Below are positions 1-64,000 of a stretch of 64,000 nt of DNA, one piece after another. The first letter of the stretch is position 1. The number at the start of each line of letters is the position of its first letter. The translations under genes and the position numbers were made by a program. Where the stretch lies: positions 8,868-72,867 of the forward strand of contig CABSCS010000008.1 in NCBI GenBank assembly GCA_902476355.1. Reading direction: 5' to 3'. Source of the stretch: an uncultured Eubacteriales bacterium (lineage in GTDB: Bacteria; Bacillota; Clostridia; Christensenellales; UBA1242). Under the pieces are notes generated by a model, which saw nothing but the letters and a program-made list of their open reading frames with translations, ran no database searches and was not told the DNA's origin.

Positions 1-1788
1 GACGCAATTGCAGAATGCTATGGCGCAATCATGGGGTGGGACGACCCTGGACTTGCTCTTGAAATTGAAAACATTCCGACCGCGGTCAACACAAAAAATC
101 TTGATTTAATTTCTGAAGAAGAAGCCAAATATTCGCAAATTGGAAAGGTTGTTGACCTTCGAAACCTTCCTTTTGCAACAATTGACCCTGCAACATGCAA
201 AGATATGGACGATGCAATTTGTTCTTCATTTGATGAAAACGGAGACATTGTTTGCTATACCGCCGTTGCAAATGTTACAAAATATGTGAACCTTGACAGT
301 AAAATTGGAAAGAACTATATTGCTGGTTGCTTTACAATTTATGCACCAAACAAGGCATATAACATTCTTCCAACAAAGTTGTCAACGGGGATTTGTTCGC
401 TTAATCCTGGTGAAGACCGCCAAGCATTTGTTGTTAAAACAGTGATAGACAAGGACACTGGAAAAGCAAAAGAAAGCAAAATTTATGATGCAATCATCAG
501 AAGTCGCCATAAATATTCCTATGAAGATGCACAAAAGATTGTTGACGATTTTGGTGACGACTTTGTGAAAGAAACATTGCAGTTTAAAGCGCTTCATGGC
601 ATTGCATTGACCGATGAAGAGCAACTTGTAATGAATAAATATGCAGCGCAAATAATGTGGAAAGGTTTCGACCAAAGAAAAATGATTCGCTTTGTTTCAA
701 ATGATGAACGAGAAATTGTTTTCGACCAAGACCTTGATGATGTTGTGGATATTAAAGTTCTTGCACATTTGTTCTATCATGATGTTATAGAGGCGTTCAT
801 GGTGACAGCAAATGAGGCAACAGCAAAATATGCAAAAGAAAATGGGCTGAACAACATATATCGTGTTCATGCTGAACCAAACTCAAGAAAACTTGACCGT
901 GCAACAGAGTTCTTTGATGTTCTTGGAATTGAGTTCGACGGAAATTTGTCTGCCGAGGGAACAAGAAGCCTTATTGAAATTACGAAAGACACTTCAATGG
1001 AAGAGGTTATCAATAAATTTCTTATCAAAATGCAATCAAGAGCGGTTTACAGCGAAAACCTTTATCCTGATAATGGTGAAAATTATATTCAAGAAGATTT
1101 ATATGGCGAAAGAATTTCACACTATGCACTTCAATCGCCACATTATAGCCATACAACTTCGCCAATTCGCAGAGTTCCAGACTATTTGACTCAATATAAC
1201 ATTTTGGCAAACATTCACTGCACAAAACCAATTTCTCTTGGACAAATCAAAGAAATTGTAGAGCAAGCAAACAAGCGTCAACTTGATGTTGACCAAGCCG
1301 AAAAAGACTTTGAGGACATTAGCAGTGTAATCTATTGCGAAAAGCACATTGGCGAAAAAATGCATGGACGAATCACAAAAATCCGTTATACATCTGCAGA
1401 TGAAGAATATGACGACGAGATTGTTGCAATTGTAAAGAACGAAGAAAAAGGTATCAGTGTAGAGATTCCTCTTTCACAAATTCTTGGTCACCCTGCAACT
1501 GGCTGTTCTCTTTCACAAGAGGGCTGTGCGGTTTATGACGAAAGGGGAAAAGTTGTTTTGGCGATTTGCAAACCATTGGATTTCATCATTGAAAAGGCAG
1601 ACAGAAGAACAATGACAGTTTCGGGCAAAACCAATCGTGAACTTTTAAAGAGTGCAGCGTCAAAATCATTTGACCACCGAAACTATAAAAACAGTTCAAG
1701 ACCAAACAAAGATTTAAGATTCAACAGAACGCTGAAAGAAAGTGCATTCTGTGTCTGCGAAAAAGATGACGAGCCAGGAAAGAAATAA
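1..1788 (+). CDS. rnr: Ribonuclease R / RNase II-family 3'-5' exoribonuclease, N-terminus cut by window edge
   Basis: Frame is open from nt 1. RNB-domain signatures DMDDAI and HYALQSPHYSHTTSPIRRVPDY. S1-like C-terminal part (GEKMHGRITKI) and basic tail. Confidence 0.85.
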   Translation, partial: DAIAECYGAIMGWDDPGLALEIENIPTAVNTKNLDLISEEEAKYSQIGKVVDLRNLPFATIDPATCKDMDDAICSSFDENGDIVCYTAVANVTKYVNLDSKIGKNYIAGCFTIYAPNKAYNILPTKLSTGICSLNPGEDRQAFVVKTVIDKDTGKAKESKIYDAIIRSRHKYSYEDAQKIVDDFGDDFVKETLQFKALHGIALTDEEQLVMNKYAAQIMWKGFDQRKMIRFVSNDEREIVFDQDLDDVVDIKVLAHLFYHDVIEAFMVTANEATAKYAKENGLNNIYRVHAEPNSRKLDRATEFFDVLGIEFDGNLSAEGTRSLIEITKDTSMEEVINKFLIKMQSRAVYSENLYPDNGENYIQEDLYGERISHYALQSPHYSHTTSPIRRVPDYLTQYNILANIHCTKPISLGQIKEIVEQANKRQLDVDQAEKDFEDISSVIYCEKHIGEKMHGRITKIRYTSADEEYDDEIVAIVKNEEKGISVEIPLSQILGHPATGCSLSQEGCAVYDERGKVVLAICKPLDFIIEKADRRTMTVSGKTNRELLKSAASKSFDHRNYKNSSRPNKDLRFNRTLKESAFCVCEKDDEPGKK

Positions 1789-1854
1789 AGATGGTTTAAA
1801 GATGAGCAAAGAAAAAATGAAATTTAATAAAAAATAAATTTGTTTAAAATTTTC

Positions 1855-1882
1855 TTGCTTTTTCATATTTTTATGTTATAAT
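1855..1882 (+). promoter_or_regulatory. Sigma-A type promoter for tRNA-Lys
   Basis: TTGCTT (1855-1860), 16-nt spacer, extended -10 TGtTATAAT (TATAAT 1877-1882), about 35 nt upstream of the tRNA 5' end. Confidence 0.6.
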
Positions 1883-1917
1883 AATTGCGTTATGTGAATT
1901 TCACATTGCGCAGTTTT

Positions 1918-1993
1918 GGGTCATTAGCTCAGTTGGCAGAGCACCTGACTCTTAATCAGGGTGTCCGGGGTTCGAGCCCCCGATGACCCACCA
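1918..1993 (+). tRNA. tRNA-Lys (anticodon CTT), CCA encoded
   Basis: Hand-folded cloverleaf: acceptor GGGTCAT/ATGACCC, D stem GCTC/GAGC, anticodon stem CCTGA/TCAGG with loop CTCTTAA, T arm CGGGG-TTCGAGC-CCCCG, 3' ACCA. Confidence 0.95.
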
Positions 1994-2021
1994 AAAAGCA
2001 CCGATAATTCGGTGCTTTTTT
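1994..2021 (+). terminator. Rho-independent terminator after tRNA-Lys
   Basis: A-run, stem GCACCG / CGGTGC (1998-2015) with loop ATAATT, then T6. Confidence 0.8.
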
Positions 2022-2029
2022 CATGGTTA

Positions 2030-2155
2030 AACTTTGCTCGAACCCTGGGTTCGACTCCTGTCGGAGCCAGACCGCAATCAAAGATTGCTCCCGCTTTGTG
2101 CTAAAAACATGCCACAGGCATATTTTCTTAACGCAGTCGCCCCGAAGCCCCACCA
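2030..2155 (+). ncRNA. Unclassified tRNA-linked structured element, copy 1 (5' boundary uncertain)
   Basis: Aligns block-for-block with 39472-39596 (-). Hairpins CTCC-tgtc-GGAG, GCAATC-aaa-GATTGC and ATGCC-aca-GGCAT. Starts with GGGTTCGA. Ends with CCCCGAAGCCCCACCA, which matches the tRNA-Lys 3' end at 14/16 positions. Flanked by terminators. Confidence 0.5.
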
Positions 2156-2186
2156 AAAAAACAAACAAATTATTTGTTCTTTTTTA
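2156..2186 (+). terminator. A/T-rich hairpin plus T-run directly after the element's CCA
   Basis: AAAAAACAAACAAAT / ATTTGTTCTTTTTT imperfect inverted repeat followed by a T-run. Confidence 0.5.
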
Positions 2187-2271
2187 TCTTATCACTAATC
2201 ACTGCTGAAATTATAAACACTTTGAAATGCAAAATTTCAGTTAAAGCAAACTAAAAAAAACAAAGTATAAA

Positions 2272-2294
2272 CCCCGGCAAACGCTGGGGTTTTT
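2272..2294 (+). terminator. Strong orphan terminator hairpin
   Basis: CCCCGGC-aaac-GCTGGGG (one G.U pair) followed by T5. No ORF of 60 aa or more upstream of it. Confidence 0.65.
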
Positions 2295-2453
2295 ATTTTG
2301 CTTATTATGAATCAATTATAAATGGCGTGTGTTTGTTGGAGATATTTAAAAGGTTTAAAGTTTGTTGATTGGCTTACTAAGTGTAAAATATTGCAGGTTT
2401 TGGCTTGATATTTTGCTGTTCGTGTGGTATTATTTGTTTAGAGGATTAGTTTT

Positions 2454-3185
2454 ATGAAAACTGTAATTGTTACAGGTGCGTCACGCGGGATTGGCGCTTG
2501 CATTGCAAAAGAATTTGCAAAAAATGGATATAATGTTGTTTTAAACTATTTTAAAAGCGAGGAAAAGGCGAAAGAGGTTTCAAAAGATATTGAAAGTCTT
2601 GGTGCAAGAGTTTTGCTTTCAAAAGCAGATGTTTCAGACCCTGCGCAAGTTCAAGCAATGGTGGAAGAGGCGATAAAAGTTTTTGGAAATGTTGATGTTT
2701 TGGTAAACAATGCTGGAATTTCGATTTCTGGACTGCTTATAGACATGACAAATGAACAAATTCAAAATCTTGTTTCAACAAATCTTGTTTCTCAAATTGT
2801 TTGCGCAAGAGAGGTTGCAAAACATATGATTGGTCGTCAAAGCGGAAGAATTGTGAATGTTTCATCAATTTGGGGAGTTGTTGGCGGAAGCAACGAAACT
2901 GTTTACAGCGCAACAAAGGCGGGAATAATTGGCTTTACAAAGGCGCTTGCAAAAGAACTTGGACTTTCGAACATAACGGTGAATGCAGTTGCTCCTGGTG
3001 CAATTGAAACCGACATGATGAAATGCTATGACGCTGAAACAAAAAATCAAATTGCAGAAGAAACAACTCTTGGAAGAATTGGAAAACCCGAAGATATTGC
3101 AAAAGCTGTTTTATTTCTTGCAAGTGATGATGCGTCATATATAACCGGTCAAGTTTTGAGAGTTGATGGCGGTTGGAATATATAG
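2454..3185 (+). CDS. Short-chain dehydrogenase/reductase, FabG-like (3-oxoacyl-ACP reductase family)
   Basis: TGASRGIG cofactor motif, NNAG, catalytic S...YSATK. 243 aa, typical SDR length. Confidence 0.8.
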   Translation: MKTVIVTGASRGIGACIAKEFAKNGYNVVLNYFKSEEKAKEVSKDIESLGARVLLSKADVSDPAQVQAMVEEAIKVFGNVDVLVNNAGISISGLLIDMTNEQIQNLVSTNLVSQIVCAREVAKHMIGRQSGRIVNVSSIWGVVGGSNETVYSATKAGIIGFTKALAKELGLSNITVNAVAPGAIETDMMKCYDAETKNQIAEETTLGRIGKPEDIAKAVLFLASDDASYITGQVLRVDGGWNI

Positions 3186-3288
3186 TACTATTTCACACAT
3201 AACACGTTAAAAGTCCCATATTTTGGAGCTTTTTTTGTGCGTGGCAGTTTTTATTTTGCTTTCATAAAATGAAATAAGGAAGTGAAAT

Positions 3289-4350
3289 ATGTGTGAGTTT
3301 GTTATAAATTTGAAAGAGATTTTGCGTTCTTTTGACAAGGCAAAATCGTATCTTTGCAAAAAGACAAAAATTTGCGTTGTTGTGAAGGCGAATGCCTATG
3401 GTTTTGGTGCGTCGAAAATTTGTCAACTTTTGAATATTAAAGCAGATTATTTCGCAGTTGCAAGATTGAGTGAATTTTTGAAAATTGAAAAAATTGCAAA
3501 AAAACCTGTGTTGATTTTGTCGCCACTTTTTGAAAATGAAATGAAAGTTGCAATTGAAAAGGGGGCAGAAATCTCAATAGACTCAATTGAAATGCTACTT
3601 TGCGCAAACAAAATTGCAGAAGCAAAGCATAAAATTGCAAAAGTTCATCTTGTTCTTGACACAGGCATGAATCGTTTTGGAATAAAGCAAAATTCAGAAC
3701 TTGAACGCTTTTTATGTGTTTTAAAAGAAATGAAAAATGTTCGGTTTGTTGGGGCATATTCGCATGTTTATGATGCAAGTGATGCAGATAGTGTAAAGTT
3801 GCAACGCGAAAAGTTTATTTCTTTTAAAGAGATGATTACAAAAAATGGTTTCAATCCAATTTTTCACTTTGCTTCTTCGGTTCCGCTGAAAGACAAAGAA
3901 AACCAGTTTGACATGGTTCGTTTGGGCTTTGATGAATATTATTCTGAAACAAGCAAACACATGTTTGTTGCGCGCATTCTTGAAACAAAAGAGGTTTTGA
4001 AAGGTGAGAAAATTTCATATTCGGGAACTTTTGTTGCACAAAAAGACATGAAAATTGCAATTTGCTCTGCTGGATATGCCGACGGGCTTCCAAGAAAAAT
4101 GTCAAATAAGGGTGAAGTGTTGATATGTGGGCAAAAAGCGCCAATTATTGGGCGAGTGTGCATGGATGTGTTTATGTGTGACATTTCAAATGTTTCGGGC
4201 GCGAAAGTGGGTGAAAAGGTCGTGATTTTTGGATGTCAGAAAGAAAGTTCAATTTCTGTTTGCCAGGTTGCTGAAATTTGTGATACAATTGCATATGAAA
4301 TCTATACGGGCATCTCGGAAAGAGTAAAGCGCGTGTATAAATGGAGATAA
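3289..4350 (+). CDS. alr: Alanine racemase
   Basis: PLP-lysine motif VVKANAYGFG, DTGMNRFG, KISYSGTF, GRVCMD. RBS AAGGAAG upstream. Confidence 0.85.
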   Translation: MCEFVINLKEILRSFDKAKSYLCKKTKICVVVKANAYGFGASKICQLLNIKADYFAVARLSEFLKIEKIAKKPVLILSPLFENEMKVAIEKGAEISIDSIEMLLCANKIAEAKHKIAKVHLVLDTGMNRFGIKQNSELERFLCVLKEMKNVRFVGAYSHVYDASDADSVKLQREKFISFKEMITKNGFNPIFHFASSVPLKDKENQFDMVRLGFDEYYSETSKHMFVARILETKEVLKGEKISYSGTFVAQKDMKIAICSAGYADGLPRKMSNKGEVLICGQKAPIIGRVCMDVFMCDISNVSGAKVGEKVVIFGCQKESSISVCQVAEICDTIAYEIYTGISERVKRVYKWR

Positions 4351-4351
4351 A

Positions 4352-4900
4352 ATGCAGGTTATAACTGGAAAATATCGCGGAAGAAAACTTTTGAGTCTTG
4401 ACACAGAAAAAACAAGACCAACTCTTGCAAGGGTGAAAGAAAGTCTTTTTTCAATGGTTGATGAATATATTTTTGATAGCACTGTGCTAGACCTTTTTGC
4501 AGGTTCGGGCGCACTTGGAATTGAGGCAATCAGCCGTGGGGCAAAAAAAGTGTATTTTGTTGACAACAACAAAGATGCGAAAGTGGTTATTGAAAAAAAC
4601 CTGAAAAATGTAAAGGAAGACTTTTCGGTTGAAATTTCCGACTTTGCATCAGCACTTGACAAATATGCGTCGCTTGGTGTAAAATTTGATATGATATTTA
4701 TGGATCCACCATATAAAAGCGATTTTGCGGGCAGAGCACTTGAACTTTTAGACAAAAAAAATCTGCTTCATGATGGGTCGATTGTGTGCCTTGAATATGA
4801 GGGCTCAAATCGTTTGCAATCTTTTCCAGAATGTTATATAATAAAGAAGCATAAAACACATGGAATTGCAGGCATTGTGATTTTGGAGTATAAAAAATAA
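4352..4900 (+). CDS. rsmD: 16S rRNA (guanine966-N2)-methyltransferase RsmD
   Basis: TRPTLARVKESLF, SAM motif DLFAGSGALGIEAISRGA, catalytic DPPY. Confidence 0.85.
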   Translation: MQVITGKYRGRKLLSLDTEKTRPTLARVKESLFSMVDEYIFDSTVLDLFAGSGALGIEAISRGAKKVYFVDNNKDAKVVIEKNLKNVKEDFSVEISDFASALDKYASLGVKFDMIFMDPPYKSDFAGRALELLDKKNLLHDGSIVCLEYEGSNRLQSFPECYIIKKHKTHGIAGIVILEYKK

Positions 4901-5376
4901 TGGAAGATATTACACAACTTATTGATGAACTTGAATCTGAATTTGCCAAAGGCAAGAATTTTTTGTGGTCTAAAAAATCTTTTGTGAACCTTGATAAATG
5001 CGAAGAATTGATTGCAGAACTCAAACAATCGCTTCCTTCTGCACTTCAAGAAGCAAGTTATGTTTTGTCACAAAGAGATAAAATCATTTCACAAGCAAAA
5101 GAACAAGCCGACAAAACATTGAAAGAGGCAGAGGAAAGAGTTGAACAACTTTTAAGTGAAAATGCACTTATCAAAAAAAGTGAAACCGAATCTGCTGAAA
5201 TGATGGAAAATGCAGAAAAGCGTTCAAATCAACTTTATAACGTTACAAAAGACAATATCGATAAACTTTTAAAGTCGGTTGAAGACTATTTGCTTCAAAA
5301 CCTTCACATTGTTCGAAGCAACCGTGAAGAACTCAACAACACAAACTTTTCAGTTAAACCAAAAAATAAACAATAA
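4900..5376 (+). CDS. Coiled-coil protein of unknown function
   Basis: 158 aa, E/K/Q-rich heptad-like sequence. Start overlaps the rsmD stop. Occupies the slot where coaD usually follows rsmD. Confidence 0.45.
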   Translation: MEDITQLIDELESEFAKGKNFLWSKKSFVNLDKCEELIAELKQSLPSALQEASYVLSQRDKIISQAKEQADKTLKEAEERVEQLLSENALIKKSETESAEMMENAEKRSNQLYNVTKDNIDKLLKSVEDYLLQNLHIVRSNREELNNTNFSVKPKNKQ

Positions 5377-5380
5377 AAAC

Positions 5381-5408
5381 AAAAGCACAGTTTCATCTGT
5401 GCTTTTTT
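5381..5408. terminator. Bidirectional terminator between convergent genes
   Basis: A-run, GCACAG-tttcat-CTGTGC, T6. Lies between the + gene ending at 5376 and the - gene ending at 5419. Confidence 0.75.
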
Positions 5409-5418
5409 CATGTCAGCT

Positions 5419-6717
5419 TTAAAATTTGAAAATTGAAAGTAGGACGAGGCAAACAAAAAAGGAAAGAAATGCTTGAACAAATTTTGCAAAAATAAATTTT
5501 GAAACTTTAATGTTTGTTTTTGAAAGAAAAGATAAAGATTGAAAAATGATAGAAAATCCACCAAAAGAAATGAGTGAAGAAATCAACGAATATGAAAGAG
5601 AGCAGTGCACATTAGAGAGCATTTTTACACCTCTTGTCATTTCTATTATGCCAGACATAACACCGCTTGAAAGTGCCGTTTTTTCTGGATTTGAGCCAAA
5701 CAGTGGAGAAATGAGTTTTGCAAAAAAATGCAATATTTTGGTTTGGTTTAAAATGTCGATAAGAACAAAAAAGAAAGCAATATAAAAGCAAACAACAAGC
5801 AAACTTTGTGCAGTGTCAATTGCAGAAGAAGACATGATTTGCAAAAAGTTTTTCTTTGGGCTTTCATGTGTCACTTGTATTCCTGTGCGATGGTTTTGTT
5901 TGTCGTTGTCATCGTTTTGGTTGCTATTTGTTTTGCTTGTTTTTGTGCTTGCAAAGGCAAAGTTGTTTTTGCTTTGATTTAGTTGGTTGAAATTTGCAAT
6001 TTCGTTTTCGCTTGTTGTATTGTTATGAATAAAAGCACATTTGTTTGCGTGGAGGTTCTTGAACGAAGAGGTGGGCTGTACGGCTTTTTTGATTAAACTG
6101 TTAGAAGAGGTTTGCAGATTTGCTTGTTTTGTCAGTTTTTTATTCGTGTTTCTTTGTTTGATTTTTGCAAACAGATTTATAATTATTGCCGAAACAACCG
6201 CTGATATAACACTTGAAACATAAATGATAATTCCAAGTTTTGGGCTGTTGAGCATTCCAGTTCCAACACTTCCGATAATAAAAATAAGCCCAGATGTTGA
6301 AGAAAGAACTGCACACAGAAAACTATCTTTTTTGCTGATTTTTCCTTGCATAAACAGGTCTGCTGTAATTTTTGAACCGATTGGATATCCTGACACAAGA
6401 CTCATGAAAAAGGCATAAAAACAGTCTCCGCCAATGCCAAACAACTTTTGCATTGGCTTGTTGGCAATTTTAGAGAGTTTTTCAAAATTTAGGTTTGTGA
6501 TGATTTTGCAAAGAAACATGAAGGGTAATAGTCCTGGCAGAACCGAAACAAAGAAAAGTTTAATTCCGCTTGTTACGCTTTTTGCGTACAAAGCAGAGTT
6601 TGAAAGAATGCAAAACATGACCAGAAAAATTGCAATAATCCACACATTTTCTTGAAACCGTGCAAATGTGGCTTTTTTTATTTTACATTTTTCGCTGAAT
6701 ATTGTATTATAATGCAT
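5419..6717 (-). CDS. ylbJ: Nucleoside-recognition (Gate) domain membrane protein, YlbJ-like
   Basis: Polytopic membrane protein, convergent with rsmD as ylbJ is in Bacillus. Start moved to the ATG at 6717, because the longer ORF would overlap the divergent gene at 6767. Contains a ~105-aa N/Q/S/T/K-rich linker. Confidence 0.6.
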   Translation of the reverse strand: MHYNTIFSEKCKIKKATFARFQENVWIIAIFLVMFCILSNSALYAKSVTSGIKLFFVSVLPGLLPFMFLCKIITNLNFEKLSKIANKPMQKLFGIGGDCFYAFFMSLVSGYPIGSKITADLFMQGKISKKDSFLCAVLSSTSGLIFIIGSVGTGMLNSPKLGIIIYVSSVISAVVSAIIINLFAKIKQRNTNKKLTKQANLQTSSNSLIKKAVQPTSSFKNLHANKCAFIHNNTTSENEIANFNQLNQSKNNFAFASTKTSKTNSNQNDDNDKQNHRTGIQVTHESPKKNFLQIMSSSAIDTAQSLLVVCFYIAFFFVLIDILNQTKILHFFAKLISPLFGSNPEKTALSSGVMSGIIEMTRGVKMLSNVHCSLSYSLISSLISFGGFSIIFQSLSFLSKTNIKVSKFIFAKFVQAFLSFFVCLVLLSIFKF

Positions 6718-6766
6718 ATTAAATGTATATGCAAAGCATAGTCTTTTTTGACAAAGGAGAAAAAAT

Positions 6767-7594
6767 ATGAAAAAGCGTTTAACATGCATTGCAATGTCGC
6801 CAGAAAAATTGTTTTTGGTCAAGTTGATGCTTTCGTGTTTTTCACTTGCGGTTGCCATTACGCTATATTTGATTGGGCTTATTAATTTTGTTTGCCTTAT
6901 AATGGTTTTGGCGGGTGTTCTTTGGAACTTTTTTGCAAAGATAAATTCGTTTGTTGGGTTTGGTCTTTGCCTCGTGACGTGCTTTATTTGTGGGCTTGAA
7001 TGCATATCTATTGGGTTATATTCACATGCAATTTTATATTTGATTTTCTATATTGTGCTTGAACTTTTTGTTCTTGTTTTGAACCTTAAAGGAAACACTG
7101 TTTTTGTTAGATATAAAAATCTTTCACCAACCGATTCATATTATATTGTTTTGTCTATTTTGCTTTTTGCTGTTTGTGGATTTTCAATTTCACTTTGCCA
7201 AAACAACATGATTGTTCCAGCAATCGACGCAGTTTGCGCTAGTTTGCTTGCACTTTCAGCATATCTTCATTCAAGAAATTTCAGAGAATATTATGTAATC
7301 CGTCCAATTGCTCTTGTTTTGACAATTGCAATGTTTGCCTATATTGTTTCAATTGGAATGGCAAGCAGTGTCACAATCAGTTTGTTGCTTCTTTATGTGA
7401 TTTATTTTGTGCTTGACGCAGTTGAACACATTTTCTTGATTCAATCAAAATTCAAAGTTCGCCACAGTCTGAGAAATGTTTTTGCAGACGAAAGCACTGT
7501 AGATGAAGTTGAAATTGTCCCAGAAAAAACAGAAGAACAAACAAACGAACAAAAACCAAAGAAAAAGGGCAGAGGTAAAGATGTTCTTGCTTAA
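6767..7594 (+). CDS. Polytopic membrane protein, unknown function, charged C-terminal tail
   Basis: About 7 hydrophobic helices. RBS AGGAGA upstream. Tail is EEQTNEQKPKKKGRGKD. Confidence 0.5.
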   Translation: MKKRLTCIAMSPEKLFLVKLMLSCFSLAVAITLYLIGLINFVCLIMVLAGVLWNFFAKINSFVGFGLCLVTCFICGLECISIGLYSHAILYLIFYIVLELFVLVLNLKGNTVFVRYKNLSPTDSYYIVLSILLFAVCGFSISLCQNNMIVPAIDAVCASLLALSAYLHSRNFREYYVIRPIALVLTIAMFAYIVSIGMASSVTISLLLLYVIYFVLDAVEHIFLIQSKFKVRHSLRNVFADESTVDEVEIVPEKTEEQTNEQKPKKKGRGKDVLA

Positions 7595-7604
7595 AAAATA
7601 AAAA

Positions 7605-7633
7605 GGCACACAAAATTGTGTGTCTTTTCTTTT
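7605..7633 (+). terminator. Rho-independent terminator
   Basis: GGCACACA-aaat-TGTGTGTC followed by TTTTCTTTT. Confidence 0.7.
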
Positions 7634-7845
7634 GCCTAGGTTACTTGCGTGATGTTTTTTTTGAGTTGGTGCAGGCAAAGTGTGTTGTCCGCAGTCATAA
7701 AAATAAGTATTTTTGCGGGTATTGTAATGTGTTTGATTATCGCTTTTTGATTTTATACATTGAGATAACGCTATTATGAAAAAATGATGAGAAGTTTTTA
7801 ATCGTTTTATTTATTTTGTTATCTTGCATGATATGCAATCACTTT

Positions 7846-9072
7846 TTATCTGTTTTGAACAACAAAAATTGTTTTGTCGGTTGCTTGTTTGCGGTTGTTG
7901 CAGATGTTATATATGTTCGAACCTGCCTGGTTTTGCAAAACAAATGTTGCTTTTTCTTGTTCAAGTTTTTCAAGGTCTGAAAGACTTACAATAAGTTCGG
8001 CTTTAGAGGTTTTAATGAGTTCTGAAAGCCATTTTTTCTTTGAAGCGTTCACTGCAAGAACATTAATTGCATATGGCTTGAAAAGGGCTTTTGAAAAATC
8101 TTTTTTCACATTGAAGAGTGGAAGAAGTAAAAGTTTTGCAATTCTGCTTTTTCTGTAACACTTGCTGGAAAGAGCATTGCAAATTTGCCTTTGTGATGAA
8201 TAGAGATTCGAGTTGTTTTTCACGAGGTGGCTGAGGGCTGAGTTATAGTCAGCGAAAGTTTCAAGTTCTTTTGTTGAAAGGTCGCGAAGATGTTCAAGGA
8301 CAAGTGCGTCAAGTTTGATTTGGGCTTCGTTTGAAAATGTGCGATTTTTTAAACTTTCAAAAACATGAGATGGAACAAGGCGTTTTGTCTTTTTTGTTTT
8401 GCCAGAATAGGCAAGGCTTCTGATGAATGTTGCGTTCACGAGATATTTGGTTTTTCCAAAGATTCTTATGCGTTTTATTTTGTTTGTATTATATCCGCTG
8501 TCTTCACGGTTTATAAAAACTGGTTGGATGTTTAAATTGTGCTTATAGATTGCTGAAAGGTATTCGATTGCAAGAATATTATTTGGTTCGCTGAAAATTT
8601 CGTCAATTTCACTTTGCAAAGAAGGATAGGCTTGTTTATAGGTTTGAAGAAGAGCCATGCTGTAACTTTGACCCATTTTCATGAAAGAAACAATCATGTT
8701 TGAAATCTTTTTGTCTTCTTGGCATTTTAGTTTTGCGATTTTTATGAGGGAAGATGTTTCTTTCACTTTTACGCCAAATGCAAGAGAGTCTATTCCAAGG
8801 TCTGAGAGAATCTTTACTCCGCCAAGAGCAAAGAAAGGAGCAGATGAAAGTGTGAAACATTCAGGAAGTTCAAGAACAATGTCTGCGCCCGAAACAATTG
8901 CATGGCTGGCTCTTTCATATTTATCAAGAATTGCCATTTCTCCGCGCTGGGTGAAGTTTCCACTCATGATAACGGCAATGTTCGCGTTTGTTTGCTTTTT
9001 AACTTGTTTTAAAAAGTAGTCATGACCATTGGTCAGCGGGTTAAATTCGGCAATAATTCCACAAAGTTTCAT
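7846..9072 (-). CDS. tmcAL: tRNA(Met) cytidine acetate ligase (YlbM/UPF0348 nucleotidyltransferase family)
   Basis: N-terminus MKLCGIIAEFNPLTNGHDYF (HxGH-type nucleotidyltransferase motif). Start set at the ATG at 9072. Confidence 0.75.
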   Translation of the reverse strand: MKLCGIIAEFNPLTNGHDYFLKQVKKQTNANIAVIMSGNFTQRGEMAILDKYERASHAIVSGADIVLELPECFTLSSAPFFALGGVKILSDLGIDSLAFGVKVKETSSLIKIAKLKCQEDKKISNMIVSFMKMGQSYSMALLQTYKQAYPSLQSEIDEIFSEPNNILAIEYLSAIYKHNLNIQPVFINREDSGYNTNKIKRIRIFGKTKYLVNATFIRSLAYSGKTKKTKRLVPSHVFESLKNRTFSNEAQIKLDALVLEHLRDLSTKELETFADYNSALSHLVKNNSNLYSSQRQICNALSSKCYRKSRIAKLLLLPLFNVKKDFSKALFKPYAINVLAVNASKKKWLSELIKTSKAELIVSLSDLEKLEQEKATFVLQNQAGSNIYNICNNRKQATDKTIFVVQNR

Positions 9073-9170
9073 AAAAATCTCTCTCAAACATTTTATTTTT
9101 TTTGATATTTGTATTATAATAATTTTATTATAACTTATAAAAGTTGTTTTGGCAACGGGAGGATAGCATT

Positions 9171-10211
9171 TTGTTTGGCAAAAAACCAAAAGCAAACGAC
9201 ACTTTCAAGTATATAATAGAGAAAGCCTCTGGAACAGGAAAAACCATTGTTTTGCCAGAAGGCAATGATGATAGAGTGATTCAGGCAGCGGAAAGGGCTT
9301 CTTTGATGGGGCTTTGCAAAGTTGTTTTGATTGGAAACAAGATTTTGCTTAAAGATAAAATTTCTAAAAAGGCATTAAAGAACATTGAAATTATCGATGT
9401 TCAAAGTGAAACTCACCGCAGAGAGATGTATGCTCATTCGCTTTATGAACTTCGAAAAGAAAAGGGCATGACCGAAGAGCAGGCTCTTGAAACACTTAAA
9501 GATCCAATGTACTATGCAACAATGATGCTTCAAAGTGATGATGTTGATGGCGTTGTTGCTGGTGCGGTATACGCTTCGGCAGATGTAATGCGTCCTGCAT
9601 TTCAAATTATAAAAACAAGGTCGGGAATTTCAAAGGTTTCAAGTGCTTTCATCATGGAAATGCCACAAGGCTCTTCGCTTGGCGAAAACAACATGATGGT
9701 GTTTGCTGATTGTGCTGTTATTCCAGACCCAACTGACAAAGAACTTGCAGAAATTGCGGTTTTGTCTGCTCGTTTGGCAGATGATATTTGCTCAATGAAA
9801 CCAAAGGTTGCGCTTTTGTCTTTCACAACAAAAACCGACCCAGATGTTGCAAACGAAGACATTCAAAAGGTGAAAAGGGCATATAAACTTGCAAGAAGAA
9901 TGGATTCTTCAATTGTAATTGATGGCGAACTTCAAGCCGATGCAGCAATTGTTCCAGAAGTGTGCGACAAAAAATGCAAAGGCTCTTCACTTGGTGGAAA
10001 AGCAAATGTTTTGATTTTCCCAAACATTGATGCGGGCAACATTGCATATAAACTTGTTCAGCGTATTGCGGGTGTTCGTGCAGTTGGCCCAATTTTGCAG
10101 GGGCTTCGCAAACCAATAAACGACCTTTCAAGAGGTGCCAGTGCAGACGAAATTGTGCTTGCAATGGCAATTACTATTTTACAAACAAAAACAAGCATTA
10201 AAGGAGAATAA
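9171..10211 (+). CDS. pta: Phosphate acetyltransferase
   Basis: IVLPEGNDDRVIQAAE, VVAGAVYASADVMRPA, GPILQGLRKPINDLSRGA. TTG start 8 nt after the GGGAGG RBS is preferred over the upstream TTG at 9144. Confidence 0.85.
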   Translation: MFGKKPKANDTFKYIIEKASGTGKTIVLPEGNDDRVIQAAERASLMGLCKVVLIGNKILLKDKISKKALKNIEIIDVQSETHRREMYAHSLYELRKEKGMTEEQALETLKDPMYYATMMLQSDDVDGVVAGAVYASADVMRPAFQIIKTRSGISKVSSAFIMEMPQGSSLGENNMMVFADCAVIPDPTDKELAEIAVLSARLADDICSMKPKVALLSFTTKTDPDVANEDIQKVKRAYKLARRMDSSIVIDGELQADAAIVPEVCDKKCKGSSLGGKANVLIFPNIDAGNIAYKLVQRIAGVRAVGPILQGLRKPINDLSRGASADEIVLAMAITILQTKTSIKGE

Positions 10212-10212
10212 T

Positions 10213-11412
10213 ATGAGTAAAAGAATTTTAGTTATCAATGCTGGAAGCAGTAGTTTGAAATTTCAATTTATCGACACAGAAACCGAAGAGGTTTTTGCAA
10301 AAGGAAATGTTGAAAGAATCAATGAAGAAGGCTCTTTCCTTCGCTATAAAGCACACGGCAAAGAAACAATCAAAGACAGACCAATTTATAACCACACACA
10401 AGCAATGGAAATGGTTATCGACGCTTTGACAGACAAAGAAATTGGTGTTATCAAAAACGTAAACGAAATTGACGCATTTGGACACAGAGTTGTGAATGTT
10501 GGTGAGTCATATTTCGATCCATGCATCGTTACAAAGAAAATTTTGGAAGATTTCAAAACAAAAGTGGATTTTTCACCTCTTCATGTTCCTGGCGCAATTG
10601 CAGGAATCGAGGCTTGCATGAGCATTTGTCCAAAAACTCCAAATGTTGCTGTTTTTGACATTGGATTCCACAAATCAATGCCAGAATATGTATATCGCTA
10701 TGCAATTCCAACAAAATATTATGACGAATATAAAATCCGTCGCTATGGCGCACACGGAACCAGCCACTATTATGTGACACAAAGATGTGCAAGCCTTATG
10801 GGCAAAAAGCCAGAAGAACTCAACATCGTTTCTTGTCATATTGGAAGCGGTGCAAGCATTTGTGCTGTTAAAAACGGAAAAAGTTTTGACACTTCAATGG
10901 GATTCACTCCACTCGAAGGAATCATTATGAACACACGCTCGGGAGACATTGACCCAGCAGTTGTAGAATACATTTGCAACAAAGAGGGCAAAACAGTTTC
11001 AGAAGTTTTGACAATGCTCAACAAAAAGTCTGGTTTGTTTGGCCTTACAAACGGTGTTGCAGACATGCGTGACATTCTTGAAAACATGAACAGAGCCGAT
11101 GTTAAACTTGCTTTCGACATGTATTGTCACAGAATCAAAAAATATATCTGCTCATATTTCGGAATTTTGGGTGGGGCAGACGCAATTGTGTTTACTGCTG
11201 GTTGCGGTGAGCACACACCAGAACTTCGTGAGGCTGTTACAAATGGTCTTGAATTTCTTGGAATTAAAGTTGACCATGGCAAAAACTTTGGCGCAAAACG
11301 TGGTGAAGAATGCGAGATTTCTTCGGCTGACAGCAAGGTTAAAGTGTTCATTATTCCAACAAACGAAGAACTTGTAATCGCACAAGAAACCGAAAAATTG
11401 CTAAAAAAGTAA
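10213..11412 (+). CDS. ackA: Acetate kinase
   Basis: ILVINAGSSSLKF, FGHRVVNVG, RYGAHGTSH, CHIGSGASI. RBS AAGGAG upstream. Confidence 0.9.
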   Translation: MSKRILVINAGSSSLKFQFIDTETEEVFAKGNVERINEEGSFLRYKAHGKETIKDRPIYNHTQAMEMVIDALTDKEIGVIKNVNEIDAFGHRVVNVGESYFDPCIVTKKILEDFKTKVDFSPLHVPGAIAGIEACMSICPKTPNVAVFDIGFHKSMPEYVYRYAIPTKYYDEYKIRRYGAHGTSHYYVTQRCASLMGKKPEELNIVSCHIGSGASICAVKNGKSFDTSMGFTPLEGIIMNTRSGDIDPAVVEYICNKEGKTVSEVLTMLNKKSGLFGLTNGVADMRDILENMNRADVKLAFDMYCHRIKKYICSYFGILGGADAIVFTAGCGEHTPELREAVTNGLEFLGIKVDHGKNFGAKRGEECEISSADSKVKVFIIPTNEELVIAQETEKLLKK

Positions 11413-11484
11413 GATTATTTCAAATTTCATTGACAAAATGACTGTTTTAATATATACTTTTTTAGTGCTTGTAAAGGGGACACT

Positions 11485-12000
11485 ATGACTGAACTTGAAT
11501 TTTCACAGGCTCTTGAAACTCCAATGAAAGAGTTTCACTATAACTTTTCATTTTCGCCAAACATTCCTGAAAGTGCTTTTGCACCAAACAAAATTGTTGG
11601 CAACGCATCTGTTCAAATGGTTTATTTTGTAGACTTTGACAGCATTTTGCATTTGAAAGGAAATTTGAGAGTTCTTTGTGAGTTCGTTTGTGACAGATGT
11701 GCTTCAAATTTTGAAAGAAACTTGTTTCTTGAATTTGATGAAAAAATCTATCCAAGTTCAGAAGATGATAGCGAAGACCTTTTATATGACATGCCACACA
11801 TTATGCTTGATAAAATCTTTTCAGATTTCATCATTCTAAATTTTCCTTCAAGGGTTCTTTGCAAGGAAGATTGCAAGGGGATTTGTCCAACTTGCGGTGC
11901 AAATTTGAATGATGGAGAGTGTGAGTGCTCGGCAAACAAAATTGGGAAAAATAATCCATTCGCGGAGTTATTTAAAAGTAAATTAGGAGGGAAAAAGTAA
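11485..12000 (+). CDS. yceD: YceD/DUF177 large-subunit rRNA accumulation protein
   Basis: C-terminal CKEDCKGICPTCGANLNDGECEC motif. Sits immediately upstream of rpmF, as is typical. Confidence 0.8.
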   Translation: MTELEFSQALETPMKEFHYNFSFSPNIPESAFAPNKIVGNASVQMVYFVDFDSILHLKGNLRVLCEFVCDRCASNFERNLFLEFDEKIYPSSEDDSEDLLYDMPHIMLDKIFSDFIILNFPSRVLCKEDCKGICPTCGANLNDGECECSANKIGKNNPFAELFKSKLGGKK

Positions 12001-12191
12001 TGGCAGTTCCAAAACATAAAGTATCTAAATCAGCAGGCAGAAGCAGAGTTGCAAACTGGAAAGCAACCGCTCCAACACTTGCAGAATGCCCACAATGTCA
12101 CACATTGAAAGCATCTCATGCAGTTTGCCCAGAATGCGGATATTATAATGGTGAGAAAAAGATGCTTGTTAAGGCAGACGAAAAAAAATAA
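12000..12191 (+). CDS. rpmF: 50S ribosomal protein L32
   Basis: MAVPKHKVSKSAGRSR..., zinc-ribbon CPQC...CPEC. Confidence 0.9.
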   Translation: MAVPKHKVSKSAGRSRVANWKATAPTLAECPQCHTLKASHAVCPECGYYNGEKKMLVKADEKK

Positions 12192-12225
12192 GCCTTGCTT
12201 TTTCTTTGAACCATAAGAAACATTA

Positions 12226-12257
12226 AACAACACTATAAAATAGTGTTGTTTTTTTTC
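12226..12257 (+). terminator. Rho-independent terminator after rpmF
   Basis: AACAACACTA-taaaa-TAGTGTTGTT followed by T7. Confidence 0.8.
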
Positions 12258-12354
12258 ATTTTTGCTGAAAAATCTTCATATTGATTTGCTCTTTCATGTT
12301 CATTTGTTATATAATAATTTTGTATAAGTATGCATAAATTTGGAGGACTTTATT

Positions 12355-13362
12355 TTGAAAATTGCAATTGATGCTTTTGGTGGCGACAATGCACCACTTG
12401 AAATTGTGAAAGGGGCAATCACTTCGGTGAACCTTATTGATGATGTTGAAATTGTTTTGGTTGGAGATGAAACCAAAATTAAAGATATTTTGAATGAATA
12501 TGGCTATAAAGGAAACAAGATTGAAATCTTGCACGCAACCGAGGTGATAACAAACGAAGAATCACCAACTGCTGCAATCAGAACAAAGAAAAACAGCAGT
12601 ATTGTTGTTGGTCTTAATGCTTTGAAAGAAAGAGAGGACATTGTGGGTTTCATCAGTGCCGGAAGCACTGGCGCTGTTCTTGCGGGTGGAACATTTATTG
12701 TTGGAAGAATGCCAAATGTTTTGCGCCCAGCACTTGCACCTGTTTTGCCAACTGTAAAGGGAACTGAAACAATGCTTATCGACTCTGGCGCAAACGTAGA
12801 CTGCAAACCAGAATATCTTGTTCAATTTGCAAAAATGGGAACAGCATATTTCAGAAGCATGAAAAACATTGAAAATCCAAAAGTTGCACTTTTGAACATT
12901 GGCGCAGAAAACAAAAAAGGAAATGCTCTCACACACGAGGCTTTTGAACTTTTGCAAAACGAAAAATCCATCAATTTCGTTGGAAACGTTGAAGCAAGAG
13001 ATTTGCTTGCTGGCGATGTTGACATTATTGTTGCCGATGGCTTTTCCGGAAACATTGCTCTTAAAGCATCAGAAGGTGCAATTCTCAATTTGATGAAAAT
13101 TTTGAAAAGTGAAATAAATAATGCTTCACTTTTTGCAAAAATGGGTGCGGGAATGATGAAACCAGTTTTCAGAAATCTTAAAACTCATTTTGACTATAAC
13201 AAACTTGGTGGTTCTGCATTTGTTGGAATCAAAAAGATTGTTTTCAAAACACATGGAACTTGCAAGGCAGAAACACTTCTTTCTTGCGTTCGCCAAGTGA
13301 AAGACATTTATAATAGCGGATTCATTTCAAAACTTGAAGAATCTTTTAGTCAGGAGCAGTAA
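12355..13362 (+). CDS. plsX: Phosphate acyltransferase PlsX
   Basis: KIAIDAFGGDNAP, SAGSTGAVLA, ADGFSGNIALK. TTG start 8 nt after the GGAGG RBS. Confidence 0.9.
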   Translation: MKIAIDAFGGDNAPLEIVKGAITSVNLIDDVEIVLVGDETKIKDILNEYGYKGNKIEILHATEVITNEESPTAAIRTKKNSSIVVGLNALKEREDIVGFISAGSTGAVLAGGTFIVGRMPNVLRPALAPVLPTVKGTETMLIDSGANVDCKPEYLVQFAKMGTAYFRSMKNIENPKVALLNIGAENKKGNALTHEAFELLQNEKSINFVGNVEARDLLAGDVDIIVADGFSGNIALKASEGAILNLMKILKSEINNASLFAKMGAGMMKPVFRNLKTHFDYNKLGGSAFVGIKKIVFKTHGTCKAETLLSCVRQVKDIYNSGFISKLEESFSQEQ

Positions 13363-14024
13363 TGGAAGATTTCAAAAAGGTTGAAGAAATTGTTGGTCAT
13401 TCATATAAAGACAAAAACCTTCTTAAAAATGCATTTATTCATTCGAGTTATACAAACGAACACAAAGTTCGCTCAAATGAAAGGTTGGAATTTTTGGGAG
13501 ACAGCGTTTTGTCTGTAATTGTGACCGATGAAATATATCATAAATATCGCAAGAACGAGGGCGACCTTTCCAAAATTCGTGCCTCTCTTGTAAGCGAAAA
13601 ATCATTATCTTTCATTTTTGATGGTCTTGGACTTACAAAGTTTTTGCTTTGTGGAGAGGCTTTCAAAAACAAAGCACCAACTGTTGCAATGCAGGCTGAT
13701 GCAATGGAAGCACTGATTGCGTCGCTTTATCTTGACGCTGGTCTTGAAAAGGCAAGAGAGTTTGTTTTGAGCGTGATGAGTGAGTCACTAAAAGGAATCA
13801 GCACTCATGGCGTTCCAGACAGTTATAAATCTCTTTTGCAAGAAAAATTTAAAAATGCAAAAATTGTATATCAATTTTCAACTGTTGGAGAAGGTGAAGA
13901 AAAAACCTATACTTCAAAGGTGTTTATAAATGGTGTTATGTCTGGCATAGGTGTTTCGAGCAAAAAGCGTGAAGCCGAGGAAATTGCTGCACAAAAGGCA
14001 CTTGAAAGTGTTAAAAAGATTTAA
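13362..14024 (+). CDS. rnc: Ribonuclease III
   Basis: Signature ERLEFLGDSVL, DAMEALIASLYLD, C-terminal dsRBD. Confidence 0.9.
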   Translation: MEDFKKVEEIVGHSYKDKNLLKNAFIHSSYTNEHKVRSNERLEFLGDSVLSVIVTDEIYHKYRKNEGDLSKIRASLVSEKSLSFIFDGLGLTKFLLCGEAFKNKAPTVAMQADAMEALIASLYLDAGLEKAREFVLSVMSESLKGISTHGVPDSYKSLLQEKFKNAKIVYQFSTVGEGEEKTYTSKVFINGVMSGIGVSSKKREAEEIAAQKALESVKKI

Positions 14025-14041
14025 TATAGGAAAGAACAAAA

Positions 14042-17000
14042 ATGAAATTTAAAGAACTTGACATTTATGGTTTCAAATCATTTGCAGACAAACTTGAAGT
14101 GAAGTTTGAGGCCGGAATAACTGGAATTGTTGGCCCAAATGGTTGCGGAAAAAGTAACGTTGCCGACTCAATTCGTTGGGTTATGGGTGAACAAAGTGCA
14201 AAGTCTCTTCGTGGCGCAAGCATGCAAGATGTTATCTTCAATGGAACAGAGGCAAGAAAGCCTCAGTCTTTTTGCGAAGTTTCTTTGATTTTTGACAACT
14301 CAACAAAGATTTTTCCGGTTGACTATGACGAAGTTGTTTTGACAAGAAAACTCTATCGTTCGGGCGAAAGTGAATATCTCATCAACAAAAATCCATGCCG
14401 TTTGAAAGACATCACAGACATTTTGCACGATTCTGGTCTTGGAAAAGAAAGTTATTGCGTGATTGGACAAGGTAAAATTGACAGCCTTCTTTCTGCAAAA
14501 CCAGAAGAACGTCGTTCAGTTTTTGAAGAGGCTGCCGGAATTTCTAAATTCAAAAATCGAAAGATTGAGGCCGAAAGAAAACTTGAAAGAACAAGAGACA
14601 ACCTTACTCGTTTATATGACATTATTTCTGAACTTGAAAACCGTTTGGGGCCTCTTACAAAGCAATCTGAAAATGCGAAAAAATTTCTTGAACTTCGTGA
14701 CAGACTTAAAAATCTTGAACTTAACATTTATGTTTATCAATATGATAACGCTGCAACAAATAAGGCTCAAATCAACGAAAAACTTGATGCAATCAACGAA
14801 GAACTTGAACTTAAAACTGCTGATTTTGAAAAGGCTGTGAATGCTTTTAACAATTGCTCACAAAAAATTCAAGACCTTGACAAAAACATTGAGCAACTTC
14901 GTGATGAACTTTTGAACCTTACTGTTGGACTTGAAAAAAAGTCTGGCGAAGCAAAACTTTTGCAAGAAAAAATTGCAAACCTTAAAACTTCAAGCGACAA
15001 ACTTGATTCAGACATTAAACAAGACGAAATCTTGCGTGATTCTATTGCGTGTGCACTTGAAGAAAAGAAAAAATCTTTGGCACTTCAAAACACAATGCTA
15101 GAAGAACTTGAAAAGCAAAGTGAAAAGATAAATGATGAATATCTCGAAGTTGCAGATCGCCTTTTGGTTGGTGAAAAACAAGCAGAAGAGCAAGAGGGCG
15201 AAATTTATAGCACTCTTGAATCTCTTGGTGATGTTAAGAGTAACCTTTCATCAATCAAAACCGAAAAGCAAGCACTTTTAGACAAGAAAGTGGAAGTTGA
15301 AAACCGCCAAAAAGAACTTTCAAATGCAATTGCTTCTTTGAATGACGAACTTGCAAATGGTCAAAAATTGTTTGGTGAAACTCAAAAAACAATTGATGAA
15401 CTCAAAGAAAATCAACAAGCAATGATAGACAAGCAACAAGACCTTGAAAACAAAAATGTTTTGATTGCTCGCACTCTTGATGACAAGAAAATAGACTATC
15501 ATGCAAAACTCTCTCGTGCAAAGGTTCTTCAAGAAATGCAAGAAGACAACGAGGGATATATCATTTCTGTTAAAAGACTTTTGGAACAATCTAAAACAAA
15601 CTCAACTCTTGGTGGAATGATTGTTGGTGTTGTTGCAAAACTTATGAAAGTTCCAGAGAAACTTGAAACTGCAATTGAAATGGCGCTTGGTGCATCTGTT
15701 CAAAACATTGTCACAAAAAATGAAGAAGATGCAAAATATATTGTCAACTATTTAAAGCAAAATCGCTATGGAAGAGCAACATTTTTGCCAATTTCAAGTG
15801 TGAAAGAGCGCAGTGTTCCAGATTTTGTGAAAGCAAAACTCAACACACGTGGTGTTCTTGGAATTGCAAATGAACTTATTTCATATGACAAAAAACTTGA
15901 CCCAATTTTCAAGCATTTGCTTGGCGGAACAGTGATTGTTGACAATCTTGACAACGCTGTTGAAATTGCAAAAGCAACATCATATACAACAAAACTTGTA
16001 ACACTTGATGGAGATATCATCAACCCACAAGGTTCAATTTCTGGTGGTTCAAAGAAAGAAAACACAACCAATCTTATTGGTCGTGAACGTGAAATTGAAG
16101 ACCTTAACAAAGCCCTTGAAATTGAAAAAGAAGAAGTTCGTGTACTTCTTGAAAAACAACAAAAATGCAATGCACTTATTGCTGAAAACAATGATAAACT
16201 TATCAAAATTGGTGAGCAAATTCATGAAAAAGAAGTTGAAAGTGCAAAGCAAACTGAAAACATATATCGCATAGAAGACACAATTGCTCTTCAAGAACGT
16301 GAAAAAAGAAGCACAGATTTTTCACTTGAAACCATTCTTGACCGTCTTGATGCTTTGGAAACCGCACTTGCAAAAGTTGCATCCGAAGAAAGAGAAATGA
16401 CCGACAAGAAGGAAGAAGCAAGTGCAACAAAGCGTAAAGAGAACAGCCGTTTTGACCTTCTTCGTAAACAACGCGAAACTCTTTATGACACTTTGACCGA
16501 ACTTAAAGTTAAAATTGCTTCGGGAACAACAAACAAATCATCGCTTGAAAATGAAATTGAGCGTTTTGAAACACAAATTGCAGACAGTAATGTCCGTTCT
16601 CGCGAGAATAAACTTGAATATCAAAAACAACTTACTCTTATAAGCGAACTTCAAAGTTCTCTTGATTCACTTATGCAAGAATCTGCATATAAAGGAAACA
16701 TGGACGCACTTCGTGATGTTCGTGACAAACTTGCAAGTCTTGACCAAGTGAAAGTTCAAATGCAAGTTGAAATGAACGATGCTGACCAAAAGAAAATGTC
16801 ACTTTCAACCGAAATTCAAAGAGCAAGTGACAAGAAAACCAAAGAAGAAATGAACCTTGCAAAAATTGACACCGACATTGAAACAATGCAAGAACGTGTT
16901 TGGGAAGAATATAACATGACCTATGCAAACGCTGCCGAGTTCAAATTGCCAGAGTTCAATCTTTCAGAAGGCTTGGCGGAATCTGCAAAAATCAAAAAAC

Positions 17001-17641
17001 AAATTTCTGCACTTGGCTATGTAAACGTTGCCGCAATTGAGGAACTTAAAGAGGTTACAAGCCGATATGAAGACCTTACAACCCAACGTGACGACCTTAA
17101 AAATGCAGAAAATGATTTGCTCAAAATCATCAAAGAACTTACAACCGAAATGGAGTCTAAGTTCAAAACACAATTTGACCAAATCAACACTAACTTCCAA
17201 AAAACATTCAGAGAGTTGTTTGGTGGTGGTCGTGCGGAACTTCGTCTTGACCAAACCGAAGAGGCAAGTCTTCTTGAATGCGGAATTGACATTATTGCAG
17301 AGCCACCTGGAAAGAAACTTCAAAGCATCACTTTGCTTTCTGGTGGTGAAAAGGCGCTTACTGCTGTTGCAATTTTGTTTGCAATTTTGAAACTTCGTCC
17401 AATGCCTTTCTGCGTTCTTGACGAAATTGAAGCCGCTCTTGACGATGCGAACGTTGAGCGCTTTGCAAAATATCTTAAAAATTTCAGTTCAGACACACAA
17501 TTTATTGTTATCACACACAGAAAGCCAACAATGGAACTTGCCGACTGTCTCTATGGTGTAACCATGGAAGAAAAGGGTGTTTCAAAAATGGTTTCAGTAA
17601 AATTGAGTGACGCTGTTAAAAATTCAACCGAAGGAGCATAA
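14042..17641 (+). CDS. smc: Chromosome partition protein SMC
   Basis: Walker A GPNGCGKSN, long coiled coils, hinge, LSGGEKALTA signature, Walker B CVLDEIEAALD. 1199 aa. Confidence 0.95.
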   Translation: MKFKELDIYGFKSFADKLEVKFEAGITGIVGPNGCGKSNVADSIRWVMGEQSAKSLRGASMQDVIFNGTEARKPQSFCEVSLIFDNSTKIFPVDYDEVVLTRKLYRSGESEYLINKNPCRLKDITDILHDSGLGKESYCVIGQGKIDSLLSAKPEERRSVFEEAAGISKFKNRKIEAERKLERTRDNLTRLYDIISELENRLGPLTKQSENAKKFLELRDRLKNLELNIYVYQYDNAATNKAQINEKLDAINEELELKTADFEKAVNAFNNCSQKIQDLDKNIEQLRDELLNLTVGLEKKSGEAKLLQEKIANLKTSSDKLDSDIKQDEILRDSIACALEEKKKSLALQNTMLEELEKQSEKINDEYLEVADRLLVGEKQAEEQEGEIYSTLESLGDVKSNLSSIKTEKQALLDKKVEVENRQKELSNAIASLNDELANGQKLFGETQKTIDELKENQQAMIDKQQDLENKNVLIARTLDDKKIDYHAKLSRAKVLQEMQEDNEGYIISVKRLLEQSKTNSTLGGMIVGVVAKLMKVPEKLETAIEMALGASVQNIVTKNEEDAKYIVNYLKQNRYGRATFLPISSVKERSVPDFVKAKLNTRGVLGIANELISYDKKLDPIFKHLLGGTVIVDNLDNAVEIAKATSYTTKLVTLDGDIINPQGSISGGSKKENTTNLIGREREIEDLNKALEIEKEEVRVLLEKQQKCNALIAENNDKLIKIGEQIHEKEVESAKQTENIYRIEDTIALQEREKRSTDFSLETILDRLDALETALAKVASEEREMTDKKEEASATKRKENSRFDLLRKQRETLYDTLTELKVKIASGTTNKSSLENEIERFETQIADSNVRSRENKLEYQKQLTLISELQSSLDSLMQESAYKGNMDALRDVRDKLASLDQVKVQMQVEMNDADQKKMSLSTEIQRASDKKTKEEMNLAKIDTDIETMQERVWEEYNMTYANAAEFKLPEFNLSEGLAESAKIKKQISALGYVNVAAIEELKEVTSRYEDLTTQRDDLKNAENDLLKIIKELTTEMESKFKTQFDQINTNFQKTFRELFGGGRAELRLDQTEEASLLECGIDIIAEPPGKKLQSITLLSGGEKALTAVAILFAILKLRPMPFCVLDEIEAALDDANVERFAKYLKNFSSDTQFIVITHRKPTMELADCLYGVTMEEKGVSKMVSVKLSDAVKNSTEGA

Positions 17642-17642
17642 A

Positions 17643-18542
17643 ATGGGATTTTGGTCTAGACTTTTCGAAGGAATGAAAAAAACAAAAAAATCATTTTCAG
17701 AAAAACTCAAATATATTTTCACCGGAAATGACATTGATGAAGATTTCTTTGAAGAACTCGAATTTTGCTTGATTTCTGCCGACATTGGTGCAGACACAAC
17801 CGAATATATTCTTGACGAAATTCGTAAAGAAGCAAAAAAACTCAAACTTAAAACAACCGATCAGTGCAAAGACCTTTTAAAGAAAACAATGCAGTCGATT
17901 TTGGATAAAAATCAACCAGAGCCATATCAATATCCATGTGTAATCATGGTTATTGGTGTGAATGGGGTTGGGAAAACAACAACTCTTGGAAAACTTGCAA
18001 AAAAGTTTACAGACGAGGGCAAAAAAGTTGTTCTTGCTGCTGCCGACACGTTCAGAGCGGCTGCTTCTGACCAACTTGAAATTTGGGCGAACCGTGCAAA
18101 AGTTAAAATTGTAACAAATGAGCAGGGTGCAGACCCAGGAGCTGTTGTTTATGACAGCATTCAAGCGGCAAAAGCAAGAAATGCAGATGTTCTGCTTATC
18201 GACACCGCAGGACGACTTCACAATAAAGTGAATTTGATGGAAGAACTCAAAAAGATTTCAAGAGTTGTTCAAAAAGAATTTCCAGAAGCAGAATATCACA
18301 AAATGATTGTTGTTGATGGCACAACTGGTCAAAACTCACTCAGTCAAGTTGAACTTTTCAACGAGGCGGTTGGACTTACAGATGTAACAAACACCAAACT
18401 TGACGGAACAAGCAAAGGTGGCTTTTTGGTTGCACTTGCGAACGATTTTGATGTTCAAATTCGCTATGTCGGTGTTGGTGAGTCTGCCGAAGATTTGATA
18501 GATTTCGATAGCAAAGAATTTGTTGATTCTATCATTGAATAG
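17643..18542 (+). CDS. ftsY: Signal recognition particle receptor FtsY
   Basis: [29 protein letters not shown]. Start set at MGFWSRLF. Confidence 0.9.
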
Positions 18543-18602
18543 TTTTTTGTTTGATTATTATATAATAATCCATAAAAAGCAATAAAAATCTATAAAATTA
18601 TA

Positions 18603-18631
18603 TTGACAAAATGCGTGAAAAATAATATACT
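18603..18631 (+). promoter_or_regulatory. Sigma-A promoter for ylxM-ffh
   Basis: TTGACA (18603-18608), 17-nt spacer, TATACT (18626-18631). Confidence 0.6.
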
Positions 18632-18678
18632 TGTAAAGTAAATTTGCTTTACACAATAATTTTTCATTTGAAGGTGTT

Positions 18679-19023
18679 ATGGAAAAGGATATTCTTGGCA
18701 GTTTGCTTCTTGATTTCTATGGCAACATGCTCACAGAAAAACAAAAAGAAGTGATGAATCTTTATGTTGATTGCGACACTGGTCTTTCAGAAATTGCATC
18801 AATTGTTGGTTCGTCGCGTCAAGCGGTTTATGAAATGATAAAGGTTTCAGAGAAAACGCTTGGCGAACTTGAAAGCAAACTTGGCTGTGTGAAAAAATAT
18901 CTTGAAAACCGCAACAATCTGATTGAATGCAAGCAATTGCTTGAACAATTTCTTGAAAAAAACAATAATAAAGAAATTGAATCTGTGCTTGAAAAAGTGC
19001 AAAAAGTTCTTGAAAATCAATAA
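18679..19023 (+). CDS. ylxM: YlxM/UPF0122 helix-turn-helix protein
   Basis: About 110 aa, sigma-70 region-4-like HTH (LSEIASIVGSSRQAVYEMI). Conserved position upstream of ffh. Confidence 0.8.
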   Translation: MEKDILGSLLLDFYGNMLTEKQKEVMNLYVDCDTGLSEIASIVGSSRQAVYEMIKVSEKTLGELESKLGCVKKYLENRNNLIECKQLLEQFLEKNNNKEIESVLEKVQKVLENQ

Positions 19024-19034
19024 GGAGAATGCCA

Positions 19035-20360
19035 ATGGGAATGTTTGGAAGTTTAAGCGAAAGATTAAATCACATTTTTTCTAAACTCACAAAACGTGGA
19101 AAACTTACTGAACTTGAAATCAAGCAGGCAATGCGTGAAGTTCGTGTTGCTCTTCTTGAAGCAGACGTAAACTTTGTTGTTGCAAAAGATTTCATCAACA
19201 AAGTCAGCGAAAAGGCAGTTGGTGAAACAATTTTAAATAGCCTTACACCAGGACAACAAGTAATCAAAATTGTAAACGAAGAACTTATTGCTTTAATGGG
19301 TAGCACTTCTTCAAAACTTGAAGTTTCTTCAACACCACCAACAGTTATCATGATGTGTGGTTTGCAAGGTGCCGGAAAAACAACAATGTGCGGAAAACTC
19401 GGCTTCATGCTTAAAAAGCAAGGAAAGAAACCGCTTCTTGTTGCTTGTGATATCTATCGTCCAGCGGCAATCAGCCAACTTCGAATTGTTGCAAAAAATG
19501 CTGGCGTAGATTTCTTTGAAAAAGGAACTATCAAACCAGAAAAAATTGCACTTGAAGCCATTGCACACGCAAAGAAAATGGGGCTTGACACCGTTATTAT
19601 TGATACAGCCGGTCGTCTTCAAATCAATGAAGAATTGATGCAGGAACTTGTAAACATTAAAAACGCAGTAAAGCCAACCGAAATTTTGCTTACTGTTGAC
19701 GCAATGACAGGTCAAGAGGCAGTGGATGGTGGAAAAGAGTTTGATGACAAACTTGACATTACTGGAACAATCTTGACAAAACTTGATGGTGACACTCGTG
19801 GTGGTGCTGCGCTTTCAATCAAAGCCGTAACCGGAAAACCAATCAAATTCTGCGGAACTGGTGAAAAGATTGGAGACCTTGAACCTTTCTATCCAGACCG
19901 CATGGCTTCGCGTATCCTTGGAATGGGTGATGTTTTAACACTTATTGAAAAGGCACAAGCAAACATGGACGAAGCCCAAATGAAAAAACTTGAAGAAAAC
20001 ATTCGAAAGAATACTTTCACTTTTGATGATTTCTTGCTTCAATTTGAGCAACTTTCAAAAATGGGAAGTTTAGGCGACCTAATATCAATGATTCCTGGAT
20101 TTGCTGGAAAAATCAGACCAGAAGACATTGATGAAAGCAACATCAAAGTGTACAAAGCAATCATTCAATCAATGACTCCAAAAGAAAGGGTGAATCCAGA
20201 CCTTATCAAAGCAAGTCAAAGAAAACGTATTGCGAAAGGAAGTGGAACTTCGATTCAGCAAGTGAACCAACTTATCAAACAGTTTGAGCAAACCAAACTT
20301 ATGATGAAAAACCAAAACAACCCACGTCTTCAAAAAATGATGATGGGTAGAAGATTTTAA
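19035..20360 (+). CDS. ffh: Signal recognition particle protein Ffh
   Basis: GLQGAGKTT, DTAGRLQ, TKLDGDTRGGAALS, Met-rich M domain. Start could be 19035 or 19041. Confidence 0.95.
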   Translation: MGMFGSLSERLNHIFSKLTKRGKLTELEIKQAMREVRVALLEADVNFVVAKDFINKVSEKAVGETILNSLTPGQQVIKIVNEELIALMGSTSSKLEVSSTPPTVIMMCGLQGAGKTTMCGKLGFMLKKQGKKPLLVACDIYRPAAISQLRIVAKNAGVDFFEKGTIKPEKIALEAIAHAKKMGLDTVIIDTAGRLQINEELMQELVNIKNAVKPTEILLTVDAMTGQEAVDGGKEFDDKLDITGTILTKLDGDTRGGAALSIKAVTGKPIKFCGTGEKIGDLEPFYPDRMASRILGMGDVLTLIEKAQANMDEAQMKKLEENIRKNTFTFDDFLLQFEQLSKMGSLGDLISMIPGFAGKIRPEDIDESNIKVYKAIIQSMTPKERVNPDLIKASQRKRIAKGSGTSIQQVNQLIKQFEQTKLMMKNQNNPRLQKMMMGRRF

Positions 20361-20415
20361 TATAAACCAAGCCAAATGCTTGCGGATATATAATTTATAA
20401 CAGGAGGAAAAAATA

Positions 20416-20712
20416 ATGGCAGTTAAAATGAGACTTACAAGACTTGGAGATAAAAAATCACCATTTTATCGTATTGTCGTTGCAGATTCAAGAAAAGCAA
20501 GAGATGGAGAATATGTAGACCTTGTTGGAACATACAATCCACTTGTAAACGAGAACGATGTTAACATTGATCTTGAAAAAGCAAAAAAATGGCTTGCTAA
20601 TGGTGCTCAACCAACCGACACTGTGAAGATGCTTCTTCAAAAAGTTGGTGCAATTGAAGCAAAGAAACCAGTTGCAAAAAAATCAACAAAAAAAGCACCT
20701 AAAGCAGAATAG
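20416..20712 (+). CDS. rpsP: 30S ribosomal protein S16
   Basis: [26 protein letters not shown]. Confidence 0.9.
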
Positions 20713-20729
20713 TGTTTGCGAGGTGGAAC

Positions 20730-20957
20730 ATGAAAGAACTTTTAGAGTATATTGTGAAACAAATCGTTTCAAAACCAGAAGAAGTTGAAGTTTCTGAAAC
20801 AACCTCTGGAAACAATGTTGACCTTGTTGTTAAAGTTGCAGAAGATGATCTTGGCGCTGTGATTGGAAAAAGCGGAAAAGTTGCAAACTCAATCAGAAGC
20901 GTTGTAAGAACAAGTGCAAAGAAATTTAACAAACGCGTAAACATTAAATTTATGTAA
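20730..20957 (+). CDS. khpA: KH-domain RNA-binding protein (YlqC/KhpA family)
   Basis: About 75 aa, GAVIGKSGKVANSIRSV (GxxG KH motif). Conserved position after rpsP. Confidence 0.8.
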   Translation: MKELLEYIVKQIVSKPEEVEVSETTSGNNVDLVVKVAEDDLGAVIGKSGKVANSIRSVVRTSAKKFNKRVNIKFM

Positions 20958-20965
20958 AATAAAAA

Positions 20966-20993
20966 GATGATGGCTTTTGGCTATCATTTTTTT
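20966..20993 (+). terminator. Rho-independent terminator after khpA
   Basis: ATGATGGC-tttt-GCTATCAT hairpin followed by T7. Confidence 0.7.
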
Positions 20994-21059
20994 ATGCATG
21001 TTTTTACGATGAAGATTAAAAATCTTTGATTTTTAATGTGATATTAAACTGAAGTGTTA

Positions 21060-21076
21060 TTTGACTTACTTTGACC
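21060..21076 (+). promoter_or_regulatory. CtsR operator-like heptad direct repeat (orphan)
   Basis: TTTGACTTACTTTGACC. Its complement GGTCAAA-GTA-AGTCAAA fits RGTCAAA-NAN-RGTCAAA. It is 16/17 identical to the box in the ctsR promoter at 43376-43392. Confidence 0.55.
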
Positions 21077-21520
21077 TTTACTAGTGTTGAAAATTTTTTT
21101 AATCGTGTTCCATGATAGAGTGTAGTGTAATGTAATAGTGTTTTATAAAGCCACGCGGTTTATCTGCACAAAATTATAAATCATATTTATATCATTATTG
21201 TTGTTGGATAGTTTACTCATAAAAACATGCATTTTATATTTTAAAACTGTAATTAAATCTATATCATTATTACGGCTAAGCATAATAGAATGATATTCGT
21301 TTTTATATTTCATATCTTATATAATTATTTTTAGATAGTGGTGCTCAAAATTTAATTATTTTAAAAAATATTCTGTCTCACAGCGTCACAGCGTTTTGTA
21401 TTTATTGCTTTTATGAAAAATTTAATTTTTGGCTTTATGATTTGATAAAATGTGAGCACTATTTTCAAAATGTCTTTGAAAATGAGATGAGATGTGATAT
21501 ACTTTATGCGAGGTAGAAAA

Positions 21521-22048
21521 ATGGACAATAAAATCTGTGTTGCAATTGTGCGCAAGCCACAAGGAATTAAAGGCGAAGTTAAAGTTTCTGTTTTGATGGA
21601 CAATCCAGAACTTATCAAAAAGATAGATAAACTTTATCTTGACTCTGGCGAAGAGTTGAATGTGAAAAGAGTTTTCAATTTGGGAACTGAATATGGAATT
21701 GGTTTTGAACAATTTTCAAATCCAGAAGAAACTTTGAGAATCAAAAATAAAAATCTTTATGCCGATAAGAATGTTGTTCGTGAACTTCTTCATAACAACA
21801 ATTTTTTCATTGCAGACCTTATTGGCAAAACCGCAGTGTTTGAAGATGGAACCGTTGTTGGCGAAATTACAGATATTGAGAACTATGGCTCGTCTGATGT
21901 TGTTTTTGTGAAGAGTGATACATTTTCAAATCTTTGCTTTGCGAACACTGGGGACATTTTTCTTTCAATTGATGAAAAGAACAATCAAGTGAAAATTGAC
22001 AAAGAAAAATTTATGCAAACAAAAATTTGCGACCAAGATGAGGAATAA
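21521..22048 (+). CDS. rimM: Ribosome maturation factor RimM
   Basis: ICVAIVRKPQGIKGEVKV N-terminus, PRC-barrel C-terminus. Positioned before trmD. Confidence 0.85.
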   Translation: MDNKICVAIVRKPQGIKGEVKVSVLMDNPELIKKIDKLYLDSGEELNVKRVFNLGTEYGIGFEQFSNPEETLRIKNKNLYADKNVVRELLHNNNFFIADLIGKTAVFEDGTVVGEITDIENYGSSDVVFVKSDTFSNLCFANTGDIFLSIDEKNNQVKIDKEKFMQTKICDQDEE

Positions 22049-22049
22049 A

Positions 22050-22718
22050 ATGAGAATTGACATTTTAACGCTTTTTCCAGAAATGTTTGATGCACTCAAA
22101 CATAGTCTGATTGGAAAGGCGACTGATAAAAATCTTTTGCAAATTAACGTTATAAACATTCGCGACTTTTCAAAAGATAAACACAAGAAGTGTGATGACT
22201 ATACCTATGGCGGTGGAAGCGGAATGCTTATGACACCTCAACCAATTTATGATGCAATGACAAGCATAGAAGGATATGAGAAAGCACATAAAATTTATTT
22301 GAGCCCTTGTGGCAAACAATTGAAGCAAAGCGTAGTAAAAAGTTTGACTTTCTTTGACCATATCATATTGCTTTGTGGTCATTATGAGGGTGTGGATCAA
22401 CGAATTATTGATTTGCTTATTGATGACGAAATTTCAATTGGTGATTATGTTTTGACAGGAGGGGAACTTCCAGCAATGGTTTTGATTGATTCTGTTTCAA
22501 GATACATTCCTGGTGTGCTTGGAAATGAAGAGTCGGTTGTTGATGAAAGTTTTTCGCAAAACAATCTTGAATATCCACAATACACACGACCTGTTGATTT
22601 CATGGGACACAAGGTTCCAGATGTTTTGATTTCTGGTGATCATGCAAAAGTTGATTTGTGGAGAAAAGAGCAATCTGAAAAAATTACAAAAGAACGCCGT
22701 CCTGATTTGAAAAATTAA
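22050..22718 (+). CDS. trmD: tRNA (guanine37-N1)-methyltransferase TrmD
   Basis: MRIDILTLFPEMF, DYTYGGGSGMLM, GHYEGVDQR, ISIGDYVLTGGELPA. Confidence 0.9.
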   Translation: MRIDILTLFPEMFDALKHSLIGKATDKNLLQINVINIRDFSKDKHKKCDDYTYGGGSGMLMTPQPIYDAMTSIEGYEKAHKIYLSPCGKQLKQSVVKSLTFFDHIILLCGHYEGVDQRIIDLLIDDEISIGDYVLTGGELPAMVLIDSVSRYIPGVLGNEESVVDESFSQNNLEYPQYTRPVDFMGHKVPDVLISGDHAKVDLWRKEQSEKITKERRPDLKN

Positions 22719-22749
22719 ACATGGCGATTTTATTTATAGGAGAAAGAAA

Positions 22750-23604
22750 ATGAAGATAAACTGGTTTCCTGGACATATGAAAAAAAATCTAGACACAATG
22801 AAAGAGAACATCAAGAAAATTGATGTTGTTTTATATGTGCTTGATGCTCGCGCTCCTTTTTCTTGTTTGAATCCTAAAATTGATGAGATTGTTGAACATA
22901 GAACAATTTTATATGTGATAAATAAAATTGATTTGATTGAAAAATCCGATGCCGATAAAATTGTTTCTTGTTTTAAAAAACAAAACAAAAATGTAATTGC
23001 TCTTCAAGCAACTGCATCTTCAAACCGAAATATTTTGCTTTCAAAATTAAAGGAACTTGTTTCTGAAAAATATGAAAACAGGAAGAGCAAAGGAATTGAA
23101 CCTGTCTTCAAAGTGATGGTTATTGGAACTCCAAACACTGGAAAATCAACAATTATAAACACCCTATATGGTCAAAAAAAAGCAATCACTGGCGACCGTG
23201 CTGGAGTTACAAAAGCAAATCAATGGGTGAAAATCTCGGACAATTTTGTTTTGCTTGACACACCGGGAACTCTTTGGCCAAAACTTGAAAACGAAAAAAT
23301 TGCAACAAATTTGGCATTTATTGGAAGCATTAAAACCGAGGTTATCGACCAAGAAGAACTTGGCTATGAACTTGCAAAATATTTGATTGACAACCACAAA
23401 AACAAACTTTCTGCGCGTTATGGAATTTCTAATTTTGAACAAGAATACATTGCAATTTATGATGAAATTTTAAAGAAAATGGGTTGTCTGATTCGCGGTG
23501 GCGAGGTTGATTATAACCGTGGCACAACCAAACTTTTAGATGATTTTCGAAGTGGAAGAATTGGAAAAATATGTCTTGACAATATAGATATATTTTGTAA
23601 ATAA
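22750..23604 (+). CDS. rbgA: Ribosome biogenesis GTPase A (YlqF)
   Basis: INWFPGHMKK, circularly permuted GTPase motifs: DARAP, NKIDL, GTPNTGKST, DTPG. Confidence 0.85.
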   Translation: MKINWFPGHMKKNLDTMKENIKKIDVVLYVLDARAPFSCLNPKIDEIVEHRTILYVINKIDLIEKSDADKIVSCFKKQNKNVIALQATASSNRNILLSKLKELVSEKYENRKSKGIEPVFKVMVIGTPNTGKSTIINTLYGQKKAITGDRAGVTKANQWVKISDNFVLLDTPGTLWPKLENEKIATNLAFIGSIKTEVIDQEELGYELAKYLIDNHKNKLSARYGISNFEQEYIAIYDEILKKMGCLIRGGEVDYNRGTTKLLDDFRSGRIGKICLDNIDIFCK

Positions 23605-23682
23605 CGCAAAAAATATTGCTCAAGACGCTGTTTTGGTGCAATATTTCACATAAAAATATTAAAAAATGCGGTTTTTATAAAA

Positions 23683-24315
23683 ATGAATAAAAAAGAATAC
23701 AATATTGAAGAAAAGAAAAAATATGAAAAATTGTTCTATGATAAAGGGCAAATTTTAGTTGGTGGTGCCGACGAAGTTGGCAGAGGTCCACTTGCTGGAC
23801 CTGTTGTTTGTGCAGCCGTAATCATGCCTTATGATTGCAATATTATTGGAATTGATGACAGCAAAAAACTTTCTGAAAAGAAGCGTGAAATGCTTTATGA
23901 TGAAATTTTAAAACAAGCAATTGCATATGATATTGAATATGTTTTTCAAGATGTTATTGATGAAATAAACATTCTTGAAGCAACAAAACTTTGCATGTCA
24001 AGAGCAATTAATAATTTAAAAGTGAAACCAGATGTTGTTTTGGTTGACGCGTTAAAAGGACTTGACACGTCTTGCAAAACCGAGGCAATTATTCATGGCG
24101 ATGCTCTTTCATATAACATTGGCGCTGCAAGTATTATTGCAAAAGTGTCTCGTGATAGATTTATGAAAGAACTTGATTTGCAATATCCTCAATATGGTTT
24201 TGAGAAAAACAAAGGTTATGGAACAAAAGCGCATATGGACGCTTTAAGGCAGTTTGGACCTTGTCCTGTTCATCGAAAATCATTCATTGGCTTTTTGGAG
24301 AATGAGCATGAATAA
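23683..24315 (+). CDS. rnhB: Ribonuclease HII
   Basis: GGADEVGRGPLAGPVV, IDDSKKLS, GAASIIAKVSRD, GYGT. Confidence 0.9.
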   Translation: MNKKEYNIEEKKKYEKLFYDKGQILVGGADEVGRGPLAGPVVCAAVIMPYDCNIIGIDDSKKLSEKKREMLYDEILKQAIAYDIEYVFQDVIDEINILEATKLCMSRAINNLKVKPDVVLVDALKGLDTSCKTEAIIHGDALSYNIGAASIIAKVSRDRFMKELDLQYPQYGFEKNKGYGTKAHMDALRQFGPCPVHRKSFIGFLENEHE

Positions 24316-24748
24316 GACGGGAATTGGTGCGTATGGTGAGCAAATTGCTCAAAAATATTTGGTTAAAAATGGATATAAAGTGATTGCAAAAAACTGCATT
24401 TTTGCAGGTTGCGAGTTGGATATTGTATGCATTTTGACCAAAAACAAAGGAAAAAAGATTTTAAAGCGCAAATATAAAAATGGTGAAATCAAGTCTTCTG
24501 GAGCGCTGAAATTTCTTCTTGAATCGGTTCAAGACACCATTGTTTTTGTTGAAGTGAAATATAGTTCAACCAAAATTTTTGGTGAACCAATGGAAAGAGT
24601 TGATGTTCATAAGCAAAATCAAATTGTGAAAGCGGCGCAAATATTTTGCACGAAAAATCAAATTTCAATGCCTTGCAGATTTGATGTTGTTTCTATTGTG
24701 GGTGACGAAATCACTCATATTAAAAACGCTTTTGATGCAAGATATTAA
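24308..24748 (+). CDS. yraN: YraN/UPF0102 endonuclease-like protein
   Basis: GAYGEQIAQKYL...GCELDIV...VFVEVKY (PD-(D/E)xK-like D...E-x-K). Overlaps the rnhB stop. Carries an extra ~30-aa K-rich insert. Confidence 0.7.
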   Translation: MNKTGIGAYGEQIAQKYLVKNGYKVIAKNCIFAGCELDIVCILTKNKGKKILKRKYKNGEIKSSGALKFLLESVQDTIVFVEVKYSSTKIFGEPMERVDVHKQNQIVKAAQIFCTKNQISMPCRFDVVSIVGDEITHIKNAFDARY

Positions 24749-24781
24749 ATATAATATTTTGTAAGTTTTATAGAAAAACAC

Positions 24782-24810
24782 TTGCATTTCGTGTTTTAGT
24801 GTGATAAAAT
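24782..24810 (+). promoter_or_regulatory. Sigma-A promoter for rplS
   Basis: TTGCAT, 17-nt spacer, TAAAAT preceded by TGtGA. A ~75-nt leader follows; I could not verify an L19-leader fold. Confidence 0.5.
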
Positions 24811-24886
24811 ATCAAAGTAATTTGAGTGGTCCTCTGCACAAAGGGCTAGCACGAACACTCTATGCATACTTTATAAGGAGGCAAAC

Positions 24887-25231
24887 ATGAGCAATATCAT
24901 TGATGTTATCGAAAAAGAAGGCATGAGAACAGACCTTCCTGAATTCGCAATTGGCGACACTGTAAAAGTTTTCGTTAAAGTTGTTGAAGGAACCCGTGAA
25001 AGACTTCAAGGTTTTGAAGGTGTGGTTATAGCTCGTAGAAATGGTGGTATCAGAGAAACATTCACAGTACGTCGTGTTTCATTTGGAATTGGAATTGAAA
25101 GAACATTCCCATTGCACTCTCCAAAAATCGACCACATTGACATTATCCGTAAAGGTGATGTTAGACGCGCAAAACTCTATTATCTTCGTGAACGTTCTGG
25201 TAAGAGCGCAAAAATTAAAGACAAAATTTAA
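24887..25231 (+). CDS. rplS: 50S ribosomal protein L19
   Basis: Full-length L19-like sequence (GDTVKV..., [26 protein letters not shown]). Confidence 0.95.
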
Positions 25232-25239
25232 AAATTATA

Positions 25240-25270
25240 AATCAGGTTTAATGCCTGATTTATTTTTTTT
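25240..25270 (+). terminator. Rho-independent terminator after rplS
   Basis: ATCAGG-tttaatg-CCTGAT followed by TTATTTTTTTT. Confidence 0.8.
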
Positions 25271-25349
25271 GTCTTTTTAATATTGATATGGTGTCATAGG
25301 TTAGAAATAGACAAGAGGTCAAATGCGTATATATTTGTTTTGTGGTTTG

Positions 25350-25740
25350 GTTCGTGAGTGAGTGTGTGTTTTAAGATCACTTGCGTATTTGGTTTCGAGA
25401 ATGATTGAAAGAAAGTTGTTTTTTACTTAGTAAGCCAAATAATAAACAACAAACCGAACGATTGATTTTTGTTGTGTGTGTATTGTGATATGTGTTAAAT
25501 TCGCTTGTGTGTTTGGATTGAGTCATGATTGGTGGGTTGTTTTTGTTCAACAAACCAAATAATAAACAACAAACCGAATAAGTGATTTTTTTTCGTGTGT
25601 ATTGTGATATGTGTTAAATTCGCTTGTGTGTTTGGATTGAGGCATGATTTATAGGTTGTTTTCGTTCAACAAACCAAAAAATAATCATCAAACTAAATAA
25701 TTGATTTATGTTTAGTGTTTTGTGTTGTTGATAGTTTATT
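25350..25740. repeat. Tandem repeat, about 3.3 copies of a 119-120 bp unit
   Basis: Marker CCAAATAATAAACAACAAACCGAA recurs at 25435 and 25555 (decayed at 25674). TATTGTGATATGTGTTAAATTCGCTTGTGTGTTTGGATTGAG recurs at 25481 and 25600. The outer copies are degenerate. Confidence 0.85.
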
Positions 25741-25937
25741 GTTGATAGTATTATTGCTGAAATTGAGGACGACATTAAAATGCGTGGTGACAACAAATCA
25801 TAAAATATATGCGACAACATTGCTTTACATCGTCTTAAAAAATATGGCTATTTTTATTTGCACAAATTTTTCAATAAATTTGCAATGATTTTTATGTTAT
25901 GATATACTAAACAAAAGAACATAATTAAAGGTGAGAT

Positions 25938-28487
25938 ATGAAAAATAAACTTGTTATTGTCGATGGAAACAGCATTCTTTACAGGGCGTTTTTTGCGCTT
26001 CCTTCAATGATGACTGCAAATGGAAAATATACAAACGCAATATATGGCTTTGCAAACATGATTATTAAAACCATTCAGGACATTAAACCAACGCACATGG
26101 CTGTTGCTTTTGACGTTTCGAAAAGAACTTTTAGAACTGATATGTTCGAGGCTTATAAAGGAACAAGAAAACCAATGCCAGACGAACTTAGAAGTCAAAT
26201 TGAACCAGTGAAAACCATGTTGTCACTTATGAAAATCAAGGTTGTGGAAAAAGAGAATTTCGAGGCAGATGACATTATTGGAACATTGAGCAAAAAGTTT
26301 GATGACACCGAAACAATCATTATTACTGGTGACCGAGACTCTCTTCAATTGATTTCAAAAACCACAACTGTATATCTGAACAAAAAAGGTTTGTCTGATG
26401 TAAAAGTTATGGATCTTCTTGCAATGCAAGATGAATATGGAATGACACCAGATTCGTTTTTGCATCTTAAAGCCCTTCAAGGCGACAATAGCGATAACAT
26501 TCCTGGTGTCCCTGGAATTGGCCCTAAAACTGCAATTGAACTTATTCAAAAATATAAAACACTTGATGGCGTATATGCTCATCTTGACGAGTTGAAGCCA
26601 GGTGTGAAAAGCAAATTGGAACAAGGGAAAGATATGGCAGATTTATCTTTTAATCTTTCACGAATCAGATGTGATGTTCCTCTTGATGACACGCTTGGAG
26701 ATTTTGTTTTTGATTTTCCATTTTCAAAATCTGTTTACAATTTCATGGAAGAATATCGCTTTTCTTCATTGCTTAAAAGAAGTGAACTTTTCAAAGAAGA
26801 TCAGGTTCAAGAAAACAAAATGAATTTTGATATTGAAAAAATCACGACTCTTGAAAAACTGCAAAATACTATTGATATGATTGAAAAAAGCGGTACAGTT
26901 TCACTTATTTTCGATGAAAATGGAAATATTTGTTTTGCAATAAAAGAACATGAATGGCAAATTTCTTCAACAATCGACATGTTTGATGTTGAAATGGTTT
27001 ATAATAATTTCTTTGAAAAATTTGCTGTTGTTTTAGAAAATCCAGCAATCAGAAAAGTGTTTTTCGACCTTAAACAAATGCTTCATTTCTTTGATAAAAA
27101 GAACATTAAAATTGTTCCAAAATTTGATGACGTTGCACTTTTATATCATTTGTGTGAAGGTGTTTCTGTTAAAGGATATGAAGATGTTTTGATTCCGCCA
27201 GACTATGACAAAAGTTGTTTGGCGTCAAGTTTGCTTTTGGCCTATGAAAACTTTTCAAGAAAAATTGATGAACTTGGCATGACCAATCTTTATGGTGGGG
27301 TTGAACTTCCACTTCTTCAAATTTTGTTTGACATGGAGAAAACTGGTTTCAAAGTTGACCGAAGTCGAGTTGATGAACTTGGAAAAATTTATAGAAAAGA
27401 AATTTCAACCTTGGTTGAACAAATTTATGAATTGGCGGGCGAAAGATTTAATATTAACTCTTCAAAACAACTTTCTGAAATTTTGTTTGATAAACTTGGT
27501 CTTCCGCACAATAAAAAGAAATCAACCGGCGCTGATGTTTTGGAAGAGATTGCTTCTTCACATGAAATTGTCCCACTTATTTTGAGATATCGAAAAGTGA
27601 ATAAATTGCTTACAACATATATTGATGGGTTGATTCCTCATATTGATGAAAATGATTTGGTTCACACATGCTTTAAACAAACAATCACAAACACTGGAAG
27701 GCTTTCAAGTGTTGAACCAAATTTGCAAAATATTCCAATCAGGTCGGAAGAAAGTCGAGAGGTTAGAAGCATTTATATTGCAAGAAGCAAAGATAATGTT
27801 TTGATTGATGCTGACTATTCGCAAATTGAACTTCGACTTTTGGCTCACTGCTCACAAGATGAATTTTTCCTTGATGCATTTAAAAATAATTTAGACATTC
27901 ACACTCAAACTGCATGTCAAGTTTTTGGTGTTAACCGAGAAAATGTTACACCTGAAATGAGAAGAATTGCAAAAGTTGTGAACTTTGGAATTATTTATGG
28001 TATCAGTGATTTTGGCTTGGCGAATGACCTTAAAATTTCACCAAAAGAGGCAAGGGCGTTCATTCAAAATTTCTATGAGGCTCATCCAAAAGTTAAAGAT
28101 TATATGAATCAAGCAGTTGAAAAAGCGAGAGAAACTGGAAAGGTTTCAACGCTTCTTGGAAGAACAAGACGCATGCTTGACATTAACGCTTCAAACTATA
28201 TGGTTCGTTCTCGTGCTGAACGCGCTGCGCAAAACATGCCACTTCAAGGTTCGGCTGCTGACATTATTAAACTTGCAATGATAAAAGTTTATAATGCTCT
28301 TAGTGGTGGTGGATATAAAGCAAAACTTATCATGCAAGTTCATGATGAACTTATTGTCGACTGCCCGAAAGAAGAACAAGAAGAGGTTTCAAAAATTGTT
28401 AAAGAATCAATGGACACTGCATATGAACTTCGCGTTCCACTTGTTTGTGATATTACTGCAAGTTACCGTTGGTCAGACGGACATTAG
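25938..28487 (+). CDS. polA: DNA polymerase I
   Basis: 5'-nuclease domain. Pol motifs DYSQIELR, RRIAKVVNFGIIYG, QVHDELIV. 849 aa. Confidence 0.95.
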   Translation: MKNKLVIVDGNSILYRAFFALPSMMTANGKYTNAIYGFANMIIKTIQDIKPTHMAVAFDVSKRTFRTDMFEAYKGTRKPMPDELRSQIEPVKTMLSLMKIKVVEKENFEADDIIGTLSKKFDDTETIIITGDRDSLQLISKTTTVYLNKKGLSDVKVMDLLAMQDEYGMTPDSFLHLKALQGDNSDNIPGVPGIGPKTAIELIQKYKTLDGVYAHLDELKPGVKSKLEQGKDMADLSFNLSRIRCDVPLDDTLGDFVFDFPFSKSVYNFMEEYRFSSLLKRSELFKEDQVQENKMNFDIEKITTLEKLQNTIDMIEKSGTVSLIFDENGNICFAIKEHEWQISSTIDMFDVEMVYNNFFEKFAVVLENPAIRKVFFDLKQMLHFFDKKNIKIVPKFDDVALLYHLCEGVSVKGYEDVLIPPDYDKSCLASSLLLAYENFSRKIDELGMTNLYGGVELPLLQILFDMEKTGFKVDRSRVDELGKIYRKEISTLVEQIYELAGERFNINSSKQLSEILFDKLGLPHNKKKSTGADVLEEIASSHEIVPLILRYRKVNKLLTTYIDGLIPHIDENDLVHTCFKQTITNTGRLSSVEPNLQNIPIRSEESREVRSIYIARSKDNVLIDADYSQIELRLLAHCSQDEFFLDAFKNNLDIHTQTACQVFGVNRENVTPEMRRIAKVVNFGIIYGISDFGLANDLKISPKEARAFIQNFYEAHPKVKDYMNQAVEKARETGKVSTLLGRTRRMLDINASNYMVRSRAERAAQNMPLQGSAADIIKLAMIKVYNALSGGGYKAKLIMQVHDELIVDCPKEEQEEVSKIVKESMDTAYELRVPLVCDITASYRWSDGH

Positions 28488-28497
28488 AATAAAAAAA

Positions 28498-28528
28498 TAA
28501 CAGGGCATTGTTGCTCTGTTTTTTTTAT
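28498..28528 (+). terminator. Rho-independent terminator after polA
   Basis: AACAGGGC-attgtt-GCTCTGTT (one mismatch) followed by T8. Confidence 0.7.
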
Positions 28529-28803
28529 GCACATTAGTAGTTTATTACAAAACATGCCAGTTTTAAAAGCAGGATTATATTGGAGTAAAGGTATCTGCGA
28601 CTATCTATAAATTGAAGGATACAGGTTTGTTGAATAACGTTCTTTAATTGTTGTAAAAAACATATTTTAATTGTATTAAAAATTTTATTTTCTTTTTGTT
28701 GTTGTGCAATTAAATGGTTGTATGCCATTGAGTTTTTTTTATATAAATATCAAACTAATATATATTTATAAAATAAAAAACGCAAAATAGGTGAAAAAGC
28801 ATG

Positions 28804-28830
28804 AAAAAACGGCGTTAAAACGCCGTTTTG
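28804..28830. terminator. Bidirectional terminator hairpin
   Basis: A6-CGGCG-ttaaaa-CGCCG-T4. T6 on the minus strand, downstream of the minus-strand GNAT gene. Confidence 0.7.
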
Positions 28831-28991
28831 TGTAATAATTATGTATTTTAATGTTATAGGGTTTGCATTGTTCGTTATTGAAAACAACAAAGACATTTGA
28901 TTATGCAACCATTATTTTTCAGTGATAAAATGTTTGCTTTAATTTAGTTTTTTGCATGCTGAAATTGTTTTTGATTTTGTAATTATTTGTT

Positions 28992-30041
28992 TTATTCGTC
29001 TTCACCTGGTTGCGATTCTGTTTCTGTAACCTGATTGAAAGCAGAGATGCATGTATTATAAAAATCGTTAAATTCTTTAAGTTTTGAATTGGATTTTTTT
29101 GGATCGTTTTTAACTGCTTTTGCAACTTTTTCAAGGCTTGAATATTTTGTGTCATAGTAATTTTTTGCATTTATAAGCCTTTCAATTCGGTCGGTGTAAA
29201 GTGCATTGTTTGCATTGATTGCCATTGCAACTTTATGGAAATTGTCAAGGTCGTTTATTGTTGGGTTGAAAACAAAAGGAGAGAAGTTTTCGCAATGGAC
29301 ACTGTTGAAACTGTCTCTGAAAAAGTTTTTTGGTACACCAACAGATGCTTGGTCAACTGCGCTTAAAAATTCAAGTGAAACTGAAAAATCTTTTTTTGAC
29401 CTTTTGAAGGAAAGGGGACGTTCAAGACCATAGGCAACTGTCATTTCTTGTAAATTTTCTTTTTTCATTATAACTGCATGTTTTGTTCCTTGACCAAGTT
29501 TTGCATAGCCCATTGAAGTGTATAGATATAAGTTGCTGTCATAAAAGTTTTTGAGAACATAGTCTTCGGCTTCGCTTTTTGACATTTTTCTTCGGATTTC
29601 AGAAATAGTTTTTGGTGGAACGCTTAAATCAACATAGTTTCGCATTGAGTCGAGCATTATGCTTTTTCTTCCGATTGATTTGATGTGGTTTTCGAATGTT
29701 TGAAGAAGAATTGTTCCAAGCCCCTTGTTCATGAATGCTTGGTGAATTCCAATAAGGTCAATTTCGGTTTCATGGCGACCATATTCGGTGTCGAAAGAAA
29801 GTTTTCCAACATGAAAGGGAATGATTTCTTTTGTTTTTGTGTTCATTCCAATGGTGTATGCATCAATATAATCACGATTGATATATAAGGCATAGATGTG
29901 ACCTTGTCTGTCGCGAGACATTTCGCTTGGCTTTTCAAGCATGAATGCTTTTTGAAAATATTGGCTGATGAGAAGGTTTTGCGTTATGATTGCAAGACGT
30001 TCTTTTTCGGTGTGTGGTGTTGGAATGATGATTGATGACAT
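28992..30041 (-). CDS. GNAT-family N-acetyltransferase domain fused to an uncharacterised ~140-aa C-terminal region
   Basis: Acetyl-CoA motif A-like IHQAFMNKGLGTILLQTFENH. RBS AGGAGA upstream. No recognisable motif in the C-terminal third. Confidence 0.55.
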   Translation of the reverse strand: MSSIIIPTPHTEKERLAIITQNLLISQYFQKAFMLEKPSEMSRDRQGHIYALYINRDYIDAYTIGMNTKTKEIIPFHVGKLSFDTEYGRHETEIDLIGIHQAFMNKGLGTILLQTFENHIKSIGRKSIMLDSMRNYVDLSVPPKTISEIRRKMSKSEAEDYVLKNFYDSNLYLYTSMGYAKLGQGTKHAVIMKKENLQEMTVAYGLERPLSFKRSKKDFSVSLEFLSAVDQASVGVPKNFFRDSFNSVHCENFSPFVFNPTINDLDNFHKVAMAINANNALYTDRIERLINAKNYYDTKYSSLEKVAKAVKNDPKKSNSKLKEFNDFYNTCISAFNQVTETESQPGEDE

Positions 30042-30129
30042 TTTTATTTCTCCTGCTGATATTATATCACAAAAAAAATATATTTCAAGTTATCGCTTAA
30101 AAACAACTTTTTTTGCATAAAATATAGAT

Positions 30130-30666
30130 ATGAAAAGGTCTTTAAAAATAAATTATTTAGCGATTGTTTCTGCGATTGTTTTTGTTTTGTTTTTAGGAGT
30201 TTGTTCTTTTAATTTAATGTTTCCGCTTCGATATAAATCATATATAAAAGAATACTCAAAAGCGGAAAATTTGAATGCAACAATGGTGGCTTCTTTAATC
30301 AAAACTGAAAGCAATTTTAACAAGAAAGCAGTGTCGAAAAAAGGTGCGATTGGACTTATGCAAATTCTGCCTGCAACAGGCAAATGGATCTGTGAAACTT
30401 ATTTTGATTTTGAGTTTGATGAAAGCATGCTTTATGAGCCTGAAACAAACATTAAAATTGGCGCAAAATATTTGTCATATTTGTTCACAAAATTTGATGA
30501 TGAGGTTACAGTTCTTGCTTGCTATAATGCAGGAGAAGGTGTTGTGAAAAACTGGATTGGTGAAAATAAAATGCTCAAAAAAACGCAAATTCAGTTTGAA
30601 GAAACGCAAAAATATGTTCAAAAAGTGCAAAACTGCAAGAAAATTTATAAAATTAGATTTTTGTAA
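30130..30666 (+). CDS. Membrane-anchored lytic transglycosylase (SLT domain)
   Basis: N-terminal TM helix. SLT catalytic motif ESNFNKKAVSKKGAIGLMQILPATG and AYNAGEG. Confidence 0.8.
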   Translation: MKRSLKINYLAIVSAIVFVLFLGVCSFNLMFPLRYKSYIKEYSKAENLNATMVASLIKTESNFNKKAVSKKGAIGLMQILPATGKWICETYFDFEFDESMLYEPETNIKIGAKYLSYLFTKFDDEVTVLACYNAGEGVVKNWIGENKMLKKTQIQFEETQKYVQKVQNCKKIYKIRFL

Positions 30667-31217
30667 AAATTGATTGTTTGCTAGAAATGTTGTTGTAGTT
30701 GTGGAAATTTATAATCAAATTTTTTATTTGAATTTGATTGTAAAAACGCACAATTTTTAACAAGATTTTCTTGTTCGAACAATAGACTCAAAACAATATT
30801 TTTTTGCTTCTAATCTTGTTGTTTTTTATAGTGTTTAGTAGTGTTTTGTTTGCTTTTATTTTGATAATGATTTGAACTGCTTTTTAATAAGATTTTTAAC
30901 AATTATTTTATTTGGCTTTTAGCAATTGTTTTACACATTTTTTGTTGCAAGTATCTTATTAGTTGCAGGATATTTTCCCTCGACTTTTGGTTTTAATTGT
31001 AACTGAGATTGTTGCAATTTGATTTGAAATCTTTGTTGTGATTTTTTGCTATTTACTTTACACTATTTTAAAACTTTGTTTTGATTTTTCGTTGTTGAGT
31101 TTGTGTTAATTTTTTATTTTTGATGTTTATTTTGTGACTTGTAAAATTTATAAAAAACAGTGTTATTTTGCTTGCTTGAATATTGAAAATTTTGTATAAT
31201 AATTTTGAGGAAAGAAT

Positions 31218-31568
31218 ATGAAAGACATTTATCAAATTGAAGTTAATGAAGAAACTTTTCAAAGAATGGAAGACGGCAAATGCAACTTTGTTGTTGTTCT
31301 TGATGACAAAGACCACAAGGCATATAAAGAAGGAAACATTCTTACAATTTATGCGGGTGAAAAGAGCATGAAGGTTTCCATTCGTGAAATGTTGTTTTTT
31401 GAAACTGTGAAAGAACTTGTTGACATGATTGGAAAGGAAAGAACCGGTTTTACAAAAAGCCTTACAACTGACCGTATTGAAGACGAAATCGCAAAGACAT
31501 TAAAGCCAGAATCCATAGATAAATTCGGGCTTATGGCTGTTGGATTTGACAAGATAGAAAACTCGTGA
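31218..31568 (+). CDS. Small ASCH/PUA-like domain protein (tentative)
   Basis: 116 aa. N-terminal pattern (EVNEETFQRMEDGKCNF...YKEGNILTI) resembles ASCH-domain beta-barrel proteins. This is my judgement only. Confidence 0.4.
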   Translation: MKDIYQIEVNEETFQRMEDGKCNFVVVLDDKDHKAYKEGNILTIYAGEKSMKVSIREMLFFETVKELVDMIGKERTGFTKSLTTDRIEDEIAKTLKPESIDKFGLMAVGFDKIENS

Positions 31569-31715
31569 TGAGTTTTTTATTTTTGTAGATTTTTTGTTAT
31601 TGTAATTGTATTTATACAAAATAGAGAAAATAAATTTAAAATTTATCCTATTTTCGTTTGACTTGATTTTCAAAAAACTTTAAACTATTGATAGTAAAAA
31701 ATAAGGAGCAATCTT

Positions 31716-34151
31716 ATGAGTAATTCAAACTTGAAAAAACTGAATAGATTTTTCGCTGTTTTAGTTTTTGTTATGGCAAGTTTTGTTTTGTCGCTTGGAT
31801 TTGGCGTTTCTTCTTTTTCAAACTTTGCAAAGGCTGAAAACGACAACTATTATGTGATAAACTTGACTGTTACAAACGGAACGGCAAACCTTTCATATGA
31901 GGGAAACACATATGATGGTCTTAACAACATATTGGTTAAAGAGTCAAATGAGAAATATTTGATTTTGAAAAGCGTTGTTGATGATACAGAAAACACTTGC
32001 AGTGTGAAGGTTACAGTTTTGCCAAATGAAAATTTTGTTTTAAATCAAATTACAGTTGACGGAACTGCACTTGCTGAATCTGCAAACCAAACATTTACAA
32101 TTGCACCAGCAACTGCTGAAACAAATGTTGTTGTTGATTTCGTTGCAAAAACCTTCACTGTTAAAGTTGCAACCGAATATTCCGCTGATGGCGTGACAAA
32201 ACTTTCAGATAACACACTTTTGACAAATAATATGGGCGTGAATCTTGACGCTATTTCTGTTTCTGCACACGAAACTTTGTTTGATGAAACAAACAATGTT
32301 GTTGCACCTGACAGAGAAAGTGATCATCTTGAATTTGTTGGCTATTTCATTAGTGATGGAATGAACGAAGTGAATGTTTCAGACGGAAGAAGCATTGCTT
32401 CTTTGGAATTTAATGACGAGTTCATTGCAAAATATGTTAAAGAGGGAACCCTTGAAATTGTTGCAAGATATGCATATAAGAAAATGGTTTCTGTTTCTGT
32501 TGACAATTCTTGCTTGGCTTTTGGCGCATTTGATGTTGTTGCAAAAAATAGCGCTGGTGATGTTATGAACTTTGTTTCGGGCGAATATTATTCTGCTGGA
32601 ACAAAAATCTTTGTTGTTCCAACCGCTGAAAAATATTATGAGTTCTCTCATTATGAATATGATGGTGAATCTTTGTATGATTCTAATTTTTCTGTGACTG
32701 TTGCATATAAAGATGTTTCTGTTGTGATTTTCTTTGAACCAGTTTCATATGAAATTCGCTTTAACATTGTGAACTCTGTTTTCGAACGTCTTGGAAACGA
32801 GCCTATAACCCTTGAAATTACTCATATTGGAGCATATTATAACACCCCTGTTGCTGATCATGTTATTATTGGCGACAAAATTGATTTGATCAAATTTAAA
32901 AACATTTTCAGTTATCAAAATTATAAATTCTTGTCTTGGCAACTTCGCTCTAAAACTGGCGACATTAAAAATGTGAGCGATGCTAACAATGCAGACATTG
33001 TTAAAAACCTTGACATTACTTCGGATTTTGTTGACAAATATGTTGTCGATGGCAAAATCGACTTTTATGGTGTGTTCATTCAAAACTGCCAATTGTCGAT
33101 TGTAATGCAAAAAGCATATGCAACTGAAAACACTTTCCAAGTTTATGAAGACGGCGTTTTGGTTGAAGACCTTTCAAAATCTTTTGACTATGGCACAATT
33201 TTGACTGTGACTGTTCCAAATATTGACTATATGACATTTGTTGGCTTTGATGGACTTATTGTTGATGACCTATATACACCTGGTCAAACAACTGCATATA
33301 TCGCTATGAAAGGAAACCGCAGTCTTGCTGTTATATATGATTATATTAAAACAGACATCAAAATTGCAGGCGAAAGTGTTGTTAAAAACGGAAGATTGAG
33401 TTTGAGTTCAAACAACTTTAAAATTGGTGACACATTCATTATCAATGCAAACCTTTCAGATGGATATAAAATTAAAAGTTTCACAGTGAATGGCAAATCA
33501 GCAGAACAATTTGTTCGCGAACTTAACGCTGGCGAAGAAAAACCTGTTGCAATTTATGGTGAAAACGGAATTATTACAATTCATGTAAACAAAAATGTTT
33601 ACGACTTCTTTGTAAACAACGATACCCTTAATGTTAAAGTTGATTCACAAATCAACGGGGCATATATTGCTTTGTTTGTGATTTATTTGCTCTTGGCTCT
33701 TGGATTTGGTGCTGTTATCGTTGTTCTTTCAATCATGACAAACAACAATTCAGAAGAAATTAAAAAACTTAAAAAGAAACAACAAGATGCAGTGCTCAAA
33801 AAAGAAGAAGAGCAAAGAAAAGAAGAGGAAAGACAAAAAGCCCTTCTTGAAAAACAAAAAGAAGAAATTGTTGCTGAAAAGGCGCTTGAAGAAAAACCAA
33901 AGAAAGAACCTGCAAAAAAGGTTTCAACCAAGAAGGTTGATGAAACAGAAAAACCTAAGGCAACTGCAAAAAAGACAACAACAAAAAGTGCTGGCAAAAC
34001 TGCAACAAAAACAGCAGAAAAGCCAAAAACTGCCAAAACTGCTTCAAAGCCTGCAACTAAAAAGGCAACAGCAGAGAAAGCAGATAAACCTGCGCCAAAG
34101 AAAAGAACAACAAAACCAAAAGAAACAAATAAAGAAGGAGGAGAAGCATAA
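31716..34151 (+). CDS. Large surface protein: signal peptide, beta-rich repeat ectodomain, one C-terminal TM helix, ~135-aa K/A/T/P/E-rich cytoplasmic tail
   Basis: N-terminal signal-like FAVLVFVMASFVLSLGFGVSSFSNFAKA. Recurring hydrophobic-x-F/Y-x-G/S-aromatic beta-repeat endings (HLEFVGYF, YKFLSWQ, MTFVGFDG, GYKIKSFTVNG). TM segment GAYIALFVIYLLLALGFGAVIVVLSIM. Tail is rich in KK/AKK/TKK. Confidence 0.6.
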   Translation: MSNSNLKKLNRFFAVLVFVMASFVLSLGFGVSSFSNFAKAENDNYYVINLTVTNGTANLSYEGNTYDGLNNILVKESNEKYLILKSVVDDTENTCSVKVTVLPNENFVLNQITVDGTALAESANQTFTIAPATAETNVVVDFVAKTFTVKVATEYSADGVTKLSDNTLLTNNMGVNLDAISVSAHETLFDETNNVVAPDRESDHLEFVGYFISDGMNEVNVSDGRSIASLEFNDEFIAKYVKEGTLEIVARYAYKKMVSVSVDNSCLAFGAFDVVAKNSAGDVMNFVSGEYYSAGTKIFVVPTAEKYYEFSHYEYDGESLYDSNFSVTVAYKDVSVVIFFEPVSYEIRFNIVNSVFERLGNEPITLEITHIGAYYNTPVADHVIIGDKIDLIKFKNIFSYQNYKFLSWQLRSKTGDIKNVSDANNADIVKNLDITSDFVDKYVVDGKIDFYGVFIQNCQLSIVMQKAYATENTFQVYEDGVLVEDLSKSFDYGTILTVTVPNIDYMTFVGFDGLIVDDLYTPGQTTAYIAMKGNRSLAVIYDYIKTDIKIAGESVVKNGRLSLSSNNFKIGDTFIINANLSDGYKIKSFTVNGKSAEQFVRELNAGEEKPVAIYGENGIITIHVNKNVYDFFVNNDTLNVKVDSQINGAYIALFVIYLLLALGFGAVIVVLSIMTNNNSEEIKKLKKKQQDAVLKKEEEQRKEEERQKALLEKQKEEIVAEKALEEKPKKEPAKKVSTKKVDETEKPKATAKKTTTKSAGKTATKTAEKPKTAKTASKPATKKATAEKADKPAPKKRTTKPKETNKEGGEA

Positions 34152-36448
34152 TGAAAACCATAAATAAAAAATCTAAAATTTCTGTTTTGCTTTGTCTTGC
34201 TTTTGCATTTGTTTCAATGCTTTGCTTTACTTTTACTTTTGCTCCAAAAATTGCCCTTGCTGAAAATGCTGGGGCAAAAATCCAAATCAACTTTGTGAAC
34301 AGTGGTGACAAAGTGATGAATGGTGAAACCGAATATAATGGTGAAATTTATTATAACAAAACCGATAACAAACTTGAAAATGCAAATGGCGACGAACTTA
34401 ATTTGACGGTTGTTTGCGCCGATGGTCTTTTCTCTTCTTGGAATGTTTATAACACCGCAGAAGAAAATGGATTTGAGACTCTTGGAACCGAATATGCTTC
34501 TTCATTTGATTTAAAACTTTTAGTAAGCAATATTTATGCCAATGAAAACAAAGATAAATATCTTTCTGGTGGTCAAATTTCTTTGCTTTCAATAAGAAGT
34601 GCAAACAGCACTGAATTTAAACTTGATGCTTCTGTTGAAACATTTGGAAAACTTTATGTTTCTGGCGTTTTGGTGAAAAACAAAATTGACCTTTATCAAG
34701 GTGAGAAATATGACATTAAAGTTGTACAAGTTGCACACTATGCTATAAAATCTGTAAAAGTTTATACTGGACTTAACCTTGAACAAGGAAAAGAACCTTC
34801 AAAAACATCAACAGAGGGTGAATTTAAGTTTGAAACTCTTGGGGTTTCATCACACACAGTTGCTGTTGAATATGAAAAAGTAAACTATACAATCAATTTC
34901 CTTGCCGTTAACAGAAACATGGCAGAGATTGAAAACTTTGATAAAAATGCACACCTCAGCACTCTTGCAACAATCGGAAAGGTTGACGAGGCTTTTGGAA
35001 TCAAACTTACAATTTCATCTGACAATGACTATCGCTATTTTGCTTGCAGACTTTTCAACAACGAAACCGAACAATATGACGATTTTGACCTTCTTTCAAT
35101 TCAAGAAAACAACCAAACATTGGGTGCTGATTTCTATGCTAAATATGCAAAAAACGGCGTTGTAAACGTAAATATCATCTTCGACAAACTTTATAAAGTT
35201 GAAGTTGCTGGTTCTGAAAACGGACAAATTGTTGCATATATCAACGAAGTTGCTGTTGATGAAAACAAATATGTGAACGGAAAATTGACAGTTTATGTTT
35301 CAGCAATTGAAAAACTTGAAATTTATGCTCTTGCAGACGAAGGATATGTTGTTTCTGACATTGAAGGTGTTTCTAAATTTGAAGTTGAAAACAACAAAAT
35401 TACTCTTTCTTCTTTAAACCAAAACCGTGACATTAAAATCAAATTTGAAAAAGAATTCTATGTTCTTGAAGTTTATGCTGTTGACGGAAATGATGAAAGA
35501 CTTTCACACTATGACGCAAACTCTATGATTTTTGTGAATGGACAAAAATCAAATCGTGTTCGTCTTGGCGACATTATCACAAGAATCGACACAGTTGTTG
35601 GATCTCTTAATGCTGACTATAAAATTGAAAAATATCAAATTTACAACCAAACAAACAGTGCTTTTGAAGACTATGTTTTGGGGCAAACTTTCACAAAAGA
35701 CTATGTATATGGAACTGGAAAAACAGTTTATGTGAAAGCAATCTATTCGAGACTTTATAAAGCAAGCGTTTATATCGACGAACTTTCAAAAGGTGCGGGA
35801 TATTTTGATGTTGAAATTTTGAATGAAGATAGCAGAGTTATTGATTCATATTATAAAGTTACCGAATTTTTGAGAACTCTTGCTTCTGGAAACAAAATCA
35901 GAGTTACTGCATACAACTATCGTGGCTATGAATTTTCAAAGTTTACTCTTGAAAACACAAACCCTGCTGATAAAAACATTATCACAAAAACAATTGCAAA
36001 CGAAGATGTTTCTCTTGGGCTTGTGTTTGTGAAATCTGATGTTGCAATCAAGGTTAAATCAGCCTCTAAGAATGCAACAATTGATAACCTTTCATTTGAC
36101 ACTGTTCGTGTTGGTGACAAGATTACAATTTCATATAAAATCGATTTCTCATATGAACTTAAAAATGTTTATATAAACAATGTTCGTGCAGACAAACTCG
36201 AAAATGTTAAAGTTGATGACAACTCTATTGTGATCGACGTTACAAAAGAATTTCTTGCTTCTTTGAACAAACAAGGAGAAATTGTAACAAAAATTCAAAC
36301 TGTTCGTGATGCAAGTTACATTTCATTTGTAATCATCATTCCAATTTTGCTTGTTTTGCTTGCTACCGGTGCATCTGTAACTGCGGTATATTTTGTAAGA
36401 TCAAAAAGAAAACTTGGCGAAATCAAATCAAATGAGATTATGAAATAA
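34151..36448 (+). CDS. Large surface protein paralogue-like: signal peptide, repeat ectodomain, C-terminal TM anchor
   Basis: Start overlaps the upstream stop (TAATG). Signal-like ISVLLCLAFAFVSMLCFTFTFAPKIALA. GY-x-V/F-S-x-F repeat endings. C-terminal TM ISFVIIIPILLVLLATGASVTAVYFV followed by RSKRK. Confidence 0.6.
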   Translation: MKTINKKSKISVLLCLAFAFVSMLCFTFTFAPKIALAENAGAKIQINFVNSGDKVMNGETEYNGEIYYNKTDNKLENANGDELNLTVVCADGLFSSWNVYNTAEENGFETLGTEYASSFDLKLLVSNIYANENKDKYLSGGQISLLSIRSANSTEFKLDASVETFGKLYVSGVLVKNKIDLYQGEKYDIKVVQVAHYAIKSVKVYTGLNLEQGKEPSKTSTEGEFKFETLGVSSHTVAVEYEKVNYTINFLAVNRNMAEIENFDKNAHLSTLATIGKVDEAFGIKLTISSDNDYRYFACRLFNNETEQYDDFDLLSIQENNQTLGADFYAKYAKNGVVNVNIIFDKLYKVEVAGSENGQIVAYINEVAVDENKYVNGKLTVYVSAIEKLEIYALADEGYVVSDIEGVSKFEVENNKITLSSLNQNRDIKIKFEKEFYVLEVYAVDGNDERLSHYDANSMIFVNGQKSNRVRLGDIITRIDTVVGSLNADYKIEKYQIYNQTNSAFEDYVLGQTFTKDYVYGTGKTVYVKAIYSRLYKASVYIDELSKGAGYFDVEILNEDSRVIDSYYKVTEFLRTLASGNKIRVTAYNYRGYEFSKFTLENTNPADKNIITKTIANEDVSLGLVFVKSDVAIKVKSASKNATIDNLSFDTVRVGDKITISYKIDFSYELKNVYINNVRADKLENVKVDDNSIVIDVTKEFLASLNKQGEIVTKIQTVRDASYISFVIIIPILLVLLATGASVTAVYFVRSKRKLGEIKSNEIMK

Positions 36449-36467
36449 TAGAAAATGAAACGATAAG

Positions 36468-36496
36468 AAAAACAACCTTTGCGGGTTGTTTTTTCT
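36468..36496 (+). terminator. Rho-independent terminator after the surface-protein pair
   Basis: AACAACC-tttgc-GGTTGTT followed by a T-run. Confidence 0.75.
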
Positions 36497-36603
36497 TTTG
36501 GCATATGTGTTATTCTGGCTGTTATGCCTTTGCCTTGCAAAAAAGTCGATATTGACTTTTTGTTTATTTGTGATATACTTGAAGCATAAAGAGGGTTTTG
36601 TAT

Positions 36604-37947
36604 ATGATGGATAAAGAAGCAATAAGATCATTTTTCTTTGAAGACGATGAAAGCACACTTGTTGGAAAACTGCACTATCCATTTTTAAATAATGAAGATA
36701 TTCAAAAGTTTTCAGAAATCCCATATGAGGCAATTGAGGTGTCAATTGAAAAGTTCAATATAATTTTGACCATGCTTGAATATCAATATGGGTTTAAATC
36801 TGAAACTGTGCCAACAAAAAATGTGAAAAAATATGAAGAGTATTGCAACGTTCTTGCAATGCAAGACAAGTTGTCTGCATATTTAGACTATTTGGAACTT
36901 GACCCAGAAGAAAAACTTATGTTAAGATTCTTGGCAGACAAAAACCAATTCACTTTGCAAGATGCTCGTCATGGCATTAAAAATTTCTATGAAAGAGCAA
37001 TTACAATCATGCCTGCTGATTCGCTTTTATATTTCATTCAAGATGACATTGACGTCTGTGAAAATTTTGAAATTGATACAAATGCACGTTTCTTGGCTGA
37101 TCCAGGAATAAGTGGAAAAACATTGTATTTGTCAATCTCAACACTTGCTGGGCTTCTTGCAATGGAAGAAAAGAAGAGTTTGCCTCTTGGAAAGCAAAAA
37201 CTTTTGGATGCTTTCTTCAATAAATTTGACAAAGGCGACATGACAGATGAGGAAATTTTGAAGAATCATCGTGACTATAACTTTTTGGTTGCTGATGCTT
37301 GTTGGAAAATTCTTGCAAACGCTAAAAATCTTGGGCTCAATAAACAACAAAGTGACAGACTTCGTGAAATGAATTTGAATGCACTCAAAGCAATTGCAAA
37401 GGAAAACATTTTGCGTCGTCCTGGAATGTTCTATATCTTGCCACCAGCACTTAAAGATATTAAATGGAATGGCGATGAGAACAATATTATTTATCAAATT
37501 TACAGCGAACCAAATGTTTCTTTCGTGCGTCTTTCAAAAGATTTGAGAAAGAAATATGTTGCAGATTATATTGAAGTTTTACGCCTTGCAAAAGATAAAG
37601 GTCTTGTTTCAAGTGAAGACATTGTTGAAAATATCCTTGTAAAAAATGAGGAACTTCGTTTGGTTGACACATTGTTTGCTGAACGCACCGCAGACCTTTT
37701 TGCAGAGCAAATGAAGAAAGTCAATGTTGAACAATTTGTGTTGTCTGATAAAGGAGACTATTATATTTATCTTCCAGAAGCAATTTTGAACTATGTTGAC
37801 ACTCTTCAAGAAAAATCAAAGGTTATTGATTGCTTCGATAAAAACAATTATGCTATTCTTCGAAACAAAGCACTTTCAAGAAAACCAAAGGCAAAAACAA
37901 AAAAAAAGCGCCCACCACATGGTGGGCGTTTTTTTATGATGTTTTAA
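36604..37947 (+). CDS. Hypothetical cytoplasmic protein, no recognisable domain
   Basis: 447-aa ORF with its own promoter (TTGACT...TGaTATACT) and RBS AGAGGG. Start set at the ATG at 36604. A terminator hairpin (37908-37935) lies inside the last codons. Confidence 0.5.
   Translation: MMDKEAIRSFFFEDDESTLVGKLHYPFLNNEDIQKFSEIPYEAIEVSIEKFNIILTMLEYQYGFKSETVPTKNVKKYEEYCNVLAMQDKLSAYLDYLELDPEEKLMLRFLADKNQFTLQDARHGIKNFYERAITIMPADSLLYFIQDDIDVCENFEIDTNARFLADPGISGKTLYLSISTLAGLLAMEEKKSLPLGKQKLLDAFFNKFDKGDMTDEEILKNHRDYNFLVADACWKILANAKNLGLNKQQSDRLREMNLNALKAIAKENILRRPGMFYILPPALKDIKWNGDENNIIYQIYSEPNVSFVRLSKDLRKKYVADYIEVLRLAKDKGLVSSEDIVENILVKNEELRLVDTLFAERTADLFAEQMKKVNVEQFVLSDKGDYYIYLPEAILNYVDTLQEKSKVIDCFDKNNYAILRNKALSRKPKAKTKKKRPPHGGRFFMMF
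37908..37935 (+). terminator. Rho-independent terminator overlapping the 3' end of the ORF
   Basis: A8-GCGCCCACC-acat-GGTGGGCG-T7. Confidence 0.8.
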
Positions 37948-38050
37948 TGTTGCTTGATTTGTTTTTTAACTATCTACATTAAAAATGTTTTTTTATTTTG
38001 ATGCTTTATGATATAATATTTTTGATTTATGGCGAACAGGAGTGAGTGAC

Positions 38051-39268
38051 ATGTCTGATGAAAATCAAATTAAAGAACTTGAAAATTTTATGATGAATAT
38101 TGACGAACTTGACAAGTTGTCAAAATATCAAAACGAAGTGAACTTTTTTGAAATTACGGGAATGGTTTCAAAAGAGATAAAGCACAGCAACTTTTTGGCA
38201 TGGCTTTTCAATGTAAATGCAAACCACGGGATTGGTGATAAATTTATTCGCAAGTTTATGCAAAAAGTTATGAAAGAAAATCAAGGTTCAAAAGCGATAA
38301 ATTCGGATATTCTTCATTTGTCTCTGCTTGATTATGACACATTCATGATAAAAAGAGAGTGGAAAAATATTGATATTTTCATGGTTTCAGACGAGGAAAA
38401 ATATACAATTACAATTGAAAACAAAATCTATGCATCTGAAAGACAAAATCAAACACTTGATTATAGAAGTAAAGTTGAACCAATTTATAAAGGATACACA
38501 AACATTTATATTTTTTTAACCATTGATGGTTTGCAGGCGCAAGACAGCGAATATTGGTGCAATGCCAACTATTATATGGTTGTTGAGGCAATTGATGAGA
38601 TCTTGAAAGAAAATCCAAATCTTTCAGATGACGTGAAATTGCTTTTGAAAAATTATGTTTCAATGTTAAGGAGAGATATTATTATGGATAAAGATATTGA
38701 AAAAATTTGTAATGAAATTTATAAAAAATATAAGGTCGCGCTTGATTTGATTTATCAATATCGCCCAGACGAAGTTGCTTCTATTTCAGATTTTATTATG
38801 GATTTTCTTGAAAAGAATGCCGAAAAATATAATGTTATTTTTGACAGAGATAATTGCTCAAAAGCATATGTTCGTTTTACAACAAAATATATGAACAGTC
38901 TTGTTCCGAAAAACAATGATTTGAGTTATGGTTGGAAAAATGGCTGTGGATTTTTATATGAAATTGAAATTCTGGGCAATTATAAATCACAATGTCTTGC
39001 ATCCATTAGTGATGCATCAAACCCTGTTTGTGTTGAGATTTTTAAAATTGCTCAAAAGAACCATAAAAAGTTTAACATTTTGCATAAAAATAACGAAACT
39101 CCAAATCAGTGGGCAAGGGTATTTAGGTCAAATATAATTCTTGACAAAGAACAAATTCAAAACGGTTTGGAAGAGTGCGAAGATGTGCTTGTAAGGCACC
39201 TTGATAAACTTCTTTCAGAAGAAATCCCAGCATTTGAAAACTGTATTAAAGAAAATTTGTCAATTTAG
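38051..39268 (+). CDS. PD-(D/E)XK nuclease-superfamily protein (PDDEXK_4-like N-terminal domain plus uncharacterised C-terminal domain)
   Basis: FFEITGMVSKEIKHSNFLAWLFNVNANHGIGDKF, then NIDIFMVSD...ITIENKI (D...E-x-K). ATG at 38051, 9 nt after the AGGAG RBS. Confidence 0.6.
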   Translation: MSDENQIKELENFMMNIDELDKLSKYQNEVNFFEITGMVSKEIKHSNFLAWLFNVNANHGIGDKFIRKFMQKVMKENQGSKAINSDILHLSLLDYDTFMIKREWKNIDIFMVSDEEKYTITIENKIYASERQNQTLDYRSKVEPIYKGYTNIYIFLTIDGLQAQDSEYWCNANYYMVVEAIDEILKENPNLSDDVKLLLKNYVSMLRRDIIMDKDIEKICNEIYKKYKVALDLIYQYRPDEVASISDFIMDFLEKNAEKYNVIFDRDNCSKAYVRFTTKYMNSLVPKNNDLSYGWKNGCGFLYEIEILGNYKSQCLASISDASNPVCVEIFKIAQKNHKKFNILHKNNETPNQWARVFRSNIILDKEQIQNGLEECEDVLVRHLDKLLSEEIPAFENCIKENLSI

Positions 39269-39285
39269 TTTTGGTGAAAAATAAA

Positions 39286-39319
39286 TAAAAAAGTCCAGAT
39301 ATTTGTTTGGACTTTTTTT
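39286..39319 (+). terminator. Rho-independent terminator
   Basis: A6-AGTCCA-gatatttgtt-TGGACT-T7. Confidence 0.75.
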
Positions 39320-39427
39320 GTTGTATTGTTTTTCTAAAACGTAATTGCTTATATTTGTACAGATAATATGATATTTTCATTAATCACTTTGCGTAAGCAA
39401 AATATCATTCCCAAAGGAATTATTTTT

Positions 39428-39461
39428 ATAAAATTAAAGAGAAGTCAAACGATTTCTCTTT
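39428..39461 (-). terminator. Hairpin plus short T-run after element copy 2
   Basis: On the minus strand: AAAGAGAA-atcgtttgac-TTCTCTTT followed by AATTTT. Confidence 0.45.
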
Positions 39462-39471
39462 TTATTTTACT

Positions 39472-39596
39472 TGGTGCGAGGAAAGGGGCGACGCGTTAAG
39501 AAAAGTGTTGATAACACTTTTTAGCCAAAGCCGGGGAGAACATGAAATGTTCGGTCTGGAACCGACAGGTTTTGAACCCAAAAGGGTGTAAAGTCA
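39472..39596 (-). ncRNA. Unclassified tRNA-linked structured element, copy 2 (5' boundary uncertain)
   Basis: Same block order as 2030-2155. Hairpins AACC-tgtc-GGTT, GAACAT-ttc-ATGTTC and AAAAGTGTT-atc-AACACTTTT. Starts with GGGTTCAA. The last 16 nt, CCCTTTCCTCGCACCA, are identical to the tRNA-Leu 3' end. Confidence 0.5.
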
Positions 39597-39614
39597 CTTT
39601 TATATTTTTGCATG

Positions 39615-39644
39615 AAAAAAGAGAGGATTGTTCCTCTCTTTTTT
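39615..39644 (-). terminator. Rho-independent terminator after tRNA-Leu
   Basis: On the minus strand: A6-GAGAGGA-acaa-TCCTCTC-T6. Confidence 0.8.
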
Positions 39645-39651
39645 GTTGTAT

Positions 39652-39736
39652 TGGTGCGAGGAAAGGGACTTGAACCCTTACGACTCTCATCACTTGCCCC
39701 TTAAACAAGCGCGTCTGCCTATTCCGCCACCCTCGC
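39652..39736 (-). tRNA. tRNA-Leu, class II, anticodon reads AAG in the canonical 7-nt loop; CCA encoded
   Basis: GCGAGGGTGGCGGAATAGGCAGACGCG-CTTGT-TTAAGGG-GCAAG-T-GAT-GAGA-GTC-GT-AAGGG-TTCAAGT-CCCTT-TCCTCGC-ACCA. The D-arm is near-identical to E. coli tRNA-Leu. Confidence 0.9.
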
Positions 39737-39748
39737 ACAAGTGAACCT

Positions 39749-39777
39749 ATTATATGTCATAATTTTGATTTTGTAAA
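39749..39777 (-). promoter_or_regulatory. Sigma-A promoter for tRNA-Leu
   Basis: On the minus strand: TTTACA, 17-nt spacer, TATAAT, ending ~12 nt before the tRNA 5' end. Confidence 0.6.
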
Positions 39778-39879
39778 GTGTTTTTTATATTTTTTTATTT
39801 TTTATTGTTAGATTTTAAATGACAAGCGTCGTTTAATTTGGTAAAATATTTAAAGGTATCAATATTTTAAGGAGTTATA

Positions 39880-42633
39880 ATGGAAACTAAAACTATTTTA
39901 ACCAAGAAACAAAAATGGCTTAAAGTTTTGGAATATTCTTTGCCGGCTTTGATTTCGATTTTTGTTTATCTTATTGCAATGGTCTGCAAGGGGATTGCAC
40001 CATTTGGCAAGGAGTCAATTTGTTATATTGATTGCAGTGACGGACTGATTCCTGCATATACAGGACTTTGGGACTGGCTTCACGGAAAGGGCAGTTTCAT
40101 GGTTTCGTTTAATCTTGGAGCAGGTGGAAGCCTTTTTTCAAGTTTTGTTTTAAACGGATTTTTATCACCAATAAGTTGGCTTATTGGAATTTTCCCAAGA
40201 GATTATATCATGACGGGAATTTCGCTTTTGTTCATTGTGCGTTTGGCACTTATGGCAACAACGGCATATTTCTGTTTTAAAAGATTTTTCCCAAAAATCA
40301 ACCAATGGATTTTGCTTATGTTTGCAATTGTTTGGACATTTTCGGGTTGGACAATGGTTCACTTTACAAACATTGGTTGGCTTGACCTTATGATTTTGTT
40401 TCCACTTTTGATTTTGTCTGCAAAAGAACTTGTTGAAAATGGAAAGATTTTCTGGTTTGTTATTGTGCTTTCATATATGCTTATTTTGAGTTATTATATC
40501 ACATATATGGTTTTGGTTGGAACCGTTGTTGTTGCAACTGTATATGTTTTCACAGCATGCGAGAAATCTAAAAGAATGAAAGTTGCATCAAATCTTTTCT
40601 ATGCAATCTTTATCAGCCTTCTTATCAGCATGGTTACATTTATTCCATCAATGGTGACATCACTTGGCGGACATCGTTTTTCTGGTGGAACTGATTATGG
40701 AAGAAGTGAACTTTATCGTTACTTTTTCAGCAAACTTGCTGTTATCATTATGTATGCGCTTCCAGTTGTGTTCTTCATGCGACTTATGCTTAAATATAAA
40801 CAAGACAAAAGAAATGTATTATTCTTTATGCTTTCGTTTGTAATTTGTGGCGCTGGTCTTATTATTGAACCAATCAACAAAATGTGGCACACAGGAAGTT
40901 ACTATAGCTTTCCACTTCGCTATGGCTTTGTTTTGATTATGATCATGATCATGGGGTCGCTTTACTATATCAACAAATATCTTCTTGATGAAAAGCAAAC
41001 CGCAAATGTAAAACCTGCAAAAGAAGTTGCTGAAAAGCCAGCAGAAGGAGAGATTGTTTCAGAAAAACCAAAGAAAAAAAGATTTTTCAATGCTGTGCAA
41101 TCTTTGCTTCCAGTGTTTCTTATTTTTTCGGTTGGAATGATAATTTGTTGCATGCTTTTTGGAATTGATGTTCAACTTTTGAGGGCTGTTGGCTTTGTTG
41201 GCTTTGCTTATTATTTCTTGATGTTTGCATTTTCATATGTAGCAATTGAACTTGCACTTCGAACAAAAGACAAACGCCTTGAATTTGGAAAAATAAAGGG
41301 TGGGGTTTTGATTTTCACTTTGTGTATGCTTCAAGTTGTTATGCTTATGGTTGGATATCTTGGATCTCCAATTGTTGACAAAATTGATACAACAACTCGT
41401 GTTCAAAACGCATTTTATATCGACACAAAAGATTTGGAAAATGGCTATAAACTTAAAGACAGAGAAATGCTTTATAACTATAACTTTGCATATCTTACTG
41501 ACTATGCTTCAATGAGCACTTGGATTCACATTTCAAGTGAAGAGCAATATCAAGCATATCATCATTTGGGATATAACACTCGTTCAACAGTTTTATATTC
41601 TGCTGGTGGAACCTATATGACCGACCTTTTGCTTGGCAACCGTTATGTTCTTTCAAAAGAAACTTTGGATGATGATTATTATACTTTTATCAAAGAGTTT
41701 GACTATGAAAACGACGAAACCAAAAAAATGGAAAAAGTTAAACTTTATGAACTTGCACTTGAAGCGAAAAGTGCTTTCACAACAAATGTTGATCTTTCAA
41801 CTGTTCTTGCAGACAAAACTGACCTTGTTGAAATTCAAAACATCATCTATAAAGCAATTTTCAGCCAAACAACCGACATTATGAAAAAACTTTCAGTTGG
41901 AGTTGTTGAAGATGCAGAAAATGACAGATTTATTGTTTCTGTATATTCATCAATTGGAAAAATGCTTTATACTGTTACTGATGGCGAGGCTGAAATTTTG
42001 GTTAATGGCGAAACAAAAAAGATTCTTTCAGGGCTCAATGACTTTGGTGTAAACGTTACAAACGACATTGAGTTTGTGATTGAAAGAAATGAAATAAACG
42101 AAACCGCTTTTGGAAAGAACTTTACAAAAGAAGACATTGTTTCAAAACTTGCCTTTGCAGATTTTGACATTGCAACTTTCAAAATGATTTATGAAAACTA
42201 CTTCTTGACAAGCAATGTTAACCTTGAAACAACAAAAGACAAAATCAACATTTCTTTTGACAACACAACTGGTCAAAAATATCTTTTTGTTCCATATGTG
42301 AACCTTGCAAATATGAACGCAACTGTAAACGGAAAACAAGTTGAAGTTAAAAATGCGTTCTACAATTTCATGACTTTTGAAATTGAAAGTGAAACCAACA
42401 ATATCACAATTTCATATTCACCAAAACTTGTGAAACCTTGCTTGTTTATTACAATTGGTGCAATTGTTTTGTTTGTGCTTTTCAGCATTTTGAATGCATA
42501 TTTCAAACTTTCTGAAAAGAAATTTGTGATTTGGGTTGGAACAATTGGTGCTTGCGTAATTTTGCTTGCAGTTGGTTTCCTTGTATATTTGAAACCATTC
42601 TTTAACACTTTTGTTATTCTGTTTAAAGGTTGA
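39880..42633 (+). CDS. YfhO-family polytopic membrane protein (putative glycosyltransferase)
   Basis: 917 aa. More than 12 N-terminal TM helices, a large extracytoplasmic C-terminal domain and a terminal TM pair. This architecture is typical of YfhO. Confidence 0.65.
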   Translation: METKTILTKKQKWLKVLEYSLPALISIFVYLIAMVCKGIAPFGKESICYIDCSDGLIPAYTGLWDWLHGKGSFMVSFNLGAGGSLFSSFVLNGFLSPISWLIGIFPRDYIMTGISLLFIVRLALMATTAYFCFKRFFPKINQWILLMFAIVWTFSGWTMVHFTNIGWLDLMILFPLLILSAKELVENGKIFWFVIVLSYMLILSYYITYMVLVGTVVVATVYVFTACEKSKRMKVASNLFYAIFISLLISMVTFIPSMVTSLGGHRFSGGTDYGRSELYRYFFSKLAVIIMYALPVVFFMRLMLKYKQDKRNVLFFMLSFVICGAGLIIEPINKMWHTGSYYSFPLRYGFVLIMIMIMGSLYYINKYLLDEKQTANVKPAKEVAEKPAEGEIVSEKPKKKRFFNAVQSLLPVFLIFSVGMIICCMLFGIDVQLLRAVGFVGFAYYFLMFAFSYVAIELALRTKDKRLEFGKIKGGVLIFTLCMLQVVMLMVGYLGSPIVDKIDTTTRVQNAFYIDTKDLENGYKLKDREMLYNYNFAYLTDYASMSTWIHISSEEQYQAYHHLGYNTRSTVLYSAGGTYMTDLLLGNRYVLSKETLDDDYYTFIKEFDYENDETKKMEKVKLYELALEAKSAFTTNVDLSTVLADKTDLVEIQNIIYKAIFSQTTDIMKKLSVGVVEDAENDRFIVSVYSSIGKMLYTVTDGEAEILVNGETKKILSGLNDFGVNVTNDIEFVIERNEINETAFGKNFTKEDIVSKLAFADFDIATFKMIYENYFLTSNVNLETTKDKINISFDNTTGQKYLFVPYVNLANMNATVNGKQVEVKNAFYNFMTFEIESETNNITISYSPKLVKPCLFITIGAIVLFVLFSILNAYFKLSEKKFVIWVGTIGACVILLAVGFLVYLKPFFNTFVILFKG

Positions 42634-42725
42634 TTGTGCAAAATATACGAGAATTAAATATGTCGAACATATGTTTGACATATTTTTTCTTTTGTGCTAT
42701 TTTTATGATATATGAGGAAAAGGGT

Positions 42726-43313
42726 ATGAGTGTTGAAATTCAAGAAAACATTTTTAAAAGTTCGAACATTGCTTTCTTTGAAAAAATGAGCAAAAGTGAA
42801 CTTGAAACATTTTTGAAAAACATTGGCGGAAAAACAATTTGCTTTACTGGGCATAGGCCAAACCATTTGCCATGGGGATATAATGAAGATTGCGACATGT
42901 GCAAAGAGTTTAAAGCAAAACTTTTAAATCTGGTTGCTATTTGCGCAAAGTGTGGGTTTGAAACATTTATAAGCGGTGTTGCTTTGGGGTTTGACACTTT
43001 TGCTTGCGACAGTGTTCTTGCTGTTAAAAATAAAATGCCAAATGTTGACCTTGTGCTTGCAATTCCATGCAAAAATCAGCCTGAAAAATGGGGCGAGGTG
43101 GACAAACAACGCTATAATGATATTCTTTCAAGAGCAAACCCAGTTTTCGTTTCAACAAACTATTATCAAGGTTGCTTCATAAAAAGAAATCACTTTATGG
43201 TTGACAAGGCAGACCTTGTGATTGCGTGCTTTGACAATCAGAAGGGTGGAACAAAATCCACGGTTGATTATGCCTTGAAAAAGAACAAAAACATTTTGTT
43301 TATAAAGCCATAG
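42726..43313 (+). CDS. DUF1273 / YpsA-like SLOG-fold protein
   Basis: ICFTGHRPNHLPWGY..., GFETFISGVALGFDTFA, LAIPCKNQPEKW, KRNHFMVDKADLVIACFD..KGGTKSTVDYA. Start set at the ATG at 42726 after a GAGGAAAAGGG RBS. Confidence 0.65.
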   Translation: MSVEIQENIFKSSNIAFFEKMSKSELETFLKNIGGKTICFTGHRPNHLPWGYNEDCDMCKEFKAKLLNLVAICAKCGFETFISGVALGFDTFACDSVLAVKNKMPNVDLVLAIPCKNQPEKWGEVDKQRYNDILSRANPVFVSTNYYQGCFIKRNHFMVDKADLVIACFDNQKGGTKSTVDYALKKNKNILFIKP

Positions 43314-43375
43314 TTTCAAATTTTTTGTCACAAACTATTGACAAGAAAAAATTTTTGATATATTTTGAAAATATG

Positions 43376-43405
43376 TTTGACTTTCTTTGACCTTTGTGTT
43401 ATAAT
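43376..43405 (+). promoter_or_regulatory. ctsR promoter with overlapping CtsR operator
   Basis: TTTGACTTTCTTTGACC (complement GGTCAAA-GAA-AGTCAAA). TTGACT serves as -35, 17-nt spacer, TATAAT at 43400-43405. Confidence 0.8.
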
Positions 43406-43456
43406 GAGTTCGTTAAAACAGAAAAAAGGGATATAAAGTTAGATAAAGGAGAAGTT

Positions 43457-43921
43457 ATGGCAAACATAAGCGATATTATTGAACAGTTCATTTTAAAGAC
43501 AATGGGAGATGATGAAAGTGTTGACATTTCAAGAAACGAACTTGCAAGTTTCTTTTCGTGTGCACCAAGTCAAATCAACTATGTTCTTGAAACAAGATTC
43601 ACAATTGATAAAGGTTTTGTGAAAGAAAGTCGTCGTGGTGGCGGGGGCTTCATAAAAATCAGCAAAATCAATCTTGATAACGATGAATATGTTAGCAATC
43701 TTATTTTGGAAAGTGTTGGAGATGAACTTTCGCAAAAGCGCCTTTCTCAAATTTTGGACAAACTGAAAAATGAAAACATCATTTCTCAAAAAGAAAAAGA
43801 AATCATTTTCAGTGCGCTTTCAGATTCTTCACTTGCAATGCCATTTACAATCAAAGACAACATTCGTGCAAAATCGTTTAAAAATGTGCTTACAACGCTT
43901 ATGAAACAAAAGGAGGAATAA
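43457..43921 (+). CDS. ctsR: Class III stress-gene repressor CtsR
   Basis: MANISDIIEQFI..., SRRGGGGFIKI glycine loop. Start at the ATG after an AAAGGAGA RBS. Confidence 0.9.
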   Translation: MANISDIIEQFILKTMGDDESVDISRNELASFFSCAPSQINYVLETRFTIDKGFVKESRRGGGGFIKISKINLDNDEYVSNLILESVGDELSQKRLSQILDKLKNENIISQKEKEIIFSALSDSSLAMPFTIKDNIRAKSFKNVLTTLMKQKEE

Positions 43922-43922
43922 A

Positions 43923-44303
43923 ATGTTTATAAATCCACTTATTTCGGCTCAAAACAACTTGCAACAGGTTAAACAAGACTGGAACAGTGACTTTAATCAA
44001 ACCGAAACACTTGTTTGCAGAAAATGCGGAACAACGCTTGACGATTTTTTGCACACAGGCTTTGTTGGTTGCTTTGAGTGTTATAAAACATTTTATCCAT
44101 ATTTAAAAGACTTTGCTATTGATGTTCACGGAAGGTGTGTTCACACCGGAAAAGTTCCTTCAAAAGAAGCAACGAAAGCAGCGAAAAAACGTGAAATTGC
44201 AAGACTTTTTGAACAAGAACAAAAGGCTGCTCAAAACCGTGACTACATTCTGGCAAACCAACTTAAAGAAAGAAGAGAACGTTTGGCGGAGGAGATTTCA
44301 TGA
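43923..44303 (+). CDS. mcsA: McsA (zinc-finger / UVR-motif activator of McsB)
   Basis: CRKCGT...CFEC...C-x-H cysteine clusters, C-terminal UVR-like helix. Positioned between ctsR and mcsB. Confidence 0.8.
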   Translation: MFINPLISAQNNLQQVKQDWNSDFNQTETLVCRKCGTTLDDFLHTGFVGCFECYKTFYPYLKDFAIDVHGRCVHTGKVPSKEATKAAKKREIARLFEQEQKAAQNRDYILANQLKERRERLAEEIS

Positions 44304-45304
44304 CAGATTCAAATGTAATTTTATCATCGCGAATTCGCCTTGCAAGATGTCTTTCGGGCTTCATTTTTCCAGGCAAGATGAGTGAAAAATCGGGATATGA
44401 GGTGATAAACCAAGTGTCATCGGTTGTGCTTCCTCTTGGAGACTATAAGTTGTTCACAATGGAGCAACTTCCAGCGCTTGATGCCGAAGTGATGCAAGAA
44501 AAACATCTCATTTCAACAAAACTTCTCAACAACAAAGAAAGTGGAGCGGTGATTTTGTCTGATGACGAAACCGTTTCTATAATGGTCAATGAAGAAGACC
44601 ACATCCGTGCGCAGTGTTTCTTGAAGGGTTTATCGCTTGACAAAGCCTATCAGATTTTGTCTGCGATTGATGACAAACTGATTGAAAAACTTGATGTTGC
44701 ATATGATGTAACCTATGGGTTTTTGAACAGTTGCATCACTAACATTGGCACGGGAATGCGCGCATCAGTAATGATGTTTTTGCCAGCACTTACAATTTCA
44801 AACAAAATTGAAGACGTGATTTCAATGCTCAAAAGCCAAGGGCTCACAGTTCGTGGGGTTTTTGGAGAGGGCAGTGAGGCACTCAGTTATATTTATCAAA
44901 TTTCAAACGCCCGCAGTCTTGGGGTTCAAGAAAAAGAAATCATTCAAAAAGTGACCGAGTGTGCAATTAAAGTTGCAAACTTGGAACTTGAGGAAAGAGA
45001 CATTCTTGTTCGCGAAAAACAATTTGAACTTAAAGACCGAGTTTTCAGAGCCTATGGAATTTTGACAAATGCATTTTTGCTTTCGGCTGGCGAGTTTATG
45101 AAATATATCGGCGAAGTGAAAATGGGTGTTTGTCTTGGATTTTTAAAGTTCAGTGACAATGCACTTATCGACAGGCTTTTGTTTGATGCTCTTCCTTCTA
45201 GTCTTACGAAAATTGCAAAACAAGAAGCGCTTTCTGAGACCGAAGAAAAAACAACAAGGGCAAAATTTGTTGCAAAAACCCTTCTGAATTTAAGAATTAA
45301 ATAG
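44300..45304 (+). CDS. mcsB: Protein-arginine kinase McsB
   Basis: Phosphagen-kinase core NEEDHIR, TNIGTGMRASV, RGVFGEGSEA. Confidence 0.9.
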   Translation: MTDSNVILSSRIRLARCLSGFIFPGKMSEKSGYEVINQVSSVVLPLGDYKLFTMEQLPALDAEVMQEKHLISTKLLNNKESGAVILSDDETVSIMVNEEDHIRAQCFLKGLSLDKAYQILSAIDDKLIEKLDVAYDVTYGFLNSCITNIGTGMRASVMMFLPALTISNKIEDVISMLKSQGLTVRGVFGEGSEALSYIYQISNARSLGVQEKEIIQKVTECAIKVANLELEERDILVREKQFELKDRVFRAYGILTNAFLLSAGEFMKYIGEVKMGVCLGFLKFSDNALIDRLLFDALPSSLTKIAKQEALSETEEKTTRAKFVAKTLLNLRIK

Positions 45305-45313
45305 GAGATTATT

Positions 45314-47806
45314 ATGATAAATTTTCCAATGACACCAAATGTTAAAAAAGCACTTGATAATGCTGTTAAACTTGCATATTCTCTTGGCGAAACACAAGTT
45401 GGAACCGAGCACCTTTTATATGGTCTTGCAAGCACAGACGGATGTGTTGCACAGCGTCTTTTGGAAGATGCAGGAGCAACTAAAAGTGCAATTTTAAAAA
45501 TGATAAAACAAACAAGAGTTTCAAGAGGCTCTTTTATTGGTAAAGTTACTCTTGAATATACCCCTCGTGTGAAGGATATAATTCGCACAGCATCAACAAT
45601 TTGCTATGAAGCACAACTTGGCTATTTGGTAACCGAACATGTGCTTTATGCACTTTTGGCAGATTCGGGGTGCATGGCAGTAAGCATTCTTGAACAAGGT
45701 TTGTCGGTTGATGTTAAAGAACTTGCAATGCGTACGCTTGCAGTTATCAATGGTGAAGAAATTGATGACGACTATGCAAACTATGCATCATCAAGCAGTT
45801 CAACAACCAACTCATATGAAAAAAACAAAGACGCAAAGTCAAAAAATGTGAATGCAAAACTTCCCGAAGTTCTTCGTGATATGGGAATAGATTTAACCGA
45901 GCGCGCAAGACTTGGGAAAATGGATCCTATCATCGGTCGTGAAAAGGAAACCGAGCGTATCATTGAAATTCTTTGCAGAAAAACCAAAAATAACCCAGTT
46001 TTGATTGGTGAAGCCGGTGTTGGTAAGTCGGCTGTTGTTGAAGGTCTTGCACAAGCAATTGTAAAGGGTGATGTTCCCGAGGTTTTGAAAGGAAAAACCA
46101 TCTTTTCACTTGAAATTGGTTCGCTTATGGCGGGAACAAAATATCGTGGATCAATGGAAGAAAAATTGAAAAATGCCATTGAGACAATCATTTCTCAAAA
46201 GAACATTATTGTGTTTATTGATGAAATCCACATGCTTGCTCAGGCCGGAAGCAAAGACGGCGAAGTTTCTCCATCGGATATGTTAAAACCATATCTTGCT
46301 CGTGGTGAAATGCAAACCATTGGTGCAACCACAACCGAAGAATATCGCAAATTTATTGAAAAAGACAAAGCGCTTGAAAGAAGATTTCAACCAATTATTG
46401 TTGACCAACCAAGCGAAGAAGACACAATCAAAATTTTGCAAGGCATTCGTGATTCATATGAAGCCTTCCACAAAGTTAAAATCACAGACGACGCAATTAA
46501 AGCTGCTGTCAACTTGTCGGTTCGTTATATTATGGACAGAAGTTTGCCAGACAAAGCAATTGACCTTATTGATGAAGCATGTTCGCATGCAAGAGTTGGG
46601 GCATCGGTTGCATCTCCAAAACTTAAAGAACTTGAAGACGAACTTGCAAACATTGAACTTATGAAAGAAGAAGCACGCAGAACTGAAAACTATGATGGTG
46701 CTAAAATCTATAAAGACAAAGCAGACAAGTGCAAACAAGAAATTGAGCGTCTTCGTAAAGAATGGAACAATCAAAAACAAAGCCAAGAAGGGGTAATCAC
46801 CTCAGAAGACATTGCGCGTGTTGTTTCAAGTTGGACAAAGATTCCTGTAACAAAACTTACTGAAAGCGAGAAAGATAAACTTTTGCATCTTGAAGACACT
46901 CTTCACAAACGTGTTATCGGTCAAGACGAGGCCATTAAGGCTGTTTCAAAAGCAATTCGAAGAGCAAGAGCAGGACTTAAAGACCCAAAACGTCCAATTG
47001 GTTCGTTCATTTTCCTTGGCCCAACTGGTGTTGGTAAAACCGAACTTACAAAAGCACTTGCCGAAGCACTTTTTGATGATGAAAACACTGTTATTCGTCT
47101 TGATATGAGTGAGTATATGGAAGCACACTCAGTTTCAAAACTTATTGGTGCACCTCCTGGATATATTGGTCATGATGACGGCGGACAACTTACAGAACAG
47201 GTTAGAAGAAAACCATATTCTGTTGTGCTTTTTGATGAAATTGAAAAGGCTCATCCAGATGTATTCAACATGCTTTTACAGGTTCTTGATGATGGTCGTT
47301 TAACAGACAGCCAAGGCAGAACCGTAAGTTTCAAAAACACTGTTATCATTTTGACAAGTAACGTTGGTGTAAGCGATCTTCAAAAATCAAACAAACTTGG
47401 CTTTGGAGATGAGAAAACTGAAACCGAAAACTTCCACGAACATCTTTTGAACGCTCTTAAAGAGAAGTTTAAACCAGAGTTCTTGAACCGTATTGATGTG
47501 ACTGTTGTGTTTGATTATCTCACAAAAGACAATATCATTAAAATTGCAAACATTATGATTGAAAACCTCAACAAAAAACTTGCAAATAAAAACATTGAAC
47601 TTAAATTTACAAATGGTGCAATGCAAGAGATTTTTGACAAAGGTTATAACAAAGAATATGGTGCAAGACCTCTTAAACGTTATATTGAACAAAACATTGA
47701 AGACAACCTTGCCGAAGAAATTTTGATGGGCAACATTAACGATGGTGATAAAGTTGTTGTTTCGTTCAAAGATGGCAAGTTTGTGTTTTCAAAAGATGAA
47801 AAATAG
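45314..47806 (+). CDS. clpC: ATP-dependent Clp protease ATP-binding subunit ClpC
   Basis: Clp_N repeats. Two AAA+ modules (GEAGVGKS, GPTGVGKT). UVR linker. 830 aa. Confidence 0.95.
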   Translation: MINFPMTPNVKKALDNAVKLAYSLGETQVGTEHLLYGLASTDGCVAQRLLEDAGATKSAILKMIKQTRVSRGSFIGKVTLEYTPRVKDIIRTASTICYEAQLGYLVTEHVLYALLADSGCMAVSILEQGLSVDVKELAMRTLAVINGEEIDDDYANYASSSSSTTNSYEKNKDAKSKNVNAKLPEVLRDMGIDLTERARLGKMDPIIGREKETERIIEILCRKTKNNPVLIGEAGVGKSAVVEGLAQAIVKGDVPEVLKGKTIFSLEIGSLMAGTKYRGSMEEKLKNAIETIISQKNIIVFIDEIHMLAQAGSKDGEVSPSDMLKPYLARGEMQTIGATTTEEYRKFIEKDKALERRFQPIIVDQPSEEDTIKILQGIRDSYEAFHKVKITDDAIKAAVNLSVRYIMDRSLPDKAIDLIDEACSHARVGASVASPKLKELEDELANIELMKEEARRTENYDGAKIYKDKADKCKQEIERLRKEWNNQKQSQEGVITSEDIARVVSSWTKIPVTKLTESEKDKLLHLEDTLHKRVIGQDEAIKAVSKAIRRARAGLKDPKRPIGSFIFLGPTGVGKTELTKALAEALFDDENTVIRLDMSEYMEAHSVSKLIGAPPGYIGHDDGGQLTEQVRRKPYSVVLFDEIEKAHPDVFNMLLQVLDDGRLTDSQGRTVSFKNTVIILTSNVGVSDLQKSNKLGFGDEKTETENFHEHLLNALKEKFKPEFLNRIDVTVVFDYLTKDNIIKIANIMIENLNKKLANKNIELKFTNGAMQEIFDKGYNKEYGARPLKRYIEQNIEDNLAEEILMGNINDGDKVVVSFKDGKFVFSKDEK

Positions 47807-47816
47807 GTGAGGACAA

Positions 47817-47851
47817 AATAAAAAAGAGTTCAAAATTTGAACTCTTTTTTT
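47817..47851. terminator. Bidirectional terminator between clpC and hpf
   Basis: A-run, AGAGTTCAAA/TTTGAACTCT palindrome, T7. Confidence 0.8.
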
Positions 47852-47869
47852 ATTGTTATTTAGTTTTTT

Positions 47870-48403
47870 TTAGATGTTTGTTTCGATAACGCCATAATCA
47901 TCATCACCACGGCGATAGAGAACACTTACTTTTTGTGTTTTCTCGTTCAAGAAAACATAGAAATCATGGTCAACAAGGTCAAGTTGTTCCATTGCTTCTG
48001 CTTCGCTCATTGGGTGAAGGTCATAGTGTTTGCGTTTTGAGATTACTGGTTTTCTGAATTTTGGAAGTTCGTCAAAGAACAAAAGTTCAGCAGGATCAAT
48101 GAATCCGCCTTTCTTTGCTGTTGACAATTTGTCTTGATGTTTAACAATTTGTCTTTCAATTTTTGACAAGCAAGTGTCAATATTAACATACATGTTGTCT
48201 GATTCAACTTCGCTTCTTACAAAAAGATTTTTAGCGGTGAGTGTAACTTCCATTTTATAACTGTTGTCGTTTCTTGAAGATAAAACAACTTTGCATGAAG
48301 AGTCTTCGCCAACATATTTTTCAAAACGATTAACTTTTTTCTCAATAAGGTCTTTGAGTTTGTCTTTTGCTTTGTATCCTCTTTCTAAAATATCAATTCT
48401 CAT
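47870..48403 (-). CDS. hpf: Ribosome hibernation promoting factor (long HPF)
   Basis: S30AE N-domain (VTLTAKNLFVRSE...IERQIVKHQDKL) plus C-terminal dimerisation domain (DHDFYVFLN...VLYRRGDDDYGVIE). ATG at 48403 after a GGAGGA RBS. Confidence 0.9.
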   Translation of the reverse strand: MRIDILERGYKAKDKLKDLIEKKVNRFEKYVGEDSSCKVVLSSRNDNSYKMEVTLTAKNLFVRSEVESDNMYVNIDTCLSKIERQIVKHQDKLSTAKKGGFIDPAELLFFDELPKFRKPVISKRKHYDLHPMSEAEAMEQLDLVDHDFYVFLNEKTQKVSVLYRRGDDDYGVIETNI

Positions 48404-48476
48404 AATTTTTTCCTCCCTAATTAGTAGTATGATTATACCATATGCAAAAAATTTAGCCAAACAAATAAAAGCCATT

Positions 48477-48989
48477 TTAATTTTTTTTGTAAAGTTTTAT
48501 CAATTTTTTGCACCAATCAATATTTGGCACGGTGCTTAAAACAGTTGGTTCAAGGTCTTCTTCATTTATAATGGGGCGCATTTTGATTGTAAGCCCAACC
48601 GAAAGTGTTTCAGGAAGAATGGGATAGTTCAGTGTCAAATTGTCTGAATAGCCAGTTTTGTAAACTAGAATCGTGAGATATCCAAATTGCGGAAGTGTTG
48701 TCATTGAAAAATTGTTTGAAGGAATGATTGGAACGCTTATAATGCTTGTCATGCCATGTTTGTTCGTTTTTTCATAGTGGCGTGAGTCAACAATGCAAAC
48801 TGTTGCGTTGTTGATTGGAATGAGTGATGATTCTTCCAAAACTGTAATTTGAATTTTTGCGGTTTGGCGCGGTGAGAATGCTTGGTTTATTCTTGCATGT
48901 TTACCAATGGAGAAAAACAACATCATTAAAAATATGATGTTTAGAAAAATAAGAGTGCTTGTGAGTGTTTTTAATAGATTGTTTTTCAT
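48477..48989 (-). CDS. Membrane-anchored protein with a carboxypeptidase-regulatory-like beta-sandwich (tentative)
   Basis: N-terminal TM helix. ITVLEESSLIPINNATVCIVD...TNKHGMT resembles the CarboxypepD_reg pattern. Confidence 0.4.
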   Translation of the reverse strand: MKNNLLKTLTSTLIFLNIIFLMMLFFSIGKHARINQAFSPRQTAKIQITVLEESSLIPINNATVCIVDSRHYEKTNKHGMTSIISVPIIPSNNFSMTTLPQFGYLTILVYKTGYSDNLTLNYPILPETLSVGLTIKMRPIINEEDLEPTVLSTVPNIDWCKKLIKLYKKN

Positions 48990-49047
48990 GTTAAACTATA
49001 TTCACAAAATGATTTTCAAATTCTGAAAAATAGTGTAAAATATAAAT

Positions 49048-50046
49048 ATGGAAATAAGAATAAATCATCTTTGCTTTGGCTATATCAAGCGTCCACTTTC
49101 TGTGGTCGACTTTTCCTGTGCTTTAAAAAATGGAGAAATTCTTTCGCTTGTTGGTGGAGAGGGCGCTGGCAAAACCAGCCTTCTTCGCGTTGTTTCTGGG
49201 CTTGAAAAGCAATATGTGGGAACAATTTTCATGAATGGTAAAAACGCAGAAACCCTTTCGCTTGAAGAAAGAAACATTTCATATATTCCGTCAGAGCCTG
49301 TTGTGTTTATGGGCAAAAGTGTTGAAAAGAATTTTGAGTTTTTGTTTAAAGTTCTTCAAAAAGAATATGATGATAGTATAGTGAAAGAAACAATGCAAAA
49401 GTTTGGCCTTGACATTGACATTAAAACAAAGATGAAGAAACTATCATCTGCACAAAGAAAAGTGTTCACCATTGCAAGAGCGTTCATTAAAAGTCCAACA
49501 TTGTTTTTGATTGATGACCTTTTTAAAAATGAGAAAGAAGAAGATTGCTTGTTCATAAAAAACTCAATTTCAACGCTTTTTAAAGAAAGAAACACACTTT
49601 CAAGCGTGATTATGGTTGAAAACAATGTTTTTCACGTTGGCAAAGCAAATCAATATTTCTATTTCAGTTATGGCAAAAACACAAAAATTTCTGGCATAAA
49701 TGAAATTGAGAAAAATCCAATCGATATGTATGCCCTTGACTTTTTCAAGCATTTTGAAAAGGATTATATCTTATATTTTGATGGATATAATTATTTTTTG
49801 AAAGACTATGAACTTGTCAAAAAATCTAAAAATCAATTTGAAAAAATTTTAAAAAGACAAATTAAACTTGACCAATGTTTTTCAGACGTAATGTCAAAGC
49901 AAAAACTTGAACCAGAAACCGAGATGCAGGTTAGGGTTGCGGGCGTTCAAGAGTTTGAAAATTTGTCAGATGAGATTTTAAACAATTTGTTAAAGAGTGG
50001 TGAAATTTTTATTTTTGATAAAAATAGTTTCACCAAAGTGATATAA
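49048..50046 (+). CDS. ABC-type ATPase-like protein with degenerate motifs and an extra C-terminal domain
   Basis: Walker A GGEGAGKTS. Signature is LSSAQRK instead of LSGGQ. Walker B is LFLIDDLF (D-D, no catalytic Glu). About 130 extra C-terminal residues. No adjacent permease. Confidence 0.6.
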   Translation: MEIRINHLCFGYIKRPLSVVDFSCALKNGEILSLVGGEGAGKTSLLRVVSGLEKQYVGTIFMNGKNAETLSLEERNISYIPSEPVVFMGKSVEKNFEFLFKVLQKEYDDSIVKETMQKFGLDIDIKTKMKKLSSAQRKVFTIARAFIKSPTLFLIDDLFKNEKEEDCLFIKNSISTLFKERNTLSSVIMVENNVFHVGKANQYFYFSYGKNTKISGINEIEKNPIDMYALDFFKHFEKDYILYFDGYNYFLKDYELVKKSKNQFEKILKRQIKLDQCFSDVMSKQKLEPETEMQVRVAGVQEFENLSDEILNNLLKSGEIFIFDKNSFTKVI

Positions 50047-50109
50047 ACAATTGATTTTTACAAAGATTTTGTTATACTATTATATGAATGCAAAACAAAG
50101 GAGAGAGGA

Positions 50110-50459
50110 ATGGCAATTTCGGCAGACAATAAAAAATCAACAAAAAAATGCGATTTCATGGAAAAGGTTTATAAATATCTTAATGGCGACCAAAAGGTTG
50201 AAATTGCAGATGCGTTTTTGACAAAGAACATGATTGATGTTTTCAAAGATGTTGAACTTCGTCAAAGTATTGATGCTTTTTTTGCTAACAATCTTAACAT
50301 TAGCGAAACGAGCAGAAATGCGTTCATGCACAGAAACACTTTGCTTTATCGCATAGACAAAATTCAAAAACTTACTGGGCTCAATATCAGAAACTTTAAT
50401 GACGCAGTAATGCTTCTTCACCTTGAACAAATCTATGAAAAAACAAAGAATATCAGATA

Positions 50460-50460
<1 letters not shown>
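50110..50460 (+). CDS. Small PucR/CdaR-type C-terminal HTH protein
   Basis: NISETSRNAFMHRNTLLYRIDKIQKLTGLNIRNFNDAVML matches the PucR-like HTH pattern. Confidence 0.5.
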
Positions 50461-52381
<1,921 letters not shown>

Positions 52382-52392
52382 AGGAGAAAATA

Positions 52393-52686
52393 ATGGATTC
52401 TAAAACTCGTGCAAAACTTCGTGCACTTGCAAGTCAAATTGATGCAACTGTCATTGTTGGCAAAGATGGAATTACAGACAATGTTCTTGCTCAAATTTCA
52501 ATGGAACTTGACGCGAAAGAACTTGTGAAAATTTCAGTGCTATCAAGTGATGAAGACTATAAAGCAATGCTTGAAGAAATTTCAAACAAACTTAAAGCAG
52601 AACCTATTTGCCACATTGGCAAAAAATTGGTTGTTTATCGCTTTTCAATGAAAAAGAAAGTTAAACATGTTCTAGAAGAAAAATAA
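52393..52686 (+). CDS. yhbY: YhbY-like CRM-domain RNA-binding protein
   Basis: About 97 aa. KAKLRALAS...VIVGKDGITDNV...ELVKI...GKKLVVYR. Confidence 0.8.
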   Translation: MDSKTRAKLRALASQIDATVIVGKDGITDNVLAQISMELDAKELVKISVLSSDEDYKAMLEEISNKLKAEPICHIGKKLVVYRFSMKKKVKHVLEEK

Positions 52687-52729
52687 AATATGCTTGACTT
52701 TGAACCTTTTTGGTTTATAATTAAATTAT

Positions 52730-52973
52730 TATAAAGACGATGACTATGTAAAGTAGTTTTCAATTTCCATGAAGAGAGTGTTGCTCGTGGCTGGAAGGCA
52801 ACATATGGTTCAGTTGAAAATGAATTTCGGCATATGAGTTGCTTGCAGGAAATGGCAAGTCGGTTGCCCCCGTGAAAGGCTGAAACGAGACACTTTTTGT
52901 GTGAAACAAGGTGGTACCACGCTTTCAACGCGTCCTTGGAGAGACAATCTCCATGGGCGCTTTTATTTTTTTT
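52730..52973 (+). promoter_or_regulatory. T-box leader (tRNA-Phe-responsive) controlling pheST
   Basis: Promoter TTGACT-16-TATAAT at 52694-52721. Stem I AGAGAG motif. UUC triplet at 52826-52828 on the 3' side of Stem I. T-box sequence AACAAGGTGGTACCACGC (52906-52923). Terminator GCGTCC...GGGCGC followed by a T-run. Confidence 0.8.
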
Positions 52974-52987
52974 AAAGGAGAAGAAAA

Positions 52988-54019
52988 ATGAAAGAGAAAA
53001 TCTTAAAACTTAAAGAAGAATTTGAAGAGTTCTGCAAAAATGTAAAATCGCTTGCCGATGTAGAATCTTTGCGTCTTGACTTTCTTGGAAAAAAAGGAAA
53101 AATCACAAATTTAATGGCTGATTTCCGTCTTGTTCCAAACGAACAAAAGAAAGAAATTGGAATGCTTATCAACAACCTTAAAACAAACGTTGAAGAAACT
53201 GCAAAAAATTTGAAAGAAAAGGTTGAGGCTCTTGCTCTTGAAGAAGAACTTAAAAATGACAAGAAAATTGACTATACTTTGCCAGTTGATTTGAAAACCG
53301 GAGCACTTTCACCAAGAACCATTCTTCAAAAACAAATCATTGACACTTTTGTTTCAATGGGCTTTATTGTTGAAGATGGAAATGAAATTGAAACCGAATA
53401 TAACAACTTTGACTCTGTAAATGTTCCTGCATCGCACCCAGCACGTGACATGCAAGACACTTTCTGGCTTGACAATGGCGAGGTTTTGAAAACTCAAACT
53501 TCTGCTGCACAAAACCGCATTTTGAGAACACATGGTCCAAAATGTCGTGTTATTTTTCCAGGAAGATGTTTCAGAAATGAAGCACTTGATGCAACCCATG
53601 AAAACACATTCTTCCAAGTTGAAGGCGTTGTTGTTGACGAAAACGTTTCTGTTGCAAACCTTATCTATTTCATGAAACAAATGCTTAAAGGCGTGTTCAA
53701 AAAAGATGTGAACGTTCGTCTTCGTCCTGGATTTTTCCCATTCACTGAACCAAGTTTCGAACTTGATGCAACATGCCCATTCTGTGGTGGAAAGGGTTGC
53801 AACTCTTGTTCAAAAACTGGCTGGCTTGAACTTTGCCCATGCGGTATGATTCATCCAAATGTTTTAAAAATGGCTGGAATTGACCCAGACAAATATAACG
53901 GCTTTGCGTTTGGTCTTGGCTTTGACCGCTTGGTTATGATTAGAACTGGTCTTGAAGATATCCGTTATCTTAACAGCGGAAATATTAAACTTTTAAGCCA
54001 ATATGGAACAAAGATATAG
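52988..54019 (+). CDS. pheS: Phenylalanine--tRNA ligase alpha subunit
   Basis: Class II motifs: FPGRCFRNEALDATH, GFAFGLGFDRL. Confidence 0.95.
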   Translation: MKEKILKLKEEFEEFCKNVKSLADVESLRLDFLGKKGKITNLMADFRLVPNEQKKEIGMLINNLKTNVEETAKNLKEKVEALALEEELKNDKKIDYTLPVDLKTGALSPRTILQKQIIDTFVSMGFIVEDGNEIETEYNNFDSVNVPASHPARDMQDTFWLDNGEVLKTQTSAAQNRILRTHGPKCRVIFPGRCFRNEALDATHENTFFQVEGVVVDENVSVANLIYFMKQMLKGVFKKDVNVRLRPGFFPFTEPSFELDATCPFCGGKGCNSCSKTGWLELCPCGMIHPNVLKMAGIDPDKYNGFAFGLGFDRLVMIRTGLEDIRYLNSGNIKLLSQYGTKI

Positions 54020-54031
54020 GAGGAGAAGACA

Positions 54032-56407
54032 ATGTATATTTCAATGAATTGGATTAAAGATTTTGTTGATCTTGACGGAATCTCTACCGAAGAACTTGTG
54101 AAAAGATTCAACCTTGCAACTGCCGAAATTGAAGGCTATGAAGAAAAGGGAAAAGACACCTATGGCGTTGTTTTTGGAAAGATTATTGAATGCAAAAATC
54201 ATCCAGAATCAAATCATCTTCACATTTTGAAAGTTGATGTTGGCAAAGAAGTTCTTCAAATTGTTTGTGGTGCGCCAAATGCGCGAGAAGGTCTTGTTAC
54301 ATGCGTTGCAACTGTTGGTGGCTGTGTTTCAGGAATGAAAATTAAACCTGCAAAACTTGTTGGTGTTGAATCTTTCGGAATGTGTTGCAGTGCCGCAGAA
54401 CTTGGAATTGGTGCCGACGATGATGGAATCATGGAAGTGACCGAAAATGTAACACTTGGTGAAGACATTAAAAATGTTTGGCCAGTTGATGATGTTGTTC
54501 TTGAAATTGACAACAAAACATTAACAAACCGTCCTGACCTTTGGGGTCACTATGGTTTGGCTCGTGAATTTGCTGCAATTTTTGACAAGCAACTTAAACC
54601 ACTTGAGACTCTTGACCTTTCAAAATTTGATGGTCTTGAAAAAATTCCTGTTGAAAATCTGAACGAAGATTGCTATCGCTATGGTGCAATTTCTGTTGAC
54701 AATGTGACAGTTAAAAAATCACCAATGAAAATGGCAATCCGTTTGTGTTATGCCGGAATGAGAGATATCAATCTTTTGGCAGACATTACAAACTATGTAA
54801 TGCTTGAAACTGGTCAACCAATGCATGCTTTTGACCATGATGTTGTCTCGGGCATTAAAGTTTTGAAAGCACAAAAAGGTGACAAACTCTTGACTCTTGA
54901 AGGTGAAGAACACGACATTCCAGAAGGCGCAATTGTAATTGCAGATGATAAAAAAGTTCCTGTTGCAATTGCAGGAATTAAAGGCGGACTTAAATCATCA
55001 ATTTCAGACACAACAACAAATGTTTTGTTTGAAGGTGCAAACTTTGACCCAGTAATGATAAGAAAAACAAGCCGTGCAATTGGTCTTGTTACTGACGCAT
55101 CTCAACGCTATGAAAAATCACTTGACCCAGAACTTACAAGCGTTGCTCTTGGAAGACTTTTGGAAATTTTGCGTCATATTGACAAAGATATTGTTGTTTC
55201 AAGCGCATTTTCAGATGTTTATACAAAGAAATATGATAAAAAGATAATCAATATCACATCAGAATTCATTTCTCGAAGAATTGGTGCACAAATCAGTGAC
55301 GAACAAATTGTAAAAGTTCTTTCTGCTCTTGGTTTTGGCGTTGAACAAAACGGAGAGGTTATAACTGCACATGTTCCAACATATCGTGCAACCAAAGATG
55401 TTTCAATGAAAGAAGATTTGGTTGAAGAAATTGCAAGAATGTATGGCTATGACAACATTGTTCCAGCACCACTCAGTTTCAATCCTGCACCAGTTGAACT
55501 TAATGTTCAAGTTCGTGAAGAATATGAAGTGAAAAAACTGCTTGCTGTGAAATATAATGCAGTTGAGGTTCAATCTCACATTTGGAACTTTGCCGACTTT
55601 AACAAAGCGCATTTCATTGAAAGTGAAAGTATTGTTAAACTTCTTGACAGTTCAAATGCTGGTCAAAGCGGAATCAGAAGTGAACTTCTTCCAACAATGC
55701 TTAAAGTTGTTTCAGAAAACCGAAATGTTCTTTCAGATATTCGTGTGTTTGAAGTTGGAAGAGTTGCTCCAAGTTTGAATGAAGAAAAACTTGTAAACGA
55801 AGAAAAACATCTTGCTGTTGTTTTTGCAAGTCAAACTGAAAGCATTGAAAACCTTTTTGAAGAACTCAAAAGATTTGTTATTGACTATGCTAAAAACGAA
55901 CTTCAACTTGATCTTTGGCTTAAAGAGGGTGAGAAACCATCATATATGCACCCATACAATACATTCAGAATTGTTTCAAGAGAAGATGATTTTGGATATG
56001 TTGGTGTCCTTAATCCAAAGGTTTCAAAATCAATTGATAAGCGTCTTAACATGGTTTGTCTTGAACTTGATTTTGGAGTCCTTGCAGGAAAACATGGCTT
56101 CTTCAAAAAAGCAAAAGTTCCTTCAAAATTCCAAAGCGTTAAACTTGATGTAAGCGTTTCAGTTCCTGCTTCTATGCTTTATGGCGAACTTGAACAAGTG
56201 CTTAATAAATATCGTTCAAAAATTTCAAATGGCTATATTTTGAAAGATATCTATGAGGCTGATTCGCAAACAACCGGAACAAAAAATGTTACTGTTTCAT
56301 ATGAACTTTGCGGAAAAGACCATACTCTTGAAGGAACAGAAATTGACCAATTTTTGAATGGTCTTATTGAACATCTTGAAAAGAATAAACTTGTTGTTAA
56401 AAGATAA
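54032..56407 (+). CDS. pheT: Phenylalanine--tRNA ligase beta subunit
   Basis: N-terminal tRNA-binding OB fold, B3/4, B5 and FDX-ACB domains. 791 aa. Confidence 0.95.
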   Translation: MYISMNWIKDFVDLDGISTEELVKRFNLATAEIEGYEEKGKDTYGVVFGKIIECKNHPESNHLHILKVDVGKEVLQIVCGAPNAREGLVTCVATVGGCVSGMKIKPAKLVGVESFGMCCSAAELGIGADDDGIMEVTENVTLGEDIKNVWPVDDVVLEIDNKTLTNRPDLWGHYGLAREFAAIFDKQLKPLETLDLSKFDGLEKIPVENLNEDCYRYGAISVDNVTVKKSPMKMAIRLCYAGMRDINLLADITNYVMLETGQPMHAFDHDVVSGIKVLKAQKGDKLLTLEGEEHDIPEGAIVIADDKKVPVAIAGIKGGLKSSISDTTTNVLFEGANFDPVMIRKTSRAIGLVTDASQRYEKSLDPELTSVALGRLLEILRHIDKDIVVSSAFSDVYTKKYDKKIINITSEFISRRIGAQISDEQIVKVLSALGFGVEQNGEVITAHVPTYRATKDVSMKEDLVEEIARMYGYDNIVPAPLSFNPAPVELNVQVREEYEVKKLLAVKYNAVEVQSHIWNFADFNKAHFIESESIVKLLDSSNAGQSGIRSELLPTMLKVVSENRNVLSDIRVFEVGRVAPSLNEEKLVNEEKHLAVVFASQTESIENLFEELKRFVIDYAKNELQLDLWLKEGEKPSYMHPYNTFRIVSREDDFGYVGVLNPKVSKSIDKRLNMVCLELDFGVLAGKHGFFKKAKVPSKFQSVKLDVSVSVPASMLYGELEQVLNKYRSKISNGYILKDIYEADSQTTGTKNVTVSYELCGKDHTLEGTEIDQFLNGLIEHLEKNKLVVKR

Positions 56408-56454
56408 AATAAGTCATAAAAATATAAGATAAAAATGATTACAAATTGTAATAT

Positions 56455-56486
56455 AAAAAATAGACCAAATTATGGTCTATTTTTTA
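56455..56486 (+). terminator. Rho-independent terminator after pheT
   Basis: A6-TAGACC-aaattat-GGTCTA-T6. Confidence 0.8.
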
Positions 56487-56526
56487 TTGCCGATTTTATG
56501 CTTTAATAATGTTTGTTAGCAATAAA

Positions 56527-57384
56527 TCAAACATGATTTTTTGTCTCAAATTTATCGTTATCATTTTCTTTTTTATACATGTTTAAAAGACTAGTTTTTT
56601 GCTCTTCTTGCTTTGGTTTTCCAAAAATGAAAAGAATAATTGAAAGAATAAAAGAGATAAAAGCAATATAAACATAGTGCTTTGAATATGGAATTATCAT
56701 TGACAATATATATAATATAATTGAAACTTTCAACATATTTTTTGCTTGCGTACGGCAAAATAGATATGAATATTCATGTTTTCTTTTAATAATTTGCGTT
56801 TTTTCTGTTTGTGGTAAATTATATTGCTTATTTTTTACGATAGCAAAAAGAATGTCTGGGGTGATGAATGATATCTTAAAATCTTTAACATTTTTAACAA
56901 TCCGTTTTGCACTTTCATTTACATTTGAACAGATGATTGCAACTTCTTTTGTATTGTTTTTCTTTAAAAACTCCGTGTTTGATATGACCGTGAAAATATC
57001 TTCATCAATGACGCTTGTTTGTGAAATTTTGTTCAAGATTGCCGTGTTATTTTTGAGTAAAAAATACTGATTTTTTTGTGATGAAATTTCGGCAGAAAAC
57101 AATGATTTTATAAAGGCGTTTTGTTTGATTTTTGTTTGGCTTTTCAAATAATATGTCAGATTTTCAATTTGTTTTTCTTCGCTTTTTTTCAGCCCTAATT
57201 TTCGATATTTTTTGTTTTGAATGCCAACAATAATTTTTACAAAAATAAATGTTAAAGCAATTGATATAATGAGGCATAAAATTTTATTTGCAATATACTT
57301 TTTCAATGTAAGATAACAGAAAAACATCCACAAAACACCAAGAGTGGAGTTGTCAAGAAATCTTGCAAGTTTGCTTCGTTCCAT
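56527..57384 (-). CDS. Membrane protein of unknown function
   Basis: 285 aa. Two N-terminal and two C-terminal hydrophobic helices flank a soluble middle domain. Confidence 0.45.
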   Translation of the reverse strand: MERSKLARFLDNSTLGVLWMFFCYLTLKKYIANKILCLIISIALTFIFVKIIVGIQNKKYRKLGLKKSEEKQIENLTYYLKSQTKIKQNAFIKSLFSAEISSQKNQYFLLKNNTAILNKISQTSVIDEDIFTVISNTEFLKKNNTKEVAIICSNVNESAKRIVKNVKDFKISFITPDILFAIVKNKQYNLPQTEKTQIIKRKHEYSYLFCRTQAKNMLKVSIILYILSMIIPYSKHYVYIAFISFILSIILFIFGKPKQEEQKTSLLNMYKKENDNDKFETKNHV

Positions 57385-57478
57385 GCAATAAATTATTTCA
57401 AATATTATTTATAATATACACGTGCTAAAAAGTTGCCACCCAGGAATAAAACGGGTATAATATGATAAGGAGAAAAAT

Positions 57479-58783
57479 ATGAGTATTCAAGATTTGCTTT
57501 ATAAAAAAACTCTAGGAATGTCACTTACAAAAGAAGAAATTGATCTTATTATTTTGTCATATTATCAAGGCAAATATAATGATGCAAAAATGATTGATTT
57601 TTTAAAAACCATTGATGTTGACAATTTTTCATATGAAGAAACATTTTATCTTGCCGATGCGCTTGCTTCTTTTGGAAACAAACTTGACATTCAAAAAGAT
57701 GTTGGCTTTGTTCTTGACAAACACAGTGCTGGGGAATATTCTGATGCAAGCACTTTGATATTCATGTCTGTTTTGGCTTCTCTTGGTGTGAAAAATGTGA
57801 AATCACTTTCAAGCACCTATGGAACATTTAACAACTCACTTGACAGGTTCATGTTGTTTGATGGATTCAATGCAAAAATTTCTCGTGACAGACTTGTTCA
57901 AATTATAAACAAAACAAATGCTGGTGTTATTGAAGAGGATAACTTTGCCATTCTTGATAAAAAACTTTATAAACTTGCAAGAAAATTTCGAATCAATTCA
58001 ATTCCTTTCACCGCTGCATCAATACTTGCAAAAAAGATTGCGACAGGTGCAAGCGCAATTGTTTTTGATGTTAAAACCGGAGAGGGGGCAATGTTTCAAT
58101 CTGAAATCTATGCCGAAACCCTTGCAAAGTATCTTGTTGAAAGTGCAAAACTTGCGGGCTTTAAAGTTTCGGCAGTGATAAGCAATCTTGATCAACCTCT
58201 TGGCTCTTCGGTTGGGCTTCGAGTTGAGGTTGAAGAAGCACTTTCAGTAATCAGATGTGAGAAATCTCTTTATGCTTCAAAACTTCTTGATGTTTCTAAA
58301 GAACTTGTTATAAATGCACTTATTTTGGCAGACTCAAAAATTACAAGAGTTGATGCTTCAAAAATGTTTGATGATGCAATCAATTCTGGAAATGCGCTCA
58401 ACAAATTCAGAGAAATTATTGCTGAATATGGTGGCGAATTTGTAGACTTTAAACACACGCCAGACAAACTTCTTGATGGTGTTCATGTTTCATATCTATC
58501 GGCAAACAAAAGTGGATATGTGAATGATATTGTAATTTCAAGAGTTGTAAATGCATATAAAAACCTTGCATTTAAAAATGATAAAATTGATGATAAAAAT
58601 GCAGGAATTGTTCTCCTTGTTGGAGAGGGGGATAAAATTTCAGAAGGAGATTTCATTGCAAGAATCTTCTATAATATTGAAAACAAAAAGTTTTCTGAAA
58701 GTCTTGTGATGTTGAAAGATGCATTCACGATTTCGCAAACAAAACCAACAAGCAAAAAGATTTTATATAAAGTGATAATCTAA
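57479..58783 (+). CDS. Thymidine/pyrimidine-nucleoside phosphorylase-family protein with divergent phosphate-binding loops
   Basis: Collinear with the PyNP/TP family (DKKLY, SIP..AASILAKKIA, DVKTGEGAMF, C-terminal domain). However, it has HSAGEYSD where the family has HSTGGVGD, and SSTYGTFNNSLDRF where it has SGRGLGHTGGTIDKLE. Confidence 0.7.
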   Translation: MSIQDLLYKKTLGMSLTKEEIDLIILSYYQGKYNDAKMIDFLKTIDVDNFSYEETFYLADALASFGNKLDIQKDVGFVLDKHSAGEYSDASTLIFMSVLASLGVKNVKSLSSTYGTFNNSLDRFMLFDGFNAKISRDRLVQIINKTNAGVIEEDNFAILDKKLYKLARKFRINSIPFTAASILAKKIATGASAIVFDVKTGEGAMFQSEIYAETLAKYLVESAKLAGFKVSAVISNLDQPLGSSVGLRVEVEEALSVIRCEKSLYASKLLDVSKELVINALILADSKITRVDASKMFDDAINSGNALNKFREIIAEYGGEFVDFKHTPDKLLDGVHVSYLSANKSGYVNDIVISRVVNAYKNLAFKNDKIDDKNAGIVLLVGEGDKISEGDFIARIFYNIENKKFSESLVMLKDAFTISQTKPTSKKILYKVII

Positions 58784-58849
58784 AAAAAACGCAAAAATGT
58801 GTTTGTAACATTAAAAAACGCGTTCAAAACTATAAAAATTGGAGAAAAT

Positions 58850-59530
58850 ATGCTTTTTAGAAGAAAAGAAAAATATGTTGAAACAAGTCAACCTGCATTC
58901 GTAAATGATGCTGTTGAGTTCACTTTGCTTGACCCAAGAGCAATTGATTCTGACATTAAAACACTTGTGAACATTGCAATTAAAAACAACTATTATGCTG
59001 TTTGTGTGAACCCAACAAATGTGTTTGTTGCAAAAGACATTATTTCAAAATGTTCTAAGCCGGACATTAAAATTGTGTCGGTTGTTGGGTTTCCTCTTGG
59101 TGCGAACAAAATTGCAACAAAAGTTGAAGAGGCAAGAAACGCAATTGCAGACGGTGCTGATGAACTTGACATTGTGATAAACATTGCAAAAGCAAAAGAA
59201 AATGATTTTGGATATATTAAAGATGAACTTTCAAGAATTGTTCGAATTTCAAAAGGTAGAATTTTGAAAGCAGTTATTGAAACTTGCTATCTTACGAGAG
59301 AAGAAATCAAAAATGTTTGCAAAGCGTGCATTAAAGCCAAAGTTGACTATGTGATGACCTCGACTGGTTATGGCAATGGCGGTGCAAATGTTGAAGATGT
59401 TTCATTTATTCATGAAATGTTAGAGGGCAGGTGTGCAGTGAAAGCAAGTGGTGGAATACGCTCAAAGGCACAAGCAGAGGAACTTATTCGTGCAGGTGCA
59501 ATTCGAATTGGAACAAGCAGGGTGATATGA
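58850..59530 (+). CDS. deoC: Deoxyribose-phosphate aldolase homologue (Met at the Schiff-base Lys position)
   Basis: CVNPT, VVGFPLGAN, ELDIVINI, KAVIETC, AVKASGGIR all present. The family motif DFVKTSTGF reads DYVMTSTGY here (ATG at 59354-59356). Confidence 0.75.
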   Translation: MLFRRKEKYVETSQPAFVNDAVEFTLLDPRAIDSDIKTLVNIAIKNNYYAVCVNPTNVFVAKDIISKCSKPDIKIVSVVGFPLGANKIATKVEEARNAIADGADELDIVINIAKAKENDFGYIKDELSRIVRISKGRILKAVIETCYLTREEIKNVCKACIKAKVDYVMTSTGYGNGGANVEDVSFIHEMLEGRCAVKASGGIRSKAQAEELIRAGAIRIGTSRVI

Positions 59531-59943
59531 TGAAAAAATATATTTCTAACAGTGTCGAAGACACAAATAAAATTGCAGAAGAATTTGCAAGAACGATAGA
59601 ACCTGGACAAATTGTGCTTTTGGTTGGAGACCTTGGCGCTGGGAAAACCGCTTTTGTGAAAGGTGTTGTGAAGGCTCTTCATGGCGACCCAGACCAAGTG
59701 ACAAGCCCAACCTTTACAATTGTGAACGAATATTCGCTTGATGATTTTCCAATTTATCACTTTGACCTTTACAGGCTTGAAAATCCAAATGAACTTTATA
59801 ATATTGGTTTTGAAGAATATTTCTATGGCTCGGGCGTTTGCTTTATAGAGTGGCCAGAGCGTGCTTCTGACTTTTTTGATGACAATACAATTGTTGTAAA
59901 CATCAAAAAACTAGGAGACAACAAAAGAGAAATTTCTTTTTAG
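59527..59943 (+). CDS. tsaE: tRNA t6A37 biosynthesis protein TsaE
   Basis: GDLGAGKTAFVKG, SPTFT, HFDLYR. Start overlaps the deoC stop (ATGA). Confidence 0.85.
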   Translation: MMKKYISNSVEDTNKIAEEFARTIEPGQIVLLVGDLGAGKTAFVKGVVKALHGDPDQVTSPTFTIVNEYSLDDFPIYHFDLYRLENPNELYNIGFEEYFYGSGVCFIEWPERASDFFDDNTIVVNIKKLGDNKREISF

Positions 59944-59949
59944 GAGAAA

Positions 59950-60552
59950 ATGATGAAAACTTTAATTTTAGATGCTTCATATGCACAAAAGGTTGCCTTG
60001 CTTGAAAATGGCAAACTTATTTGTGAAAAGATAAGCACAGGTGCAAAAGCCGACATTTTCATGACTCTTGTTGACGAGGTTTTGAAAAGCGCAAAAATAG
60101 ACATTGCAAACATTGATGAAATTTGCGTGAATGTTGGTCCAGGAAGTTTCACGGGCATTCGTGTTGCGGTGTCGGTTGCCAAAGGTCTTGGCATCACAAA
60201 AAATGTGAAATATAAACAATTTGATTCTTTCGATTATTTTGACAAAAAACAAAACATTGTTTTGGTTGGATTTTCAAACTATGTCTATGTTAAAATGGCA
60301 AACGGAAAAGAAGATTGCGTCTTGATTTCTGACCTTGACAAAAAACTTTCATATGTTGTTTGTGACCAAAAATTATTTGAAAAATTGAATATAAATGGTT
60401 TTAAAGTTAAACTTGAAAATCAACTTTCATTTGACAAGATTGATGCAATTATAAATGGTAAAAATGTTTCAATTTCTGAAATTAGACCGCTATATTTGCG
60501 TGCTTCTCAGGCAGAGATTCAACGTGAAAACAAACTTAAAGGAGTGAAATAA
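59950..60552 (+). CDS. tsaB: tRNA t6A37 biosynthesis protein TsaB
   Basis: ILDAS..., VNVGPGSFTGIRVAVSVAKG. Positioned between tsaE and rimI. Confidence 0.8.
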   Translation: MMKTLILDASYAQKVALLENGKLICEKISTGAKADIFMTLVDEVLKSAKIDIANIDEICVNVGPGSFTGIRVAVSVAKGLGITKNVKYKQFDSFDYFDKKQNIVLVGFSNYVYVKMANGKEDCVLISDLDKKLSYVVCDQKLFEKLNINGFKVKLENQLSFDKIDAIINGKNVSISEIRPLYLRASQAEIQRENKLKGVK

Positions 60553-60977
60553 TGGAATTTTCTATTGCAACCATAAATGATTTTGGAGAACTTGACGCTC
60601 TTCAAAAATCGTGTCTTGAAAAACTTGAACATCAAGATTTTGGATATATTTTAAGAAGTAAAAACTATCTTGTTTTGCAAGGTAAAATTGATGACAAAGT
60701 TGTTTGCTTTGTTTCGGCAACTGTGTCATTTGATCAGTCTGACATTTTGCAAGTTTGTGTTGATGAAAATTGGCGCAGACAAGGTTTTGCAAAAGAACTT
60801 TTAAAAGAACTTGAAAATATAATGAAAGAGAAGGGTGTTAAAGAATTGTTTCTTGAAGTGAACGAGAACAACGCGCCAGCACTTGCTCTTTACAGTTCAA
60901 TGAACTTTTCTGTTTTAAGCAAAAGAGAAAAATACTATGGTGAAGAAGATGCCATTGTAATGCACAAAGCACTTTAA
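60552..60977 (+). CDS. rimI: Ribosomal-protein-alanine N-acetyltransferase RimI
   Basis: GNAT motif A VDENWRRQGFAKELL. Conserved tsaE-tsaB-rimI order. Confidence 0.8.
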   Translation: MEFSIATINDFGELDALQKSCLEKLEHQDFGYILRSKNYLVLQGKIDDKVVCFVSATVSFDQSDILQVCVDENWRRQGFAKELLKELENIMKEKGVKELFLEVNENNAPALALYSSMNFSVLSKREKYYGEEDAIVMHKAL

Positions 60978-61000
60978 GATTTTTTGAAATTTTGTTTGAA

Positions 61001-61726
61001 ATGGATTTTGATTTTGTTTCTGGGAAAGGAAAATTTATATTTTTTTTACACGGCTGGGGTGGTGACAAAAACTCCTTTGCCATTATGAAGAACCATATTG
61101 CTGAAATTGACCGCAATATGGTTTTTGTTTCTTTCGCGGGTTTTGGAAACACGCCCGAGCTAAGCAAGCCATATTATGTTCAAGACTATGTGAACGACCT
61201 TGTTGATTTGATTGTTAAAGTAGCAAAAGGGAAAAGTGTTGACATTGTTTGCCATTCTTTTGGTGCGCGTGTTGCGGTTTTGCTTGCAAGTCAATATCCT
61301 TTGCTTGTGAATAAAATTATGATTATTGACGGTGCGGGAATAAAGCCAAGGCATGGTCTTGGATATTATTTGAAAGTTGCAAAATATAAAAAATTAAAGC
61401 GTCAAGTTTTGCGAAAAAAGAAGGATGCAAGTGTTCTTGAAAAATTTGGTTCAAATGATTATAAAGCACTTTCACATATGATGAAACAAACATTTATAAA
61501 TGTTGTAAATCAAGATTTGAAAAAAGAGGCAAGCAAAATAAAAACGCAAATTTTGCTGTTTTGGGGTGAAAAAGACACCGAAACACCACTATATATGGCA
61601 AAAAAGTATAAAAGGGTTTTAAAGGATAGTAAACTTGTTGTCGTCAAAAACGCAGGGCATTTTGCGTATCTTGACAACTTTGAATTGTTTTATGATTGTT
61701 TCAAAAAGTTTATTTTGCAAGATTAA
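61001..61726 (+). CDS. Alpha/beta-fold hydrolase
   Basis: FFLHGWGG oxyanion region, nucleophile elbow CHSFGA, C-terminal GHFAYLD. Start uncertain (TTG at 60992 or ATG at 61001). Confidence 0.7.
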   Translation: MDFDFVSGKGKFIFFLHGWGGDKNSFAIMKNHIAEIDRNMVFVSFAGFGNTPELSKPYYVQDYVNDLVDLIVKVAKGKSVDIVCHSFGARVAVLLASQYPLLVNKIMIIDGAGIKPRHGLGYYLKVAKYKKLKRQVLRKKKDASVLEKFGSNDYKALSHMMKQTFINVVNQDLKKEASKIKTQILLFWGEKDTETPLYMAKKYKRVLKDSKLVVVKNAGHFAYLDNFELFYDCFKKFILQD

Positions 61727-62126
61727 AAAGTAAGTGTGGGTGAAATGGTTGTCGGAGATAAAGTTTAGGATGTGCTATTATTAAAATCAAATTCAACCAA
61801 TAATTATTATCAAATTTGAAATTGTAATTTTGATAGTCTAAGATTTTGTTTTGCGAAATTTTCATGTGTGTTTAATCAATATTTTAAAACGTCGTTGTAA
61901 GAAAAAGATATTTTTGTTGACGATTACTTGTCTGTTATTTTTCATTTATGCAATTTTGCAGTAGGCATTAAACTTTCGTTTTGTTTAGGCATATTTAATC
62001 GCTTTCATTTGCATTGAATTTGTTTTTTAATATTTATTTCTTTACGAGTTCACTTTTTCAAGATAAATGCCAAATTGGTTGCGATATTTGTTTTTTTATT
62101 ATAAAATAAAAGAAGGAGAAAACTGT

Positions 62127-63818
62127 ATGAATTTTTCACAACTTATTCTTGAAAACACAAGCAATCTTGCAGACATGCCTGCACCATTTGGGTTTGACAC
62201 ATGGCTCACTTTTTGGCTTGTTATGGCAATTTCGGTTACAAACGCAATTTTGATGGCTTTTGTTGGATATAAATTTTTGCATGTTTTGCAACTTTCATCA
62301 TATCGAATGAAAGGCTATTTCAAATGGATAAAAGATAACAAGGGGAACGAATGGGGAAGACTTGTTGTTTTGTCGTTCTTGTCTTGCGCGGCACTGCTTA
62401 TTACGAATGTTTTGCTTGAAGACTTTTTCATTTATAAAATCATGACATATATTGGACTGGTTTTCTATTTGATTTTCTGTATTGTTTATATTGTGAACCA
62501 ATATTCAACCTCGCAAAAAGTTCCGCTTAAATATACAAAGCGAATGACAAGACTTGTTGTTGTCTATTCGATTCTTGTTTTTATTTTGACAGTTGTAATT
62601 TTGAATATTTCATTTTTATATATTCCATATTTCAAACATGGCGCAGTTGGACTTATTCCAATGTTTGTTCCACTTCTTGTTTGCCTTGCATATTATATTA
62701 CTTTGCCATTCGAAAAACTTCACAACCGCAGATTTGTGAAAAAGGCAACTGCAAAACTTGATGCTGACAAAAACCTTGTAAAAATTGGAATTACTGGAAG
62801 TTATGCAAAAACCTCGGTGAAGAACATTTTAACAACGCTTCTTTCAATCAAATATAAGGTTATTCAAACCCCACAAAGTTACAACACTCCTCTTGGAGTT
62901 TCGAAAACCATTCTTGAAAACTCGCTTGAAGGCTATGACATTTTCATTGCAGAAATGGGCGCAAGATATGTTGGCGACATTAAAGAACTTTGTGATATTG
63001 TAAAACCAAACATTGGAATTATTACTGGTCTTGGAAATCAACACCTTTTGACTTTTGGAAGTGAGGAAAATTTGGTTGCAACAAAAGGCGAACTTTCAGA
63101 TTATATTTGCAAAACAAACGGCAAAATGTTTTTTAATGGTGACTGTGAAAAATGCAAAATCCTGTTTGACAAATGCACTGCTGAAAAACAAATGTGCTTT
63201 GGCTTTGATGAGAAAAGCAGACTTTTTGCAAAAAACCTTGAATATGACAATCGTGGCGTTTCGTTTACAATTGTTCTTGATAAAAAAGAATATAAAACCC
63301 ACGCAGGGCTTCTTGGAAAACACAATGTTTCAAACATTATGCTTTGTGTTTCGGTTTGCTTGTCGCTTGGAATGACAATTGAAGAAGTTTTGAAAGGAAT
63401 TGAACTTTTGGTTCCATCTCCACACAGAATGGCGCTTGTTCCCTCAAACGGTGCACTTGTTATTATTGACGATGCATATAATGGTAGTGTGGAAGGTTCA
63501 AAGGCTGCCCTTGAAGTATTGACAAATTATAGTGGCACAAAAGTTGTTATCACTCCTGGACTTGTTGAACTTGGAAAAGAACAAGTTGAATCGAACAAAG
63601 AACTTGGAAAAATGATTGCAAAAAGTGCCGACTTTGTGATTATTAACGGAACAACAAACTATGAGAGTTTGCTTGCCGGCTTGAAAGAAGAAAACATGCC
63701 AGAAGACAAAATTCTTCGTGCAGGAAGTTTGCATCAAGCAACATCGCTTCTTTCAGAAATCACAAAACCTGGTGACGTTGTTTTGTTTGAAAACGATTTG
63801 CCAGACAACTATAACTAA
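62127..63818 (+). CDS. murF: UDP-MurNAc-tripeptide--D-alanyl-D-alanine ligase (MurF) with N-terminal polytopic membrane domain
   Basis: Mur ligase core GITGSYAKTS, AEMGARYVGDI, GLGNQHL, DDAYNGS. It is preceded by ~225 aa containing about 5 hydrophobic helices. ATG at 62127 after an AAGGAGA RBS. ddl follows. Confidence 0.8.
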   Translation: MNFSQLILENTSNLADMPAPFGFDTWLTFWLVMAISVTNAILMAFVGYKFLHVLQLSSYRMKGYFKWIKDNKGNEWGRLVVLSFLSCAALLITNVLLEDFFIYKIMTYIGLVFYLIFCIVYIVNQYSTSQKVPLKYTKRMTRLVVVYSILVFILTVVILNISFLYIPYFKHGAVGLIPMFVPLLVCLAYYITLPFEKLHNRRFVKKATAKLDADKNLVKIGITGSYAKTSVKNILTTLLSIKYKVIQTPQSYNTPLGVSKTILENSLEGYDIFIAEMGARYVGDIKELCDIVKPNIGIITGLGNQHLLTFGSEENLVATKGELSDYICKTNGKMFFNGDCEKCKILFDKCTAEKQMCFGFDEKSRLFAKNLEYDNRGVSFTIVLDKKEYKTHAGLLGKHNVSNIMLCVSVCLSLGMTIEEVLKGIELLVPSPHRMALVPSNGALVIIDDAYNGSVEGSKAALEVLTNYSGTKVVITPGLVELGKEQVESNKELGKMIAKSADFVIINGTTNYESLLAGLKEENMPEDKILRAGSLHQATSLLSEITKPGDVVLFENDLPDNYN

Positions 63819-63848
63819 TGGTCTTTCTTCCACAAAAGTGGAGGGAGA

Positions 63849-64000
63849 ATGAAAAATATTTTATTGGTGTTTGGCGGAAAATCGTTCGAACACGACATTT
63901 CAATTATAACCGCTCTTATCATTAAAAACCGCTACCAAAATGGGAAATATAATCTTGTTCCTGTTTATGTTTCGGCAAATGAAGAGTGGTTTTATTTTGC
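63849..64000 (+). CDS. ddl: D-alanine--D-alanine ligase, 3'-truncated by window edge
   Basis: MKNILLVFGGKSFEHDISIITA N-terminus typical of Ddl. RBS GGAGGGAG upstream. Confidence 0.8.
   Translation, partial: MKNILLVFGGKSFEHDISIITALIIKNRYQNGKYNLVPVYVSANEEWFYF

Follow-up and report, generated by a model that had tools for sequence, protein, structure and literature searches.

Gene-free units with a conserved pseudoknotted core adjoin tRNA genes in Christensenellales-like Clostridia and may be small tRNA-targeting integrative elements

Immediately 3' of a tRNA-Lys gene, the stretch of clostridial DNA analysed here (64,000 nucleotides, hereafter the window) carries a short segment that ends like a tRNA, and we asked what kind of unit this is. 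A preliminary description, made from the letters alone, had proposed a ~125-nt structured element in two copies, at 2030-2155 and at 39472-39596 on the minus strand, and both were found at these positions. ARAGORN called tRNA-Lys(ctt) at 1918-1993 (+) and tRNA-Leu(aag) at 39652-39736 (-) in the window and no tmRNA, in agreement with the proposal that the element is not a tmRNA. The block CCTGTCGGNNCCAGACC has two exact occurrences in the window (chance expectation 0.06, with ≤3 mismatches allowed), and pairwise alignment of the two copies displayed all of the shared blocks and the hairpins H1, Ha and Hb that had been described. The tail of copy 1, CCCCGAAGCCCCACCA (2140-2155), matches CCCCGATGACCCACCA of tRNA-Lys at 14 of 16 positions, as previously counted, and the tail of copy 2, CCCTTTCCTCGCACCA (39487-39472), matches tRNA-Leu at 16 of 16. 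Both window tRNA genes are adjoined by one copy of an ~86-nt core that lies inside a duplicated tRNA piece. The idea of a conserved structured insert held, with a refinement of what is conserved: only the ~86-nt core (2055-2142 in copy 1) is conserved as a unit, and the tRNA-like flanks vary with the neighbouring tRNA.

The order observed within a unit is R (a tRNA 3' segment), x (a trailer, often with a terminator), L', a short spacer, L and the core. Copy 1 consists of the following parts.

1918..1993, plus strand: intact tRNA-Lys(ctt), the target of copy 1, whose 3' part is R1 (ARAGORN; Rfam tRNA, 68.8 bits)
1994..2035, plus strand: trailer x1 with the tRNA terminator hairpin (GCACCGATAATTCGGTGC and a T-run), from the sequence; identical to the array-internal trailer in strain contig L041
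2036..2045, plus strand: L', GCTCGAACCC, the exact reverse complement of tRNA-Lys positions 51-60 (GGGTTCGAGC), from inverted-match scans
2047..2054, plus strand: L, GGGTTCGA, which repeats the T-stem 5' strand and T-loop start in sense orientation
2055..2142, plus strand: conserved core of copy 1 (covariance-model match 92.3 bits, E = 4e-19; pair counts)
2055-2066, plus strand: core hairpin H1, CTCC-TGTC-GGAG
2067-2071, plus strand: CCAGA, with TTTG(T)G at 2095-2100 as a possible partner
2074-2088, plus strand: core hairpin Ha
2093-2094 with 2139-2140, plus strand: core pseudoknot pairs G2093-C2140 and C2094-G2139
2103-2126, plus strand: core hairpin Hb, including its A-run/T-run extension
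2127-2134, plus strand: invariant core block CTTAACGC
2135-2141, plus strand: core tail AGTCGCC
2140..2155, plus strand: R2, CCCCGAAGCCCCACCA, a copy of the tRNA-Lys 3' end (T-stem 3' strand, acceptor 3' strand, ACCA)
2160..2186, plus strand: second terminator-like hairpin (AACAAACAAATTATTTGTT and a T-run), from the sequence and strain comparison

L of copy 1 pairs with L' over the 1-nt spacer T2046, and L' also covers the two T-loop bases that are absent from the L/core junction. R2 shares an ambiguous CC(C) with the core tail, and its variant is that of the array-internal R of L041. The 3' half of the hairpin at 2160-2186 is continuous with flanking sequence whose conservation extends to strains that differ on the left side (L027). 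The parts of copy 2 lie on the opposite strand.

39652..39736, minus strand: intact tRNA-Leu(aag), the target of copy 2 (ARAGORN; Rfam tRNA, 45.3 bits)
39582..39595, minus strand: decayed L', GACTTTACACCCTT, where the tRNA would predict GACTTGAACCCTT
39572..39579, minus strand: L, GGGTTCAA, equal to the tRNA-Leu T-stem and T-loop start
39485..39571, minus strand: conserved core of copy 2 (covariance-model match 79.4 bits, E = 4e-16)
39472..39487, minus strand: R2, CCCTTTCCTCGCACCA, the tRNA-Leu 3' end (16/16)
39436..39461, minus strand: terminator-like hairpin following R2

This last hairpin is akin to tRNA-Leu's own terminator at 39615-39644 but has diverged from it. The same type of deviation in L' was seen in a related species (L046), in which the orthologous core is identical to that of copy 2 at 81 of 85 positions; all four changes fall in Ha and include one compensatory pair. 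Elsewhere in this comparison identity was 67% in x/L' and 59% downstream; the core and R2 match the tRNA itself in between-species conservation whereas the flanks diverge.

The preliminary description had inferred selection on a fold from compensatory changes in H1, Ha and Hb. All three hairpins were observed to covary in the ~86-nt core, together with a long-range pseudoknot helix that it had not noticed. It had also drawn a stem CCAGACC/GG(c)TTTGG around Ha; the GG of this stem pairs instead with the 3' tail GCC, forming the pseudoknot, and what remains possible is pairing of CCAGA with TTTG(T)G. Across 44 distinct homologues the helices were paired at 93.9%, against 77.7% in shuffled alignments, and the covariation score was 0.379 against 0.102, with none of 500 shuffles scoring as high. 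The homologue set was seeded with fixed blocks, so the alignment is not independent of the pattern. The pseudoknot alignment pair 59-111 was GC in 29 sequences, CG in 10, UA in 3 and AU in 1, and the cores of L006 and L007 differ solely by one compensatory pair. Single-sequence folding compared with shuffles gave z = -3.8 for the sense RNA, -2.1 for the antisense RNA and -3.2 for DNA. Three core blocks are invariant and unpaired, namely the UGUC loop, CUCCC and CUUAACGC. One G.U (G.T) pair is conserved in the core and wobble pairs elsewhere show no strand bias, so that an assignment of the strand by wobble pairs hangs on that one pair. Judging from these comparisons, the core is under strong constraint as a single-stranded fold, and whether as RNA or as ssDNA is not settled; invariant unpaired bases combined with a pseudoknot are seen more typically in functional RNAs than in the ssDNA recombination sites known so far. 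With 44 distinct sequences and a covarying pseudoknot, the addition of a new structured-nucleic-acid family is well supported.

That no described RNA family has this layout, as had been stated, was borne out by the searches. When the whole window was searched with Rfam 15, only the two tRNAs and one T-box reached the gathering threshold, and permissive scans (E < 1-10) of eight units, both in the window and six at further loci, gave no match to the core. The Rfam models for hammerhead, HDV-like, twister, twister-sister, pistol and hatchet ribozymes did not match the units. Neither did the Rfam intron models, and an 86-nt core is far below group I or group II size. The unit also cannot be read as a tRNA or tmRNA, being without a 5' acceptor strand, a D arm and an anticodon arm by sequence, ARAGORN and the Rfam tRNA model.

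The covariance model retrieved 47 copies (44 distinct) on ~40 contigs of Christensenellales-like Clostridia, and in most of them we observed the interrupted-T-loop layout first suggested for the window, with a break after about position 58 and a conserved insert. Neighbouring tRNAs represent 13 anticodons, covering Lys(ctt), Leu(aag, caa, cag, taa), Arg, Asn, Thr, Gly, Ile, Trp and Ser(tga, cga); this number is a lower bound, that is, at least 13 kinds of tRNA gene in related gut Clostridia. The tRNA-like ends are not specific to the family but were copied in each case from the adjacent tRNA. It had been asked whether every additional copy carries the 3' end of its own neighbour, and nearly every locus with an intact adjacent tRNA does (within 2 mismatches in 14; 13 anticodons). 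In each copy the core is preceded by the short sense piece L and followed by R, the 3' part of the tRNA, in many cases with a terminator, and the inverted L' lies upstream. L' is an inverted copy of the uninterrupted target, extending from the site by 8-12 nt on the left, where it takes in the 2-3 bases that the junction has lost, and by 0-12 nt on the right. It is specific for the resident tRNA far beyond the universal T-loop bases, and an inverted-match scan found no L' at unit-free tRNAs. Of 43 units, 22 can form a mismatch-free L'/L stem of ≥5 bp, most of them over a spacer of ≤4 nt, and in 17 L' is exactly complementary to the first ≥3 nt of R; other units pair with mismatches. The same L'-core-R layout was also found with other intervening sequences in place of the core.

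Most copies have the core in the T-loop; it occupies the anticodon loop at L007, L008 and L035, the border of T-stem and acceptor at L004, L018, L021, L028 and L043, and the antisense strand at L010 and L023. The same core is found at four kinds of site across different tRNAs. Integrases that target tRNA genes use similar T-loop, anticodon-loop and border sub-locations. The sole constant feature of the target is nnn^CC, which overlaps the core 3' GCC. Direct repeats begin at C61 (nnn^CC) or at another fixed point and extend to CCA (14-19 nt) or through the terminator (up to 77-89 nt); in antisense copies they terminate at the tRNA 5' end and not at a terminator. An intact tRNA was retained in every locus that shows one, upstream of the unit in most loci, and on several contigs only a partial tRNA lies upstream. 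The interrupted tRNA copy lacked its 5' half in every examined locus. Across more than 40 loci, units have a uniform size of ~120 nt, to which R is added. Over 90% of the canonical copies point the same way as the tRNA, an orientation that could reflect dependence on read-through transcription, and canonical copies finish with a terminator. An inverted core subfamily has the opposite orientation relative to R (L023, L048).

We observed tandem arrays at L004, L021, L022, L041, L043 and L045, the right ends of arrays falling after R, within L' or in mid-core, and truncated or decayed copies at L019, L022, L029, L041 and L047. Turnover was observed at the orthologous locus tRNA-Leu(aag)-yfhO, where L046 carries the unit of window copy 2, L047 keeps only a decayed half core, and L048/L049 have two units of the diverged inverted core subfamily. 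Repeats in two places were recombinant. In the L043 array, x1 is unlike x2 and x3, which are equal to each other, in its 5' part, and x3 turns into flank after the T-run; in the window, R2 and x1 match the array-internal R and x of L041, and x2 runs into conserved flank. From the sequences alone, these patterns appear to carry the signature of Campbell-type insertion. Units also stand in tandem with island-like DNA (L008, L030/L033/L017, L041). At L008, a prophage-like island and a mini-unit share a single tRNA site, which fits the accretion picture described for CIMEs (PMC5704250). Three loci (L016, L030, L040) looked as if a core alone had inserted into a partial tRNA copy, and for this apparent nesting a deletion between the L repeats of adjacent units is a simpler account. 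Tandem-inversion duplication as the origin of L' suits the forward-inverted-forward layout but leaves the conserved cores unexplained. The preliminary description could not see the antisense target copy L', the repeats reaching the terminator, the other sites within tRNAs, the arrays or the decayed copies, and with these the unit changes from an RNA that has a tRNA-like tail to a candidate tRNA-targeting insertion element.

The explanation that we favour, at a probability of about one half, is that the units belong to a family of integrative elements, small, non-coding and non-autonomous, which reside at the tRNA genes of Christensenellales-like Clostridia, insert in Campbell fashion and have the core as functional module. 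We infer that a unit would arrive as a circle or concatemer and that its R-x would recombine with the resident tRNA gene at the gene's 3' end and trailer. Such an insertion would leave the tRNA intact and yield the direct repeat R1...R2, and repeated integration or unequal crossing-over would give rise to tandem arrays. The core and the helix of L' with L (and R) may present a mimic of the tRNA target to a trans-acting enzyme or to a processing step related to propagation; this role of the core is inferred, and so is what kind of enzyme is involved. The units qualify as tRNA-site integrative elements or CIMEs in so far as the direct repeats include the tRNA 3' end and the tRNA is left intact. 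Against mobility, no integrase, transposase, relaxase or reverse transcriptase adjoins any unit, and no circular form was seen. Since 14-19 nt of identity is little for recombination of the RecA type, the units may yet require a site-specific enzyme. Cores that are nearly the same occur at different tRNAs and sites, and re-targeting of this kind is not explained by a unit with fixed L', L and R; integration in Campbell fashion also gives no detailed account of the inverted subfamily (L023, L048) or of the other cores in the same layout.

Searches for a partner or a carrier were negative. Pfam analysis of 30 window ORFs and 20 locus ORFs yielded no integrase, transposase, relaxase or reverse transcriptase; these ORFs are housekeeping or scattered phage-like genes, and the window region is housekeeping. 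No integrase was found within ~8 kb of any unit, and an all-against-all comparison of ORFs around ~45 loci revealed no recurrent partner protein. The unit was not found by blastn in 50,697 phage records or 72,556 plasmids, no contig matched it in a pattern scan of IMG/VR, and in these three collections no larger element carrying the core was found. A promoter scan predicted none for the unit, which is preceded by a terminator. No guide that covaries with the target was found inside the core, and literature searches returned no specific described equivalent of the element.

Several known systems share features with the unit. Like tRNA-site integrative elements and CIMEs, it lies on the 3' side of the tRNA gene, has direct repeats of the tRNA 3' end and leaves the tRNA intact. 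It also shares their anticodon-loop, T-loop and 3'-end sub-locations and their tandem arrays with other elements (for the concept, PMC5704250). Unlike them, it measures ~120 nt plus the repeat, is free of genes, carries an inverted copy of the target (L') and has a conserved, covarying, pseudoknotted core abutting the repeat; moreover, one core serves many tRNAs and sites, which is not compatible with the specificity of a single integrase. The attP(+) hairpin of CTX phage, used by XerCD, and integron attC sites offer another likeness, in that the duplex of L', L and the start of R could mimic a target, structure is better conserved than sequence in the stems, and arrays occur. Those sites are simple imperfect hairpins without pseudoknots. 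The unit differs from them in having an 86-nt structured insert in one arm, a crossover that is seemingly not fixed and no dependence on Xer or IntI shown. With the bridge (seek) RNAs of IS110/IS1111 it shares a small structured non-coding module that matches the target on both strands, and orphan modules without a recombinase gene are known there, such as ssr9 of ISPpu9, which spreads in trans (PMC12288879). In contrast, the unit has no nearby DEDD recombinase and no evident pair of target and donor loops, it targets tRNA genes and not REP or attC sites, and IS110 insertion does not produce long direct target repeats. An IS110 bridge or seek RNA was rejected on the lack of a recurrent protein gene nearby and of target-covarying sequence in the core. 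Miniature derivatives of IS200/IS605 (PATEs) and the omega-RNA of TnpB are likewise ~100-nt, hairpin-rich, strand-specific, non-autonomous modules whose 3' end abuts ~16 nt of flank-derived sequence, but the unit lacks a constant 4-5-nt left target motif and a nearby tnpA or tnpB, and it keeps the target intact. Insertion of IS200/IS605 type was rejected for want of a constant motif in the left flank; an omega-RNA-like scaffold with a 3' guide was rejected since the inverted subfamily argues against such a reading and no tnpB or iscB lies nearby. A DDE-type MITE is excluded by the absence of terminal inverted repeats and by repeats of 14 to ~90 nt without a fixed duplication, the only inverted repeat of the unit being L' with L and the start of R, i.e. 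target sequence. Bacterial group I introns and mobile archaeal tRNA introns also insert in tRNA loops, and the antisense segment spans both "exons" over the junction as do internal guides or the EBS-IBS and delta pairings of group II introns; here, however, the core is too small, the tRNA copy has no 5' half and the insert does not contain the antisense segment. Small self-cleaving ribozymes (HDV-like, hammerhead, twister, hatchet; retrozymes) resemble the unit in size, pseudoknot, proximity to tRNA and tandem repeats. In addition to the missing Rfam matches, the helix order is not that of the HDV double pseudoknot, on which an HDV-like fold was rejected, and catalysis by the unit is only hypothetical.

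Two further readings give the core an active part. The units may be genes for a functional small RNA or ribozyme tied to the cognate tRNA and transcribed by read-through from its strong promoter, the copies being paralogous genes and not products of transposition; the core would be catalytic or bind a protein, and L' and R would provide tRNA-specific pairing and a tRNA-like 3' end for processing, decoy or regulation. The pseudoknot, the invariant unpaired blocks and the conserved G.U pair support this, as do the tRNA-like conservation of core and R2 between diverged flanks, the co-orientation of more than 90% of canonical copies with the tRNA and their final terminator, and the lack of mobility genes nearby. 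We nevertheless hold it to be unlikely, if a serious contender, on account of the terminator upstream and the lack of a predicted promoter, the common arrays, half copies and decayed copies, the loss or replacement of the unit at the orthologous locus in close relatives, the antisense copies and the oppositely oriented subfamily, wobble pairs that show no strand bias outside one pair, and the absence of a match to any known ribozyme or RNA family. Somewhat less probable to us is insertion guided by nucleic acid, in which L' (antisense) and L and R (sense) act as programmable guides or splints on the core as scaffold, and a recombinase, HUH nuclease or reverse transcriptase encoded in trans inserts the unit at nnn^CC of the sequence matched by L', comparable to IS110 bridge or seek RNAs, the DNA guides of IS200/IS605 and the EBS-IBS pairing of group II introns. 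It would account for an L' that spans the uninterrupted target and is specific to the resident tRNA, for nnn^CC as the only constant target feature, overlapping the core 3' GCC, and for one core at four kinds of site in different tRNAs, and mobilisation of orphan bridge-RNA-like genes in trans has precedent (PMC12288879). However, L' is often imperfect, and in window copy 2 and L046 it is decayed despite an intact core; the repeats of L043 and the window fit recombination within R-x and not a fixed cut at nnn^CC; the core contains no guide that changes along with the target, all copies are without a candidate enzyme gene nearby, and there is no clear way to rewrite three matching segments together. 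More speculative still, the core could represent a catalytic or scaffold nucleic acid of a new class that, via the target-complementary splint L', directs its own insertion at nnn^CC of targets that can be exchanged at will, as a natural module free of protein genes, programmable and specialised for tRNA genes, or alternatively a new small ribozyme cutting or joining at the core/tRNA junction; we consider this doubtful.

The remaining readings see the units as by-products or as copies of RNA. They could be inert scars, CIME-like attL-attR remnants of larger islands or prophages integrating at tRNAs, with the core an inactive attP arm or part of an int leader or terminator. Both the sub-locations and the direct repetition of tRNA 3' ends are as expected for tRNA-site integration, the units stand in tandem with island-like DNA at the loci given above, and CIMEs and their tandem accretion are an established concept (PMC5704250). 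We find this improbable, as no full-size island with a core beside an integrase was found, the phage, plasmid and IMG/VR collections gave no match, and the unit size is uniform over more than 40 loci; a dead duplex attP arm would not be expected to be selected for a single-strand fold, as the compensatory changes and the covarying pseudoknot show the core to be. Very improbable, in our judgement, is a retroelement-like RNA inserting by target-primed reverse transcription, with R as a target-site duplication of variable length and the array ends as truncations. The range of repeat lengths (14 to ~90 nt), the variable right ends of arrays, the CC microhomology at the core/R junction and the frequent ending of sense-copy repeats near the terminator T-run would suit it. 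But the window R2/x2 is unlike R1/x1 and the repeats of L043 are recombinant, that is, not a duplication of resident sequence, no reverse transcriptase lies nearby, L' matches the resident tRNA and not a donor site, and antisense-copy repeats end at the tRNA 5' end and not at the terminator. Classical target-site duplication or target-primed reverse transcription was rejected on the recombinant or donor-type repeats in L043 and the window.

If integration in Campbell fashion is the correct reading, common gut Clostridia carry, at the sampled loci, a tiny element without genes beside many of their tRNA genes, which keeps the tRNA intact by means of its own copy of the tRNA end and depends on an uncatalogued 86-nt fold. 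Since no integrative element this small turned up in the literature searches, it may be among the smallest. How one conserved module comes to be accompanied by three matching target-derived segments at many tRNAs is a puzzle, and its solution could reveal a guide-based or structure-based mechanism of recombination. For annotation, the units create pseudo-tRNA 3' ends and repeats, which can break assemblies and mislead island-finding tools.

ARAGORN predicted two tRNA genes in the window, tRNA-Lys(ctt) and tRNA-Leu(aag), and no tmRNA anywhere in it; the smpB-ssrA pair is likewise absent from the window. The segment of interest lies downstream of the terminator of both tRNAs, and only ~86 nt of it, the core, is conserved:

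1918-1993, + strand: tRNA-Lys(ctt)
2055-2142, + strand: core of copy 1
39485-39571, - strand: core of copy 2
39652-39736, - strand: tRNA-Leu(aag)

The block CCTGTCGGNNCCAGACC occurs exactly twice in the 64 kb, with a chance expectation of 0.06 when three mismatches are allowed. Pairwise alignment recovered the conserved blocks and hairpins of the preliminary description, and the tRNA-like tail of copy 1 matches the 3' end of tRNA-Lys at 14 of 16 positions, as claimed there; the tail of copy 2 is identical to tRNA-Leu at 16 of 16. The observation is confirmed and its interpretation holds. The surroundings are a housekeeping region (pta-ackA, plsX, rnc, ftsY, ffh, trmD, rnhB, polA, ctsR), in which an ORF with an RNB domain (RNase R/II-like; 31-1788, +) stops just 5' of tRNA-Lys. 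Convergent on copy 2 is a 408-aa PD-(D/E)XK nuclease-family ORF (PDDEXK_4; 38042-39268, +), which was not found beside other copies and is replaced by a different gene in related species (L046-L048; L numbers denote homologous loci or contigs from related Clostridia, metagenomes or strains).

Rfam 15 at the gathering threshold reported nothing in the window beyond the two tRNAs and a T-box leader that has no bearing on the element (52731-52940, +, 100.7 bits, upstream of an ORF at 52988-54019). Permissive scans of both window units and six further loci gave no match over the element, in keeping with the earlier impression that it belongs to no catalogued RNA family. A gapped pattern retrieved 25 loci from GTDB species representatives, all of them Clostridia metagenome-assembled genomes (labelled Christensenellaceae, Christensenella, Catabacter, Candidatus Onthoplasma, Eubacteriales or Clostridia bacterium), and a slightly looser one retrieved 18 metagenome contigs. 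The looser pattern found nothing in IMG/VR, and blastn against 50,697 phage and 72,556 plasmid records gave no match. A covariance model of the core built on 26 sequences detected 47 copies (44 distinct) at E <= 1e-10 and, with weaker scores, further copies that are diverged or truncated. Near the units there is no recurrent protein family.

That the fold is under selection had been proposed from two copies, and covariation across the 44 distinct sequences supports all three hairpins. The proposed structure is 93.9% paired compared with 77.7% in shuffles, and its covariation score is 0.379 compared with 0.102, a value reached by 0 of 500 shuffles; slid controls collapse. The outer two pairs of H1 (NNCC-TGTC-GGNN) covary (CG/GC/AU/UG and UA/AU/CG), Ha is a supported helix, and Hb, extended by A-run/T-run pairing, includes A-U to C-G changes. 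A long-range helix pairs the GGC just before TTTGG with the GCC of the 3' tail (pair 59-111: GC 29, CG 10, UA 3, AU 1), so that the core forms a pseudoknot. Pairing of CCAGA with TTTGG fits the data but shows no sequence variation; this helix contains a conserved G.T. Since the remaining wobble pairs show no strand bias (8 GT/TG vs 12 AC/CA) and single-sequence folding gave z values of -3.8 for sense RNA, -2.1 for antisense RNA and -3.2 for DNA, the strand and molecule that fold are not settled.

In core orientation, the layout consists of an intact tRNA (A-L-R1), a trailer x with or as the terminator, an inverted target copy L', a spacer of 1-5 nt, a short sense tRNA piece L, the core and a tRNA 3' part R2. 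L comprises 6-9 nt identical to the tRNA immediately left of the insertion point, mostly GGTTCG(A), the T-loop positions up to 57/58. R2 begins at C61 and copies the tRNA to CCA (14-19 nt), and in many loci continues across the terminator, reaching as much as 77-89 nt. L' corresponds, in reverse complement, to the uninterrupted tRNA on both sides of the insertion point, containing 2-3 loop bases absent at the L/core junction plus up to 12 nt of R; no such inverted copy was found at tRNAs without a unit. Most copies have the arrangement first described, a tRNA 3' portion whose T-loop is interrupted by an insert. The core can also lie in the anticodon loop (L007, L008, L035), at the T-stem/acceptor border of tRNA-Leu (L004, L018, L021, L028, L043) or on the antisense strand of tRNA-Lys(ttt) (L010, L023). 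The adjacent tRNAs represent 13 anticodons. Of the target, only nnn^CC is constant, and it overlaps the 3' GCC of the core. The tRNA-like ends are those of the neighbouring tRNA and not of the family.

Between copy 2 and its counterpart in a related species (L046), the tRNA is identical at 85/85 positions, R2 at 16/16 and the core at 81/85, with all four changes in Ha and one compensatory pair among them, whereas identity falls to 67% in x plus L' and to 59% in the downstream flank. L' is imperfect in a similar way in both species, so it is passed on together with the unit, under weaker constraint than the core. Cores that are nearly identical are found at different tRNAs and different sites: a single compensatory pair in H1 is all that separates the core of L006 (Lys, T-loop) from that of L007 (Leu, anticodon loop), and those of L035 and L043 are close to both. 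Units must therefore change targets within short times, with L', L and R changing together. Such re-targeting could not be derived from staggered cuts, target-primed reverse transcription, a CTX-like ssDNA hairpin, HUH strand transfer or tandem-inversion duplication.

Evidence on how a unit inserts comes first from L043, an array of two units. Here x1, the trailer that follows the genuine tRNA, departs from x2 = x3 at four positions of its 5' part and agrees with them in its 3' part, and x3 changes to flank sequence past the T-run. Judged from sequence alone, a Campbell-type crossover leaves such a pattern when an incoming unit [R-x-L'-L-core] recombines with the resident locus inside a homologous R-x segment. 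In window copy 1, R2, with its acceptor strand AAGCCCC, equals the R found inside the array of L041, a strain of the same species; x1 likewise equals the internal x of that array, and x2 continues into a flank conserved in another strain (L027). As in L043, one copy is recombinant and the other donor-type. The repeat would then end on the right, at variable points, where donor/recipient homology stops. Where the repeat extends into L' (L019, L025, L046 and the tRNA-Gly unit of L021), the locus would already have contained remnants. In apparently nested cases a long sense tRNA piece is fused to the core (L016, L017/L030/L033, L038, L040); we infer that deletion between L repeats of adjacent units or att fragments can produce them. 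At L008 (1668-5282), prophage-like genes (Lin1244_N, DUF4417) extend up to a tRNA-Leu(taa) fragment beginning in the anticodon loop, followed by a canonical mini-unit with its core at the same anticodon-loop position. One attachment region thus seems to serve both the large island and the mini-unit, and by analogy this would be tandem accretion at a single tRNA site, as described for CIMEs, integrase-less derivatives of tRNA-site integrative elements (PMC5704250). Had resident sequence been truly duplicated, whether by a staggered transposase cut or by target-primed reverse transcription, the repeat patterns of L043 and the window would not be expected.

The best-supported reading, with a probability that we put at about one in two, is a non-autonomous integrative mini-element. 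It would bring along a tRNA 3' segment, through which it recombines into place next to the cognate tRNA, together with a constrained, pseudoknotted module of 86 nt. In kind it comes closest to tRNA-site integrative elements and CIMEs, but is set apart by its size, its multi-tRNA range, the inverted copy of the target and a structured core lying at the junction. A tRNA-linked functional RNA or ribozyme we regard as unlikely. Nucleic-acid-guided insertion, to which the re-targeting might point and for which no recurrent neighbouring protein speaks, is decidedly unlikely, and that a new guide- or ribozyme-based mechanism is hidden in the element is doubtful at best. Inert island scars are improbable beside so constrained a core. 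A retroelement could leave flanking repeats, of a kind not matching those seen, and is hardly credible.

The core is not alone in its architecture. Other, apparently unrelated inserts (~65-170 nt) occupy the layout tRNA - terminator - L' - insert - tRNA 3' part, so the architecture is not specific to this core, and a diverged subfamily, common only in the CTAAAAAC-hairpin-TTTTCTTAACG half (Hb/CTTAACG half; 21-29 bits), is inverted within the tRNA-centred layout, with tandem pairs after tRNA-Leu(tag) and tRNA-Leu(aag):

L010 524-660: other insert, tRNA-Gly(tcc)
L021 1696-1845: other insert, tRNA-Gly(gcc), repeat ~92 nt, L' included
L018/L028: other insert, between tRNA-Leu(caa) and the canonical unit
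L035: other insert, downstream of the unit
L023 3742-3813 and 3910-3998, + strand: diverged subfamily
L048 2000-2073, + strand: diverged subfamily

Together these suggest that the architecture may reflect a general process at the tRNA genes of these genomes, of which this core may be the most widespread passenger or the agent. Just downstream of some units are repeated short hairpins with TGAAAT/TGATAT spacers (window 39378-39440, -; L037 1480-1549, -; L028, L029, L045). They are similar to the Gut-1 motif of Rfam, with 21.8 bits for the window and 41.8 bits for L037 against a gathering score of 50; how they relate to the element is not known.

Units form tandem arrays (L004, L021, L022, L041, L043, L045) that end variably after R, inside L' or mid-core, and decayed or truncated copies occur (L019, L029, L041, L047). 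At the orthologous tRNA-Leu(aag)-yfhO locus, the state of the unit differs across four related species: L046 (YfhO 83% identical) has a copy 2-type unit and one further copy, L047 (75%) only a decayed half core 290 nt away, and L048/L049 (74%) two units of the diverged subfamily in opposite orientation. Strains of the window's species also differ around copy 1. L026 (1-500) and L027 (1-375) encode an SDR protein identical to that at window 2454-3185 and have different DNA on the left: L026 diverges up to the 5' end of tRNA-Lys, which starts GGATCAT and not GGGTCAT, and L027 has no tRNA and no unit, another gene being joined inside the terminator at ~window 2170. Assembly error is possible at both junctions, as both contigs have low coverage. 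L041 has an array and, directly after R2, a 4.3-kb insertion (5518-9808, compared with window 2155-2197) with two ORFs, one of 139 aa for a membrane protein and one of 942 aa that is GDSL-lipase-like; it also contains an extra, truncated core fused to a partial tRNA-Lys starting in the anticodon loop. A 1.3-kb segment recurs in L038, permuted around a core-containing tRNA fragment.

Follow-up and report, generated by a model that had tools for sequence, protein, structure and literature searches.

Downstream of the tRNA-Leu gene in a 64,000-nt stretch of DNA from an uncultured Eubacteriales bacterium (hereafter, the window) lies a small unit that is, on balance, probably one copy of a non-coding, non-autonomous mobile element with a structured core of about 87 nt that is moved in trans. 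The core is gene-less and folds into three covarying hairpins. A preliminary description had proposed an insertion-like unit with no recombinase beside it and had listed a miniature non-autonomous element among the options. Our data support the former and make the latter, as an element moved in trans, the best fit. The features of this unit and of its counterpart at tRNA-Lys are collected in Table 1.

Table 1. Features of the tRNA-Leu and tRNA-Lys units in the window.
Feature	Position	Strand	Details
Promoter-like site of tRNA-Leu	39749..39777	-	TTTACA, 17 nt spacer, TATAAT; 11/12 matches
Intact tRNA-Leu(aag)	39652..39736	-	ARAGORN; Rfam tRNA 45.3 bits; last 16 nt are repeat copy 1
Terminator-like hairpin 1	39615..39644	.	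A run 5', T run 3'; predicted
TTTTTTCATG motif	39620-39611	-	After hairpin 1
Decayed inverted (antisense) copy of tRNA-Leu T arm and start of acceptor 3' strand, AAAAGTGACTTTACACCCTT	39582..39601	-	
Sense piece GGGTTCAA	39572..39579	-	3 nt of T-stem 5' strand and first 5 nt of tRNA-Leu T loop
Leu conserved core	39488..39571	-	Ends GTCGC
Copy 2 of tRNA-Leu 3' end	39472..39487	-	T-stem 3' strand, acceptor 3' strand, discriminator base, CCA; 16/16
Terminator-like hairpin 2	39436..39461	.	Diverged relative of hairpin 1; predicted
Intact tRNA-Lys(ctt)	1918..1993	+	ARAGORN; Rfam tRNA 68.8 bits
Lys 5' block	2036..2054	+	Inverted piece GCTCGAACCC, linker T, sense piece GGGTTCGA; jointly an 8-bp palindrome
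Lys conserved core	2055..2139	+	R1 95.5 bits (2055-2142); R2 57.5 bits (2093-2141)
Lys P3, flagged terminator-like by scan	2109-2121	+	Predicted
Imperfect tRNA-Lys 3'-end copy CCCCGAAGCCCCACCA	2140..2155	+	
Second terminator-like hairpin, Lys unit	about 2156-2186	+	

The 16-nt sequence CCCTTTCCTCGCACCA ends the tRNA-Leu gene (39667-39652) and recurs in the same orientation, 16/16 identical, at 39487-39472, beginning 164 nt past the tRNA end; the exact duplication first described is thereby confirmed. The picture of a unit simply bracketed by two repeats holds for the repeats but not for the bracketing, because the core sits between the halves of a distal T arm (GGGTTCAA / core / CCCTTTCC) and a decayed inverted arm lies upstream. 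The exact complement of the tRNA-Leu stretch in question is AAAGGGACTTGAACCCTT; the inverted block in the window, AAAAGTGACTTTACACCCTT, scores 10 against tRNA positions 58-75 in local alignment, and the orthologous block at locus L255 reads AAAGGGACTTTGCACCC. Hairpin 1 reads as a terminator on both strands because an A run precedes it and a T run follows it. The tRNA-Leu sequence is identical in relatives L255, L256, L257 and L258, all of which keep its promoter region; hairpin 1 and the spacer differ from the window even in L258, a 97%-identical relative. From 5' to 3', the Leu core comprises hairpin Pa (AACC-TGTC-GGTT), CCAGACC, hairpin P2 (GAACAT-TTC-ATGTTC), CTCCCCGGCTTTG and a 3' module, GCTAAAAAG-hairpin P3-CTTTTCTTAACGC. 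The covariance model of the core, R1, scores 76.9 bits at 39485-39571, and that of the 3' module, R2, 51.2 bits at 39486-39532. Within the folded unit, CUUAACGC would form a loop.

The tRNA-Lys locus has the same layout, as the preliminary description had noted: a tRNA, a hairpin with a T run, TTTTTTCATG, a variable stretch, GGGTTCAA (Leu) or GGGTTCGA (Lys), the conserved core ending in GTCGCC, the tRNA 3' copy and a second hairpin with a T run. The equivalent Lys repeat does begin 146 nt past tRNA-Lys, as claimed, but it is imperfect (CCCCGAAGCCCCACCA versus CCCCCGATGACCCACCA in the tRNA). ARAGORN predicts only two tRNA genes in the window, each with one copy of the unit, and across the whole window R1 and R2 each match just these two copies. 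The sequence CCTGTCGGNNCCAGACCG occurs twice in the window versus 0.03 times expected. From the terminator after the tRNA through the core to the 3' copy, the two loci are about 73% alike, and the copies are therefore old. No promoter was found in the window in the stretch that leads from the tRNA terminator to the core.

At least 33 full cores were recovered from 30 loci in about 28 species of Christensenellales-like gut Clostridia. Their three hairpins are 96.4% paired, compared with 65% in shuffles, and the covariation score is 0.61, compared with 0.14 in shuffles and at most 0.115 with slid partners. The stems are nearly pure Watson-Crick (G-U in 3 of 417 cells), and 106 modules contain 565 Watson-Crick, 7 G-U and 4 A-C pairs. 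The pair of bases ahead of CCTGTCGG covaries with the pair that follows it; six combinations were seen. The ends of the core (CCTGTCGG... and ...AACGCGTCGCC) are not inverted repeats of each other. Sequence and structure of the core are strongly conserved across the roughly 28 species, loop sequences included. In the window, well-conserved cores next to decayed inverted blocks give the impression that the core is selected where it stands; this points to a host function and counts against the reading as a mobile element.

Placement at tRNAs follows a fixed order among the homologues: first the intact tRNA and its terminator, then a short, inverted duplicate of a tRNA arm, then the element, and last a direct tRNA copy that runs from the loop to CCA and often takes in the terminator too. 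Given this layout, the 16-nt repeat is a duplication that leaves a working tRNA, and only a redundant partial copy is interrupted. In full cores, the arm of the partial copy is always split, in the T loop or the anticodon loop. The position of the junction within the tRNA varies: window-type left flanks end in TTCG, TTCGA, TTCAA, CTTAA or TCAAA, and L014 and L071 join elsewhere. At the tRNA-Met locus L014 the core also lies inside a partial tRNA copy; one partial tRNA-Met copy there has an intact T loop, and the next is filled by the core. The tRNA 3'-end repeats of the homologues span 16 to 92 nt. Among 109 tRNAs in the fetched loci, 45 have a downstream copy of their own last 16 nt, with the module in between in at least 40 of the 45; this is no genome-wide rate, because the loci were chosen for carrying the element.

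The preliminary description had also held that each copy is tailored to its own tRNA, and this is borne out. The inverted arm copy that precedes the core matches the adjoining tRNA, with a mean score of 12.4 against the cognate tRNA and 7.0 against non-cognate tRNAs in a comparison that covered Lys, Leu(aag, caa, taa), His, Arg, Asn, Ile, Ser and Glu tRNAs. The sense piece equivalent to GGGTTCAA is tRNA-specific in every homologue. Because the inverted block is complementary to the sense pieces and to the cognate tRNA, it can form, on folding, a duplex that resembles the target. The element is found in either orientation relative to the tRNA (L090 and L257 carry members opposite to it, as do many more loci), and unrelated cores are also found within the identical tRNA-locus layout.

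The last 35 nt of the core, GCTAAAAAC-hairpin-GTTTTCTTAACGC, are a module that defines a superfamily. The module alone retrieves at least 120 metagenome loci, 114 of them distinct, and the window-type 5' half is present in only three. Hairpin P3 is 97% paired with strong covariation and, together with the TTTTCTT that follows, is the most widely kept part of the element. Judged by its sequence, P3 is a candidate intrinsic terminator, a GC-rich hairpin followed by a T run. The preliminary description had suggested as much for this hairpin (there called Hb) and TTTTCTT, in agreement with the predicted terminator in the Lys copy. On the reverse strand the hairpin is followed by GTTTTTAG, and the module is predicted to be terminator-like in both directions.

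Members of the superfamily occur in either orientation, at many tRNAs and in the loops of unrelated hairpins; they lie at the tips of DNA hairpins, with inverted repeats on the flanks. One such hairpin, GGTACTTTTGG-CCGTTGTC-CCAAAAGTACC, is empty in L183 and L223 and filled in L201, L222 and L137, where a 125-nt member sits in the loop and both flanks are homologous. These copies belong to a larger dispersed repeat, so that filled and empty sites are paralogous, not orthologous. In a second type of hairpin, members are present in both orientations, and other inserts also occur. Where the site is not a tRNA, the inverted repeat on the flanks was already part of the target, and tRNA repeats are absent. 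The flanking inverted repeats are target-derived and vary from copy to copy, and a classical MITE was rejected on this ground and because the core ends are not inverted repeats. A large GC-rich subfamily was compared, with its flanks, by pairwise BLAST. Tandem arrays are found at L072, L067, L082, L015 and L241, and truncated or decayed copies at L028, L057 and L082. In some subfamilies the bases directly 5' of GCT and those directly 3' of AACGC form a covarying helix (CCACAA/TTGTGG, GGTAT/ATACC, GTTTGC/GCAAAC); it was left out of the model, since it is 40-60% paired in one fixed register.

Comparison of orthologous loci, in all cases between species, shows that units are gained, lost, tandem-duplicated and replaced between related species. 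At the tRNA-Leu locus, the window and L258 have one unit each, with different first terminators; L255 has two; L256 has none beside the tRNA and only a decayed relic; and L257 has two, which belong to another subfamily and point the opposite way. At the tRNA-Lys locus, L125 has an identical tRNA and no unit. Because occupancy differs among the orthologous tRNA-Leu loci, the feature is turned over and not fixed. The empty-site comparison proposed in the preliminary description thus yielded differing occupancy and not uniformly occupied sites, and the proposed search beside other tRNAs yielded many more copies. No identical copies at different tRNAs within one genome were found; recent transposition is undocumented. 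The contigs of L131-L133, which carry the closest RNase R homologues, break just past the RNase R gene.

This turnover bears on a different reading, namely that the unit is a functional non-coding RNA family, transcribed when polymerase reads through the tRNA terminator. Its closing helix would be made up of the inverted block together with the sense pieces. The RNA would act on the cognate tRNA or together with it, whether as guide, decoy, sponge or signal for processing; alternatively, the unit would simply be a strong terminator that the host has kept. The conservation of the core down to its loops, the intact cores beside decayed blocks in the window, the position in the 3' trailer of tRNA operons and the match between blocks and tRNA are all consistent with such a gene. 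So are the stand-alone copies at L061, with a promoter-like TTGATA upstream and a terminator of their own, and the fact that the window, L258 and L255 all retain the unit at tRNA-Leu. Yet the core in the window has no promoter before it, and the unit is missing or replaced in the close relatives L256, L257 and L125. Where a member lies opposite to the tRNA, as in L090, L257 and many others, the tRNA-derived blocks of its transcript would come from the wrong strand. An RNA gene is also hard to square with copies that are truncated or decayed, with tandem arrays and with insertions inside other repeats, and the near absence of G-U pairs argues against it too; two changes in the Lys 3' copy would break an acceptor stem. 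The few G-U pairs, the lack of a core promoter and the occurrence in both orientations hint at structure at the level of DNA more than of RNA. We therefore regard an RNA gene as rather unlikely, and the earlier option of an sRNA that mimics or pairs with its tRNA is weakened by the same evidence. A spare tRNA 3' half, a tRNA mimic and trans-splicing repair were set aside because of the members in opposite orientation and because the Lys 3' copy would not pair with the tRNA 5' strand.

Searches for an enzyme that might move the element gave little. The preliminary description had stated that the window holds no integrase; ten ORFs at 25.9-45.3 kb of the window encode none, and no recombinase, TnpB or reverse transcriptase was linked to the element at the loci examined. 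All-against-all BLASTP of the neighbours in 30 + 120 loci found no recurrent protein, and hence no conserved partner gene; the two largest clusters are spurious ORFs across the GC-rich element itself. No DEDD recombinase gene adjoining a structured RNA was found among the neighbours examined. At L021 alone, a large serine recombinase abuts the unit; it appears to represent an island of its own that has inserted into the copy nearest the tRNA. Viral contigs gave four matches, all of them chance matches in unrelated sequence, and neither these contigs nor BLAST of phages and plasmids yielded a family member. In Rfam 15, only tRNA and T-box models reach the gathering score in the window, and extending the limit to an E of 10 adds no credible match over the unit; at 23 other loci, searched with gathering and permissive thresholds, no family covers the module. 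No IS605-orfB match appears even at E up to 10. Our coverage of the literature, searched with the module sequence included, was incomplete; no description of the family was found, and an earlier one is possible.

These results weigh on the proposal that the repeats are attL and attR of an element targeted to tRNAs by an integrase. On this account the unit would be a minimal cis-mobilisable element, or the remnant of an island deleted to about 150 bp, with the core as the conserved end of an island family. Repeats of a tRNA 3' end that start in the T loop or anticodon loop reportedly correspond to known integrase crossover sublocations, and the direct repeats here begin at these places and end exactly at CCA in several loci. 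In L032, L117 and L072 the tRNA-side flank goes along with the element and the distal flank is specific to the species, the tandem arrays resemble accretion of integrative elements, and a serine recombinase abuts the L021 unit. That recombinase is, however, the lone case in about 150 loci, none of which has a linked integrase, and viral contigs, phages and plasmids held no related larger element. The module family also fills non-tRNA hairpins, and the layout of terminator, inverted arm and core is too uniform for random deletion remnants. Because the core splits the would-be recombination arm, which a tyrosine recombinase would need intact, the shrunken-island option of the preliminary description is unsupported. 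Members in non-tRNA hairpins without tRNA repeats, both orientations, and the same layout around unrelated cores tell against it as well, and we consider an attL/attR origin improbable.

Still less probable, in our assessment, is a miniature derivative of a guide-RNA transposon. This could be an IS200/IS605 palindrome-associated element with a TnpB guide scaffold, whose 3' guide would be the flanking tRNA, or an IS110-type bridge RNA. Such an origin would fit a conserved scaffold with a variable 3' extension that is identical to the flank, the absence of terminal inverted repeats, single-stranded DNA chemistry and the six combinations of covarying bases around CCTGTCGG; the left-flank motif of window-type members (TTCGA, TTCAA, CTTAA, TCAAA) could be a target motif. 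The widespread module with its variable 3' flanks had itself raised the TnpB guide RNA as a candidate, which was rejected. A same-strand upstream ORF of at least 150 aa is present at 41 of 124 module copies; the ten of these 41 that were inspected look like housekeeping genes (e.g. IspG, GalE, ProA and a DEAD-box helicase), and no tnpB, tnpA, iscB or IS110 gene was found upstream in any of the 124. The flanks lack a recurrent protein family, Rfam returns no IS605-orfB or other match at E up to 10, the tRNA junction varies (L014, L071), and neither the inverted block nor the long duplication is expected from models of this kind.

We thus favor an element moved in trans, and suggest how it might work. 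The element would move single-stranded, either as DNA or as an RNA-derived copy, and its inverted block would pair with the two sense pieces to rebuild the duplex of a tRNA gene. The core would be looped out at the joining point of the folded strand, and an enzyme encoded elsewhere in the genome would then join the folded site to a tRNA gene or another hairpin. This mechanism is a hypothesis. If the inverted repeat pre-exists at tRNAs as it does at non-tRNA sites, the idea of a folded attachment site is wrong. More tentatively, and with less confidence than in mobility itself, we propose that the unit could represent a previously unrecognised gene-less mobile element. It would integrate via a self-folding attachment site that imitates a host hairpin such as a tRNA arm, the core would be a handle for a host or helper enzyme, and tRNA loci would resemble small cassette arrays for non-coding units. 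In a further variant, the host may have put the units to its own use, either as portable terminators that act in both directions or as decoy attachment sites shielding its tRNA genes.

Folded single strands serve as attachment sites in phage CTX attP(+), other elements that exploit Xer, and integron attC. The unit may be similar in that two inverted, target-like copies flank about 50-110 nt of variable or structured sequence, a single strand folds to mimic the chromosomal site, and that site is left intact on one side. Small, even non-coding units form arrays in both cases, and the element needs no enzyme gene. Unlike these systems, the unit targets a tRNA arm or an arbitrary hairpin and not dif or attI, has no link to an integron integrase or Xer that we could find, and loops out a strongly conserved part and not a variable one; at non-tRNA sites, the inverted repeat is the target's own. 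An integron attC was rejected because the core sites are absent: the unit has no RYYYAAC/GTTRRRY, and its TCTTAAC has no GTTAAGA partner on the same strand. Streptococcal integrase-less CIMEs share with the unit the direct repeats of a tRNA 3' end, the lack of their own recombinase, tandem arrays and variable presence. They measure kilobases, in contrast to 130-200 bp, and the unit has a presumed recombination arm split by the core and an inverted arm copy. In further contrast to CIMEs, we know of no cognate integrative element for the units.

Like IS200/IS605 miniatures and TnpB guide RNAs, the unit is small, ORF-less and rich in hairpins, with a 3' end that abuts target-derived sequence and a single-stranded DNA logic. 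It also resembles the IS200/IS605 miniatures in having neither terminal inverted repeats nor short target duplications, and differs in its varying junction, long duplication and inverted block, and in that no tnpA or tnpB relatives near copies and no Rfam match were found. REP/BIME sequences, IS1397 and IS110-family elements in REP hairpins, and the intervening sequences at hairpin tips of bacterial rRNA likewise occupy a hairpin apex in intergenic regions or structured-RNA genes, are sporadically distributed, and have flanks that form an extended stem. The unit is distinguished from them by its conserved sequence, the absence of an associated transposase and the compensating tRNA duplication. 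Tandem inversion duplications, in which template switching at quasi-palindromes produces a direct-inverted-direct arrangement, are described in Salmonella. The tRNA loci also present a direct, a short inverted and a second direct copy, with junctions at hairpins. Whereas such duplications are a general replication error with no conserved cargo, a conserved element occupies the inverted-to-direct junction here, at dozens of independent loci.

Our results are a caution that a tRNA 3' repeat is not always the footprint of an integrase. The sequence GCTAAAAAC-hairpin-GTTTTCTTAACGC, together with R1 and R2, provides a handle with which to search for the enzyme, which could be a new hairpin-specific or single-strand-specific recombinase. 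If confirmed, these structured repeats would be an abundant, undescribed family in Clostridia that are common in the gut, namely Christensenellales and their relatives. Such a family would account for many unexplained partial tRNA copies in these genomes and might contribute to assembly breaks near tRNAs in metagenome bins, for which L131-L133 may be compared. The tRNA loci and other hairpins of these bacteria would then be reshaped by a family that itself encodes nothing.

The window contains two tRNA genes, tRNA-Lys(ctt) and tRNA-Leu(aag), and each is followed by a unit of related DNA. As the preliminary description had stated, the last 16 nt of tRNA-Leu, CCCTTTCCTCGCACCA, recur exactly, in the same orientation, 164 nt beyond the tRNA end. 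The Lys locus shares this layout with a spacing of 146 nt; its 3' copy is imperfect (CCCCGAAGCCCCACCA versus CCCCCGATGACCCACCA in the tRNA itself). The regions downstream of the two tRNAs align at 73% identity, with hairpins that differ in sequence and keep their pairing. Within the window, the 18-nt motif CCTGTCGGNNCCAGACCG is confined to these two units (0.03 occurrences expected). The idea of a unit bracketed by tRNA repeats needs refinement: the repeats are real, and the core splits the T arm. The Leu core is flanked by GGGTTCAA and CCCTTTCC, each one half of the T arm of tRNA-Leu, and a decayed inverted copy of that arm lies upstream of GGGTTCAA. A T-box leader elsewhere in the window bears no relation to the tRNA-linked units.

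Positions of features in the window and in other fetched loci (L-numbers, from genome bins or metagenomes)
Locus	Feature	Position	Strand
Window	tRNA-Lys(ctt)	1918-1993	+
Window	tRNA-Leu(aag)	39652-39736	-
Window	Last 16 nt of tRNA-Leu	39667-39652	-
Window	Second copy of these 16 nt	39487-39472	-
Window	408-aa ORF, PD-(D/E)XK nuclease domain (PF14281, E 1.4e-29)	38042-39268	+
Window	T-box leader (Rfam RF00230, 100.7 bits)	52731-52940	+
Window	ORF downstream of T-box leader	52988-54019	
L125	tRNA-Lys(ctt) lacking a unit	6158-6233	
L021	Large serine recombinase ORF	3750-5516	
L241	Three tandem units at tRNA-Thr(ggt)	~245-760	
L025	Mirror-image arrangement	~2100-2600	-
L020	Mirror-image arrangement	~2890-3050	
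L183	~600-nt repeat	~4950-5600	
L137	Palindromic repeat	103-155	
L174	Palindromic repeat	~10606	
L180	Palindromic repeat	~4535	
L202	Palindromic repeat	~10816	

The units belong to a family of conserved, structured, non-coding elements. No Rfam 15 family matched the window unit, even with the E threshold relaxed to 10. Searching one genome per species for the 18-nt motif gave at least 118 matching stretches, and about 30 of the 118 listed are true homologues, all from genome bins of uncultured Clostridia, Christensenella/Christensenellaceae or Candidatus Onthoplasma. A covariance model of the core, built from 27 homologues, recovered 33 full-length cores in 30 loci (70-104 bits); L028, L057 and the second copy of L082 carry truncated or decayed cores. 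Three hairpins are strongly supported, Pa (NNCC-TGTC-GGNN), then P2 and P3: 96.4% of cells are paired versus 65% in shuffles, and the covariation score is 0.61 versus 0.14 in shuffles and at most 0.115 with partners slid. The outer two Pa pairs occur in six different Watson-Crick combinations, and G-U is nearly absent from the stems (3 of 417 cells).

The last 35 nt of the core, which include P3, form a module that is far more widespread. A metagenome scan for GCTAAAAAC and TTTTCTTAACGC separated by 8-26 nt returned at least 120 loci from human gut, rumen, camel and fermenter samples. Among those listed 114 are distinct, three of them with the window-type 5' half, and no Rfam family matched over the module in the 23 further loci searched. 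The module hairpin is 97% paired with abundant compensatory changes, is flanked by invariant GC/GC pairs, and has an A run before it and a T run after it. On either strand its sequence resembles an intrinsic terminator, and a terminator scan flagged the module of the Lys copy. The neighborhood of rplM is a conserved non-tRNA location of one module subfamily, found in several species ~500 nt downstream of the L13 homologue (L145, L169, L231); in L184 the order differs, with the L13 homologue ~650 nt after the module.

A unit kept by the host as an RNA fits part of these data. In the window, well-preserved cores stand beside decayed inverted blocks, a hint that the core is under selection where it lies. 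At neither window locus did we find a promoter in the stretch from the first terminator to the core. The stems of 106 modules contain 565 Watson-Crick, 7 G-U and 4 A-C pairs, and this symmetry is better explained if DNA hairpins, or both strands, are under selection than if a single RNA is.

The arrangement at tRNA genes is highly regular. By eye, about 26 of 31 homologues share one order: an intact tRNA, a terminator-like hairpin, a short spacer, an inverted block of 15-24 nt (the reverse complement of the uninterrupted tRNA arm), a 2-6 nt linker, the sense stem 5' strand with ~5 loop bases, the core, the sense stem 3' strand through CCA, and a terminator. The T arm is split in Lys, Arg, His, Asn, Ile, Ser and Leu(aag) units, and the anticodon arm in Leu(caa) and Leu(taa) units. 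Inverted blocks score 12.4 against their cognate tRNA and 7.0 against non-cognate tRNAs; thus, as had been proposed, each unit is tailored to its own tRNA. The duplication compensates for the insertion, and the tRNA stays intact. Duplication begins at the junction in every case and stops exactly at CCA, past the terminator T run, or further on; the longest segments extend into the spacer and inverted block, of which they add a partial second copy. Units form tandem arrays in L072, L067, L082 and L015, and sense pieces are longer than usual in L025, L058, L061, L078 and L014. The L090 element is found 5' of a tRNA encoded on the other strand, and its duplicated piece is antisense to the tRNA 5' half. 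L061 has a diverged second member, inverted, within the variable loop of one pseudo-tRNA shared with the first.

This layout is generic and independent of element orientation, since it is kept with reversed modules and with unrelated cores. Reversed modules occur at 12 or more additional tRNA loci (Leu-gag, -tag, -cag, Pro, Thr, Met, Ala, Arg, Glu, Ser). There the tRNA and a terminator are followed by an inverted T-arm block, the element, a direct 3' fragment that begins in the T loop, and the duplicated terminator. Each of the three tandem units of L241 joins an inverted T-arm block to a ~55-nt core unrelated to the window core, followed by a tRNA 3' fragment in direct orientation and a terminator; at a tRNA-Ser, L225 has the usual layout around yet another, shorter unrelated core. 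Among the fetched loci, 109 tRNAs could be evaluated, and 45 have a copy of their last 16 nt within 330 nt downstream; this is not a genome-wide rate, because loci were chosen for carrying the element. In at least 40 of the 45 the module lies between tRNA and copy. The element always marks the point where a short inverted copy of the tRNA 3' part meets a long direct one. A direct-inverted-direct duplication arising from template switching would account for part of this pattern; the insert at the junction is itself conserved and structured. A mirror-image arrangement occurs on the tRNA 5' side in L025 and L020: a tRNA 5'-part copy comes first, followed by an unrelated structured insert (D-loop or anticodon region), an inverted copy of an arm and the intact tRNA. 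L025 also has a second, near full-length tRNA-Arg with two inserts (D loop, T loop).

Elsewhere, too, elements reside at the apex or junction of inverted repeats, and at non-tRNA sites the flanking inverted repeat is a property of the target. A GC-rich module subfamily occupies the loop of one hairpin, GGTACTTTTGG-CCGTTGTC-CCAAAAGTACC, known empty (L183, L223; variant in L197) and filled (L201, L222, L137), with ~125 nt between the arms and both flanks homologous to the empty copies. This hairpin belongs to the terminal inverted repeat, ~32 nt long, of a ~600-nt repeat, so that empty versus filled compares repeat copies rather than orthologous sites. The ~600-nt repeat, conserved and present in all six loci, has no Rfam match, is rich in long hairpins, has imperfect ~32-nt ends (GTTTCGTCCCTGCGGGGACGAGGTACTTTTGG ... 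GGCAAAAGTAGGTCGCCCCGGAGGGCGAAAC), follows different housekeeping genes, and carries module superfamily members nested in its hairpin loops. A second common hairpin (GTGGCAATCCG ... CGGATTCCCAC) holds members in either orientation or unrelated short inserts. The copies of a common palindromic repeat (GTCATTGCGAG...CGTGGCAATCCG / CGGATTCCCACG...CTCGGAATGAC) differ in what their central loop contains: an insert of 30 nt, one of 74 nt, or a module element, which can face either way. L014 has three partial tRNA-Met copies, two with an intact T loop and a third carrying the core.

Units are gained, lost, duplicated and replaced among related species, and are thus not a fixed feature of their loci. 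The pattern that the preliminary description named as a refutation, a unit in every relative and not one empty site, was not what we observed. Four relatives, obtained via the YfhO gene adjoining tRNA-Leu, share the synteny YfhO, YpsA, CtsR, McsB and an identical tRNA-Leu and promoter. The window has one unit behind tRNA-Leu. In L258 (YfhO 97% identical) the core is the same, the first terminator differs and the spacer is longer. L255 (83%) has the unit, a duplicated terminator and, ~330 nt further on, a 5'-degenerate second core again followed by CCCTTTCCTCGCACCA. In L256 (75%), the tRNA is followed by its own terminator and unrelated AT-rich DNA with no adjoining unit, only a decayed core fragment remaining ~330 nt away. 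L257 (74%) carries two tandem units of a shorter subfamily in opposite orientation. At the Lys locus of a related species (L125, from the same sample as L255), an identical tRNA-Lys(ctt) is inverted and lacks a unit, still within the RNase R to adh_short interval with flanking genes kept. The PD-(D/E)XK ORF, which runs convergently toward the far end of the Leu unit, is missing from the corresponding interval of L255, L256 and L257, which makes the stretch behind tRNA-Leu a variable spot. In three independent assemblies (L131, L132, L133; RNase R gene 89% identical), contigs break within ~10 nt past RNase R, just before the expected tRNA-Lys and unit, a pattern compatible with assembly having broken at a repeat.

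When the ORFs lying 3.5-4 kb or less from the element were compared all against all with BLASTP, no neighbor protein recurred, either among 30 genome loci or among the 120 metagenome loci listed. The largest clusters were spurious ORFs running across the element, and the ten inspected of 41 ORFs ending just upstream of the module appeared housekeeping-like by eye (e.g. IspG, GalE, ProA, DEAD-box helicase). In the window, the Leu unit neighbors housekeeping genes and a PD-(D/E)XK nuclease-family gene. No members were found in IMG/VR contigs, GenBank phages or PLSDB plasmids. The sole large serine recombinase among the neighbors, in L021, abuts the tRNA-proximal repeat and appears to belong to a separate island integrated into that copy; its ORF reaches the remnant tRNA 3' end and terminator and reads through the adjoining unit without a stop. 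Classical integrase attachment sites would fit part of the data, as would a miniature IS200/IS605 or IS110 derivative; the attachment-site reading of the 16-nt repeat suggested earlier found no support. Of the three options first offered, a miniature non-autonomous element comes closest.

We infer that the element moves as a single strand. Pairing of the inverted block with the sense pieces would re-form the duplex of the tRNA gene and leave the core as a loop at the point where joining occurs. Strand exchange with a tRNA gene at the junction of the core and the stem 3' strand would leave an intact tRNA, element-borne spacer or terminator, inverted block, sense piece, core and host 3' end, which is exactly the arrangement observed. 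Recombining direct repeats would give arrays and losses, and recombination between inverted flanks could flip the element. Phage CTX, with its folded attP, and integrons, with their attC sites, follow a comparable logic of single-strand folding. The main weaknesses of this favored reading are the lack of a linked enzyme at the loci surveyed, the lack of a documented recent hop, the state of cores and inverted blocks in the window, and the target's ownership of the inverted repeat at non-tRNA sites.

We found no matching description in the literature, of which our coverage is incomplete. The units fall into a known class, that of non-autonomous mobile or structured repeats, and there is a real chance that their mechanism of movement is new.
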